Of a stretch of DNA of 64,000 bases, positions 1 to 64,000 are shown in pieces; the stretch's first letter is position 1, and every line of letters begins with the position of its first letter. Below the pieces are notes generated by a model, which saw nothing but the letters and a program-made list of their open reading frames with translations, was not told where the DNA came from and made no database searches. A program made the translations under genes and the position numbers. The stretch comes from Gekko japonicus (taxonomy: Eukaryota): contig NW_015173673.1 of NCBI RefSeq assembly GCF_001447785.1, forward strand, positions 849,214 through 913,213. Reading direction: 5' to 3'.

Positions 1-2588
1 AAGATGTTCGATTCTATTACTTGAATGACAGATATAGTTTACTCTCCTAAACATTTCTTTGGCGATATAAATGTAGTCTTGCCACTGGCTATTGGATAAT
101 CCCCAAGTTGTTAAAAGTATTCGCCTGTAGGCTTTCCTAAATTGTTTTCCCAGGAAGCTTTGCTAAATATGATACACGGCGAAACATAGTTGTTGCTGCT
201 CAACTTGCTTCGAGAGAGGTAAGGTTCGCTTCGCTTACATTCAAAGCTGCAATTAGGGTCATGGGGGAAGCATGCTTGTGGTACTGAAACCAAACAAGTT
301 ACCCTGAAAGGCATCTGACTGCCAGTAGCAGAGGAGGGACTGCGTAAAAATCTGGACTGGGGTGTGTGTGCCAGTCCAAAGCATGACGCTCCTTTTGTGA
401 AGACTACCGAAAGGGCCTCCTGCATGGTGGGATTCCACTAACAGGGCCATTACACTTCGGCATAACTCAGCACTGAAAGGAGTTTCTCAGCTGTGGGTAG
501 GAAGAAAGACCGTACTTGATATTTTGGTCTTTCTTGTTACCACGAAGTAATATAGTCTGTAAAAACAACCAGGGCTGTCACTCAAGGTTCCACTGCATAG
601 TCCTTAAATTAGCATATTATCAGAACCTCAGTATGTACCTCAGAGAGTGAAGATTTTAAAACAACACTGTTGAAGGTTAGGCTGCCCTTTGTGAAGTTCC
701 ACTTGCTACACATACCAGATTATACTGTAGCCAATTCCCTTCCTATAGTGTCACTGATTAGTCAACTAAAGGGCTACTTGATTATTGCAGATTAAAACTG
801 GCTAAAATCTGTAGTGTTAGATCCAAAAGAAAAAAGGTTGGAAGGACAATGCATGTACCTGTCTTTGTCGTAATACTTTAGAACTGTGTGATGATAAAGG
901 CAGCTTTTGTCTATTTCAAATACTGGAAAAGATAAGTGCAGTCTACCCCGCCCCCTTATTAAAACAGAGCACACTACTGTGACTAGGAAGCAGTATTATC
1001 TTGAAATAATGTTCTAAAACGTTGGAGGCCCATTAGGCATACCAGTGCAGGGTGCAATTTTGACATACCATTCCTCCGCCCATTATTCTCTGAACTCTCA
1101 CAAACGTTGTAAATTAACCAAAACACCCACCTACCTGATGACTAAAATATACTACAGCAGTGAAAGTCATTTCACCACATACCTGTGAAGTCCCCTGAGG
1201 AAGAAGAGACTTTAGCCTTATCTGTAGGTGGTCAGGTTTTCTGGCTTTTGTCACCTGAGAGGGAACGGCCCAGTTTGCAGTTCTAGTGATGATTCCCTAC
1301 GGACAGGTTTGCACAGCTATATAACCTCTGCCTGACCTTTTTGACCATTTCCTAGGATTGTATGGCACATTATGAACCAGGGTCACAGGGATATGCCTGT
1401 TTTGATTGTGGTCATACTCTGGTAATCGAACGATGACAGTATCCATTCACAAATGAAAAGGTTCAGCTTGGCCCACATAAGTTTTTAACAATAGTCCATT
1501 GTTCACATTCTCTGGTGCTGAGGGGAGAAGCCATTATATTGAGAGAAAGACCATCCCCCTCAGACAGTTGTCTCTCACAAGGAGGTTATAAACTTAAAAA
1601 TATGCTTCAAGACTCTTCCTATGCTACTTTGAAGTTTTTAATTGGAACAAACTACACAAACAGTTTAATGTTCAAAATTTTTAAGCCTGCTAATAGATGA
1701 TCCGGTTTGACCCTTTAGCCATCTGTTTGGACCACAAAAAATGCCATGCAGCTTCCCTTAAGCATCCTACTCCTAATATTATTCATTTCTGAGACCTTGT
1801 CATTTTATTCTCCCTTACAGAGTGTGTTTAGATGAAATATCAGCTTCTTTTCTACAGTATTATTGCTACTATTAAAAAACTATAATTAGGATAGAGGAGG
1901 CTGTTTCCTTACAAGCAACAAAGGGTTAACTTCCATAATTTTCGGTTTATGGGACTCTAACCCCCCCACTAGTGCAGAGAACCTCCAGGAGCAACACTGG
2001 GTTTCACTGTGAAGGTCTGTGGTAGAAGAAAGAAATAAGTGGAAACCCCCACCCACCCAGCTGGAAGAATGATCCTTTTCAGCAGTGTAAAGTTACTGCA
2101 GCCCATTAAGGCCATATCTTTCCCAAAGGAACTGGTAAAAGAATTAATCCTTGTCTGTTCAGAGACTTCTGGGAACAGCAGGTGTATATCAGAGGCCAAG
2201 GGTTTATTGCTTGCAAAGGACCAAACAAAATATGACACTGAGTGATCCCTTATAGAACTTCATGGCATTTTAAAGGGAGATAATCACTCAGGGCTCCAAA
2301 AATTCAGATCAGTCACAGTGTACTAGACAGCATTTGTTTCTCTTTAGAAATTTTAGAAAGATCCTTCACTGATTTCCCACCTCCACACTGGCTTTAAGTT
2401 AGTGCCTATAAAAATAATTGTACCACCATTTTTTCCCTTAATTTCCAATATTCAAGAGCACAAGAGAGAGCTATATGGCCAAAAATTAAGTAGATCTTCA
2501 GGTTGCACGTGGTTAAAGAGATTTCTAGATCTGAAAATGCAAAAGGTTAATTGAAGACTTGGAAAAAAACTTTTTACTAATCAAAGCT

Positions 2589-2675
2589 TTTATTTAATTG
2601 CTTTAGTAAAAGGGCTAGCATTGTATAATTGTAGTGGCTTGACCTAAAGGGGCAAACACTTAAAACAATTTTATT
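2589..2675 (-). terminator. Candidate RAD52 polyadenylation signals (AATAAA at 2670-2675 and 2589-2594 on minus)
   Basis: tttatt hexamers about 470 and 550 nt downstream of the stop codon. Usage is not demonstrable from sequence. Confidence 0.4.
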
Positions 2676-3142
2676 CCACAGAAAGTTGGTTTCAGAAGTA
2701 CAGCTTTAAAATGTGGTAAGTGCCTTTCAACTATTTGATATGATATTTCTCTATGCATTTTTACAGAGCAAATAACTAATTTAAAACTAGCTTACCCTGT
2801 TCCTTAATCACAGAGCCAACTAAGCATCTTGTAGCACAAGGCTCATACTAGTTACAAAGGTGGCCTTCAGTTAAAGAAAAATGGCAAAAAAAACACCCCA
2901 GTATTGTATTCACATTTGAGTTTGTGTCAAGCCAGAACAAGATAGTAGGGTTGTGATCTGAAGACAGTTTAGGAATAACGTGATTTTAAACCTTCAGTCT
3001 CATCTTACAAACTCTACGTACACTGTTTTCTTTCTATATGTGCTGTTTGGATGTCCATTTAGTAAAGGAATATTCCGCATTCTGAAATTGCAGGCAAACC
3101 AAACTGGCAAATAGAGCAAAGCCAAGTATGTTTCATCCTGTG

Positions 3143-3201
3143 CTAAGAGGGCTCCAGTCTTCTCTTCTTCATGCCTTGGCTCCTCCTGTATGGACTGCAC
3201 T
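3143..3201 (-). CDS. RAD52: RAD52 last coding exon (exon 12): (E)CSPYRRSQGMKKRRLEPS*, C-terminal NLS
   Basis: Acceptor tttttagcag. Phase 1 joins exon 11. Stop TAG at 3143-3145. RRSQGMKKRRLEPS matches the human terminus RKSQDMKKRKYDPS. Confidence 0.93.
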
Positions 3202-3976
3202 CTGCTAAAAAGGAAACAAATCCTTAAGAGTTTTCCCCCTCCTTTATACAACAGAGCCTGTTTGTATAACTTTCTTCTCTCATGTGGAGCAATCATGTTC
3301 TCTTTGGGAGAGCATTCTCCTAGCTCAAGCCTGAATTTTACAATTATTTATTTTTATTTATTTAAAACATTTATTAGCCACGTGCTCTCTTGCAGAATTC
3401 AAGGAGGCTTACAAATAAAATAAAACATAAAAAACACAACAAATGCAAAACCCATACAAACAACAGTTTAAAAATTCCAAACAGGACTGCCAATAATAAA
3501 AGCTAATTACATGCAGAACACACTTACTTTGAAGCAAATCATATTTAATTCAGTTGAACAGCTTCCAAGGAATTGAACTCCAGACTGTAGATTTAATCTT
3601 ATTACAGCATATATTCAGAAGCACTGAAGAGGCCCTTTCTCTCTCCTCTTCACAGGCTTCAGACACTGTTTAGAAAGCTGAAGCCAGTGGAACTAGCAAC
3701 TTGACAGTGGAACCCTATGCAAAGTTGCTCTTGTCTAAGCTCATTGATTTTAATGGGCTTAAAAAGGAGTAATGCTACACTGGATCACTCCGTGAGCATG
3801 CTAAGCCAAAAACATGCAACCATGCCTAGATATGTCCTGCCCCGCCCCACCTGTTCATTGAAAAAGGGAGTCTATATCCTACACAGCAATATGCCTTGGT
3901 TCCCCTCTGCCGCACACATAGTTAGAGTCTTGAGTTTCTGTGCCAGACATATTCTCCCATCTTTCACATAACTTAC

Positions 3977-4183
3977 CTGATGAGTAAGGTTTGGGACTAA
4001 TGGATGCCCAGCAAGGTCCATGGTCTGCATATATTCTTTGATGGCTTATTCTTTGAGGTGTTCTGCTGCGAGTCATCATCTGATACTGCCCTGGATGCTG
4101 GGCTGGCATAGTAGGGGCTGCATTGTGTTTGGTAACACTGGGGTCAGTGGCCTCCAAGGGCAAGTCCCATAGCCCAGGGTCAT
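3977..4183 (-). CDS. RAD52: RAD52 exon 11 (207 bp): DDPGLWDLPLEATDP...MMTRSRTPQ...KPYSS
   Basis: Acceptor gtttcag, donor CAG|gtaagt, phase 1-1, open frame. QMMTRSRTP resembles human QMVTQNRTP. Confidence 0.88.
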
Positions 4184-4567
4184 CTGAAACAACCATTAAC
4201 AGGGCAGGTAAAGCCAACTACGATCAATCCCATCTACAACTGACAACTGAGTTAAACTGTAACAGGAGCATCTATACAAGAAGCAGACTAGATGTTCTTT
4301 GCCAAAGGATTAGAAATGCAAAGGCAGGATGAAGGTCACTAAGCCCTTACTACACCCACCATTTCTCCCATGTAAATATAATCTCCCCTGCCCACTACTT
4401 TTTCCAGTCATTCAGGTATACTTTCTGAGATCCCAATTCACCACCAAACCAGTTCTGTAAGGAGGAGTGCCTGGGAAAAGGGCTGTTTGTGCCTGCATGT
4501 ACTGTGCTGTCTTAAGTTATTACTTCACAGAAACTTGCCACTGGCCAGTATACAGTTCTGTACTCAC

Positions 4568-4642
4568 CTGCAAGGAACTCCTCTTCCAAAGTAGGTTCTA
4601 GCTGGGCTGGAGTGCTGCGCTTTGTAGGAGAGACATTATGAA
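4568..4642 (-). CDS. RAD52: RAD52 exon 10 (75 bp): VHNVSPTKRSTPAQLEPTLEEEFLA
   Basis: Acceptor ttcaaaag, donor CAG|gtgagt, phase 1-1. Aligns to human HSTPVTVSEPLLEKDFLA. Confidence 0.88.
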
Positions 4643-5600
4643 CTTTTGAACAAAAACAAGAAGTTGATTAGTGCTGCTAGTGGAAGAAGGCAAACTGATG
4701 ACATCATGCATGCACACATTATCTGTCTTTGAAGTATGGCAAGAAGGAGATTATGGCTGTTTGAGTTTTATTGACAAAGAGCCATCGCAAGGCAAAAAAA
4801 TGAATTTTGGACTTTAATTCAAGGACATGTGATAATTATATAAACAAGAAGAAATTCTCTGTGAGCTTGTTCCATTTATGAAGGCAGTCTGCTGCTGCTT
4901 CTGAGATATGCTGTGCCTTATTAGTCTCTAGATTTGTATAACTTTCTTTATAAGTGTTATAACTTGTTTAAGATGGTCAGGTTGGTTAAGGCTCTATTCT
5001 GTGTTTGTTTTTTTAATAAAACATTTAGGTCTGTCAACTGAATGGGCACCTGGCTTCTAGCAGATTTAACTGATGAAAGAACTGATAAAATCTGTACATT
5101 ACGAAACCCTAAATGAGGGTGAGTTTTATTCCAAATGAAGGAAACAAAAGCTACCATTCCTTGTTAAAGAGAAAAAAGATGTTCTTCCCTAGTAGCTACC
5201 ATTCCTTGTTAAAGAGAAAAAAGTAACAGTAACAGGCAATTCTTCTTATTTTGCAGCTCCACCAATTACTGATCAGCTACAACTGACTGTTAATTGACTA
5301 ATAACCAGCAAATCACCTGCTGATTAAACATTGCAATTTGCTGCCCTAACTTCATTGTACTGTTTTGCATTTTATACTTTTTAGCAGGTCATTTTGTGCA
5401 GCAACAGATGATTCATTCTGCTGGCCAGAGTAGCAGAAGATTATACATTTTCAATAAGTTCTTATATTGATGCTTTCATTTAGAATAAGTACAATACACA
5501 CTTGTTTATTATCCCTCTCTCAGTTACCTGCCAAGTTCTTGACCTACTTGTTCCAAATTTTTCATGCTGTAGCAGATACAGAATCTAACTAGTGTGTTAC

Positions 5601-5743
5601 CTTGGTTGCTAGCTTGACCAGCTGGAGCATTTGATTTAATCTGCTCTTTCTTCTGCATCTGCTGTCTAAACTGCTGCTGCAGTTGCTTCTGCCGTAACTT
5701 CCGCTGGTATGTGGCATCACCCTCCAAGGGCAGTGACACTCTA
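5601..5743 (-). CDS. RAD52: RAD52 exon 9 (143 bp), contains RPA-binding segment ATYQRKLRQKQLQQQF
   Basis: Near identity to human EATHQRKLRQKQLQQQF. Acceptor tctcacag, donor AAG|gtaaca, phase 2-1. Confidence 0.93.
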
Positions 5744-5964
5744 CTGTGAGAAAACACAAACCAAGCAATGATATCACTGTGTTGCCTTCCTCCTAACAGC
5801 CAACCTGTATACCTAGCAGGTTATATCTGGAACAAATGGAGACTATTTGCCACAAACGGTTAACAGTGAGAATTGCCCCTATTCTGTGCAAGGCAATCAG
5901 GAAAATGAATTGAACCCTTGAAATAAATCTCCACTCTCTTTAAATCAACACTCATGAACAAGTT

Positions 5965-8900
5965 TATGAACTTTTAGATAGGCTGGTAGATAGTGCTGGG
6001 GAGGAACCAGTGGTTGTGGTGCATGTCGGCACCAACGATGTGCGGAAATGCAGTCGTGAGGTCCTGGAGGAGAAATTAGGTTGCTGGGCAGGAAACTTAG
6101 GTCCAGGGCCTCCAAGGTAGCTTTCTCAGAAGTGCTACCTGTTCCACGCGCAGGGCTGGAGAGACAGGCACAGATCAGGAGTCTCAATGCATGGATGAGA
6201 TGATGGTGTAGGGGGGGGAAGGTTTCAAGTTTTTTAGGCACTGGGATGCTTTTTGGAACAAGAGGGAGCTGTGCAAGTGTGACGGTCTCCACTTCTCCCG
6301 AGAAGGAACCAGGCTGCTGGTGCTTAAAATAAAAATGGTGGCAGAGCAGTTTTTAAACTGAATATTGGTTTGGGATGACTCGTCTCAGAGAGATGAGGGG
6401 GTACCTGTTGCTTTTCTACAGGGAGGAGGATTGAAATTGTCCACTGAGACCATGGCTAGACATGGACTGCCTGACAAGGTCTTGAGATAGCAAGAGGAAG
6501 GTTGCAGGCTTAACTTGTATGGGAAATTATAGCTGTTTCTATACAAATGCTAGAAGTGTCAGAGGTAAAATCGGGGAGTTGGAGTGCTTGGTGTCGGAGA
6601 GAAAAATAGACATTGTGGGTATTTCAGAAACTTGGTGGGATGAGGAAAACCATTGGGATACAGTGATTCACGGTTATATATTATATCGGAAGGACAGGGG
6701 GGGAAGGGTTGGAGGTGGGGTGGCTCTGTATGTCAGAGAGGGTATAAAGTCCAGAAAGATTGAGAGGCTAAGATAATTGGATTCGCTTCTGGAAGTTCTA
6801 TGGGTTGAAATAGGGGGGCCAAAAGGAAACTTAATACTGGGAGTTTGTTATCGCCCACCAGATCAAAAGATAGAGGAGAATTATAAAATGATGAATGCAT
6901 TAAAAATAGCAGCTAGACAAAAACACTGTGTCGTAATAGGAGATTTTAACCACCCACACATTGATTGGGTCAATATGTGTTCTAGTCGAGAAAAAGAGAT
7001 TGAGTTTCTAGACACTCTAAATGACTGTGCTATGAAGCAGATGGTCACAGAACCCACCAGAGGAGAGGCGATCCTTGATTTGGTCCTAAGTAACACTCAA
7101 GACCTGGTGAGAGATCCAGATAGATTGCAAAAATGTTATGCAACTGTTTCAGGGAACTGTTGGGAGGTGTAAAAATAACATAGGAACACATTTCCACATA
7201 TGGTGGAAATGCGAAAAAATACAAAGATTCTGGAAAACTACTAAACGATTGATAAAAGACATCACAGGGATTGATTTACCATTGACACCAGAAATCTTTT
7301 TATTAAACATTATACCAAACGGCCTTAAATACAATGAAACATGTATTATTACATATTTAGTAACAATGTCTAGAATATGTATTGCAAAAAACTGGAAATC
7401 GGACTGTATACCGAGTAGGGAAGAATTGATAAGCAACCTACTTGATGTAATTGAAATGGATAAATTAAACATGTTTTTTGGCGGGAAAATCAGAGGAAAA
7501 ATTTAAACTGAAATGGCAAAATGCCATTAAATAGTACGAGGAAAATCTGGAATGTTAACCCCCAATTGTTATAACATGACATATAAATGTATGTAACTAA
7601 TGAAAACTGAAAATAAAATGTTAAAAAAACAAAAAGACCTGGTGAGAGATGTAAAAGTGATTGAACTGCTTGGGAACAGTGATCATAATGTTGTGGAGTT
7701 CTACATTAGTATAAATAGGGAATTGGCCAAAAAGACTGACACAACCACTTTTAACTTTAAAAGGGGTAACTTCTCTGATATGAGGGGACATGTGGGGAGG
7801 AAACGGAAAGGAAAAGTAGAAAGGGTCAAAACCATAGGGGAAGCTTAGAAACTATTTAAAACTACAATCCTAGAAGCTCCCCCCAAAAAAATATTCCGCA
7901 GGTTAGGAAAGGCACAAATAGGCATAGGAAAAAGCCTGCATGGTTAACAAAGTAATGGAAAGTGTAAAAGGATTCCTTTAAGCACTGGAAAGCTAGTAAC
8001 AGTGAGGCTGATAAAACAGAACACAGGCTATGGCAAATAAAATGCAAGTCTGTGGTCAGGCAGGCAAAAAGGGAATATGAGGAGCATATAGCAAAAAACG
8101 TAAAGACCAACAATAAAACTTTCTTCAAATACATTAGAAGCAGGAAACCAGCCAGGGAGGCAGTGGGGCCCTTGGATGACCAAGGGGTAAAAGGAGTCGT
8201 GAAGGATGATAGGGAAATGGCTGAGAAGCTGAATGCATTTTTGCCTCTGTCTTCACTGCAGAAGATGAGAAGTGCTTGCCCACTCCAGAACCACTGATTT
8301 CGGGAGGGGTGTTGAAAGACCTGAGTCAGACTGAGGAGATGAGAGAGGAGGTCCTACGACTGATAGACAACTTAAAAATTGATAAATCACCAGCCCGGAT
8401 GGCATACATCNNNNNNNNNNNNNNNNNNNNNNNNNNNNNNNNNNNNNNNNNNNNNNNNNNNNNNNNNNNNNNNNNNNNNNNNNNNNNNNNNNNNNNNNNN
8501 NNNNNNNNNNNNNNNNNNNNNNNNNNNNNNNNNNNNNNNNNNNNNNNNNNNNNNNNNNNNNNNNNNNNNNNNNNNNNNNNNNNNNNNNNNNNNNNNNNNN
8601 NNNNNNNNNNNNNNNNNNNNNNNNNNNNNNNNNNNNNNNNNNNNNNNNNNNNNNNNNNNNNNNNNNNNNNNNNNNNNNNNNNNNNNNNNNNNNNNNNNNN
8701 NNNNNNNNNNNNNNNNNNNNNNNNNNNNNNNNNNNNNNNNNNNNNNNNNNNNNNNNNNNNNNNNNNNNNNNNNNNNNNNNNNNNNNNNNNNNNNNNNNNN
8801 NNNNNNNNNNNNNNNNNNNNNNNNNNNNNNNNNNNNNNNNNNNNNNNNNNNNNNNNNNNNNNNNNNNNNNNNNNNNNNNNNNNNNNNNNNNNNNNNNNNN

Positions 8901-9786
8901 NNNNNNNNNNNNNNNNNNNNNNNNNNNNNNNNNNNNNNNNNNNNNNNNNNNNNNNNNNNNNNNNNNNNNNNNNNNNNNNNNNNNNNNNNNGATAACTCAC
9001 TGAAAATGTTGAGACAGTGTGTGACTGCAATAAAGAAGGCCAATGCTATGCTGGGGATTATTAGGAAGGGTATTGAAAACAGATCAGCCAATATAATAAT
9101 GCCCCTATATAAATCAATGGTGAGACCTCATTTGGAATACTGTGTGCAGTTCTGGTCACCACACCTTAAAAAGGATATTGTAGCTTTGGAAAAAGTGCAG
9201 AAAAGGGCAACTCGAATGATAATAGGGTTGGAACACTTTCCCTATGAGGAAAGGTTAAAGCGCTTAGAGCTCTTTAGCTTGGAGAAATGACGACCAAGGG
9301 GTGACATGATTGAGGTTTATAAGATTATGCTTGAGATAGAGCAGGTAGAGAAAGAGGTACTTTTCTCCCTTTCTCACAATACAAGAACTCGTGGGCACTC
9401 CATGAAATTGCTGAGCGGTCAGGTTAGAATGGATAAAAGGAAGTACTTCTTCACCCAAAGAGTGATTAACACGTGGAATTCACTGCCACAGGAAGTGGTG
9501 GTGGCTACAAGCATGGACGGCTTCAAAAGGGAATTAGATAAGCATATGGAGCAGAGGTCCATCAGTGGCTATTAGCCACAAGGTATAGATAGGGGCTCTG
9601 GGGCAAGTGATGCGCTGTCTTCTTGGTGCTTGGGGGGAGTCAACAGTGGGAGGGCTTCTAATGTCCTGGCCCCACTGGTGGACCTCCTGATGGCACCTGG
9701 TATTTCTGGCCACTGTGTGACACAGAGTGTTGGACTGGATGGGCCTTTGGCCTGATCCAACATCGGCGTCTCTTATATTCTTATGT
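5965..9786 (+). mobile_element. CR1 LINE, 5'-truncated within ORF1, degenerate
   Basis: ORF1 SGNH-esterase remnant (VVVHVGTND...DGLH), APE endonuclease (CFYTNARS, GISETWW, GDFNHP), RT C-terminus (YKSMVRPHLEYCVQFWSP), TTCTTATG-type tail, possible TSD AACAAGTT (5957-5964 / 9787-9794). Gap at 8411-8990. Confidence 0.95.
7116..7633 (+). mobile_element. 5'-truncated L1-clade 3' fragment inserted in CR1 ORF2
   Basis: C-terminal zinc knuckle (RCKNNIGTHFHIWWKC), AATAAA at 7612, A-rich tail, perfect 17-bp TSD AAGACCTGGTGAGAGAT (7099-7115 / 7634-7650). Confidence 0.92.
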
Positions 9787-10192
9787 AACAAGTTAACTGT
9801 TTTTTAGGATCATGGAAATACATACATAATTGTGAGTGGGCAAAATCTTGAAACCCAGAACTGATCTGTCTCAGATTTTGAATTCTGTACTTATGTGGCA
9901 GATGACAGTAGAATACTATATGTTAGGGAATACAGTCTGGGAACAGAATCACAATGACTTCTAAGGTTTAGAAGATATTCCAGATGCATATTCTTCCCAA
10001 GGTGTGGAGTTTGATGCTTGTGGCACATAGGCAACAGAATGGAAACATTTAGTATCCTCACTGTTTACTGACAATAATTCTGCAAGGACTCCATGTATGC
10101 CTCCACATACTTTACCCTAATCTAAGCAACAAAATAAAACAGGAGTTCAGTGGCAGCTTAACGACCACAGAATAAATTCTGTTACTCTGTAG

Positions 10193-10713
10193 TAGAAGTG
10201 TGCAAAAACAAACAAACTCTTTTTTGTGATTCAGGTCTACTGAACCTGAATAATATCAGTATTCAGAATATTCCCAAATACCAATATTGGTTTTCTACTG
10301 GGATTCGGGTAAATATTCGGGAACCCCAAAATTATTCGGCTCCATTATACCCAATGAGGACCATCCCTACAGGTTCTAATGAAGAAGGGATTTAAAGTTT
10401 AAATGCTTGCTGAGTTCACTCACCGAGTCGTGTCATGGTGATGGCGTGACTCTGTAAGGGAACTCAACAAACATTTAACCTTTATACCCCTTCTGAGTTC
10501 ACTTGCCAAGTCACGCCGCAGTGGTGGTGCAATTCGGCGAGTGAACTCAGAAGGCATATAAAGAGACCTCAGTCTCTTTAAATGCCTTCTAGCCATGCCT
10601 GAATAAAAGCCGAATAATATTGGATTTTATTTGGGTGCAGCTATTTTGGTAGCTGAATACTGATCTCTGATCTGTATTTATTCAGCTTGGAATATACAGA
10701 GCGCACACCTCTA
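10193..10713. mobile_element. Non-autonomous hAT-like element (TIR TAGA(G/A)GTGTGC)
   Basis: Ends tagaagtgtgc ... gcacacctcta. Interior is related to 52309-53190. 8-bp TSD is degenerate. Confidence 0.65.
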
Positions 10714-10718
10714 GTCTT

Positions 10719-10919
10719 CAATGTTCCCTCTAAGCTGAGTTGGTGTGAGCTAGCTCACAGTATTTTAGCCTCCGGCTCTCACATTTTTGTCTCAGGAAGG
10801 AGGGCTCCAGATTAAGCTAATTTATGCAGGAGCCAAACCGCTCGCTCACAGCTTTAATGCCAGTAGCTCACAAAGTAGGATTTTTGCTCACAAGACTCGA
10901 CAGCTTAAAGGGAGCATTG
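10719..10919 (+). mobile_element. hAT MITE, CA(G/A)TGTTCCCTCTAAGCTG family
   Basis: ~18-bp TIRs, 8-bp TSD CTAGTCT(T/C). Homologous copies at 16446, 27056, 53491 and 54097. Confidence 0.88.
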
Positions 10920-11242
10920 CTAGTCTCTAGGGTGCCTCGGGCTCTTGTTTTACTTTGCTGTTACAGATGATCATAGCTACCCATCTGAAATTATACTCAA
11001 CTATGCACTTTCTGCTATTACTCTCTGGCCAGTCACAACAGTATATAGAATGCACTATTCTCAGATTCATAAATGATGCTTTGTTGAACCACAATTCAGA
11101 GTAACACAAAAATTAGCTATAACAGCAGATTTGAACTACCATTATGGTACACATTTGGTAAGTTTAAAAAACCCAGAACTCCTGCCCTATATAGAAAATA
11201 TGGATTAAAATCTGATCAGCGGTGTGTGGGGGTGTATCTAAC

Positions 11243-11430
11243 CTGTTTTCCTGATCTTGTTCAGAAGTGCTCAGTGAAGGTTCTGATTGGTTAGATTTGC
11301 CAGAAGTAGCTGTGGCAAATTGCTGCTGATCTTCATGCTCCTTTTGTAAACAGCTACTGTATCTTGCCTTCTCCACAGCAGGCTCAAAGTCCTGTCTTTT
11401 GGCTTTGCTCAAGTCCAAATCTGGGGGCAT
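11243..11430 (-). CDS. RAD52: RAD52 exon 8 (188 bp): MPPDLDLSKAKRQDFEPAVEKARYSSC...
   Basis: Matches human [27 protein letters not shown]. Acceptor ttgctag, donor CAG|gttaga, phase 0-2. Confidence 0.94.
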
Positions 11431-12693
11431 CTAGCAAAAGAAATGAAACAAAAAGCCATTTAGTACCCAGAGAAACTTAAGAATGTAATAGAAGCATTTC
11501 ACAGACTCCTGATCTGTCAAGCTGCCCAGGAGACAAATTGCTTTCCTGGCAGCCTTTGCCCATTCCATCCAGCATGTAGTTTTTAGCCCTGCATTGTGAA
11601 TCAGACGAATGTGGTTATTTGACTAATGTAAGAGTGATTTCAGTAATGCTTAGTAACCAATGCCCCCTCTGTTGAAATGCACTTTATGGATCATCTTTGG
11701 TTTCTTTTGATTTTTAGTGACAATGACATTTTAAAAAAGAGCCTACCTATTCTCTTTAACACAGAAAGAGGAAACCCACAGATTAACATGGTTAAGTGTG
11801 CTTTGGAAATCAGTTAAGGCGATAATTTGAGCTAATCTGCAGTTCTCTCCCCAGTGCCCACAAGCATATGCTGCCCCTCTCTGATGAAAGGCCAATTAGG
11901 AGGCAAGCACCGTAGGCTGCTGTCAATGAGGAATACTGTTAAGATTCTGGGCTGGAGCTATCAGAATGATGAGACTTAACTGATAATTAATTTAGGGGCA
12001 AAGAGGAAGGAGGAGGAGAATGAGTCCAGACAGTGATGTGATTACCTAGGGAACATTGGAAAAGAAGGGCCTTTTCTCAAAGAGGGAGAAAATGTGGAGG
12101 TGGTTTTAAATTGCTTGTTTTAATTGAATGTTTTCCAGGATTTAGCCATCAAGTTCTATTTTCTTTTTGAAACTACATGTAAACTGTGTTAGGGAGCCTC
12201 CCAAATCAAAAGGGGGACTACAACTTAATGTTTCTGTAGCTTTAGTATTTTAATGTTTGTGCCTCTATTGTCTAAAATAAAAGACAACAGTTTCTTCAGT
12301 TTAAAGAAAATCATCCTAGTGAAAGCACCCTCCTCAGCAACATGAAGAAAACATATTCTAATGTTTGGATTCCCCAAACAGAAAGTTCAGAGAAAATATA
12401 TCAACTTTATGCAACAAAGTGAGATATAGAACTAGAGCACTAATCAAAATTGCACATTAAATACATGGACTTCAGAAGAGAATCATTCAAAACAAGGAGC
12501 AGAATTTTCTGTCTGAACAGCTCAGACAGTGGAAACAGCTATCAAAGGAGAACGTGGCTTTTATGTGCTATGTAACAGAACAAGCAATGCAAATCATGTC
12601 ATTTGAAAAATTTGTATCCACTGCAGAATTCTAGATTTCCTAGTTAGAATCTGAGCAACTCTGCAGTGTCCCTGGAAGTCCCATCTAACACAC

Positions 12694-12769
12694 CTGACGA
12701 GGAAGCTTATTCACCGATCGCAAGTAGTCTTTGTCCAGGATGCAGTTCCCAAGCGCATTACCAAAACAC
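12694..12769 (-). CDS. RAD52: RAD52 exon 7 (76 bp): [25 protein letters not shown]
   Basis: Rad52 signature [12 protein letters not shown] boundaries, phase 2-0. Confidence 0.97.
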
Positions 12770-12877
12770 CTAGTAAATAAGAGATTTTTATTATCTTTTA
12801 GCTGGTGGTTTCTTGTTTTCATAGCCCTCCTGGAACAGCCATGCCAGCAAAATTACTGCATACTGGTTACCACTTAC

Positions 12878-12996
12878 TTCAGTGCTCTTTTCAGCCCATC
12901 TGTAACTGCCTCCTTCCTTGCTTTTTCCAGAGACAAGGCCTTAGATTTCAAGCCTTCACTTACTCCATAGCCCACATCTTCATGATAGGACCCGTC
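12878..12996 (-). CDS. RAD52: RAD52 exon 6 (119 bp): [40 protein letters not shown]
   Basis: Near-invariant Rad52/Rad22 domain motif. Acceptor atttcag, donor gtaagt. Confidence 0.98.
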
Positions 12997-13524
12997 CTGA
13001 AATTTGAATAGAATGTTCAATACCAGCTATATGGCACTTTGGCTACAGGTGTCTTCTATCTTCTCCATGCTTGCTTTTCTGAAAAACATGCCTAATGGGG
13101 TACTGCATAGTTTTCGAGGAGTCCACAGGCACTCAGGTGTAAATCTAACTCTAGCACAGTCTGATCCAGTCTTCAGAGTAAGTCAAGCCCGAACCTGGAA
13201 GCTGTAACCAAACTGCTAGTCCAGAAGGGAGGATAAACGTAATGTTATTTTCAAGCAATACATTGTTGGAAATTATACATTGTAAACTATACAAACAAGG
13301 ATTTTCTTTCTACATAACCTTAGTTCCTGTTAACAAAAAAAAATTAAGTGATCCTTGTGTCCAGCAATGACAGCTCAGACAGTGGAAACAGCTATCCAAG
13401 GAGAATGTGGGGTATTTTGTGTAACGGGATATTTTGTCTAACAGGAAGTACCATCTCAAGCCATATTGTAAAGTATATTTAATTGATTATAAATTCCTGT
13501 AATCTCTAAAGTGCCCCTATTTAC

Positions 13525-13592
13525 CTTAAGCTGGACTTTTACAAAGGCGCAGACACCCACATAGAACTTGCCATTATTTAGATCCACAAAAT
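13525..13592 (-). CDS. RAD52: RAD52 exon 5 (68 bp): [23 protein letters not shown]
   Basis: Near identical to human. Acceptor tgcacag, donor AAG|gtaaat. Confidence 0.97.
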
Positions 13593-14600
13593 CTGTGCAA
13601 GAGAACAAGAAAAAGTGACAGCAGTGATTAAAGACTAAGGCTGGCTGGGTTTTCGGCACAAAAAGGCTGCACTAGAAACCTCTGCCATAATGTAATTGGG
13701 ATCCAAACTTCAATTCACATGCAACAGTGGATTTTTCTTTTGTTTTTAAGAGAAAAGGAAATTTACTCTATTAGCTGATTTTCAAAAGTAGGTTAATTTC
13801 TGCACACAGTTTAAGGAATAGTTTTTGCGTTTACCTAATGATATTAATAACATTTGCAAGTACAAGCACAGTATGTAATGTGGAATGTACAGCATTTAAA
13901 TAAAAAACACTGATAGACTAACATGACAATGGTGGCAACTGGCCCTGAAAAGAACTTTGGTGGAAGCGTAGAAGAACCTGAGTTCTGTTCAAAGAGAAAA
14001 ATATTAGAACACCATGCACAAGAAATCCTCCAGGAAAATTCTAGAGACACTCCCAACCATGTATTTGGCTCCTAAACTACGCATTTTGTGGGTCTGCAAA
14101 ATATTATTGAGGCAGTACAGACCAGGAACTTTAGCAGGCCTCTGAATCTTGTATGGGGGTGGCCCGTATTTCTGACAACTGAAAATTCGATTAATACCCT
14201 TAAGCAGTTATCACCCAGGTGCCCAAGGCTGTTGACATGTTTTGATAATATCTTAAATTCCAACAGACATCATACAAAAGGAAAAAGACGTAGGGAAGAA
14301 CAAAATAAGCAAACTCAGATAATCAGCTCTTATATAATGTCTACAGTTGCAGTGGCCACTGATGGAGGCAGTTCTGGGAGGGAAGGAACAAAATGGCAGT
14401 TGGTTCCAGTCAAATTGATCACAGGTATTGTAGAGCCTTCTCCAAGGGAAACCTGAAGAACTGTGGTTTCAACAAGGTACCCATCAGCCTGGCTATACAA
14501 CATTTTCTCTCTTTTTTTAAAAGAAGGCCAACAGCTTAATTAGTAATGTTCTAACTTAAGACAGAAATTGACAAAGCCCAGGCACTCAGTCACCCTGGCG

Positions 14601-15470
14601 CAGGGGTGTCATATATGTGGCCCGGGGGCTGGAAGTTCTTATCCGGCCCACAAGAAACTGGTGTGAGAGAGGAAAGGAAGGAGGCTGCTTTGGGGGGGGG
14701 GGAGCAGGCATGCAAGCACACACGGTGAGGTGTGTGTGGTCAGAGCTTTTAAGAAATGGAAGGAAATGGCTAAGGGGCAGATATGGCATCCCTTGCGTAA
14801 AAAAAACTAGTCTTGCATAAGATGAAACACTTATATTTTGAGTGTCACAAGAGTCTGACCTCCCCCCCCTTGTTGTCACTGGATTCTGGGTGTTCCAGAC
14901 GCTCAGCCACCTTGGAGTCTCTTCCCTCAGGGCAGCAGAGGCCTCAAACCCGAGCGGGGGAGGGAGGTTGCGCCACCACACCCTACCAACCCACTCCTTC
15001 TGGAGGGCTTGCTTTCAGTCTCTCTGGGCGTGACTCCGCCGTCTCCAGGTCATCCTCCTGGCCTCTGCTGCTGCCCTGCTTTTATCCCCTCCCTGCTCCC
15101 CCCAGCATTCCCTGGCCCCACCCCCATATTTAGCTGGAGCGGCTTCCCTCACAGGAGTCGCTTCGCCTGGGCCGGCTCCTCTCGGCCTCTCTTCTCTGGC
15201 CCTTCCAGGTAAGTGGCCCCAGGTAAGTGGCAAAGGGCCCGGGGAGGGGCCTTTGGGTGGCGACGGGAGGCCTGCCGGCAGTGGGGGGGTCGAGGACGAC
15301 CCGTCAGCGGGACAGTAAGAAAATAATATTGTTAATTGGGTTTGCCTGTGTCATTTAAAAGTTATATCTCTGGTACCTGGCATTTCATTTTATGGCAGAC
15401 ATGTCCCAGCCTGACAAAGTAACTTTTATGTCAGATCCGGCCCTTGTAACGAATGAGTTTGACACCTTTG
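14601..15470. mobile_element. hAT (Charlie-like) non-autonomous element
   Basis: TIR CAGGGGTGTCA ... TGACACCTTTG. 8-bp TSD ccctggcg / ctctagcg. Confidence 0.75.
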
Positions 15471-16445
15471 CTCTAGCGCCTAGAAATTTCATTATGGCAT
15501 CTCATGTTTTCAACAATGATTCAATTGTATCATTGCTTGTAAATACACAGTAGAAGCAGAAAACATGTACAATTTCTCACCAGAATGTTTCGTTGTGTGC
15601 CATAAAATGTATTGTTTGTTTATACATACACTTAACTTTAACCTAGTCAGTCGCAGTGGATGGATGGTCGTCTTAGCCAGTAGCTTTTTAAACTGGCTCC
15701 AGTATTCAACTAAATGGATCTTTTAAAAGTAATACTAGAATTGTGAGAACTTGCGAAGAAGTTAGGTTAGAGGTTAGCTTTTTGTTTGTGGTGATTTCAG
15801 CTACCCCTGTATGAGATATCTAATTCTGAACAGTGGCCACAGAATGCAAATCAAATACATACCTGTCCCTATACCCTCATTAGCAGGTAGGTGTCAGTCA
15901 TTGGCAAGAGGCTTTAAGCAAGAAGTGTGAAGGCAGCCCTTTCTGCTTCAACCTTCCCTCCCCCCAGCTGATTGGGGATATGGCCAGCAGGAGGGTAGAG
16001 GGAGGAGGAGGAGCTGACTGAGGAGTGGGAGAAAGGAAGGAAACAAAATGGAGAACAGGGACTGATGGGATTTCACTTGTAATTTTGGGTCCCCTGCTTA
16101 GTTATGTATATGCTACAAAACTTTTGCCATCTTTAATAAAATTACAAGAAACCTTGAAGATGCTAGGATTAGAATTGATGTTAGGAATAATTAGAAAATA
16201 TAGTCATTCAAATTCAAAACCTGAAGACTGAAAAATAAGCTTCACTCTTACATTTTTGGGTTAGCTGGCTCCCAGAACCAAGAAAAATCTGTCAAGGCTT
16301 GACTTACAGGCAATAACTACATTCGAAAGGAAATACCACTTTTCATAAGAGCACACAATGGTTCTGTGGACTGGTGTATCTAATGTCTCTGTTTTTTTGA
16401 CTGACCATGGTAGGCTTTGACAAAACAAATTAGATGTGTAGGAAT

Positions 16446-16651
16446 CAATTCTCCCTCTAAGGACTGGAGTCTTGTGAGCAACAATTCTACTTTGTGAGCT
16501 ACTGGCATTCAAGTTGTGAGCAAGCGATTTGGCTGCTGCATAAATCAGTTTGCTCTGGAGCTATCCTTCCTGAGCTAAGCCAAAAATGTGTGAGCCGGAG
16601 GCTAAGAAACTGTGAGCTAGCTCACACTAACTCAGCTTAGAGTGAACACTG
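16446..16651 (-). mobile_element. hAT MITE, same family as 10719-10919, inverted orientation
   Basis: Reverse-complement homology over ~200 bp, TIRs present. Confidence 0.85.
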
Positions 16652-17034
16652 TGTAACATCAGGGCATCCAGTGACTTGTGGGGGGGGGGGTTTCACAATG
16701 TCTTTTCAACATAGCAAGAAGGTTTAGGGTCTTGTCTCAACAGTGAATTTTTTAACAGGACTGGGAAAGTAGGGAGGAATAATGGCAGAGGAAGATACTG
16801 AAGACAGCACTGGATGCAAGTCAGCAGGTATTGCAAAATATTAGTGTACTTCAGCAAATTCGATTTTTTCACAGGGAACTGTATTGCAAGAAATCAGGCT
16901 ACAAAGAAGGCTAAGTCAGCAATAAAAGGTAGGTCTTTGGAAGGATAAGTTCCACACGGACAAAAGATGACTTGGTATACTAGTATTCAGCAGATGGGTT
17001 GTTTTTTAGTCATGGCACTTCTGGGGGTGACAGG

Positions 17035-17325
17035 TAGGGTTCCCAAGTACTTACCGCGATCAGGCGGGGGAAACATGCTCCCCGGCTGAACCATTCCTCC
17101 CTGTAACGCACCATGCCGTTGCCAGGAAGTGACGCTGGGTGACGCTCTGGCAATGGGGCTGAAAACTCGATGGTACCATTGAGTTTCCAGCCCCATAAGC
17201 AGAGTGTCGCCCAGCGTCACTTCCTGGCGATGGCATGGTGCGGCATGTCTGTTGTCCCCGCGGGAATGATCCTGTGAAGACGTCTGTGTCCCCCGCCGAA
17301 TCACGGTAAGTACTTGGGAAGCCTG
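17035..17325. mobile_element. Fold-back hAT MITE (TAGGGTTCCCAAG family)
   Basis: Long inverted arms, perfect 8-bp TSD GTGACAGG (17027-17034 / 17326-17333). Confidence 0.88.
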
Positions 17326-17638
17326 GTGACAGGACTACCACACTGATGAACCAGCTTCAGTTCAGGAATGCAAATACAACCTTAATAAATAAGTATCTGG
17401 CAAGATCATCCTTACCACAGTGCCCTCATAGCCCACTCACAGCCTCTCAGCTGTGGTGGGGTTTATGCTTCAAAAAGCCATTTGTGAAGACCTCAGTCAG
17501 CCCTCAACTCAGGAATTGGAAATCTGCAAACACAGTGTTCGCTATTTCATTTCATTAACATGTCAATTATATTTTATCTCTTCTTTGAGAACCCTCGGCA
17601 TGAGGCTGTTACAACATGAGTTTTGGTCAGGTGCTCAC

Positions 17639-17732
17639 CAACATTCTGCTGAGTGACTGAATGAGCCCAGCCATTGTAACCAAACATCTCATTGGCCAGA
17701 CTGACAACTCTATGTCCTTCAATGTAGCAAAC
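17639..17732 (-). CDS. RAD52: RAD52 exon 4 (94 bp): [31 protein letters not shown]
   Basis: Rad52 motif YIEG...[11 protein letters not shown]. Acceptor ctttcag, donor gtgagc. Confidence 0.98.
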
Positions 17733-17804
17733 CTGAAAGGAGAAAGAAACAAACTGTTATTTTGTATAGTAGCTCAAATGCATTGGATTTTGAAAATCCA
17801 ATTA

Positions 17805-18557
17805 ATCTTCGTGGCTTCTGTGCAGTCCCACATGCAGCCACAGAGTGCCCCTCCTGCCTCTGACGCTTTACCGCCAGAACGATCACATGGGACCAGGAGA
17901 GGCACTACTCCCTCAGTTCTCTTTTTGCCAACATGGAGGATATCCCCAGCTGTTCAGTGCCACTTTATGTATCATGGCTGTCTTCAAAAGAGTGCTGTTT
18001 TTTCTTGGCCACGTTCCCACATGTATTTCAGTTGGGAGTCAGGACACTTGCAGAGAGCTCCGTGCTCCGTTACAAGGCAGTTCTGGGTGAAGGTCATTAT
18101 GTGATGCTAAGCAGCCATTAAGAAGACGGTCCTCCATGGTCTCTTCCTTTGAGAGATTCACACCCACCTCCTTCACTCAGTGAGCTTGTTCATCTCCCCA
18201 TGTGGGACTTCATAGAAGCCACGAAGATAAAAACGGGGTTGCACTTACCTGTAACCATTTTTCATGGAGTGGTCTTCTGTGCAGGCACACATCCCTCCCT
18301 CCTGCCCCACTGTGAGCTCTCTTCGCTTCTTGGGGTCCCCGGTGGCGGCATGGAGAGAACTGAGGGAGTAGTGCCTCTCCTCCTGGTCATGTGATCGTTC
18401 TGGCAGTATAGCGCCAGAGGCAGGAGGGGCACTCCTAGTCTTCTAGAAAGCTTGGAAATCTTTTCCGTGGCTGGCCTGCGACTGTGCAGTCCCCACGTGT
18501 GCCCGCACAGAAGACCACTTGATGAACAATGGTTACAGGTAAGTGCAGCCCCATTTT
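17805..18557. mobile_element. Non-autonomous DIRS1-type retroelement (left ITR, ICR, right ITR; no coding capacity)
   Basis: 17845-17930 is inverted at ~18350-18433. Internal 18198-18295 is complementary to both the element start (atcttcgtggcttctgtgcagtcccacatg) and end (cacagaagaccac...ggttacaggtaagtgcagccccatttt). Confidence 0.75.
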
Positions 18558-18683
18558 CTGATATATTGTAGTCTTATTATTTTCATGAAGAATCTCAGGT
18601 GTCTCTGTATACCCTTGCAACACACATTCAAAGATAGGAACATCATAACAAAAAAATGGAATGTAGCACATACATACAAAATA

Positions 18684-19036
18684 GTAAAGGTAAAGGTTTC
18701 CCTTGCTCGAACGCCAGTCGAGTTCGACTCCTGGGTTGCAGTGCTCATCTCCGTTTCCAAGCCGAAGAGCCAGCGCTGTCCGAAGACATTTCTGTGGTCA
18801 TGTGGCCGGCATGACTAAACGCCAAGGCGCACGGAACGCTGTTACCTTCCCACTGAGGTGGTACCTATTTATCTACTTGCAATTTCTTGCTTTCGAACTG
18901 CTAGGCTGGCAGGAGCTGGGACCGGAGACAGGAGCTCACTCCGTCATGCGGCACACTTGGGTCTTGAACTGCTGAACTACCAACCTTCCAGCCTGCAGTT
19001 CAGCGTCTTAACCACTTGAGCCATCTTTACTTTTAT
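18684..19036 (-). mobile_element. Sauria SINE
   Basis: (ACCTTT)n tail, characteristic body gtggtcatgtggccggcatgact...gctgttaccttcccac...ggtacctatttatctactt, 10-bp TSD ATACAAAATA. Confidence 0.88.
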
Positions 19037-19661
19037 ATACAAAATACCAGAGTTACCAAGTATTTTCCACATTTACAGTATTAACTGGGTAACAAAGTCA
19101 ATTTAATATATGTGTCTCATACTGAGAGAATACCACGTAATAAACTGATAACAAATTAACTATGCCTGTACTGTCTGCCGATTCACATAGGAGTGATACT
19201 ATGGAGCATCAGGTGTGTGTGGGAAATACGTATATGTATCAGATCATTACAAATATGATGCAATTGGCATGGGATTATATAGCAAATCACATACCTCTAA
19301 AAATGTTTTTCCTGTACTATGCTTGCTGCTTTTTTTAGATCCTTGGTAGGCAGTAATGGGCTAAAGGTTCCCCCACTCCCAAAGTACCATGGCCACAGCT
19401 GCCTATCCTTCTCCACAGACACTTTCTTGACTTTATGTTAGGGGCCTGACAGTAACCTTCAGGACTCTGAATTTGGCCTTTGAGATGTCACTGGTGTATC
19501 TCTCTGCTTTAGATCGTGTAACTCCTAAGTAAGGGCAGAGGAAGTATTCTCCCCAAAGGATTCAAAAAGATTAACCCTAACCCTAACTATTCACACTAGA
19601 ATATTCATAGTAAAAACCATTAACTTGCTACCAGATAAAAGCAATCTATGCATGTTTATAC

Positions 19662-19763
19662 CTTCTGTCCTCCACCAGCTTGTCGGCTGCTGATGTATTC
19701 TGGGCCCAGTCTCTGCCGCAGGGCAGTCTGGATGGCCTGGTACTCATCTGCTGTATACCGACA
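19662..19763 (-). CDS. RAD52: RAD52 exon 3 (102 bp): [34 protein letters not shown]
   Basis: Motif LGPEYISSR. Poly-T tract plus aag acceptor, donor AAG|gtataa. Confidence 0.98.
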
Positions 19764-20619
19764 CTTAAAAAAAAAAAAAAAGTTAAGAAGTTGGCAAATC
19801 TAGGATATGGTACAAATTTTGCTCTGTCCTAGCTTTCTCCCCATTTCAAGATTTGGTACAATCAGGATTTTTTTTTTTTTTTGCCTCTCTTTGCCTTTCT
19901 TTCTTTCAATCCAAACTCTTTGCCTCTCTTTCAATCCAATCTTAGTCGTAATTACATAACGAAGAAAGGAACGGTTTTACCATACCTCACAAGATACCTA
20001 TCTCCCTTATGATGATACCACATATTGTTCCAATGACAGACAGCTAAAATAAAGGGAAAAAAGCATGTGGCACAAATTCACAAGTATAATTAAGATAAAT
20101 TAAAAGCTTAGCTCAACTGGCAGCATTTATTTTTGTTCTAGACCCAGGGCCAGGTTGCAAAAATAATGGAGGAAATGCAAGGCAACGTAGTAGACTTGTA
20201 GCATACTTTAAACAATCCAAAGGAAATTCTTAGGTAACTTGAATGGTTTTCCAGTGCATGGGGGGCCAATAGGAAGTTAAGAAACCATACAGCTACCTTA
20301 ATTGTACTAGCTGAGAGCAAAACAATGCATTCATTGGTAGCGTCAGTGGTTCAGACAGAGCTTGTGCCAACATCCTGTGCTTCTCCTTGGAAAGGAATGC
20401 CTCATACTGAAAAACATGGGTCTGTGGTAAACACTATATAACTTATCTACAGCTGCCAGAAGCTAGACATGCCATGAGGGGGGAGAACAAACTCTGCAGC
20501 AGCCACCCCACTGAATTAAAGAGAGAGGAGTCTTGCACTGCTTTTATCACATGCTTCATCTGATTAAGGGATGGCTACTAAAAATGCCTCTATGCCCCCA
20601 AAGTCCTATTTTGTTACAT

Positions 20620-20810
20620 AACAGACGCCCTGCAGAACCAGACCAGTGATCCATCTAATCCAATATCCTGTTTCATGCAGTGGCCAACCAACTGGGCCTC
20701 AGGGCACTGTCTCCTGCTGATCCTAGCACCAGTATCCAGAGGTTAGTGACTCTAGATATGAAGATTCTTTTTAGTCATCATAGCTCGTAGTCATTGATGG
20801 AACCATCCCA
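20620..20810 (-). mobile_element. Old CR1 3'-UTR fragment
   Basis: Diverged reverse-complement similarity to the CR1 tail at 9560-9786. A similar piece lies at ~33095-33200. Confidence 0.55.
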
Positions 20811-20882
20811 CTTTGATCTGTTTGTGAGATGATAAGTTGAGGGATGGTGGTAGAACAAGGGATGGAGGTGATTCTACATTAA

Positions 20883-23800
20883 CAGTACAATCCTAAGAGA
20901 GGGGGCTGAAAACGCTCAAGAAGCCAACCGACCTTTGCGTTGGCATATGTCCGAGATACGCCAGTGTCAGGGCCAGTTACGACGGCGCAGGATCCCAACG
21001 CTGCTCCGTCACTCTTGGGTGCTGGTGGAGGGCCACAGTGGCTGCCCGTTGATCCCACTGAGGGATAGGCCCCTGTGCCAGCGTGACTGTGGGTGGTTTT
21101 GGGGGCATGGCTAGAGTTAGTTGGCCCCCTGATCCTTTCAGCCTGGGAACGCCCCCCACCACCAGAGGGGGAAAGTTACATGAACAAAAAACACGACGTG
21201 TCCCATAAGCACCAATTGAACTGAAAACTCAAGTCATCCCCCCACCACTGCAGCCTTGCCAATTAGGCTCAGAGGAGCTCAAGATGCCAACCATAGGCTC
21301 GGCCAATCACCGCCCTCCCAGGGTGGCCAAGCCCCTTTCCCAGCACCCTATCGTGCCCCCCCTATAAAAACTTCAGCCAGGACATCTTACAACTCAATAG
21401 TTAGGGAACGCAGCATGGGACGCTGTCTTGGAGCTCCCTGCCGTACACTTAGAGCAAGCGTCAAGGCACTTTGGTGGTGGGAAAAGCACAGATATGGCAC
21501 TTAGCACTACAGGGTAAGCATTTAGTGCTAACACCCAAAGAGGAGAGCAAGGTCCATACTCTGTGGCTGACCTCTCCCATTTCAGAACCCTAACAGGTAC
21601 CCCACCTTTAGAGGCTCGAACCATAGGGGCAACCATGCACTGACAGGTAAGCAAAAGCAATGAACCCAAACCTGCTCCCCCACTCCCCTTGCTTGAGGCT
21701 GGGTGCCATGACAGCATTTCCTGCACTCAAGACCAGCACTGAGCCACATGCAGGGGTGGCACAAACCCCTGACATGCCATGGGAAAAGATTCCAGGAAAG
21801 TCTCCTGAGAGATCTTGGAGGGGGGAATGCTCTGTCATTTGCCTGGTTCCCACCCTTGGCAGAGGACAGGGTGTGTCTGTGGTTGGGGGTCTTGCCAGCT
21901 GCTCCACTATACATGGCGAACCAGCATGCCATGTGACCCTTTAACTCATTTCCTTGCAGAATCAGAGCCTTGAGCAGCAGCTGCAGGTGCTGCTGTGGAT
22001 GGACTGTCAGCAATCTGGGAGCACTTCAACACAGGACAGGTGAGTGTGAAAGCTGGATGGTACCATCTTGTGCCTCAAGGGGGGTTCGTGGTGAGGGGCC
22101 CCCTCCATGAGGCTGCATTTGCAGACCCTGTTGGGAAAACATATCCATGGCTGAGTCTGGCATGACACTTGTGGCCGGTTGCCATGACTCTGTTTTACTT
22201 GCCTGCAGGCGGAGATTCAACAGGGAGAGTTGTGGGTTTGGCAAGTCCCACCTGCTCCCCCCCCACTCTGCTCAATCCACTGTTCCAGTCCTCCTCTTGA
22301 AGTGGAGCGTAGCACTCGGCCAGCCCTTTTGAGTTCCACCTGCAATGCCATCCCACTTAGAGGCATGCCATGTCTGGGATCCTCAGTCCTTTCCCCCATG
22401 GCCCCAGGGAGGAAGCAAACGGAGTCTTCACACCTTGCCATGGTTTGCAGTACAATAAAGTCTGTGTTGTGCCACAAGTGTGTCTCTGCTGTTTGGTTTT
22501 GACTACACGACAGGAGCTCCACACCCTTCCCTGCCCCACTCCCCACCCCATCTGTCACTCCCCCGACAGCTTCCCGAGGACATGTCTAAGAGGGAGGGCT
22601 CTCAGGTGCTGCGGGTGGCTGTGGATGGCTGTGCAGGTCCCACTGGTCACAGTCATCTGCCATACATAGCAGGGGCCAGCAGCACAGACAGATTCCCCTG
22701 CCTCACCTTGCAGGCTTCTGTGTGAAGGGGGGAGGGTGTTCTGGGCGAATGATCCAGCTTAGTGCGGTGGGTACAGTGTGAGACTAGATCTGGGAGACCC
22801 AGAGTCAGTTCCCCACTTGTACCATGGAAGTTAGGTGGGTGGCCGTGGATCAGATGCACAACACCCTCAGCCTAACCAACCTCATGGGGTCGTTATGAAC
22901 ATGAAATGGAAAAGAGGGAAATGATGTAAGCCACTTGGGGGAGAAAGGTCAGACATAAATTGAGCGAGTAAACAAAGTTCATAAACGTGCGTCTGCTCCA
23001 GGAAGGGGGTCTTCTGCCACCCAGGGGGATGGCATCTGTGCAGGTAACACTGAGGGGGGCAGGGGGTCAAGAGGGTTCCTGGAGTCAATGGCTGGGGGGG
23101 GGAGCCAATGCAGCAGGTGGACTTGATGTATTTGCAGGGGGGTGGGCTTTTGGGGGGGGTATGCCCATTGGACATACTGGCAGGAGCGACAAATGATTTG
23201 CATGGTTTCCATTGCAAGATGTCACAACTACATCGCTACTCATGGAAGTAATTATGAATGCAGAATGGATTTGGAATTACAGTCTCTGGACACTGATTGC
23301 TCTGGAACAGGAATGACAGAGCCCAGAGTGGAATGATTGTCATTCCAATTCAAGACCACCTCTGCTCCATTGAGGAGGGAATTGGGGGATCAGACAGCGG
23401 TGCTCCATGCCCCCACCTCTGAGTCTACCCCGGTGGCCTCCTCTCCTACTCTGCCACTGGTAAGGGTGATGTGGGAGTGCCCTTGGCAATGGACAGCTCA
23501 AACTTTTTACCCCCTATCAGGTGTCCAGATTTGCTGACGGGAGTTGGTCTCTTTAAGTGGGTAGGTGGGTTTGCTCCTGAAAACAAGTGGAACTCCTGTG
23601 GCCCACCCTTCTCCACCCCCTGCCTGAGATGGATGCTGGACTCCACCCCTTGCCACATGGCCCCTGATTGGTTCTGGCAGCCCTGTCGATCATAGTGCCA
23701 CTGCCTCCACATAACACCTCCACTGACCGCCATGGTGTGGTTGCTATAGACGTTACTTCGGTTACAACCAGAAAACACTGCAAACCACTGACTTTGTCCG

Positions 23801-23901
23801 CTGGTTGCTGCGTAACTTATGTCCTTAGGGAATAGATTAGCGCTGCCAAAGTCACGTGGCAGCCGCCCACTGCAACGCAGGAGTGGCACAGGATTGCTCT
23901 G
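20883..23901. mobile_element. ~3-kb GC-rich putative non-autonomous DNA transposon (possibly PIF/Harbinger-derived)
   Basis: Abrupt GC-rich block bounded by imperfect TIR CAGTACAATCCT ... AGGATTGCTCTG. TTAA on the left flank only. No intact transposase. Confidence 0.45.
22752..22972 (+). mobile_element. tRNA-derived squamate SINE nested in the 20883-23901 block
   Basis: tRNA-like head (gactagatctgggagacccag), core ctcagcctaacc.acctca..ggg.tgtt, L2-like tail. Confidence 0.6.
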
Positions 23902-25154
23902 CCCCTTACTTTGCTACTGATACTGACATTTCAGTATATTATTTTATTTACTAAGAAAGAGGTTCCAGGTAGTAAGGTTGGAACTCTTGCCACAGGTGGG
24001 GCTGTCAGCAGAGTCCAAGAAAAGAGCAAGTAGTTAGCTGGGTCTCATGAGCTTGTTAGCAGTGTTGAATCCATGATGCCACTGTTGCAATTGTTTTTAG
24101 ATGTCTCCATCGTACAAAGCCAAAGGGAAGAGAGGCATACCCTGTGGAACTGGGGGCAAATCACAAGTGCACATGTTTCTTTTTCCACTCCAGCAATGAT
24201 AGTGGATGAAAGATGCTTTAAAAAAGCGTAGGACAGTGGCACCAGCAAACAACACAGTATACATCCAAAATGGTGAAAAGCAGTCCTGATAAAAGGATTC
24301 CAACCTATTTTTGAGCTTCTTCTATTCCTCCTAAAAATACTTTAATGGAAAAATTGGCCCATATATTTAATGCTTGTAAGATGTCAGAATCCTTTCAAAA
24401 TTTTGTTTGACACAGTTGTGCAAGATGCTGTTGATGTCAGCATCCATCGGCTGCAAAAACTGAACAGGGAAGATGTGCAGCAGCTTAAAGCTTATTTTCC
24501 CAGAGGGCTCTGTGAGCCTATGTAAGAAAGGATGGGAGGAATGTAGACAAGCCACTTCCTGACACACTTTATTCTAAAAACATAAAAGGCAAGAATGGCA
24601 CCAGAGGAAGTGCAAAGAGAGAGAAAAAATACTGTGAATATATTTACTACACTAATTACATTTGTCTGCTGAATTAATTTATGTCGAAAGAAAGGCATTT
24701 AACCATGCAGCACCCCCAAAAGTATACGCTTAGGCTGGCGAAGATCTGCTTGTTTCCAATTATGAAGGTAAGGAAGGAGGCAGTTTTGGTTTCACTGGCA
24801 CCAAGGATACGTGTATTAATTTGAGCAAGGCTAGTGTTCTCTACTTAGCTTTATACAATCAAAAAGTTAAACCTACAGACAGGAAAAATCAGTATTTGGA
24901 CAGAAATCAAGATGAGGAAGACTGTTTGCCCAGTAATATTGAACAACTCTCAAGCCTTCAAGTAAGTTATTATTGCTTGTTAAAGAAAGAAGGAAGAGGG
25001 AGATTAAGCACCAGGAAACAGAAAGAAGAATTATGGAAGCCTTCTGAAGATGAATGGAACTCTTTTTTTACCATGGTATAAATCACTGCCCCTAGTAGAT
25101 CTCTCAGAAAACAGCAGAATTCTCATACACAGTTGGAAGTGATGATACACTGAC

Positions 25155-25226
25155 CTGTCCAAAACTCATATTGGAGCTAGCACTGGTGCTGCTACTTCTG
25201 TCTTTTGTCAAATTACTCCCGGACAT
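25155..25226 (-). CDS. RAD52: RAD52 exon 2, start codon: MSGSNLTKDRSSSTSASSNMSFGQ (exon 25155-25228)
   Basis: Acceptor cacttcttag lies 2 nt before the ATG. Ends in FGQ|gtcagt, as human exon 2 (MSG...FGQ). The total spliced CDS is 1203 nt = 400 aa + stop. Confidence 0.92.
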
Positions 25227-25469
25227 TCCTAAGAAGTGAAAGAAACCAGAACATCACTATCTTTAAGCAAAAGGAAGCAGTTATTCACATAATATTTAAG
25301 ACATAATGTACCCCCTGGGTCTTTTTTCAGTTGGGAAGGTCACCAAGTGTCAGGTATGCCAGAAAATTTTGCCATCACCACAATAGTTTCCTCACGTCCA
25401 GTGTTTGCTTTCCTCTGTATAAATAAATTGCTTACTTATACGAGGGACAGTAAGGGGGTACACATGGAG

Positions 25470-25790
25470 TAGGCTTCCCAAGTCCCCCTGGGGGGCTGGG
25501 AAACCCCTGCCCCAGAGGCCCGTTCCCCGCCGCTGGCGGATCGGGCCCTGGGGGGGGACCCCACCCTGGCATGCGCGGCACCAGGAAGTGACGGTATCGG
25601 GCATGCTGGGGGCGGGGCCATGGTCATCCGAGGGAAAACTCTATGGTTTTCCCTCGGATGGTCGTGGCCCTGCCCCCAGTGTACCCGGCATCATAACGTC
25701 ACTTCCTGGTGATGTGTGTACGGTGTGCGCGCACTTCAGCCACAGACCGGGAGTCCCCCGGTAAGTGGCTTTTTTGACTTGGCAACCCTA
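25470..25790. mobile_element. Fold-back hAT MITE related to 17035-17325
   Basis: TIR TAGG(C/G)TT(C/G)CCAAG, 8-bp TSD acatggag / acatgggg, internal palindrome around ggaaaactctatggttttcc. Confidence 0.82.
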
Positions 25791-26149
25791 ACATGGGGAC
25801 ACCACCAGGATGCAGGCTAAACATACTCCCTATTATTTTTCTGATATGCCCAGAGTCTGTAATGAAGTGCAGGTTTAGCCTCTCTCAGCTATGTTCCTAA
25901 TTGCATATCTTGGTTTTACTAAAGCATGACAGGACATAGGGAACTGGTGTAGTCATTTTCTCATACCAGAAAAAAACACTATTTTTTCCAACAATTAAAA
26001 AGGATATCTGTGTTAGTCTGTTACAACCCAAAGGAGCAGTCTTAAAGACTAACAGGGGTACCTGAATCCTAAGATTTAAGACACTTTCTCTGCTCATCCC
26101 CCAAGGGTATCTTCCCTACTTTATATACTTCTGTAGAAGTCCTAAACAA

Positions 26150-26450
26150 TAAAATGAAACTCAACCCAGACAAGGCTAAGGTGCTGCTGGTCTGCATGAC
26201 CACTGTCCTGAAGGGGGATGCACTCCTCCCAAGGGAACAGGTTCTTGGCTTGGGGTGCTGCTGGATCCTCTCCTACAGTTGGAGGCTCAGGTTTCCTCTA
26301 CGGCATGTAGCACCTTTTATCAGCTTTGGCAGATATGCCAAATATAACTGTTTCCTGGAAAATGTGATCTGGCCATGGTGATCCGTGCTCTGATCACAAC
26401 CAGGTTAGATTACTGTAGTGCACTCTACATGGGGCTGGCTTTGGAAACAT
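26150..26450 (+). mobile_element. L2 LINE ORF2 fragment
   Basis: MKLNPDK..VL and ALITTRLDYCSALYMGL are typical L2 C-terminal RT motifs. Confidence 0.75.
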
Positions 26451-27055
26451 TAAAATCCCCTGAATATATCATCAAGGATCTTCAGCCTCTCTTAGAAAAC
26501 GACCCTTTCATTTTACAAACCTGGAGAGGGGAAGGAAGGCCTGACCTTGCTTACTCACAGCTCCCCCCCAGCAATTACTCACCAATAATCGACTACCCAA
26601 CAGAGATACAAACCTTAAAGACAAGTCCCAGCAAGAACTTTGATGCCAACTCTGTCCCTACATCTATTTCAGCAACAGTATCACAGGGCCCCAATGTCAT
26701 CAGCCATACAACCAAGGCCATACAATCATTTCACCCACACATTCTTTAACATGATATATCCCATAATAATCTAGGTAAACTGGTTAGTGGAAAACCAGAT
26801 AAATCAGTGGGAGAACATTTCACCTTCCCTGAAAACTCACTTCCACAACACTCCTTTCTGTTTTACTGCTAAGCTTATGAGGCATGGAAGAGCACAAGAA
26901 TGGAAATTTCTGTTACAAGAAAGGCAGGATTGGATGTTGAATGAACTTCTTCCCAGACAGCACTCCATTTGTAAAGGGCTTTAAGCCATTTTTCACTCAG
27001 CCACTGTGTCACAGAGAGCTTCTGAATGATGACAATGACTAGGAAGAGTGGTGGC

Positions 27056-27121
27056 CAGTGTTCCCTCTAAGCTGAGTTAGTGTGAGCTAGCTCACACTAA
27101 CTCAGCTTAGAGGGAACATTG
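27056..27121. mobile_element. 66-bp palindromic mini-MITE
   Basis: 33+33-bp inverted repeat with one mismatch and no loop, perfect TSD GTGGTGGC. Confidence 0.9.
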
Positions 27122-27445
27122 GTGGTGGCTTATGTCTTGTGGAGAGAGTGAGAATGGGCTGTGAGCACTGGCTGCTATCTGAAGGGCTGATTTGACATGA
27201 GAGAGGCTGCATAGCGCAACCATATGGTGAAAGTATTTTCTCAGCAGTAACTCTAAGGTAAGAAACTATGAGTCTTACTTCTCAAAGGAGCCCAAAAACC
27301 TCCGTCAGTTTATAGTAAGAATTCTCCTTCTATACTTAAAGCACAACGGCATGTTTAAGAACTGCCTGAAGGCTAATTCCCCAGTGAAAACACATGGTAT
27401 CCGTGGGAATGTAAATAGTGTGTTTTTAGATCAACTGCAAAAATA

Positions 27446-29502
27446 GTTAACAAACAAAGTAACGGAAGCTGTAAAAGGTAAGGATTCCTTTAAGTGGTGG
27501 AAAGCTAGTCACAGGGAAGTTGATGAAAGGGAACACAGGCTGTGGCAAATAAAATGCAAGTCTATGGTCAGGCAGGCAAAAAGGGAATATGAGGAGTATA
27601 TTGCAAAAAACATAAAGACCAACAATAAAACTTTTTTCAAATACATTAGAAGCAGGAAACCAGCCAGGGAGGCAGTGGGGCCCTTGGATGACCAAGAGGT
27701 AAAAGGAGTACTGAAGGATGATAGGGAGATGGCTGAGAAGCTGAATGCATTTTTTGTCTCTGTCTTCACTGTAGAAGATGAGAAGTACTTGCCCACTCCA
27801 GAACTGCTGATTTCAGGAGGGGTGTTGAAAGACCTGAGTCAGACTGAGGAGATGAGAGAGGAGGTCCTATGACTGATAGACAACTTAAAAATTGATAAAT
27901 CACCAGCCCGGATGGCATACATCCAAGAGCTTTGAAAGAACTCAAATGTGAACTTGTGGATCTCCTGACAAAAATATGTCATCTCTATTAAAATCTGCCT
28001 CTATTCCTGAGGACTGGAAGGTAGCTAATGTCACTCCCATCTTTAAAAAGGGTTCCAGAGGAGATCCAGGAAACTACAGGCCAGTCAGTCTGATATCGAT
28101 ACCGGGTAAATTGGTGGAAACCATTATTAAGGAAAGAATTAGTAGGCACATTGATGAACAAAAACTATTNNNNNNNNNNNNNNNNNNNNNNNNNNNNNNN
28201 NNNNNNNNNNNNNNNNNNNNNNNNNNNNNNNNNNNNNNNNNNNNNNNNNNNNNNNNNNNNNNNNNNNNNNNNNNNNNNNNNNNNNNNNNNNNNNNNNNNN
28301 NNNNNNNNNNNNNNNNNNNNNNNNNNNNNNNNNNNNNNNNNNNNNNNNNNNNNNNNNNNNNNNNNNNNNNNNNNNNNNNNNNNNNNNNNNNNNNNNNNNN
28401 NNNNNNNNNNNNNNNNNNNNNNNNNNNNNNNNNNNNNNNNNNNNNNTGGGGATTATTAGGAAGGGAATTGAAAACAAATCAGCCAGTATCATCATGCCCC
28501 TGTATAAATCAATGGTACATCCTCATTTGGAGTACTGTGTACAGTTCTGGTCACCACACCTCAAAAAGGATATTATAGCATTGGAAAAAGTGCAGAAAAG
28601 GGCAACTAGAATGATAAAAGGGTTGGAACACTTTCCCTATGAAGAAAGGTTAAAGCTCTTGGGGCTCTTTAGTTTGGAGAAACGACAACTGAAGGGTAAC
28701 ATGATCGAACTTTACAAGATTATGCATGGAATAAAGCAGGTAGAGAAAGAAGTACTTTTCTCCCTTTCTCACAGTACAAGAAGTCGTGGGCACTCAATGA
28801 AATTGCTGAACAGTTGGGTTAGAATGGATAACACATGGAATTCACTGCCACAAAAGGTGGCAGCTACAAGCGTGGATGGCTTCAACAGGGAATTGGATAA
28901 ACATATGGAGCAGAGGTCCATCAGTGGCTATTAGCCACAAGGCAGGGCTATTTTTGGGCAGGAACGCACTGGCTTCCAAGTTAGCCACGCCCAGCAGGAA
29001 CTCATTAGCATAATAGGCCACACCCAACATCAGCAACTCCTAACATGCAAAGGAGTTCCTGCTACAAAAAAGCCCTGGGTTTTGACAACAAACAAGGTAA
29101 ACAGAATAAGAAGCAAAAGGTGGGTGTGGCTGGATGAGCACACTTCTGGTAACATGGGGGTGTGGCCTAATATGCCAATGAGTTGTGCTGTCAGGGGTGT
29201 GGCCTAATATGCTAATGAGTTTCTGCTGTTGGGTGTGGCCTATTATGCTAATGAGTTCCTGCTGGGCTTTTTCTACAAAAAAACCCCTGCCACAAGGTAT
29301 AGATAGGAACTCTCAGTCTGGGGCAAGTGATGCTCTGATTGTAGGTGCGGTGGGGGGGCAACAGTGGGAGGGCTTCTAGTGTTCTGGCCCCAGTGATGGA
29401 CCTCCTGATGGCACGTGGTATTTTTGACCACTGTGTGACAGAGTGTTGGACTGGATGGGCCATTGGCCTGATCCAACACTGGCTTCTCTTATGTTCTTAT
29501 GT
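27446..29502 (+). mobile_element. Second CR1 LINE copy, 5'-truncated, same subfamily as 5965-9786
   Basis: PEDWKVANVTPIFKKGSRGDPGNYRPVSL, HLEYCVQFWSP, (TTCTTATG)n tail. Gap at 28170-28446. Confidence 0.95.
28943..29289. mobile_element. Composite hAT MITE inserted in the CR1 3' UTR
   Basis: TIR CAGGGCT.TTTTTG ... CAAAAAAA.CCCTG, perfect 8-bp TSD CCACAAGG, second right end at 29077, three tandem gggtgtggcctaatatgctaatgagtt units. Confidence 0.85.
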
Positions 29503-29747
29503 TGCCGCTTATCAAGGCTTATCTGAACTAAAGGAAAAGCAAAGTTCCTGGAGGCTGCCAGCATACAAAAGAATAAATGGGAAGGGACATCTTTTTAAAT
29601 AGTAAGAGCACGTTATCACCTAAACCTGAAAGCAAAGACCGAACTGCCCTGAATGGGAATCTTGTACAGCAGCATGGTCTTTAGTGGTATACATTCTTTA
29701 AGGTTTTTTAATGCCAAGATATAAATGAACAATGTAATCTTATGTAA

Positions 29748-30220
29748 TGTGGGGTCGGAACGGAAATCCTGTAGGCATGCCCGGGGTCAAAGTTCAGGCT
29801 TCCCAAGTCAAAGTTCGAATTCCCACAGACACTACTCTGCCGGGAGAATTGGCAAGCAGGAAACAAGGTTTTCTGAGTTTGCATGAGACTGCTAAATTCT
29901 TAGAACACAATGAATTGCTGAGAGCGAATAACTTTTGCAACATTCAAAGATTATCTTGCCTGTAAAGGAACATTCTGTGAACTACACTGTATTTTCTAGC
30001 TTACAAAGTCTTTTTGCTCTGTTGTAACAAATGTACAAATGAATGAGCTTGCTTTTCTTTCTGTTAATAAAAATGCTGCTGAGAGACAGCCTGTGAGAAG
30101 AACAGGGAGATGAACAGGGACAGTTGTGGTACAGAGAGAGAGAGACAGACAGAGCTGATCTGCAGCTTCAAAGAAATCAGTGTGTTGTGTGATTCTTGAA
30201 CACCCTATCTAAAGTCAACA
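29748..30220 (+). mobile_element. Solo LTR, probably ERV class II-like (473 bp)
   Basis: TGTGGGG ... TCAACA termini, perfect 6-bp TSD ATGTAA (29742-29747 / 30221-30226), AATAAA at 30066. Confidence 0.75.
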
Positions 30221-30504
30221 ATGTAACATATATATACATATACATTTTTTTGTACTTGTATCTTCCAACAAAAATACTTCACCCTACAACATGAATAATC
30301 TGCTCAGGTATTTTCTTAGTGACTATTCCTGATAATATATAAAATTTCCTCAATCACCCACAAAGTTACCCAGTTGTGTTTTAGTAATAGCTATCAGTTT
30401 ACCCATTGCCATCACATTCTCTATTCTGCACAATTCTACTGCAGATATGTAATGTTTTTTTAAATCACATTCCCAGTTTCTACAATATGCATTCTTTTTC
30501 ATTA

Positions 30505-30665
30505 AAAGAGGAGTTCAGTGGTACCCTAAAGCCTAACAAAATATATTCCAGAACAAGCTTTCATGAGCCAGAGCTCTCTTTATCACATCCATCTGATGAA
30601 GCGATGCATCGTGACTCATAAAAGCTTATGTTTTTTGAGATACTCCTGTTTTATTTTGCTGCTTT
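30505..30665. mobile_element. Penelope-like terminal relic with two inverted degenerate hammerhead motifs
   Basis: CAT-CTGATGA...AAAGCTT-ATG at 30590-30630, an inverted decayed copy at ~30550-30589, and flanks similar to 46222-46352. Confidence 0.55.
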
Positions 30666-31079
30666 TTAAATTTTACAAATTTTATAACTCGCCTTTCTGC
30701 CCACATAAGAGCCACCAGGGAAGCTAACAAATTAAAACATAACCAATACAACCACATCTTAAAAACCATTACACCAACAAAACCTCCACATCATTAAAAT
30801 AATTAAAACCAGAGCTAAAACACATAACCCCCCCCCACAAAACAATTAAAACTTGGGGCAGAAAGGTAGAATCAAATAGTCTTCATCTGATGGCAGAAGA
30901 GGGCAACAGGACAGGAGAGTCTCTGTGATATATTCCCACTGTGCCACATGAACACCGGTCTGTAGATCTTTCTCCTGTTGCCTCTTGCATGTGTCAGTCC
31001 ATGCCTGCACACGTCACAACCACCTTGTGAAGTCAGACCGAAAGAAAGAGTGCCTGCTCCGGATTTACAATCTGACTGT

Positions 31080-31253
31080 GGTGGTGGAAAGTGCCATCAA
31101 GTCACAGCTGACCCTGGGGGTTTACAAGGGATTTGCCTTTCCCTGCCTCTGCGTAGGAACCCTGGATTTCCTTGGTAGTTTCCCATCCAAGTACTAACCA
31201 GGGCGGGCTCTGCTTAGCTGCCGTGATCGGGCTAGCCTGGGCTATCCAGATCA
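31080..31253 (-). mobile_element. 5S rRNA-derived SINE
   Basis: cccatccaagtactaaccaggg....ctgcttagct is the reverse complement of the 5S rRNA internal control region, joined to a non-5S tail. Confidence 0.7.
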
Positions 31254-31540
31254 TGGCATGGCTGTATTTAAGTCTTTAAGATGCCACTGGACTTCGGTTT
31301 TATTTTGCCGTAACAGATTAGCACGGCTTCCCCTCTGCCAAAAAGCCCTGCCAGGTCCCCTTCACATTCTGCCGGTGGACAGTGCTATCACTCAGTCCGG
31401 CGCTGATGGAGGCTGGGTGAGGGCGCGAAATGATGGGACCGGCCCGGTTACCATGCAACTCATCTCCCAGGCTCACGCGCGGCATTTATATTTCAAAGTG
31501 GTTCGTGGAAAAATGTAACGTCTCTCCTCCCTACACTTAC

Positions 31541-31760
31541 CTGCGCGTGCTCAGCGAACCAACAGAAAGAACTCTCTTTTTTCCCCCAGTCAAAGCTACG
31601 GCAAGCGAACGAAGGCAAACTTCCCGCCCGCGCTAAACGCGCTTGCGCCAAGCCTCCTACCTCCTAGAGTTGGAGAGGGCTACGTAGCGTGCCCACGCAA
31701 AGAACCAGGGGGAGCCCGAAGGATTTACGTATGCGGGGGAGATCTCGGAGAAGGCGGGGA
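31541..31760 (-). other. RAD52: Probable non-coding exon 1 of RAD52 (alternative donors at 31541 and 31661; 5' end approximate)
   Basis: Consensus donor GCAG|gtaagt at 31541 and GAG|gtagga at 31661 on minus, at the RAD52-facing edge of the only non-repeat CpG island. Confidence 0.6.
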
Positions 31761-32119
31761 TTATGGCCCGTAAAACCGAAGAATGAGGGTTATCATTGGC
31801 CCAGCGGGAAAACCGCCACTGGTGCCACGCGATTGGCTAGGGAGGGTTGGAGAGGGGGCGGAGCATAAACCTCTACGCAGCAGGGGCGGGGAGCAGGGGG
31901 GGGGAAGAGAGGCGCTTGCGTGAGGCAAGGCTACTTAGCACGTTGGTGTGTAGTACGAGCGAATCGATCGATCCGTCGATCGATGGCCGGCGTTTCAAAG
32001 GAAGGTGGGTCGTTGAGCGCTCGTGCGTGTGAGTGTGTATGGCGTGCCCGCCCGCAAAAAAAAAAAGAGGTGGTGCTCGGCGAGGCTCTCGCTGAGGGGG
32101 GCGGGGCTTGGCTGTCTCG

Positions 32120-32288
32120 CGCCGCCGGGGGCCACGGGCGTGAGCAGCTGAGGTGGAGACGCCGCTGCCGCCGCTGCCGGAGCGTGAGGAAAAGAACAGC
32201 GGGCGAGCAGCCGAGGTCCGCTGGGTGCCGCTGACGCCTCAGCGTGACAGCACGGCAGGGGGCAGGAACTCTTGGGCGGGGCCCGGAG
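32120..32288 (+). other. ERC1: Probable non-coding exon 1 of ERC1 (start approximate)
   Basis: GCC-rich leader downstream of a GC box, donor GAG|gtaggt at 32288/32289. An alternative donor gtgagt lies near 32384. Confidence 0.5.
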
Positions 32289-35200
32289 GTAGGTCAGGTC
32301 TGGGGACCCCCCCTTCCCTCGCCTCCCCCCAGTCAGTCTGTGTGAGAATAAGACCAGCAGGGGCTCCTCTGGTCAGCCCCGGAGTGAGTCGGGCCATCCC
32401 CTGACCCGCGGCCTGCCGGCTCCGCTGCCTTCTCAGGAGCGCGGAAAAGGGCCTGCCCTGTCCGTAGGAGCCCCGCTGCCGGATTCCAGGCTAGTGGCGT
32501 TCCCTCCTCCTCTGCTTCTGACACTGCCCGTGAAGGCGCGTCCCCTCCTCGCCCATTCAGCGCCTTCAGAGTCTGGGTTTGTTCGCTGTCTCTTCGCCGC
32601 GCCCCACCCGAGGGTCGGTTCCGTGAAACCCACCTGCCCCTTCCCAGGAGAGACTCGTGCTTTGCGGCTTCCTTGCACAGCCCAGACGTCGCCTGCCTCT
32701 TTTGTTGCTTCTCGGAATGGATCCTGTGGACGTTAGCGGTCCCCGGCAGCTCCATTTCCCCGATGCTGCAGCGCCTTTAAGCATCCTGGCAACCAGCGTT
32801 AGCCTTCGATGGTTAACTTGCAGAAATCCCCCCCCCCCCGGTTCCTTCTGCTCGCTAGCCTTGAGTTAATGCTATCAAGAACTTAGTGTAGATGCGATTA
32901 TCTTATTTTGCAGCTGACGAATCAGATGGTGTAGTTAGTAAGTTGCCTGCTTTCCATTCCTAAGTGGATTGATCCTTCAAGCTGCCCCAAGGATGCCAAC
33001 CATAAAGTCTCTTGGAGAGTTTGTGACTGGTGTCTCTGGGTACTGTGTTCATAAAGAAGTCTCTTATGAACGTGAAGTTCTCCTTTGATGCAACGTAAGA
33101 GGTGCCCTACTGGATCAGACCAGTGGTCCATCGAGTGCAGTTTCACACAGTGGCCAAGCAGGTTGCCCTGAAAGGCCAAGAAGCAAGACATAGAGGCTGA
33201 AACTTTCTCAGCATAAATGTGTGCTTGTGTAGTAATCTGTGTAACTGTGAGTTTGTAATTGTGAGTTATCTTCCATAATTCTGTTTTATCCTTGTCTTCG
33301 ATTTGACAACTGAAAGTTCACCTGGTTGTAGTAATGATGTCAGATGGGACGAGTTTCACGCTGTGGAAGTAGCTGGTTGAGAAGGGATTTTCTTAGGAGG
33401 GGGTAAGGGATCACCCCTCCCTGGCATCTCCAGATAAAATATTATCTTGGGTAACTGTACTGGGAACCATCCCTGCCTGAGGTCTGCCAGTAGTGTAGGC
33501 AGTGCCTGGTTACTGACTAATGCCCTGACTCAGTAAAAGGCAGACATTTTAAAGAACACTTTTAGTTGGGGCAAAATATGGTGATTCTCCTTAATAATTC
33601 TTCTGTAGTGAGAGAAGTTTACATTTTGTTGCATTCAGTGTTTAAGTATATAACAATTTTTCCCCTATGATATAATATAAAATACTTTTTTGATCCAGTA
33701 GCTCACCATGCCTGAAGAAACCATGATGCCCAAAAGTTTCCTAGGGTGCACAAATGGACAGAATTTTTCTGTCTGTATTTCCCCATCAGTAATTTTCCTC
33801 AATCCATAAACTGTTTTTGTAAATCCTTCCAAAGTTACAACACAGTATGGATGGTGCATTGTGAGTGCTTCTGAGAGGCATACAGCCTGTGGTGTACACA
33901 AGTGTTTTTGTGTGTTTGACTTTATGGTATGCATGCTGTGCTTCTGTGGAGGGCTTCTGACATTTGGAGGGAGTTTTCAGGAGAGTCAGAGCTGAAAAGC
34001 CTCTCTGCTTTGACAGTACACCTTTTGCTGCTCTTTGGATCCCTACTGTTATGTCAGTGCATCTGAAAGATGGTAGATGAATTATACACTCTTTACATTG
34101 TGTCACATATGTCACAATGTGTATATCTACGGGGTGGTAAAACCTGAAAGTAATGCATGAACATATTCTTGAACTATATGACTAGTGTAGGAGGAATAAA
34201 TGAAGATAGAAGATGTCTGTGATTGGGTATCAGCATATGAGTCTACAGAGCAAAGTACTGCTCGCTATGACTTCAGCAGACTGCTATTTTGATAGTGAGC
34301 ACAGCAGCATTAAGGCAGTTTATTATTGATTTATGGTGAAGTGGGTCTGACTTGAAGATGGTGGCTTTGGAAGGCAACTCAGTGATCTTTATGGATGAGC
34401 AGGGGTTACTGTATATAAATCTAATATTTTTGTCTGACAAGATAGAGGCATCTCAGCCAAAACTGTCCCTTGATGGATGCTTCCTGACCTCTGGGTACTC
34501 ATGAGGGGTGTTCTCTTTGCTGCCTGAAATGACAGAGTGAGCAGTGGAGGGGGGGTAGTGTATGTAAAAAGGATGGGTTGGGCTTTCGCACCATCCTCTT
34601 GAGCTAGCTGCAATTTTAGTTGTAGTGATTGGAAGCAACTGAAATTAAGTCTTGGGTCCCTTTTAATGTGTGTCTTCAGGAGTATGGGAGCTGTCTCATG
34701 TAGTGTGATTTCACAGAGAGTTGGGAGCAGGAGTGGATTGGGAAGTGAAAATAGCCCTGTAGCAAGCTAAGGCAAGTTGCCCTTGTGGTACTACAAGCTA
34801 GTCCCTGTAGAGGCTACTGAGCTCAGCTTCACCAAAAATGGGCATTAGTTCACCCATTGCTTCTTCCTGAAAACTGGCAGCAGAGCAGAAAAGATAGTTG
34901 GTGACAGACATCACCATTGCCGATAGTACCATTCATCCGAGGTGACTGGCCCCTGACGCTCTTGTGGAGTTTCTAGAACTTAACACTGCTTGCTCCTGGC
35001 CACCAGTGGTCTTCTAAAGCAGTGGCCCAAGAGAATACTCCTCTGTAAGTTAGATGGCCGGTTCTCCCCTGTTGGGAAAGGCTTACTGTAAGTGAATATG
35101 TACTAAGCAGTTGGCTTGTGTCAGGTTTTTTTCTCTTGTCTTTGGGGTGGATGATGGTGAGATACTGAAATTACTGATAAATGATTTGATGGGATGAAGG

Positions 35201-37584
35201 TGTTTTTGTCAGTAGATGAATCATCCACAAAAATAGTTGCTGATGAGGCTATATTTGCTACTCTGTACCAGCCTGCTTCAATTAAGAAAATGATTTTTTC
35301 ATAGTATGAGGCTTGGCTCTTTACTGTGAAGTTATATGCAGCTGCACTTTTATTTTTAAAGAGAGAAAGTACCTTCAAGAAAAAATAGGTCGTTGGATAA
35401 ACTCTGAAATATTTTTAGTTGTTAAATGTAGTGGCAGTGGTATGTTATTATCACAGATTGCTTTGGTAGTAGAAGAGAAGTCAGTCATAAGAGATCAGCC
35501 ATCTTAATGTTTACAAAAGTGGTGAAAAATATTCAGTGTAATGTAATTTCAGTGCTAATTTCAGTAGTGCAGAACTGCAGGAACCAGTCTAGTTCCCACT
35601 CAGTAATGGTGATGAGACTTGGCTGACTTTTTAGCCAGAGATCAAATGCAGACCTTGCAGCTATGTGTAGGACTGCTTATAAACAGTTCTATTGATTCCT
35701 GGAATTTCCCCCTTGGGATCCTGCTCATTGTACATTTGAGGCAATTAGGAAGGATCATGTGGAGAAATGTAGGATGGTACTAATTATTAGAGGCTGGACC
35801 TGTTTCAGAAGTAGTATACAACTTTGGGGCAGGCATTTGGTGGGCGCAAGTTAAACAAGTAATGGCAGGATAAGCTTTTTAGAATAAGCAGAAGGTGGTA
35901 TACTTGTGTTCCTGAGAATAAGATACTAGCGTCTGTGTACTAGTTTTCTAGTTAATTTTAGCTGTTCTAAGAGTGATTTTCAGTTGTACTATGCCATAAC
36001 ATCTGGCATACCTGCCTAGTGATACTGACATAATCTCATATTTTACTTCATGTCAGACCAGCTGACATAGCCATTGGTGTTTCTCATCCTAAATGTATGC
36101 ATGTTTGTAGGATTAGGATTATACTGTTCATGTGGCTTGTGTCTGCTAGGAATTGGTATCTAACATAAAATAGTCTCTTTCTGCCTTATTTTTTATTATG
36201 CATTGGTTATTGCTTTGCAGGGATATGCTTTTAGGCATGTTCATCCATTATACAACAGAGTCATGACTTCTCCACCCACAGCAATTCATTTTTTAAATAG
36301 TGAGTAAGACGCAAGAATGCCTCTGGAAAGAAGATTCATGTGACAACTCGAGTTTGAATACGCCTTGCCTTATTCTGTTTGAGATGAAGCTGGCAGTGGT
36401 ATAATTAAGCTAGTACTTCACATACATCTTGAGAACAAACAAACAATTTTAGGGCGTTAGGAAAGACTATGTCAGTTTCCCTGACATTACTTAGCTGTAT
36501 TAAGTTAGGGCAATAATGTTTTTTATAATTGTCATTTCCCCACCATATCCTAAGGAAACGAAAGTAGAGATCTATATATCCGTAATTAAAGGGGGGCACA
36601 CAGTGTTTCCTATTATCCAGACAGATTTGGTCTTCGATGATGCAGCAATCCCTAACATGGAGCTCATGGGTATGATGGTGTTCATCAACGTTTCTTAATG
36701 CCTGATGGTTGCATTGCTTCCTGACACCTTCCTTGTCCCTTTTCAAGTTCTTTGTTCCTCCCCTGCTCCATTAGCACACCTTTTTGATTCTTTCCCTTGT
36801 CACTTCCTTCCTTCCCCTTTTTCTCTAGACCATCCATCCTTAACTCCTGTCGCACACCACTGATCCAGGTGGGTTCAAGGTGTGCTAAATTGGGATGTGA
36901 TTTTTTTCTAAAGCAGCCATTTAAACTATTAAAGTGTTATCTTTTAAATGTTAACAGGCTTACAGTCCATTTAGCCCACATACATTTTTATGTATGATCA
37001 GGCCTGTTACTAGTTTTTGTTACAAAAAATTATCATGTTAATATTCTTTAGTGTTAGTTTTGTATCTAGATGGTTAACATTAAGGCCAGCATTGGAAAAT
37101 ATACATTACATTGCACAGGCACAGGCAATCCTGGAATGCACAGGTAACCCTTTGCTAATTTTCCTTGCTTTGGAAAATATTTAATATTTACAGCAATATG
37201 TAAATGGTAAAGAATCCTTTTTATTTAACTGTTTAATGTTTTACATCTGTAGTGCTAAAGGTGATGTGAGGATGCAACAGATCATGTTCCTGCAGAAAGG
37301 AAGGGAGGGATCCTCAATAAGAGAAGTAAACATGAACAATCAGAAGAAGTTGAGGACAGGGGAGAAGTCTTCCACTCCTTCAGTCTCAGCCATTTAACCC
37401 ACCCCATCTTCCTAGCATATGTCACATCCAGAATACCAGTATTGTCTTCAGATGGATTTCCCTATCCACAGAGAGTTCCAGATGATAAATAAGTGCCCTC
37501 CCCTGGCAAAGTTTATTTCAAGTGGGGAAATATTAATCTTTGCCAGTTGCAGTCTCAGCTGAAAATTCAGTTACGATTTCCATT

Positions 37585-38050
37585 TGACTGTAGATGAGGG
37601 CTGTGGCTCTCTACTGCTGGATTAATCAACAGCCTTTGGTATAGTGGATCATGCCATCCTGTTGAGACATTTGAGACAAGTAGGTGTCAAGGGGTGTTCT
37701 CTGGAATAGTTTAAATTAGTGGCTCCCAGCCTGGGGGGCTGCGGAGTTATTGTGAATCTGTATGCATACTAGGCGTTGTCACTTTGATCTTTTTGTCACT
37801 ATGTATTTTTCTCAACCAATGGATACCAGTAGTACAATTGCTATCATATGGGAGGGGGGGGCACAAAAATATTTAATACGAAAAAGGATCCTTGTACTTA
37901 AAAAGGCTGGGAACCACTGGTTTAAATAATTCATTATGGATTGGACCCAGAGGAAGATCAGCTGTCATCAGTGTGGGTGGAGCCTGTCCTCTGGCCTTCC
38001 ACAAGGATCAGTTGTATCTCCCATTCTGTTTAATCTTTAGTAAAACCAGG
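37585..38050 (+). mobile_element. Old L2 RT fragment, interrupted by a MITE
   Basis: Degenerate LLLD.S.AF..VDHAILL and PQGSVVSPILFN motifs. Confidence 0.65.
37717..37919. mobile_element. hAT-Charlie-like MITE
   Basis: TIR (C/T)AGTGG(T/C)TCCCAGCCT, perfect 8-bp TSD GTTTAAAT. Confidence 0.82.
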
Positions 38051-39618
38051 GTTAAAATTTGCTTCTCTGACTAGTACTAATGATTCATTTAGGCAGGCTC
38101 CTGGATTTCATCCCTTTGAGATGTTATGCATATGTTTATGGACGGCTTGAACTATTTGGCCAGTTTCTCTGGCAATGAAATATGTATTCCTGAAAAGTGT
38201 TTTGTGCATCTGAAATAACCTTATATTCTCTTATGTAGATTATAGATTTGGGCATTTTCAAAATGACATTTGAGTACACCAGATGGTATGGCACCTGCTG
38301 CTTTTTCTGCTACTCATGTCAGGGTATGACTCACTTTCGTTTTGGTAGTTGATTTAAAAGTAAATTTTGTGAAGAAGGTTGCCAAGTTCTCTTTTGCTTG
38401 GAGAATCTAGTTGTCCTTTAAAAATATATTGCGTTAGTAGGAGACTGTGTAGCTCCAGAACATCCTACCTTACCTTTGTTTCCTTGCCATTGCTCCCACG
38501 AAAGTTGCAACATCTAGAAAAATGTAAGCTCAGTAGTGTGACATTGGGGAGCACCTGCACAGTGTCCCGATGCCTTTAGATGGGATCTCTTGTAAGGTGC
38601 CTGGCAATCTTATTCATGAAGGGTGTGAATACCCCGGGCAAGCAGATGTTGGGTTAACTAAGAACACATTAATTTTAACTTGAACATTACTATTTGAATG
38701 TCCCATTTGTATGTGTAGTCTTAGTCACTGGTGTAGACTTGATGTGCTCTTACTTATAAATTCATTTAATTACCAGTTTACATCCTTGGGAGGCCCTAAC
38801 TTTATAACATCATGCAAGTATAATTTTATATCAGTGCTATTAATTATATATGCTATAGTTTATAATTCACTTAGCTCCATTCTCCCCAGTCACCAAATAT
38901 TCTGGTTTTCAGGGTGAGCTTCATCCACATCCCTAATATTGCTGACATATTGATTCTATGAAAGTGATGTTCAGCCCCCATAAACAACTTTTTGTCTAAT
39001 TTCTCAAGCATGATGGCATCAAACTCAAATGGCTGAAGGGCCAAACCCTTCATGCATCAGTTTCCAGATGCCGTACTCCTGTATCTTCAGTGAAAAATCA
39101 CTGATTTTGACCACTTTTAAAATCCCTTCACTATCCAGTCTCCATGTGCCACCATTCAACATATTTCTTGCTAAAATCTTTTCATGAGCTCCATCACTGT
39201 CCTTAACTGGCACAGCATCCCCTGGTAGCACCAAAGCCCCCATACTCTGCACTATCTACAATCCTGTGATGTGCCAGAATGGATGCCCACGCATCCTGCC
39301 AGCCTCAATATCTGTCACCCAGGCTGCTTCTCCTGCCCACAGGCAACCACATCACCCTTCCCTAAAATGCTGTCAAACCAAAAATGCTGTCCTGTCCATA
39401 GTCACTTTCAACTCTACTGATAATTTAAATAAGATGTAGAGAACCTAAGACTCAGTAGTAGGTTTGCCATTTTTGTCTTAGTAAATGCATTGCTTCCTTT
39501 CCCTGAATATGATGGGACAGGTACTATGGCCCTCATTGGGAACCCCAGTGGACCTGGTCAGACCTGTATGTAGTTAATTGCCACGATCTCTCCATTTCTT
39601 CAATCTAACACTACTAAG

Positions 39619-40316
39619 CAGGCCCATAGCCACAGTGGGGCATTTGGGGGCCCTGCCCCCTTAATTAAAAGCCCTGCCCCACAAATAGCCATGCCGGAAA
39701 CCTTAATTTTGAGGAGAGACCCCCCCCCCCGCTGCCTGCTACTGGCAGTGGCCAGGATGAAAGTGCTGCGTTTTGCCTTCGGGCTTCCCTCCCACTTTGG
39801 AATTGGGGGGGGGGGCATCATGGGATCAAGGAAAAGACAGCTCAGAGGGCATTTAATCAACTTCAGAAAGCATTTAAATACCTTTTGAGTTCTCTTCCAC
39901 AGGGCAAGAAAGCTTAGAATGGCACTCAAGAGTAGCACCTTCAATACATTTCCAACAATCCCCTTTTCTGCTACCCCAGTCCTGCTGTATACCACCTAGG
40001 TCATGGTGAGTCTTTCAGAAGACTTCTCATGAGCCGTTTGAAAACATGAAAGCCCTTCTAAGGTTTCTTGCCCTGTGGAAAGGGACTCAAAAAGCATTTG
40101 AATGCCTTATGAAGACAATTAAATGCCCTCTGAGCTGGTTTTTTGTGTAGGAACTATTGCACTCACTGCCCTGTCCCTTGAAAGGAAGGGCTAGAAACAG
40201 GCTCAGAGCCTCCCCCTTTAAAGACAGACATTTGGATTAATTTAATTAACTGTAATTTAACTGCCCCCTTAAAAATTTAAATGCCCCTGACCAAAAAAAT
40301 CCTGGCTACAGGCCTG
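39619..40316. mobile_element. hAT non-autonomous element with internal inverted repeat
   Basis: TIR CAGGCC..TAGCCA, perfect 8-bp TSD CTACTAAG. 39836-39925 is inverted at ~40055-40138. Confidence 0.85.
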
Positions 40317-43300
40317 CTACTAAGTCATGGATATCCAAATGGACATCTGAACTCAAGATTGTTTCTTTCACAGTAACTGCATTCTTAATGGTATAGTGTT
40401 GTCCTGGCTAAGAATATCAGTTGTTGGAAGAGAAATAAATCTCAGCAGGTGAAGGCACTCTCATTTGGACATTGTAGCTTGGAAGGTATCTGGCTTCATA
40501 TGGGAAAAGGAGGGCAGGAGGATGGAAGATTGGCAAATGGCCTCACTTAGGGTTCAGCTACAAATTACAAAGTCCTTGTGTTTTTTGGGGAGCAACATGT
40601 GAACTTTGTATCACATGCGTGATGGGAGTTCTGTGCCTTCCAGTCACACACTGGTTCTTTGCAGTTTGCTACTGCAGGGAGAAGTGGCTGTAGCAAACCC
40701 CCCCCACACACACACACTGTTTTTTTACATTCTCCAACTGCCCCATGGAGCCACTCCACTGTGAAACTTACATGTAGTCATATAACTAGTATGATTTTTA
40801 CGGAGTTCAGGGATGTGAAAATGGGGGTGGGGGTGTCTACAGCTGCTTCTCCCTGCATGCTGTGGTTGCAAGCAGAATGGAGCTAGTATGATCCTAGGAG
40901 GTGCAAAATTGCCATCACATGTCTGATAAAAAGTCTTTGTGTTCCTCAGTGAACACGAGGACTTCATAATGTGTAGATGGACAGCGCAGTTCAGATGTCA
41001 TGAATAAGTCACTATTAGAGCATATACTTGGTTATCATTCAGGAGCATTTTTAGTTGATGTGGCCTATCATAGTTTCTTCACTATTACAGCTTTTTAGTA
41101 TGCTTTCATCTGCCTATGTGGGTAGTCACTTTCCTAGGCCATGATTCAAGCAAGCAGACTTGGAAATAAATTTCTCTGACCATGGTGCTCCCAATTAAGG
41201 GCATTTGTACGCTTGGAGATAAATGAAGTAAAGTAGATTGATTTAAGACAAGTTTGAAGCACTGATTTAAAACATGTTTCCAAATTTGAAATGCATTCAT
41301 TTCCTGAACAAGCATATGTGCTAACTGGCTGCTATATTAATTAAGGAATATTCATTTAAGACCTCTTTAATTTAGGAGAGTATCCGGAATCCTTGGTTAT
41401 GAAGCTTACATGTCTTTTGAATTCCAGAATTGTATTTGCTTAGAGATTAGACAAACTTCAGTTTGTGTTCTGTATCCTTGAACAAATGAACAGGATAACT
41501 TGTTGGCTAAGACTACAATTCTGCACATGCTTATTTAGGTGTAGATATCTTTAATCAAAATGGGATTTAAATCTTTTTCCTATGTTTAATTTGAAGCAAT
41601 GTTCAGAACATTCCAGAAGCAAGGTCTGCTAGTTACTGGACAAAACAGTGAGTGACTGTGTGTCATATGGAAAGTAAATGTCCATCATCCTTGGAAGAGT
41701 CATAAACATTCATATTTTGAGACCTGAACTTATTGTGGAGCTTTGACAAATGGAAGGGATAAAATAGATCTCCCATATGGCTAATCCTGGTGAGATCCCC
41801 AGTAGATCCCCTTGGATCCTAGTGATCATGACTTGCTGATTCCTGGGTTCACAAGAGGAAGTCTGGAACAAGAAATACATGGTACTGTGTCATCAATGTT
41901 TAATCTTAGAAGTCACATATTTGCCCCACAAATCATCCTTTTAGATAAAAAGCAACCTTTAATTTGGTTTGTTAAAATGATCACGAGTCAGCTTTTAGCA
42001 ATTGTGAGGGCATGACTTAAATATACATGTGTATTGTAGATTTCATTTTGAGGTAGGTTGTAGAGTCTCTCAAAGACTGGCTGAAATTTTAGAACAATTT
42101 TTCTGTGCTTCAGGTTTTTATTACTCAAACTTACCGAAAGCATCCAGATTCTGTGGTGGCACCAATGATAACTTCTTAACAATAGGACAGAGTGGCTTCC
42201 TACATTTAACGCACTACAAACCTGTGCTGTCAAAATTAGTAACTTTTGAAGTGTTCACATGCTTGTAGAGAGCATATTTCTGTAGTATGCAGAAGCTGGT
42301 AGGGGATGGGTGAGCTTTAGACTTTCATGGGAATACTGTTCTGCATTTGTTTGTTGGCACGCATAGCATGCAGATTACAGTGTGCGAAATTGTTCTTTCT
42401 TTCTTTTCTTTTTTTGTCCAGGCACAGTAATGAGCTTACTCAATATAACTTTTAATTGTTTCATATTTCAGCTTTCTGTTTTTGTCCAGCTGGGTCTGTA
42501 CTGAAATCACTGGATGGTCAAGGCTAGCATATTTAGTTGTATATTTGTTTGGGAAGGGGGATAGAGAGGTGGGTTCTTCCGTGTATATGGTTTTCCTCTG
42601 ACTCAGAAATAAGCCACACTGTGATCAGTGGGATTTACTTCCCGTTAAATGATCATAAGATTGCAGACTAAATTAATTATTTAGCATGTTATTTCTCTCT
42701 CTAGTGCTTTAAAAAGGCAATGTTCCCTTAAAGCCAGGAGTGACAATTGCACATGATGTGTGCAGGCTCCTTAGCAGTGCACTACTACTCTCTAACTAGA
42801 AATAGTAGCAGTGAATCAGAAGAAGGGAAGGGGTAAAGTGGCAGCTAGCTAGTCATTTGTCACAATTTGCCCTGTTCTATCTAGGAAGAGCATGGAGTGA
42901 TTTACACAAGAGTTCTAGGCAGTCTCTCAACCAGCCAATCTGCCTGCTCCTGTTCAGCAGAAGAACTACATCATGTGCTCAGATAAGGTGGGGTGGAAGG
43001 GTCAGATACTAATGTAATTTACTGTTCTGCTTCTTGTCCAATATATGCAGATTGCAGAATGACTACCCCCCTCCCCCCCCCATGGAAAAGTTGACACTTT
43101 GAATATATAATGCTAGTTAAACAAAGAATTTCAGTGGACATATGGGTACAGGCTTTCATAAAGTGGGGCAATATAGTGTCAGTGCGGTCATGACAGTTAC
43201 CTGTTCCGACTGCTGGAAAAGGCTAGGGTGTCCAGTTCAGAGGTTGTATGTGGTTAGATTCTACTGTCTGAATCTGTGATTTCTTTTCTTCCAGTGTATT

Positions 43301-44067
43301 TTTCTGGGTTTATAGGAGGAAAACGTTTTGTTCTCTCAATCTGACATAAAGGATTATCTTATCTTTTATTCACTTTGGAGTCTGTTTCAGAAACTGTTTG
43401 AAATGGTTTATACCTTTCTCAAGCAGTAACCAAAAAAAGAAGAAGCATGTCTCAGTTGTCAGCTAAACAACTAAGTCTTAAAAGCAGCAGTGAAAGCTGA
43501 GGAACCTCCTTGACATTCCATCAGAGCAGCATTCTGTATATGAATGTTGGAAAAGTGTGTTCTCCTACTTTTATGCTATTGTTGGACCTGAATTTGATCT
43601 TTACCTTCTATGCTTGTTTGGAGATTTTATTGTGAACATAAGTAATATATCAGTGACAAGGAGTGAAGCAGAAAGCTTAAAAAAGTAAGAAGGTGAAGTT
43701 TAAAGTGGCATAGAGTGACAGGGCATAGTGTAGAAAGTTAACGAGAGCTGACATGATTGTGGAAAAGAAGTCCACAGACTTCAAGGACTGGAGAAATATT
43801 TTACATTTGCATGTCTGAATCATTAAATTCTCACAAAATTATAAAAAGGGGGGAATAACAGGAAATGTGATTTTGTTGAACAATGGTGATCTAATGTCTG
43901 TGTTTCTGTTACAGATTATGATGACTGACAGCATGAAGCTTTGACTTCAGAAACAGACAGTTGGCATACTATAAATATTGATTGGCCTTAAGCTGACTAG
44001 CAACCATAGTGAAGAAGCATCACAGGAGTTCTTTCTTCCCTAGTTACCTTATATCACAAAATCAATC

Positions 44068-44736
44068 ATGTATGGAAGCGCTCGGTCAGTTGGTAAAATT
44101 GAGCCAAGCAACCAGAGTCCTGGGCGTTCACCAAGACTGCCACGATCGCCACGGCTGGGCCATCGTCGAACCAACAGTACGGGAGGCAGCTCTGGAAGTA
44201 GTGCTGGGGGTGGCAGTGGCAAAACACTTTCTATGGAAAATATCCAGTCCTTAAATGCTGCTTATGCCACTTCAGGCCCTATGTACCTAAGTGACCATGA
44301 GAATGTGGGTGCAGACACGCCTAAAAGCACCATGACTCTTGGCCGATCTGGGGGGCGTCTGCCTTATGGTGTAAGGATGACTGCTATGGGTAGCAGTCCC
44401 AACATTGCCAGCAGTGGGGTTGCCAGTGATACTATTGCATTTGGAGAGCATCACCTTCCTCCTGTGAGCATGGCGTCCACAGTGCCTCATTCACTGCGGC
44501 AAGCTAGGGACAATACTATAATGGACCTGCAGACACAGCTCAAGGAAGTGTTGCGGGAAAATGATATACTGCGCAAGGATGTAGAGGTGAAAGAAAGCAA
44601 ACTTAGTTCCTCAATGAATAGTATCAAGACATTTTGGAGTCCTGAGCTAAAGAAGGAAAGAGCCTTGAGGAAAGATGAAGCATCCAAGATAACTATTTGG
44701 AAGGAACAGTATCGAGTAGTGCAAGAAGAAAACCAG
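44068..44736 (+). CDS. ERC1: ERC1 (ELKS/RAB6IP2/CAST2) first coding exon, 223 codons (exon 43915-44736); gene continues beyond the window
   Basis: MYGSARSVGKIEPSNQSPGRSPRLPRSPRLGHRRTNSTGG...TFWSPELKKERALRKDEASKITIWKEQYRVVQEENQ is almost identical to human ERC1. Acceptor ctgttacag, donor CAG|gttagt. RAD52-ERC1 adjacency is conserved. Confidence 0.98.
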
Positions 44737-45660
44737 GTTAGTAACTTAAGAACTTTAGGGCCGTGAACATGTGATCTGGAAGGGGAAGATAATATACGTG
44801 CTTTAATGAGTGGCCTTTTGGATCGCTTTCATGGGTGGCACTGGGTTATGTCTATTAATTGAGATAAGTTATTCTGTTGACCCTTGGTTGGTATAGGTAT
44901 GTCCAGTAACCTAAGGTATTGTTACATGATATGAAAATATGCAGTATTTTTTTTTGCCTGAGCAGTTGTGTCTATTACAAGAAAACAGATGATAATTAAA
45001 TAGGGAAAATATCTCATTGACTCATTCTTCCTATCCAAAGCTATTACCATAGCTGTTAGAGCCAGTGTTAATTGCAGGTATTCATAACTCTATTAGTCAC
45101 CCAGAAGAGTTCCTGCTTCGAAATTTAGGAATTATTGGATGCGTTAGATTTTGGCAGAAGTCATAAGCTTAATCTGCAGATGTTTCTGAAAACTGGCTGC
45201 CAAATTCTCTTTAAAAAGATGTATACCACTTAATGTCTGAAGGCCAGGAGAGGAGGAGGAAAATGGGGGGGGGGATCAGCCCTCCTCCTTTTTTCTCTAG
45301 GAATTTTTCAGTTTTTGGACAGAATTTAGGGAGCACTGGGGGGGGGGTCCCTCCTATGACATATTGTCTCATTTCAAGTAAGAAAAATATTTTCTTACAA
45401 AACATTTCACTCATTCAAAATGTACAGCATGAACAAGTCTGAGGACTTCTTCAATTTTTTCCAATAGAAAAAAAAATGGGAAATTTGGGAGGGCACTGGA
45501 AAAAAACCCTGTTGTGCTATAGACATATACAGAAGTTTTAATTTTTTTTTTGTTTAAATGTGAATAATTTTGGCAACAATTAATATGTTGAAGTGCCCAA
45601 TAATAGATTAAAGAGTTCAGTGTTTTCAGTGCTACAAAGTTTGGCTTAACATTTAAATAT

Positions 45661-45863
45661 GAGCACTCACTGGATGCTGGGAAAGATTGAAGGTCAAAGA
45701 AGACGGGGACGACAAAGGATGAGATGGTTAGACAGTGTCATAGATGCAACGAACATGAAATTGAGCAAACTTCAGAGGACAGCGGAAGACAGGAAGGCCT
45801 GGCGTGATCTGATCCATGGGGTCGCGAAGAGTTGGACTCGACTGTGCGACTGAACAACAACAA
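45661..45863 (+). mobile_element. BovB/RTE 3' fragment
   Basis: MLGKIEGQRRRGRQRMRWLDSV...HGVAKSWTRL, (CAA)n tail. Confidence 0.9.
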
Positions 45864-46221
45864 TCCGATGGCAAAAATTATACATATGTTATGGCAGCAT
45901 AGGATGCAACACTTGGCAATTCTCTTGTGAGTATGGGTATACTAGCAGTTTTTCATATAGGAAACAAAGATATTTATACTTAAATTTAAAATTATGTAAA
46001 ATTGTATGTGTTAAGTTATAAATAATGTGCTTTATGATAAATCAATAAAAGACATTTAGGTTTGATAGGAAAGTAAATATTGCATATATTACAATTTCCC
46101 TTCAATTCATTTTTTCTGGAAACGAATGAACACCATTCATTTTCTGTACCTTCAAAACTACTGAAAAGTTTATGTATCTATTCAGATGTAGTGTACCAAG
46201 TACACTAACAAGGTAATGGCC

Positions 46222-46352
46222 TAGATTCAGGGGAGTAGCCATGTTGGTCTGAAGCAGCAGAACAAAATTTGAGTCCAGTGGCACCTTTAAGACCAACAAA
46301 GTTTTATTCAAGGTATAAGCATTCATGTGCAAGCACACTTCTTCAGATACAG
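46222..46352 (-). mobile_element. Penelope-like element terminus with degenerate type I hammerhead ribozyme (46313-46350)
   Basis: Minus strand reads GTAT-CTGAAGA-AGTGTGCTTGCACAT-GAATGCTT-ATAC, followed by aataaa...ggtcttaaaggtgccactggactc. Confidence 0.7.
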
Positions 46353-47962
46353 TGGCATAACAGGCTTGCAGATTTCAGTCTCTCATGCAAGGTATTCACA
46401 CCAACTCTGAGTATAAGTTGTTTGGTGTTCTTTTCTGTATCTGGTATTTACTTATATGGCCCCAAGTGTTGTTTATATCAGCAAATCTAGAAATGTTAAT
46501 GAGAGCCTTACGGAACTTTGTGAATAGGTATCTTCATGTACATTCCTATAGTGTTAATCTTATGCCAACTTTAAGGAAATCATCTTCATGACAGAAATAT
46601 TGGTACGGGTAGATGAACTAAGGCACATCCTTAAACTGTAGATCTGAATCTTGCCAATCTCTTCTCCATAAAACCGCTTTTCAACTTTGAATAGTAAGGT
46701 GTGGTTTGACTTCTTTTGAGTATAGCTTGACAGATTCAGGTTTAATCAAAATGTGGATGTGTTTTGCTTAAAAAGTTTGGAAAAGATGAAGTTATCATTA
46801 TCCTGCCCAGTTTCTCTCTCAGTGTTTCTTTAGTGTACTGCACAAAAAGACAAATCACAATAAATGGCACTTTGGAAAAGTAATAATAGATTACATTTAA
46901 AATAGTGTGTTCCTGTAATCAGCTAAAAAAACCCTTGGGTCAAATTGATGCTAGAACATAATTTTGATAGTGAAAGCACATCTGTTCAAAGATAATTTTT
47001 GATTTTTTGTCTTTAAGAACTAATATTCCAGTCTAACTGAACTAATTAGGTGGTGCTCGTACTTAGGAACTTTTAAATGCAAAATAATATAAAGAAATCT
47101 TGTATGTAAACATGTGGCTGCTTTCTGGAGCACCTAAATGGTTTCTTATATAGTTAGAGAAGAGGGCATACTGGCCTCTGTATCCTGTTCCGTCATTCCT
47201 TACATTCATTCTAATTATTTACTTAAGTTAACTGTGCCACGGTTTTATTCTCTGAGCCCACTATAATTATAACTATAATGGTAGGATTGTAGAACTTTGG
47301 TCCAAAAAAGGGGTGGTACTACTTAAAAGCAAATTGGAGCATGCTGTGAGAAACTAGGAATAGTAATTAGTAGATTATAGTCAGTCTGCTCCTAATTAAA
47401 CTGAATTACACTGTTTTATACCATCAATATCCACTGTAGTTGGCCATTTCGGTCCTTTATAAGGAAGATCAGGTTAATGAGATTTACTCTAATTAAACAG
47501 ATAGGCTTTGAACAAAGTTTTTGCATAGTGATTTCTTTGAAATGATGAGTAAGCACCTGGACCTCCAATTGAAATATATGCTAATATAAAGATTCAGTCT
47601 GTAAAGTTTCCACCATAAGTACAAGAAATAACTGAAGGATACATTTCATTTTTTAGTTTCAAATTTCTAATCCTAACTGGAATTTGTTTCCCTGTGGAAT
47701 AATTACATTTTTCCATTGCAGATTCGCATTTTCCAAAATCGGTCAAACTTAATAAAAAGATATATGGCCTCAGTGATTCAGAATGTGTGGGGAAAAGCTT
47801 ATAGTAGTAAACATTTAGATTTAGATAACAAATTGTTATCTGATGGATCAAGGATCAGGAAAATTTAAATCATACTTGAGTAGTTGGCCTTTTTCTATAT
47901 GTTTGGCAATAGCTATCTGTAAATACTGTGCACAGAGCTATCCATTTTTCTCGTGTTAGGAT

Positions 47963-50900
47963 TAGGGATGGGCACAAACGTCGTCATGAACCTAATTTCA
48001 TCACGAACATCGTCCTGTTCATGAGCCAAGGGTCATGCATTGCATCTGCAATGAACCTCCCACAAACGCTTATGGTTTTTACGGAGGTTCATGTGGTTTG
48101 TGTTGGCTGTTTGTGTGACAGACATGTTGGTGCCAATCAATTAATCATCAAAGCAACAGGAGAGATGGATTACTGCAGCTCTGAAAACACCAATAGTAAC
48201 CTCCAAACACCAAACAAAAATGGCCCTTGTGGGACCCAAGGGTGTGGAGGAAAGTGTGAAAGATGCCCGGTTAGGGGTGGAAGGAGATGAGGGAGAGGTG
48301 GAGGAGGGGTGCATGCTGTCGGCGGCACATGAGAGAGCGGAGTCAGAGATCCGAGGCTTGGAGGAGAAAGGGGAAGGCAGTCTCCTTTTTACAGAAGCGG
48401 CAGGAACTTTGGGAAACTGTATCATGGGGCAGTCAGAGGGAGGCTGGCAGATGAGACCAGGCCACAGAGGGGGACCCCAGGCAGTCTGGAAGTCGAGGAT
48501 CGAAGGGTCAGACGGAAAAGGAGGGTGATCTTTTGATAGAAGTGGCAGGAGTCCTGGGAAACCGGCCGGTGGGGCAGTCAGAGGGAGGCTGGCAGATGAG
48601 GCCAGGCAAAAAATGGGGATCCCAGGAGGCCTGGAAGTTGAGGATCAGAGGGTCACAAGGAGAAGGGGGTGATCTCCCTTTTATGTAAGCAGCGGGAGTT
48701 CTGGGAAATGGCCAGTGGAGCACTGTGGCAGAATTTGGGTTTGAATGAGCCTGGGACTTTACTCTATACATATTATGTAGTTTTTTCTATAACTGACATT
48801 TGTTTCTTGGTTCTGAAGAACCATAAACCTTTGCTCTTTTGCTGGCAGCCTAGGTGTTAAAGTTAATGACTTGCCTTGCAGATGTACCTTTGCTCGAATT
48901 CGTATCTGACATTCTCTGGCCTCCAAGTGCCAGGCTTCAAAGCCTAAACATTTCTGATATTGCAGTTAATAAAATATGTCTGGGCAAAAGTTCGTCTTTT
49001 TTTTTTAATAAATTTTTTATTGAGTTTCAACATGTAAATCTATAAACACAAAAAACAAAACAAATAACCAGACATACAACCATATAAAACAGATATCCCA
49101 AATATCTCCAGCTGTCCTCAGTATTACTAACAATGTTAATTTCTGTATCACAATAGTTATATTTAACATACATCACCTACATATATTAAGTTCTTTGTCC
49201 CTTCCATCATTTCCATTTATCATCAGCTCTTTTTCCAGCAAATTTAGTTAAATATGTTCATTACTTCTGAACTAGAAGACAGTTGATAAATAATAAAAAT
49301 AATCGTCTCTTAATACTAGATCAAACTTAGTCTCCATATTGTTACAGAAGTTGGATTACATTTATTGAATTTCATTAAACCTATGAAATTATAATCCAAC
49401 TTTTAATCAGAACTCAATGCGCGATACAAAGAGGGAGTATCTCAGCAACTAGGTGCTTCCTGGAATTTTCACACGACTGCCTATTTGCATGGCATAGGTA
49501 CATAAGAAGGAAGTTCTTCTAGCCAAACAATATCCACATTTTCCTGGCACAGAAATTTAAAAGAAACTAAGTAATTCCAGCAGGTTTAATCCTATTCTTT
49601 TCCTAGATTTTCATCACATATAGACCCCAACCCCTAATCATATCCATGAGTTACCTAGTCTTCTTGCAGAGTCTTCATTTTAGAATCCTATTTTTAAGAG
49701 CAATTTTTAAACAAACCATTTCAATACATATTTTACAGTCATGTTGTTGAGCCAATATATCTATTAATTAAATGTAGAGAAGAAAGATCTATATAACATA
49801 TTTTGTTAGCCCCCAGTTCTGTTTCTTTTTTTATCTCATTTTTCCTGCTTTCTTGCAGATGTCTTGGAGTTTTGTATTCCTTGGGGGAGGGTCCCCCCGA
49901 GTCTTTCCCTTGTTTGTAATTCTTTGTCTTCTTGGTCTCACTCCTTAGTCTACCTTTCCTCAGTACTTTCTTCTTTCTTCTTAAAAACTTAGTCCTCCTT
50001 TTCCCCTCCTTGACTATTTTAAAGTTTTCTACAAAAAAAGCCCTGCATATAATGTTGAACATAGTTGATTTAAAAAAAAATCGTGTTGCCCAACTGTTTT
50101 TCCCCATGCAGTCCTGCAGGAAGATTGGACCGCTAAACTATTGGTCAGCTTTTGGTCAATCATTTTGTTTGAAAGTTTGAGATGATGCTGTACTTCAGCA
50201 TGATCAGTTTAAATTATACTTTAGTAAATAAACCCCAAGGTTTGAAACTTCAGTCGTATGAATTTCATGTTCCATAATAGTTGTCAGCTTCTATGGTTAT
50301 CCCTGTGCTGTGCATCCAGTATAGAATTGTGCTCCCCTTACATAAAGTTTCTGCTTTCCTCCAGATTATAAAGTAGACTAATGTAACGGGGAAATAGTAC
50401 ATAAATCTGAATTTTTAGGTTTTCTTTGACATCTGGATAACAGGTGACATCACAAAAAATGTATCAATAAATATGCATTGGTGGCTTGTTTCCCACTACA
50501 CTTCCAGGAGAGCATATGTTGAAAGTGCCTAAACATTACCTGCTGTCTGACGAATGCTTAGGTCTATAATTTTCTTTTTTATAATATATTTATTAGGTTT
50601 TTAAACATAATAGGACAAACATATTTTATATCATAACACGTTTCTTTTTTGTAGGGTAACTTTAGGGGAATCACTGTTTCCCATCTCTTCATCTGTCGAG
50701 GTTTGAGTGTCACATTGCAACACAGAGTGTTCTTCCTCCAACTTCTCTCCATAGTTGTCATTTTGAGCCTGAGTTTTTTGTAGTGGCGTATTTGTATTTT
50801 TATTGTCATCTATAAAAATATCTGAAGGTTCTTTCAAGATTTTAGTCCATGCCTGCTGTAATGCTTGTTCCAATTTCTCCTTTAAAATTTGTTGAAAGCG

Positions 50901-52300
50901 CTCTGAGTTCAATTCGGCTTTAATTGCCTCGGTAACGAGCGCCGCCGCCATTTCCTCTTAGCCAGTTAATTGATTTCCCTTATCGTTGTTACGAAAATTT
51001 TTCAAAGTCTTTGCTTATTCTGATTATCAACTGTAGATATAAGTTAAGAACTGATAGATCCAGAAGTAAAGGTTTATTCTCTTACCCCTTCAGATGCTTA
51101 TATTATAGAGTCCTTCCTATTTAATACTTTCACTATTATTGCCTTTTAATTATGAATAGAACATTCAACAAACAGTTCACATTATTATAACCTTCTCATA
51201 GTCCCGGCCGCTTTCTTCATGCCAATAGGAAATCCGGGGAAAAAAGGGGGTAAGATCCTCTTCTCAAAGGAGTATCAATTCGTAGGTCCACCGATCGAGG
51301 TGATATATAAAAAAAAAAAGAAAAGAGAAAAGACACCCGTGCACGAAAGATAGTTGTTAAAATCACGGCTGGCTGCTGCTGTAGAGAAACACGGCAGCCA
51401 TGTTCCCTGCTGCCCGTCGCTTCTGCTTCAGGGCGAGCCGGTCTCGCCCCCGCCCTTGCCATAGAAACGGAGGGGCCGGCCAAGCCTCATGCCCTCGCTC
51501 TCCCTCCAGGAGAGGCGAGCAGAGCTCCCTCGAGCTTCGGGGGGCTCCGAAAAAGCGCACCGGAGAGGGCCGTCCTCGGGAGCTCCGAGAGACGCGCCCT
51601 GGCGCAGCGCTGCAGCGCCGGAAGACCTGGGCAAAAGTTCATCTTATCAACTTAGGATGGGCTGGTATCTGGCAAGTCTGGTATATTTTTTAATTGACTC
51701 CTCTCTTGGTTCCTATTGGCTGAAAAGAGTATAAAAAGATGGGTTTAGGCTTTGTTTTAGGCTGTTTGGCCAGCACCCCACCTAGGCTTGAGTGGGGTCT
51801 TGGTCCACTGTCCAGGAGTTTTCCTTGTTCTTTCTGAAGTGTACACTATATCGAGTATTGGGATTCTCTATATGCTATTGGGTATTGATATTGAATATAT
51901 GCTACCAGGCATAACTTGTGTATGGTTTTAGAATTAATAAATTCCCTAGCCAGACTCCACCCACCCATAGAAAAGAACCTTAATGGGGTTGGGGTTCCCA
52001 GGCAAAGGCCTGGACCCCTAAAATTCCCCTACAAGCAGTCAGAGGAAGACCAGCAGATGAAGCCTGGCCAAAAAGGGGGACCGAGGGAGACCTAGAAGTC
52101 GAGGACCACAAGGTTGGAAGGAAAAGGTGGGATCTCTCAGAAGAGGAGAATCAGCTGGAGACTCGCTGCAAGTTGGGGGAACATTCTACTGCATCACAAA
52201 CCTCACAAAGCCAAGTGGTTCAGTAAACGGGAAGGTTCATAGTTGACACAAACCATGAACTGGGATGAACCTCTGTTTTCTCAGTTTGTGCCCATCCCCA
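47963..52300. mobile_element. hAT-like non-autonomous element A (~1.7 kb native, split by the 2.6-kb retroposon)
   Basis: TIR TAGGGATGGGCACAAAC ... GTTTGTGCCCATCCCCA, TSD gttaggat / gttgggat. Internal ~150-bp repeats (cagtcagagggaggctggcagatgag) on both sides of the insertion. Confidence 0.75.
48999..51626 (-). mobile_element. Full-length RT-less polyadenylated retroposon (HAL1-like / L1-mobilised) with a 106-aa ORF at 50631-50951
   Basis: 19-bp TSD CTGGGCAAAAGTTC(G/A)TCTT (48980-48998 / 51627-51645), poly(A) and AATAAA at the 3' end, CpG-rich 5' end, no EN or RT motifs seen. Confidence 0.75.
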
Positions 52301-52308
52301 GTTGGGAT

Positions 52309-53190
52309 TAGGGGTGTACACACAAAAAAATCGGTATTTTTCAGGTTTGTGTGTACCAAACCTGAAAAATATTGGTATATATTGATATTCCTAAATCCAA
52401 ATATCAGTATGATACTGGAATTCAGGAAATAATCGGTATTGCTCCCTTTACTTGGCAAGAAGCCATTAAACTCCTCAGTTTCTCTCCTCCCCCACCCTGG
52501 AGCGGGGGGAGCAAAAGGGAATGCTGAAATGGCTTTTTCCTATTTAAACCAAACAGCTCAGTGGGTCCGCCTGTCAGCTCATTGGTTTAAATGCCTTCCA
52601 TTCAGTTGTTGAAGTGTGCCGCCGCAGTGCGACTCAGGGAGGGTAGGGAAGGGAAGAAATTTAAAGAGACTGTGGTGTCTTTAAATGCCTTCCTTTCATT
52701 TGCTGAGGTGTGCCGCTGTGGGGTGACTTTCCTTCCCTCACCAAGTCACCTCATGGCGGTGGTGCCATGCCTCGGCAAGTGAAGGGAAGGCATTTAAAGC
52801 CTTCACTCGCTAAAGTGTGCCGCTGCTGCGGTGAAAAATATTGGTATATATTGATATTCCTGAATCCAAATATCAGTATGATACTGGAATTCAGGAAATA
52901 ATCGGTATTGCTCCCTTTACTTGGCAAGGTGAACTTGCGCCACTTCCGGGTTCCTCGTGTGTGGCTTGGCTTTGTAGCACCTGGAAGGTGGGTGAACTTA
53001 TGCCACTTTGGCCTAGTGAAGCTGAGCCCGAATAAAAGCTGAATAATACTGGCTTTTATTTGGGCTCAGCTAGATCAGTAACTGAATCACATTAGAAAAT
53101 CTGATTCGGCTGAATAAACACCTGAAGAATACCGATAAGGTGTTTTTCGGGTATGTGTTCAGCTCGGTATATACCAAGCACACATCCCTA
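52309..53190. mobile_element. hAT-like non-autonomous element B
   Basis: TIR TAGGG(G/A)TGT(A/G), TSD gttgggat / gttaggac. Internal ~95-bp direct repeat at 52363-52458 and 52832-52928. Confidence 0.75.
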
Positions 53191-53490
53191 GTTAGGACCC
53201 AATATGCTTGGTTGTATTAAGGAAAGAAGGAAATAGAGGTTAGAACCAAATATCTTTTAAAGGGCTATGGCCCAAATTAGCACTTTGCCTTTGTTAATAT
53301 CTTCAGATACTGTTTTTTTGTAGCTTTTAAAGTCTTACTTTTTCATGCAAACATGCTATAAAGAGGGACTAGAAGCTTCTGAATCTTACAAGCTAATCAT
53401 TTCAGTAATGTCTGTTCTCTTACTAGAATCAACCATTTTAATTACTTGTGGTTTGGTTTTTAGAACATGCAGAGAGACAGTGCAAAGCAT

Positions 53491-53650
53491 CAATGCTCCT
53501 TCTAAGCTGTGGAGTCTTGTGAGCAAAAATTCTACTTTGTGAGCTACTGGCGTTAAAGTTGTGAGTGAGCGAATTGGCTGCTGCATAAATTAGTTTGCTC
53601 TGGAGCCATCCTTCCTGAGCTAAGACAAAAATGTGTGAGCCGGAGGGTAA
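53491..53650 (-). mobile_element. Truncated hAT MITE of the 10719 family
   Basis: Homologous to 16446-16605. One end is missing. Confidence 0.8.
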
Positions 53651-54910
53651 TTTTTTCCAATTAGACATATATCATCAGCAGCAAACATTTCATACTGTTC
53701 ATATAGTTTAATCTGTCTCCTATAAGTCAATAGTCTGTTTTTTTGAAGTAACATGTATGCATGTCTTCTTTAATTGTGTGGAAAAAAATTTCTAGGTTCT
53801 TTCTTTGAACTTTCAACCATCTCAACTCCAGGTTTTTATTGTCCATCTTCCTACCACGATGTTTTTTCCTCTCTCTATCCGGTTTTTCTTGACCTATAAG
53901 GAAACATCTTTGTACATTCTTTTTTAGTGTCTCTGTTTTTTTTTAAATAAAAAGGCTTTGTTGGTTTCTTTCCCTTTATTTTAATTGGTGTAGCTTGAGA
54001 TTCGGGGCACCCTTTTGTTTGGTAACATCCTATGGTCTCTACGTCCCTCTGGATAAACTGTCCCTCATTTCCCTCTTTCCCAACTTGCATTTGTATCAGT
54101 GTTCCCTCTAAGCTGAGTTAGTGTGAGCTAGCTCACAATTTTTTAGCCTCTGGCTCACACATTTTTGTCTTGGCTCAGGAAGGAGGGCTCCAGAACAAAC
54201 TAATTGATGCAGCAGCCAAATCACCGGCTCACAACTTGAATGCCAGTCGCTCACAATATAGAATTTCTGCTCACAAGACTCCACAGCTTAGAGGGAACAT
54301 TGCTTGCAATTGTAAACTATATGTCATTTCTGTTAAATTTACACACTTCTTCTTTGTTTAGTATGGATTGGGACTCAATGCACTCTTCTATTTGATCCTC
54401 TTTCTTTATTTCTAATTGTGAATTATGTGTTGTTTCTAAAAAATTTGCGCAGGCTTTTTCAATACCCTTTTGAATCTGTTCTCTTAAAATCTTCAGGAAC
54501 TGTTCCACGGACAGATCTCCCACAATCATATTCTCATCCATTTCCTCCTCTTGTGTTACCAACGCCATTTTAATTACGCAGTTCAATTCAATTCACTCAA
54601 GCTCTTATAATCATTCAAAAGACATAGCATTTTTCCTGTCCATTTTTCATAATAAGTCCGTGCCAATTGAAAGAAATCCAGTTCGGCACAGCAACAGGCA
54701 GCTTTCGGTTCGTTCCAAGCCGCCTGACCCCTTTTCGCTCCTTTTGGAGCCTCCCGGATTCCGGGAGAGCTCCGCCAGACCTCCTGGAGAGAGGTCTGGA
54801 GTAGGGGGCTCTGTTTTGGCCCCTTCTGCAGCTGGCAAATGGGGGGGGTGTCCATTACTGCCCCAAAGCAGGAGCGGCTTGTGGGGGAGCAGATGGAGCC
54901 CATGTTCTAT
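53651..54910 (-). mobile_element. Second, diverged retroposon-like element with an ORF related to 50631-50951 (boundaries approximate)
   Basis: GC-rich hairpin-forming 5' region, ORF 54317-54586 with GDLSVEQFLKILREQIQKGIEKA, A-rich sense strand. No TSD found. Confidence 0.55.
54097..54302 (+). mobile_element. hAT MITE of the 10719 family nested in the second retroposon-like element
   Basis: Complete TIRs CAGTGTTCCCTCTAAGCTG ... CAGCTTAGAGGGAACATTG. Confidence 0.88.
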
Positions 54911-55372
54911 GCAGCCGCAGTCACCCATTTTAACTATGTTTGGATTTAAAATTCTAACTAATAACACAGAAGAAGCCCAAGAAGCAAATTTGTGAGTACA
55001 ACTACTTCTAATTTTGAAATAAAGAAAATTGATGGCGCTATTACCCCAAAATTATCTGCTCGTAAAGGAGAGGTTTAGTGGCCAGAAGATGATTAGGAGC
55101 GGCAGGAATATTTTCTGGAGTGTTTGCAACATTGGAGAACTTTTTCTTGTTTTTTCTTTCCATTGGCAGGTCTATAATTTTCAATGAATGTAGTATGAGC
55201 CACAAATGCCTGAATTGAAAGAAACAACTTAGGAAAGAAGTGGTACCTACCTGTTTTGTTTAAGTAACCGAGGCACAAAGATCAATTTCAGCTTCTGGCT
55301 GAGTAAAGATATATTGGTGCGCTGACAATATAGAATGGGATCAAGATAATGCCTTTGCACTTTATTTTAACA

Positions 55373-56281
55373 CTAGGAAAAAGTCCTGTTGTGGAAATAA
55401 ATACAACGACCTCCAGAAAGAGGCTCTGGGAGGGTACCCCGGCCTTGGACACTCAGTGTCAATTTGCTGTGGCAACCTCAGCAGGGTATAATGACACTGA
55501 GTCCACCATTTTCTCCAGAGGAACTGATCTCTGCTACATAAAGAACAGTTGTAATTTTGAGTGATCTCCAGCCCTCACCTGGAGATTGGCAACAATGGTT
55601 CCCCGGAAGGGAATGGTTGGTTTGGAGGGTGGAGTCTGTGGCTTTGTACCTGTCTGAGGTCCCACACCTCCTAAAACCTCACATCTCCAGGAATTTCCCA
55701 CCTGGAGTTGGCAACCCTATCTCCTTCCTAGCCAATCATCAACCTACCTTTATTTCCCCCTCCAGCTTTCCACCCCCCATGCACCTGCATCCTCTCCCAT
55801 GCTCTGAAGCCCTGACTGCTACGTCACATTGGCTGTCATATGGGGGCCATCTCAGCAGCATATAAGGATGCAGAGCCCACCATTTTCTCCAGGGGGACTG
55901 ATCTCTGCCATCTGGAAAGCAGTTGTAATTCTGAGTGATCTCCAGCCCTCACCTAGAGATTGGACACATTTTGCCTCAGAACAGCAAAACTGTTTAGAAT
56001 GTTAGAGGCAAAAGCCAATCAAGTCGCATATGCAAACGACCTCTGTGTTCCAAGGCAAAGGCCAATGAGGCTGCATATGCAAATAACCTCTGTGTTCTGA
56101 CTAGCTATGGTGGGGGAGACGAACAGCAAACTGTTTAGAATCTTGGAGGCGAGACTCAGGCAAAGCAGCCAGTGGATAGGGAGACCCTCTGAATGACAGA
56201 TCAGAGAGCGAACTGATTTTGGAGCGTGTGGAATGTTCTAGAGAAGTGCCGACACCATTCGGCTTTTATTTATAAGGGAGA
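55373..56281 (-). mobile_element. Non-autonomous Helitron copy 1
   Basis: On minus: 5' TCTCCCTTATAAATAAAAG, 3' hairpin then CTAG|T, no TSD. Colinear with 62203-63756. Confidence 0.75.
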
Positions 56282-56779
56282 ATGTTTTTTGCTAGCAGAA
56301 CTGCTTTTATTCTCAGTACATCTTCAGAACAGCTGCATTTTGACTAGATATCACCAATAGATTTGTTACAGACACATTGGCTTACTTGTGGTCAAGTGAG
56401 ATTCTTATACATTTGACTGCTCCACTCACATAGAGCGATTCTTCATCCAGGCCAGTATTTCAAACACTATTCAAGCAGTGTACTGCCTTGTGCTACGAAC
56501 AGCCATAAAGACCTGTCAGTGCTGATAGATCTTTATAATAGTTATAGTAGTGCAAGGAACAGTGCTGCTTGTTTTTGTTGTTGTATTTTTGTTTCAATGG
56601 GGGATAATTTTCCTCATATGTAGCAAACAAAACCCTGTTCTGAAGAGTTTTCCAACTCCCTGGAATCACTTGCTTGGGGTGCCAGTATGCCACAGGATCT
56701 TTGGAACCCAGTGCATTATTTCATTGTTTTGTTGACTGACTCATTTTGTTGACTGCTGATTGAATTGCCACCTGCCTAA

Positions 56780-57190
56780 TTAACTAGACATGTTTCTTGA
56801 GTGTTTACTCATTAAACTGACTCTATAAACCTACCCATCCACTCCAGTCTTCTTCAGAGGCCTTGCTTCAGGTTCCCTGGTGTCTGAGGCTAGACAGGTG
56901 GCAAACTAAGAAAGGGCCTTCTCACTCAGGGTGCCAAAACTATGGAACTCCCTCCCCAGGGGAATTATGTCTCCTTCTGTCATTGTCTTCCACCAGCGCA
57001 TGAAGACTGTTTTGTTTCATTTGGAATACCCCTCAGTAAACTATTGAGCCTCCTTCATGGCTGTGTGTGTTTGTATGTCTATGTTTTTATTGTCTTGCTA
57101 AATATATATACATCTTAAAAGTTGTCCTAATGCCTTGATGCTTGCCACCTTTAGGCACCCTATTTGAGTGGAAAGGAAGTGTATAAATGT
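56780..57190 (+). mobile_element. L2 3' fragment
   Basis: RAFS...PKLWNSLP motif (agggccttctc...ccaaaactatggaactccctccc) and L2-type tail. Confidence 0.65.
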
Positions 57191-57279
57191 TCTAAGATGA
57201 ACAGAGCTTGCATTGTAATATAAACTGATCTAAATATATTCAGATCAAGGATCCACACATTTTTATGTATGAGCCAGCC

Positions 57280-57962
57280 TGTCATGGACTCACCACGGTG
57301 TTGAATGGGAGAATGAGTCCTGGTCAGAGGAAAAGGACACCCTGTCCCTAAGCCCAATCTTGGCAGGTCCTTCCCGTGAGCCAGGTGTCTCGGGGCCTTC
57401 CTAAAGGGACCCTGAGCCAGGAGGCTTCTCGGGTCTGGAAGCCCTGGCATGGACCTGCCTATGACCAGACCCACCACAATCTCCTGAGGAACCCCAGAAG
57501 CAAAGGAGGCAAAGGGCTAGAGCGGAAGCATGGGCCATGCACCGGAGTACACTCCTGGCAGCTCACGGCCTCCCCTCTGCTAAGGAAATGCTGGAAGAAA
57601 TAGATAAGTCACTGCAGGACCTGGGCCCAAGTACTCCTCATGAGTAGAGGAGCTGACTCAGCTTGTAAAAAAGAGAGTCTAATGTGGGAACCAGTGGCGC
57701 CTGTAGGGAAGCTCCCTATATAAGGCTGCAGAGAAGTTGCAGCCAGTGGGATCAGTTTGTCTGCAGTCTTGCTGACTACCCCACCAGTTGTCTGAACTCC
57801 TTTGTATCCATTCTTATTACCTGACCCCTGGACTGCCTTCTTACTTGCCTTTGTGCTGTTGGTCTCTGGACTATGACTTTTGGACTGTGACCTGAGAGTA
57901 CCTGCTGTCAGACCCTGTGGTCACTGCAACTTGCTTCCTATTTGATGGCTAGGAGTTGGACA
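57280..57962 (+). mobile_element. Solo LTR (Gypsy-like, 683 bp)
   Basis: TGTCA ... GGACA termini, perfect 5-bp TSD CAGCC, TATA box ctatataagg at ~57716. Confidence 0.72.
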
Positions 57963-59945
57963 CAGCCATTATTTGTGGCTGATACCAGCAACTCCCCCCA
58001 TCATCACATGCCTGAGATCTGGTACTGTTGTAACTACCTACAAAAGCCTTAAAAATGAACCTCTCCCCATGCCGCCTGCCCAGTTGTTTGACTTTCTCTC
58101 ATGGCATTGAACAGAGCAATGGCTTAGTTTTCTTTTTGTGGCAGTTAGAGAAAGCAAGAAGCAATGTGATTTGTTCTTACTGCCTCCCCCGTTACTTGTG
58201 GAGATCCTGGAGTTCTTTAGAAGTTTATTCATAGTTCCTGAAAGAGAAAATCAATATCAGTCAAGCTTTCCCAGAAGATTGCTATCACTTAGACCTATTT
58301 TGTTGCTCTAATGGTATAAAATGCATAATGTATAATATGTATAATTGCATTAATATGCATTTTATAGGATTTAGATATATTATTTATTTATTTAATTAAT
58401 TTTATTTATATATAAATGCCTTAGTTTTCTACAAGCAAAAATGCAAATATTCCCAGTTGCAAACAGGTGTAAAGTGTCTTCAAGGGCAGACTGGATGGCA
58501 AAAGTGGTCTTTGAAAAGGGCCCCAGCCCTGCCCCCAACAAAGTGGGGGAGGATAAAAAGGAGGTCTGCACCTGTCCCACACATAGCTTGAGCCACCAGA
58601 TTATGTCTTTGCTGGCTCAATCCCACTCTGTGGGGAGGGAGAGCTCTGCAGGTCATTGGCACACTAGGACTTTTTCTGGTGGCATTAATGGTTGACTTAC
58701 CACACTTCATTCATCAAAAGAGAAAAAATATGTATGTTTCATACTGTAACAGACAGCGAATGGTTAATGCGTTATATTGGTATGAGAACCTTGATTGACA
58801 GGGAGTTCAAATGGAATTCTACAGCTGAGAGTGGCAGTTAGAACAATTGAATTCAGTTAGGAGTTGTTTAATCAGAGACAATGATTGAGAAAGGATCCTG
58901 AATTAGGGATGTGGGAAGGAAATAGCTCCTAGTAAAAGGGGGTGATCCTTATCAAGTGTTTAAGAAGGAAATTTGGAATGTGTGTATACTCTTGCCTTTA
59001 CAGACTTTAGTGATTTTATGACAAAGAAAAGTATGCCTGTTTGTTTAAGCAGTGACTTCCAAGAGATCTCTCTCCATATAACAAAACAGCTACTTTATTG
59101 TGACAAACTAGCTACTGTTTGTAATTATACAAAGTTACTTCATTCCTGTTGCCTGTTCACCTGCCAAATTTAAATCTGAAACCCTCGTTCACCTGCCAAA
59201 TTTAAATCTGAAACCTACCTGACTATTTCCCTTCAAAAGTGAAATAAAGCTGTTTGTTTTGAATTACTATCTTCCTCTCTTGGGCAATAATCTGACATAT
59301 ACAAAGTGTTCTTTTCAATTCCTCAGTTCCCTAGGCTGGGTCAGCATATATCTATATATACATTCAAACAACTGGGTAGGACAGACAGAAAAATGGAAAA
59401 CAAGAAAAAGGACCACTCAGCCAAGAAAAAGAAATGGGGAAGTAGAGAACCATTATACATACTAATTTTTAGCACTTCCCAAAAATTTCAATTGAAAATT
59501 GAAAAAAGTCCAAATGCTTTCATGCTGTATTCTGAATGAATGAAACATTGGCTTAAAAGTATTTTACTCGTTTCAAAAAAGAAAAAAATAGTGTTTCCCT
59601 CCCCATATTTTCCTTTCGCAAATTTGAATTTTAAAAAAGACCTGAAAGGGGTGGGGGGGGCGGATTCTGAGTCTCCGTATCTAGTACTATATACCTTATT
59701 TCTATCAGAATGAGCTTAGAAGCTGTATTGATAGTGGGTCACCCCTGTTCTAATTGTTTCATTCTCTGAATAAAATACTGGCTCATCTGCTGTCTTGCAG
59801 GGTTTTTGCCCCACTGTTGAAAGCTGATCCATGAGTGTATTCGTGCTTGCATCTCATCAATAATATGTTTGGAGAAACTTTCTATCAAGCATTGTAGAGC
59901 TTTAATAAATTACGATTAAGCTTACACATAAACAAAATGAGTTTT

Positions 59946-60157
59946 GTTGTTGTTGTTCAATCACACAGTCAAGTCCGACTCTTCATGACCCAATGAACCA
60001 CGTCACTCCAGGCCCTCCTGTCTTCCACCATCCTCCGGAGTTTGCTCAATCAGATGTTCGTTGCATCAATAACACTGACTAACCATCTCATCCTTTGCCA
60101 TCCCCTTCTTCTTTTACCTTCAGTGTTCCTTATCTTCAATCTTTCTCAGCATCAGGG
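59946..60157 (-). mobile_element. BovB/RTE 3' fragment
   Basis: Reverse-complement homolog of 45661-45863, (CAA)n tail, 9-bp TSD ATGAGTTTT. Confidence 0.88.
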
Positions 60158-62202
60158 ATGAGTTTTAGTCCACAGAAATTTATGCTTTTGTTAATCTTCA
60201 AGGTGTCCTAGAATTCTTTGTCTTACATAGTGAAATGATTGCCTATTTGGAAGCTGAACTCAACTTTGAGTTTTTTGTTGTTCGCCCTGTCCCCTTCCTC
60301 TGTTCCCCCTGTTTCATTACAAGCTTTGGGGGCAGGAATCCATTCTTAGTCTTTCATTATGTGATGTTATCATCCACTGATCCTCTTGGATAAAGGTGCT
60401 GTACAAATTTTAAAATTGCAAATATACTGAATGGACCTTGCCATCCACATGCCAAGTCTCTCAAGCTTTTGTGATTAGCTTTCAAATTATGACTATCTGA
60501 TTATACTTTGTTCTAAATGTGCAGACGTGTTCTGTGACTTGTCACTAAAATTTTGTTTTGACAAGTTCCCTGGTGCGTCTTCATCTGCCACCTGCATTAG
60601 TAGACAGTCTTGACAACATAATGCTATAAAACGTCCATATGCTAGGATATTGGTGATCTCCTCGGCTGTTCTGTCACAGATTGCTCTCTGCAGGTCCTTT
60701 TGACCAATGTTTTATCCATAATGTTATATCCATAATAACCTTTAAAGATCCCAGGGTGAAGAAAAACATCAGATTTTTTAAAAAGCAGTTCTTATTTTCA
60801 CCTATGCAATTTTAAATATTATACAAGCATGTTAAAGTTGTTTTTTTCCTCATTTACAGGGTGGTTTTCTGGATAAGAAGAACAAATGTTTCTGACTTTT
60901 GAGGGGGCATGCAATATATTATATAGGGTTGCTAGGCTCCCCACTGGTCACTCTTGTTTCCTACCATCAATTTTTTAAAAAACCAGCATCATACATGGTG
61001 TGTTATCGTTTCTGGGGAAAATCTGGAGTGACACCATATAGCTCTAGGAATCAGAGGAAGCTCTATGGTAAAAGCAATTCCTAGAGTGACATGATGTAAA
61101 ATGGAAGATCTTTCACCTTACTGCTCACAAATTTACTGGAAACAAAATTGGGCTGTTAATTTGAGAGTTGGTCCACATGGGATTAGAAATATAGTAATCT
61201 TGGTTACATTTGGTTTCCATTATTGTATGAAGATGGAAGAGTAAAAGCTGTTAGACAGCCAAACAGGCAATCCTTTAAAATGAGCTTAACTGGCATAATC
61301 CCACAATCAGAGCTGCTTAAGGAATGCCTCGGTGAAATAAAATGCCCAAGTGAAAGCTCCTGGCTTTTTTCCAGAGTGGTAAAGCAGTTTCTTTTATTTG
61401 GTGTGTTCCTTGAAATGAGCTAGATATGTGGTTCCCAAATGTGTGTAAGTGGACCTACTAGTTGATCCCATGTGATAATTCGGACATAATTCTTCCCCCA
61501 TCTGTCTTTGTGCATCAGCATTTTATATTAATTCTTCACGTCCTAGTTCCCTGTTTAGCTCCCCTCCATTGCTTTGGATCTACAAGAGTGGGTGTATCAG
61601 ATAAACATAGGAGAAAGTAATTGTTAAGAGAGCCTGTAAACATGGTTTGTGGATAGACTGTTAGCAAGACTGTTCTTGGCTGGCCAGAGATCAGCAAGAG
61701 GGGTGGATACGTAAGCTGTGGTTTCTTAGGCAGGAAATAGTCCAAAAAGGGAAAGTTGAAGGCAGAATAGTAATCGCATGGGGAAATCAACAGAAAGGTT
61801 AGATTGTTCTTGAAGTTGAATGATTATAGTCTGGGAACATTAGGGAAGGCATTAATTAACTCACCTACTAATAGAATAAGCTTCTCTTGGCAAGCTATCA
61901 CCAGCCAAAATGGGCATAGGTCCAATTTGTGACTGATCAGTCTTTTGGCCCAAGCGCACATCCTAAGTATTGTTGTGTGTTTGTGGCAGAAACACAAATA
62001 GTGGTGAATCTATTAGCTAAAGAGAATCTGTGTGACTTCATCACAGTTGCAGGACCCTCTTATTCCCTAGGTTCTGCTTTGCAGTCCTCTTTACCCATAC
62101 TTAGATTTTTCTAAGGAAAGTGGGCAAATTTTTGGAAGTTTTAGATAACTATACTGTGTGTGTTAATTATTCCACTTGCTGTGTTTTGTTTTATATTCTA
62201 TA

Positions 62203-63756
62203 CTAGGAAAAAGGCCCGTTGTGGAAATAAATACAATGGTCTCCAGAAAGAGGCTTTGGGTGGGTGCCCCGGCCTTGGACACTCAGTGTCAATTTGCTGT
62301 GGCGACCTCAGCAGGGTATAATGACACTGAGTCCAGCATTTTCTCCAGAGAAACTGATGTCTGCTACATAAAGAACAGTTGTAATTTTGAGTTATCTCCA
62401 GCCCTCACCTGGAGACTGGCAACAATGGTTCCCCAGAAGGGAATGGTTGGTTTGGAGGGTGGAGTCTATGGCTTTGTACCTATCCGAGGTCCCACCCCTC
62501 CTGAACACTCACCCTCTCCAGGCTCCCTCCCTCATATATCCAGGAATTTCCCACCTGGAGTTGGCAACTGTAACGATTCCTTGTTTTTGTGGGTGTGTCT
62601 CTTTAAAAGTTTGGTTGCATGGCTGTGGTAGAGAGANNNNNNNNNNNNNNNNNNNNNNNNNNNNNNNNNNNNNNNNNNNNNNNNNNNNNNNNNNNNNNNN
62701 NNNNNNNNNNNNNNNNNNNNNNNNNNNNNNNNNNNNNNNNNNNNNNNNNNNNNNNNNNNNNNNNNNNNNNNNNNNNNNNNNNNNNNNNNNNNNNNNNNNN
62801 NNNNNNNNNNNNNNNNNNNNNNNNNNNNNNNNNNNNNNNNNNNNNNNNNNNNNNNNNNNNNNNNNNNNNNNNNNNNNNNNNNNNNNNNNNNNNNNNNNNN
62901 NNNNNNNNNNNNNNNNNNNNNNNNNNNNNNNNNNNNNNNNNNNNNNNNNNNNNNNATAAATCTTTTTTTATTCAAGTTTACACAGCTCTGAATGAAATAC
63001 TTCTCAGGACCACATAGTTCCTCGTAAGCCTTGAACTCGGTCTACCAAACTAAAAAGAGCAACAGTAGAAGCATAAAGGTTTGGAAATCCTTAAAATTTC
63101 CTGGTGGCAGCAGAATGTACCCAGTTAAACATAATAAAGGGAACTTTTAAAGTGAAACTAGTCCTCCCCAATAAGGAGGACGTCACAGCAACCCTATCTC
63201 CTTCCTAGCCAATCATCAACCTACCTTTATTTCCCCCTCTTCAGCTTTCCACACACACCCCACACACTTGCAGCCTCTCCCGTGCTCTGAAACCCTGACA
63301 GCTACATCACATTGGCTGTCATATGGGGGCCACCTCAGCAGCATATAAGGATACAGAGCCCACCATTTTCTCCAGGGGAACTGATCTCTGCCATCTAGAA
63401 AGCAGTTGTAATTCTGAGTGATCTCCAGCCCTCACCTGGAGATTGGACACATTTTGCCTCAGAACAGCAAAACTGTTTAGAATGTTAGAGGCAAAAGCCA
63501 ATCAAGTCGCATATGCAAATGACCTCTGTGTTCCAAGGCAAAGGCCAATAAGGCTGCATAACCTCTGTGTTCTGACTGGCTATGGGGGGGGAGACGAACA
63601 GCAAACTGTTTAGAACATTGGAGGCGAGATTCAAGCAGCGCAGCCAGTGGATAGGGACAGATTCTGAGTGACACACCAGGGCGCCAACCAATTCCGGAGC
63701 ATGTGGAATGTTCTAGAGAAGTGCCACCACCATTCAGCTTTTATATATAAAGGAGA
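62203..63756 (-). mobile_element. Non-autonomous Helitron copy 2 (contains a solo LTR)
   Basis: On minus: A|TCTCCTTTATATATAAAAG start, CCATTGT..ACAACGG hairpin ~10 nt before CTAG|T. Confidence 0.8.
62569..63187. mobile_element. Solo LTR inserted in Helitron copy 2 (spans gap 62637-62955)
   Basis: TGTAAC ... GTCACA termini, 5-bp TSD GCAAC. The empty site is visible in copy 1 (ttggcaaccctatc, ~55710). Confidence 0.8.
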
Positions 63757-64000
63757 TATGTGTCATCTTGATAGCATGTGATTCTAATCCTCAGTGAACT
63801 GGTAAATAGGTCTTCAGTCTTTTCTGGCTGTTAGCAATGTTAGTATTTGGGAGTGGTGAATGTCTATTTGTATAAGGTACAAAAGGTTGCCAGCATTTAT
63901 ACAAAAGTAACAAAATAGTAGACCTTGTTGTAAGGCAAGTAATGTCTTAGCCAAAAGTCATGATCTAGCACACAGATAGCTGTAGTCTTGCCTTTATGGG

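What the first reader, a model, noticed from the sequence alone, without database searches (positions are those of the whole stretch)
48999..54910. Candidate undescribed family of RT-less, L1-mobilised retroposons encoding a small helical protein
Seen: 48999-51626 (minus) has TPRT hallmarks (19-bp TSD, poly(A), AATAAA) and an intact CpG-rich 5' end, yet is only 2.6 kb and shows no endonuclease or RT motif. Its clearest ORF (50631-50951, good Kozak aaATGG) contains AELNSERFQQILKEKLEQALQQA. A second element about 2 kb away shows no obvious DNA-level identity but has an ORF (54317-54586) with GDLSVEQFLKILREQIQKGIEKA. The shared pattern is [ED]LxxExFxxIL[KR]Ex[LI]xxx[LI]xxA, followed by an acidic stretch and downstream Lys-rich frames. 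Both leaders form GC hairpins (e.g. CCAGACCTC-n7-GAGGTCTGG). Inference: protein-level similarity despite DNA divergence suggests selection on a mini-ORF1 in non-autonomous elements, analogous to mammalian HAL1 (ORF1-only L1 derivatives). The protein may co-assemble with L1 ORF1p through a coiled coil.
Basis: partly seen in the sequence, partly recalled or inferred. Interest (0 to 1): 0.72.

Follow-up and report, generated by a model that had tools for sequence, protein, structure and literature searches.

The report
Gecko retroposons carrying an orphan protein
These are two damaged copies of a large family of short jumping genes, likely in a gecko, that have no copying enzyme of their own, likely borrow it from LINE-1 elements, and carry one conserved protein that matches no known family and likely helps package their own RNA.

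Summary
The family is real; the two window copies misrepresent it. Both belong to a large superfamily of RT-less retroposons: 323 and 1,582 candidate loci for its two clades. In 38 of 100 sampled loci there are exact 13-21-bp TSDs (median length 2.0 kb). Intact copies have one ORF of about 190-235 aa: helix, acidic tract, basic tract, helix. The ORF is under purifying selection (omega 0.64 and 0.44). The two clades are homologous in protein (HHalign 95%, E 1.5e-8) and in a 270-nt leader. The leader and the poly(A)-signal context are distantly related to one L1 lineage of the same genome, so L1 is the likely mobiliser and ancestor. The protein shows no significant match to ORF1p of three L1 lineages, Pfam or PDB; database relatives are Gekko only. 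Its first helix is not a heptad coiled coil. The 2.6-kb length and 106-aa ORF are artefacts: pieces of copy 2, with its TSD and flank, are interleaved inside copy 1, probably through misassembly. Copy 2 has an inverted 5' end. Verdict: HAL1-like in lifestyle, HAL1 membership not shown. Repbase and Dfam could not be checked.

The parts
51627..51645 (-). Element 1 (clade A) 5' target-site duplication, 19 bp
   Evidence: one mismatch to the 3' copy
51360..51626 (-). Element 1 conserved ~270-nt GC/CpG-rich leader, starts with CTTCCGG; likely internal Pol II promoter; distantly related to L1 lineage 1a 5'UTR
   Evidence: lizard L1 5' consensus in PMC5381506 (passages)
51117..51195 (-). 79-nt foreign piece inside element 1's 5'UTR; matches the 3'UTR of the element 2 family; absent from 5 of 5 aligned element 1 relatives
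50631..50951 (-). First half of element 1's ORF (N-terminal helices and acidic tract); the stop lies in the foreign piece that begins at 50641
50575..50641 (-). 3' end of element 2 (AATAAA at 50589-50594, short A tail), lying inside element 1
50560..50574 (-). Element 2 3' target-site duplication, 15 bp, identical to 55168-55182
50027..50559 (.). Largely single-copy DNA read as the downstream flank of element 2, lying inside element 1
   Evidence: contigs of runs X1 and X2 cover it and run on unlike the window at 50641
49742..50020 (-). Second half of element 1's ORF (basic tract and EYK..RH C-terminal motif), 93 codons without a stop
48999..49741 (-). Element 1 3'UTR with AATAAA (49016-49021) and A tail
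48980..48998 (-). Element 1 3' target-site duplication
55168..55182 (-). Element 2 (clade B) 5' target-site duplication, 15 bp
54684..55167 (+). Inverted 5' segment of element 2 (family nt ~1-485, including the leader and the quoted hairpin); twin-priming-type inversion
54317..54568 (-). Start of element 2's ORF, 83 codons to a premature stop; relatives read on to about 180-220 aa
54097..54302 (.). 206-bp very-high-copy MITE with 19-bp terminal inverted repeats, inserted in element 2's ORF
53651..54096 (-). Rest of element 2's ORF, frameshifted (basic tract and KERRH-type motif region); element 2 breaks off at 53651
53491..53650 (.). Truncated second copy of the same MITE, opposite orientation, at the break of element 2

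Best explanation
Both elements are damaged copies of a large, diverse family of ~2-kb RT-less retroposons with one conserved ~200-aa protein; they likely descend from one L1 lineage, are likely copied by L1 ORF2p in trans, and their protein likely binds and packages their own RNA. Shown: multi-copy status, variable TSDs, poly(A), no ORF2, one ORF under purifying selection, two homologous clades with many parallel young sublineages, and leader and 3'-end similarity to L1 lineage 1a. Inferred: the leader is an internal Pol II promoter; the polyadenylated RNA is translated; the protein uses its basic tract to coat its own RNA in cis and its amphipathic first helix to oligomerise or dock on a partner; borrowed ORF2p nicks A-rich targets and primes on the poly(A) tail. 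Selection acts among source elements, since a copy whose protein works leaves more copies. Whether the protein is a remodelled ORF1p that lost the coiled-coil/RRM/CTD core (about 50%) or a replacement is open. The window's interleaving of the two copies is likely a misassembly (about 70%) or a private rearrangement.
For: Copy number: 150 of 150 scored loci match for each clade, from 323 and 1,582 candidates; 144 of 150 clade A matches have no stop inside. Anatomy: exact 13-21-bp TSDs in 24 of 60 and 14 of 40 sampled loci, median 2,031 bp, 33 of 38 under 2.5 kb. No L1 protein match in 37 of 38; the exception is a 4.4-kb copy with an RT-like stretch inside, read as a nested insertion. Selection: omega 0.64 (52 clade A ORFs; N helix 0.475, middle 0.83, C motif 0.36) and 0.435 (15 clade B ORFs; N 0.19, middle 0.68), each better than omega=1; 18 of 42 ORF indels keep the frame against 75 of 383 in UTRs, p 0.001. 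L1 link: a profile of 16 lineage-1a L1 5' ends scores 35 of 100 element leaders at 5 bits or more, at the colinear position, against 0, 2, 0 and 0 of 100 in four null sets; the pre-AATAAA motif is in 6 of 9 lineage-1a L1s, 0 of 11 lineage-1b L1s and 39 of 641 background sites; intact L1s with ~1,250-aa ORF2 and 13-20-bp TSDs exist in the genome; element 2 has a 5' inversion. Protein: net charge +14 in the third quarter in both clades; confident first helix in both models.
Against: No experiment or RNA evidence shows that the protein is made; RNA reads on these copies are sparse. RNA binding and oligomerisation rest on composition and analogy only. No significant homology to any ORF1p, so the HAL1 analogy cannot carry function over. 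The loci were found with the N-terminal helix as query and the omega sets kept only intact ORFs, which biases N-terminal omega downward and intactness upward; the C motif was not selected for and still gives 0.36 in clade A (clade B C motif not computed). The L1 leader similarity is weak per sequence (best 17.9 bits). 62 of 100 sampled loci gave no exact TSD of 13 bp or more. The 3' motif was read off the elements first, so its 34 of 37 count there is circular.
Confidence: 0.62

Rival explanations
1. True HAL1 members: the ORF is simply L1 ORF1p, diverged or clipped beyond recognition, and works by co-assembling with ORF1p of autonomous L1s.
For: Leader and 3' end point to L1 lineage 1a. The ORF sits where ORF1 would. 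The clade B first helix aligns colinearly with the pre-coil segment of lineage-1a ORF1p (E 0.034; 0 of 25 column shuffles reached the score), not with lineages 1b or 2. Lineage-1a ORF1p also ends in an acidic-then-basic tail. Unchecked earlier notes report half-L1s, one with a clipped ORF1, in this genome.
Against: HHalign probability is only 1.5%, one of ten tests, and clade A does not repeat it (E 0.31). No RRM or CTD in sequence or models. Helix periodicity 3.9, not heptad. A search of 1.84 billion representatives with the N-terminal profile returned 9 proteins: 8 labelled Gekko (no ORF1p label) and one repetitive protein that looks unrelated and was not looked up.
Confidence: 0.22
2. The protein is not an RNA-packaging factor but a counter-defence or competition factor (for example it blocks a host silencing factor or diverts ORF2p from L1 RNA), acquired de novo or by capture.
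For: No ORF1p homology; fast divergence (25-29% aa identity between sublineages whose leaders are 89-91% identical); short conserved helices in a disordered chain are typical docking motifs (own knowledge).
Against: A factor acting in trans would help dead copies as much as its own and is harder to keep under purifying selection in many parallel lineages; no region shows omega above 1 on average; no partner identified.
Confidence: 0.1
3. Processed retrocopies of a fast-evolving host germline gene rather than a self-propagating element.
For: TSD, poly(A) and 5' inversions are also made by L1 on cellular mRNAs (own knowledge). A spliced parent would be hard to see in these capped searches.
Against: The tree is bushy, with near-identical pairs on many separate branches (6 pairs at 95% or more among 52 clade A ORFs whose median identity is 52%), so many sources were active in parallel. 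The leader resembles an L1 5'UTR. No named host gene matches; two database proteins have the first helix fused to retinoschisin or reelin gene models.
Confidence: 0.04
4. Independent post-insertion internal deletions of ordinary L1 copies.
For: L1-like ends.
Against: The same ~2-kb layout recurs at unrelated sites with different TSDs; no ORF1 or ORF2 remnant in 198 frames.
Confidence: 0.02

Closest known systems
HAL1 (half-L1) of mammals (Smit 1999; Bao and Jurka 2010, not held; seen through passages of PMC5753468, PMC3627910, PMC5786205)
   Same: Non-autonomous, L1-type ends, one ORF kept intact over long times, no ORF2, likely moved by ORF2p in trans.
   Different: HAL1 encodes recognisable ORF1p. 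This protein has no detectable RRM, CTD or heptad coiled coil and is about 200 aa. The host is a reptile, and many lineages are active in parallel.
ORF1-present bipartite non-autonomous LINEs: HeT-A (Jockey) and Ag-Sponge (CR1), as grouped in PMC5786205 (passages)
   Same: LINE-derived 5' and 3' parts around a single protein gene, proposed to multimerise with the partner's proteins.
   Different: Their protein corresponds to the partner's ORF1p or Gag; here that correspondence is not detectable. The partner clade is L1.
Lizard clade-1 L1 (PMC5381506, passages)
   Same: 5' extremity consensus GACTTCCGG...ATGGCG; a CTTCCGG-like start is in 20 of 38 elements; 5'UTR more conserved than the ORF.
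   Different: Those elements are ~6 kb with ORF1p and ORF2p. My labels 1a, 1b and 2 for the genome's L1 lineages are working labels, not tied to that paper by a tree.

Membership tests
HAL1 / ORF1-present non-autonomous L1 | Multi-copy with TPRT hallmarks (variable TSD, poly(A)) | tested here: met
   38 of 100 sampled loci with exact 13-21-bp TSDs after AATAAA and an A tail
HAL1 / ORF1-present non-autonomous L1 | No ORF2 (endonuclease, RT) | tested here: met
   Best E 1.1 over 198 frames of 33 copies; 1 of 38 copies (4.4 kb) holds an RT-like stretch read as nested
HAL1 / ORF1-present non-autonomous L1 | 5' and 3' ends derived from an L1 | tested here: met
   Weak but colinear and above four null sets: 35 of 100 against at most 2 of 100; 3' motif in 6 of 9 lineage-1a L1s against 39 of 641 background
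HAL1 / ORF1-present non-autonomous L1 | The ORF carries the ORF1p RRM and CTD core | tested here: not met
   0 of 63 members hit an L1 Pfam family at E 0.1 (Pfam is weak here, 1 of 3 true gecko ORF1p hit); no HHalign match to the genome's own ORF1p alignments; both models lack a beta sheet
HAL1 / ORF1-present non-autonomous L1 | The ORF is homologous to any part of ORF1p (N-terminus or tail) | tested here: inconclusive
   Clade B versus lineage-1a N-terminus E 0.034, probability 1.5%; the other 9 of 10 tests E 0.2 or more
HAL1 / ORF1-present non-autonomous L1 | Heptad coiled coil for trimerisation | tested here: not met
   Hydrophobic period 3.9 in both clades; power at 3.5 is 0.09-0.12 of the peak (first helix only)
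HAL1 / ORF1-present non-autonomous L1 | Needs its own ORF in cis and ORF2p in trans | not testable with these tools
   Purifying selection is indirect support; needs an assay
Processed pseudogene family | A single spliced parent gene | tested here: inconclusive
   None seen among 300 scored protein hits, 100 of them inspected further; searches are capped
Known RNA family in the leader (ribozyme, 7SL, tRNA head) | Rfam match | tested here: not met
   6 loci scanned; one match, a microRNA model at E 0.067 far under its cut-off
Existing Repbase or Dfam entry | Library match | not testable with these tools
   No such library is held

The most novel reading that the evidence does not exclude
A long-lived superfamily of L1 parasites that replaced L1's own ORF1p with an unrelated protein: a vertebrate non-LTR element whose single selected gene is neither ORF1p nor ORF2p, used to capture L1's reverse transcriptase for its own RNA, with over a thousand copies in dozens of parallel lineages.
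Probability: 0.3. Interest if true: 0.82.

Novelty: new variant of a known kind. Interest (0 to 1): 0.62.

Why it matters
Protein-coding passengers of L1 have been described as HAL1, which keep ORF1p. Here a passenger keeps a selected protein without the RRM, CTD or heptad coiled coil thought to be needed. If it works in cis, it shows the minimum a passenger must encode to capture ORF2p, and offers a natural handle on what ORF1p does, which is still not fully understood. Practically, a family of at least hundreds to over a thousand copies is being annotated as hypothetical proteins or fused into host gene models in Gekko records.

Tried and rejected
Pfam on the window peptides and on 11 and 63 family members: only scattered weak hits; a SCAN hit (E 0.038, then 1 of 63) was dropped as chance. 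Word-based protein searches with 11 mixed sequences and, for longer proteins, with 63: nothing at E 1 (weak evidence). PDB sequence search: best E 3.9. Foldseek: nothing for either model; VIA-align: best Z 6.2, single generic helices. PF17490 found nothing in the genome. The idea that the two extra pieces in element 1 are introns (both can be read GT..AG) was rejected when they matched element 2's 3' part and TSD. A search with element 1's last 202 nt gave 14 matches, which I did not inspect further. No ORF1-only copy with a TSD was found among 30 lineage-2 ORF1 loci (flanks only 1.5 kb). Leader structure: 1 of 77 predicted pairs beats a tree-simulated null, 5 of the top 50 covarying pairs are in the structure (0.12 expected); folding z is -1.07 for element 1 and -2.28 for element 2: suggestive only. 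No RNA holder was listed. The complex predictor and the ESM Atlas were not available, so oligomerisation and remote look-alikes are untested. Eight literature searches showed no description of this family in the listings; most subscription papers are not held.
Full report
Observation. Element 1 (48999-51626, minus strand) is bounded by a 19-bp duplication with one mismatch, ends in AATAAA and a short A tail, and starts with a CpG-rich leader. The two quoted peptides are real and weakly alike as a pair (13 of 43 identical, E 1e-4). Both elements are repeats: DNA searches of the genome gave 78 and 63 matches from 40 scored candidates each.

The window copies are atypical. Full relatives of element 1 are about 1.85-2.0 kb, with 16-24-bp TSDs and one ORF of 191-235 aa. 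The window copy has two extra pieces, 79 nt in the 5'UTR and about 615 nt in the ORF. Both begin with or consist of the 3' part of the element 2 family. The larger piece holds element 2's AATAAA and A tail, then a 15-bp sequence identical to the one at element 2's other boundary (50560-50574 and 55168-55182), then flank. So the two insertions are interleaved. Element 2 also has its first ~485 nt inverted (54684-55167), a MITE in its ORF, and breaks off at 53651 inside a second MITE. In two other DNA runs (one study), the contig covering the piece up to 50641 runs on for 28-30 letters unlike the window, and no listed contig bridges that joint. I read this as a misassembly (about 70%) or a private rearrangement; contigs show presence, not absence, and I could not see those letters. 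Either way the 2.6-kb length and the 106-aa ORF are not family features.

The family. Protein searches with the first helix returned 150 of 150 scored loci for each clade, from 323 (clade A, element 1) and 1,582 (clade B, element 2) candidates; 144 of the 150 clade A matches have no stop inside. I fetched 60 clade A loci (my choice among the weaker hits, favouring long contigs) and 40 clade B loci (20 chosen for long frames, 20 spread down the list). Exact TSDs of 13-21 bp were found in 24 of 60 and 14 of 40; lengths run 1,535-4,432 bp, median 2,031. The usual layout is a 550-630-nt 5'UTR, one ORF, a 3'UTR, AATAAA and an A tail. An ORF was called in 60 of 60 and 37 of 40; 45 and 14 were clean and full length. 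ORF1 and ORF2 profiles from the genome's own L1s find nothing in 198 frames of the 33 copies under 2.5 kb (best E 1.1). The tree separates A from B and is bushy, with near-identical pairs on many branches, so many source elements were active in parallel.

The protein. Clades A and B are homologous over 147 columns (HHalign 95.5%, E 1.5e-8; reversed control E 0.16). The layout is an amphipathic helix, an acidic tract, a basic tract (net +14) and a C-terminal motif with an RH/KH core. Models show confident N-terminal helices, a disordered linker and a C-terminal helix, with low overall pTM (0.24 and 0.30). Codon models give omega 0.64 for 52 clade A ORFs (N 0.475, middle 0.83, C 0.36) and 0.435 for 15 clade B ORFs (N 0.19, middle 0.68; C failed), all better than omega=1 (p 6e-4 or lower). 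Frame-keeping indels are 18 of 42 in ORFs and 75 of 383 in UTRs across 19 pairs (p 0.001). These sets were chosen for intact frames and found through the N helix, which biases them. Database relatives are Gekko only: 8 of 9 hits in 1.84 billion representatives (the ninth is a repetitive protein that looks unrelated and was not looked up) and 4 of 4 in the word search. The host is therefore likely a Gekko gecko.

Link to L1. I collected three L1 lineages from the genome (working labels 1a, 1b, 2). The first ~270 nt are shared by both clades (53 of 60 and 35 of 40 loci), including the two window elements once the inversion is undone (55%). A profile of 16 lineage-1a 5' ends scores 35 of 100 leaders at 5 bits or more and 19 at 10 or more, at the same relative position; four null sets give at most 2 and 0. 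In the other direction the leader profile scores 3 of 40 lineage-1a loci at 8.6-10.5 bits and none of 20 lineage-1b or 30 lineage-2 loci above 2.7. The motif before AATAAA occurs in 6 of 9 lineage-1a L1s, 0 of 11 lineage-1b and 39 of 641 background sites. The 5' extremity matches the lizard clade-1 consensus in PMC5381506 (abstract and passages). The protein, by contrast, does not match ORF1p of any lineage as a whole (the first lineage-1b set held three non-ORF1 rows, removed). One of ten focused tests is borderline: clade B helix against the lineage-1a pre-coil segment, E 0.034, probability 1.5%; clade A does not repeat it. The helix has a 3.9-residue hydrophobic period, not a heptad.

How it likely works. 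The leader likely acts as an internal Pol II promoter (inference from CpG richness, position and L1 kinship). The polyadenylated RNA is likely translated into the 200-aa protein, which likely coats its own RNA through the basic tract and oligomerises or docks through the first helix (inference from composition and from selection in many parallel lineages, which fits a benefit in cis). L1 ORF2p likely supplies nicking and reverse transcription; the long variable TSDs, A tails and the 5' inversion fit this (established L1 hallmarks, own knowledge). None of these steps was tested by experiment, and RNA reads on these copies are sparse. The leader folds into hairpins with several pair types, but only 1 of 77 pairs beats a tree-based null.

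Comparison with what is known. It works like HAL1 and the other ORF1-present non-autonomous LINEs (PMC5753468, PMC3627910, PMC5786205; passages only; the HAL1 paper itself is not held). It fails the defining test of HAL1, a recognisable ORF1p core, so I do not file it there. Eight full-text searches (listings seen; PMC8535693 passages) showed no description of the family, but Repbase and Dfam could not be checked and supplements were not searched. Earlier AI notes on this genome describe a similar 2.25-kb element and two half-L1s, one with a clipped ORF1; sequence look-ups did not link them to this locus, so they are leads only.

Verdict. Observation partly confirmed, interpretation partly supported. 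A real and apparently undescribed superfamily: a new variant of protein-coding L1 passengers, interest 0.62. About 30% that the protein is unrelated to ORF1p, which would be more surprising.

Noticed in passing
window 50027-55182: Two retroposon insertions are interleaved (element 2's tail, TSD and flank lie inside element 1); the 50641 joint is not seen in contigs of two other runs. Likely misassembly; otherwise an unusual templated rearrangement.
   Followed up: partly
P0003 and P0012: The family's first helix forms the N-terminus of a predicted Gekko japonicus retinoschisin and of a Gekko kuhli reelin-domain gene model: gene-model errors or real exon capture.
   Followed up: no
L003 versus L027 and L028: The first 270 nt are 89-91% identical while the ORFs are 48% identical in DNA and 25-29% in protein: strong constraint on the leader or leader swapping between sublineages.
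   Followed up: partly
L213, L229, L237 5' ends: Some clade B copies start with a GCATGC(GC)-type motif instead of CTTCCGG, recalling the other lizard L1 5' consensus in PMC5381506.
   Followed up: no
window 54097-54302 and 53491-53650: A 206-bp MITE with 19-bp inverted ends and very high read depth; the second copy seems absent at that place in run X2, so it may be polymorphic.
   Followed up: no
G000 (e.g. L321-L324, L287-L288): Several young L1 families with intact ~1,250-1,265-aa ORF2 and near-identical copies; candidate donors of ORF2p.
   Followed up: partly
L017 and L019: Two different contigs share a nearly identical 5' piece of a further sublineage and about 1 kb of the sequence that follows: duplication or uncollapsed haplotypes.
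   Followed up: no
window 52363-52459 and 52832-52928: A 97-bp direct repeat, 99% identical, 469 bp apart, inside another repeat.
   Followed up: no
window 7165-7488: 3' fragment of an L1 ORF2 (50% over 108 aa).
   Followed up: no
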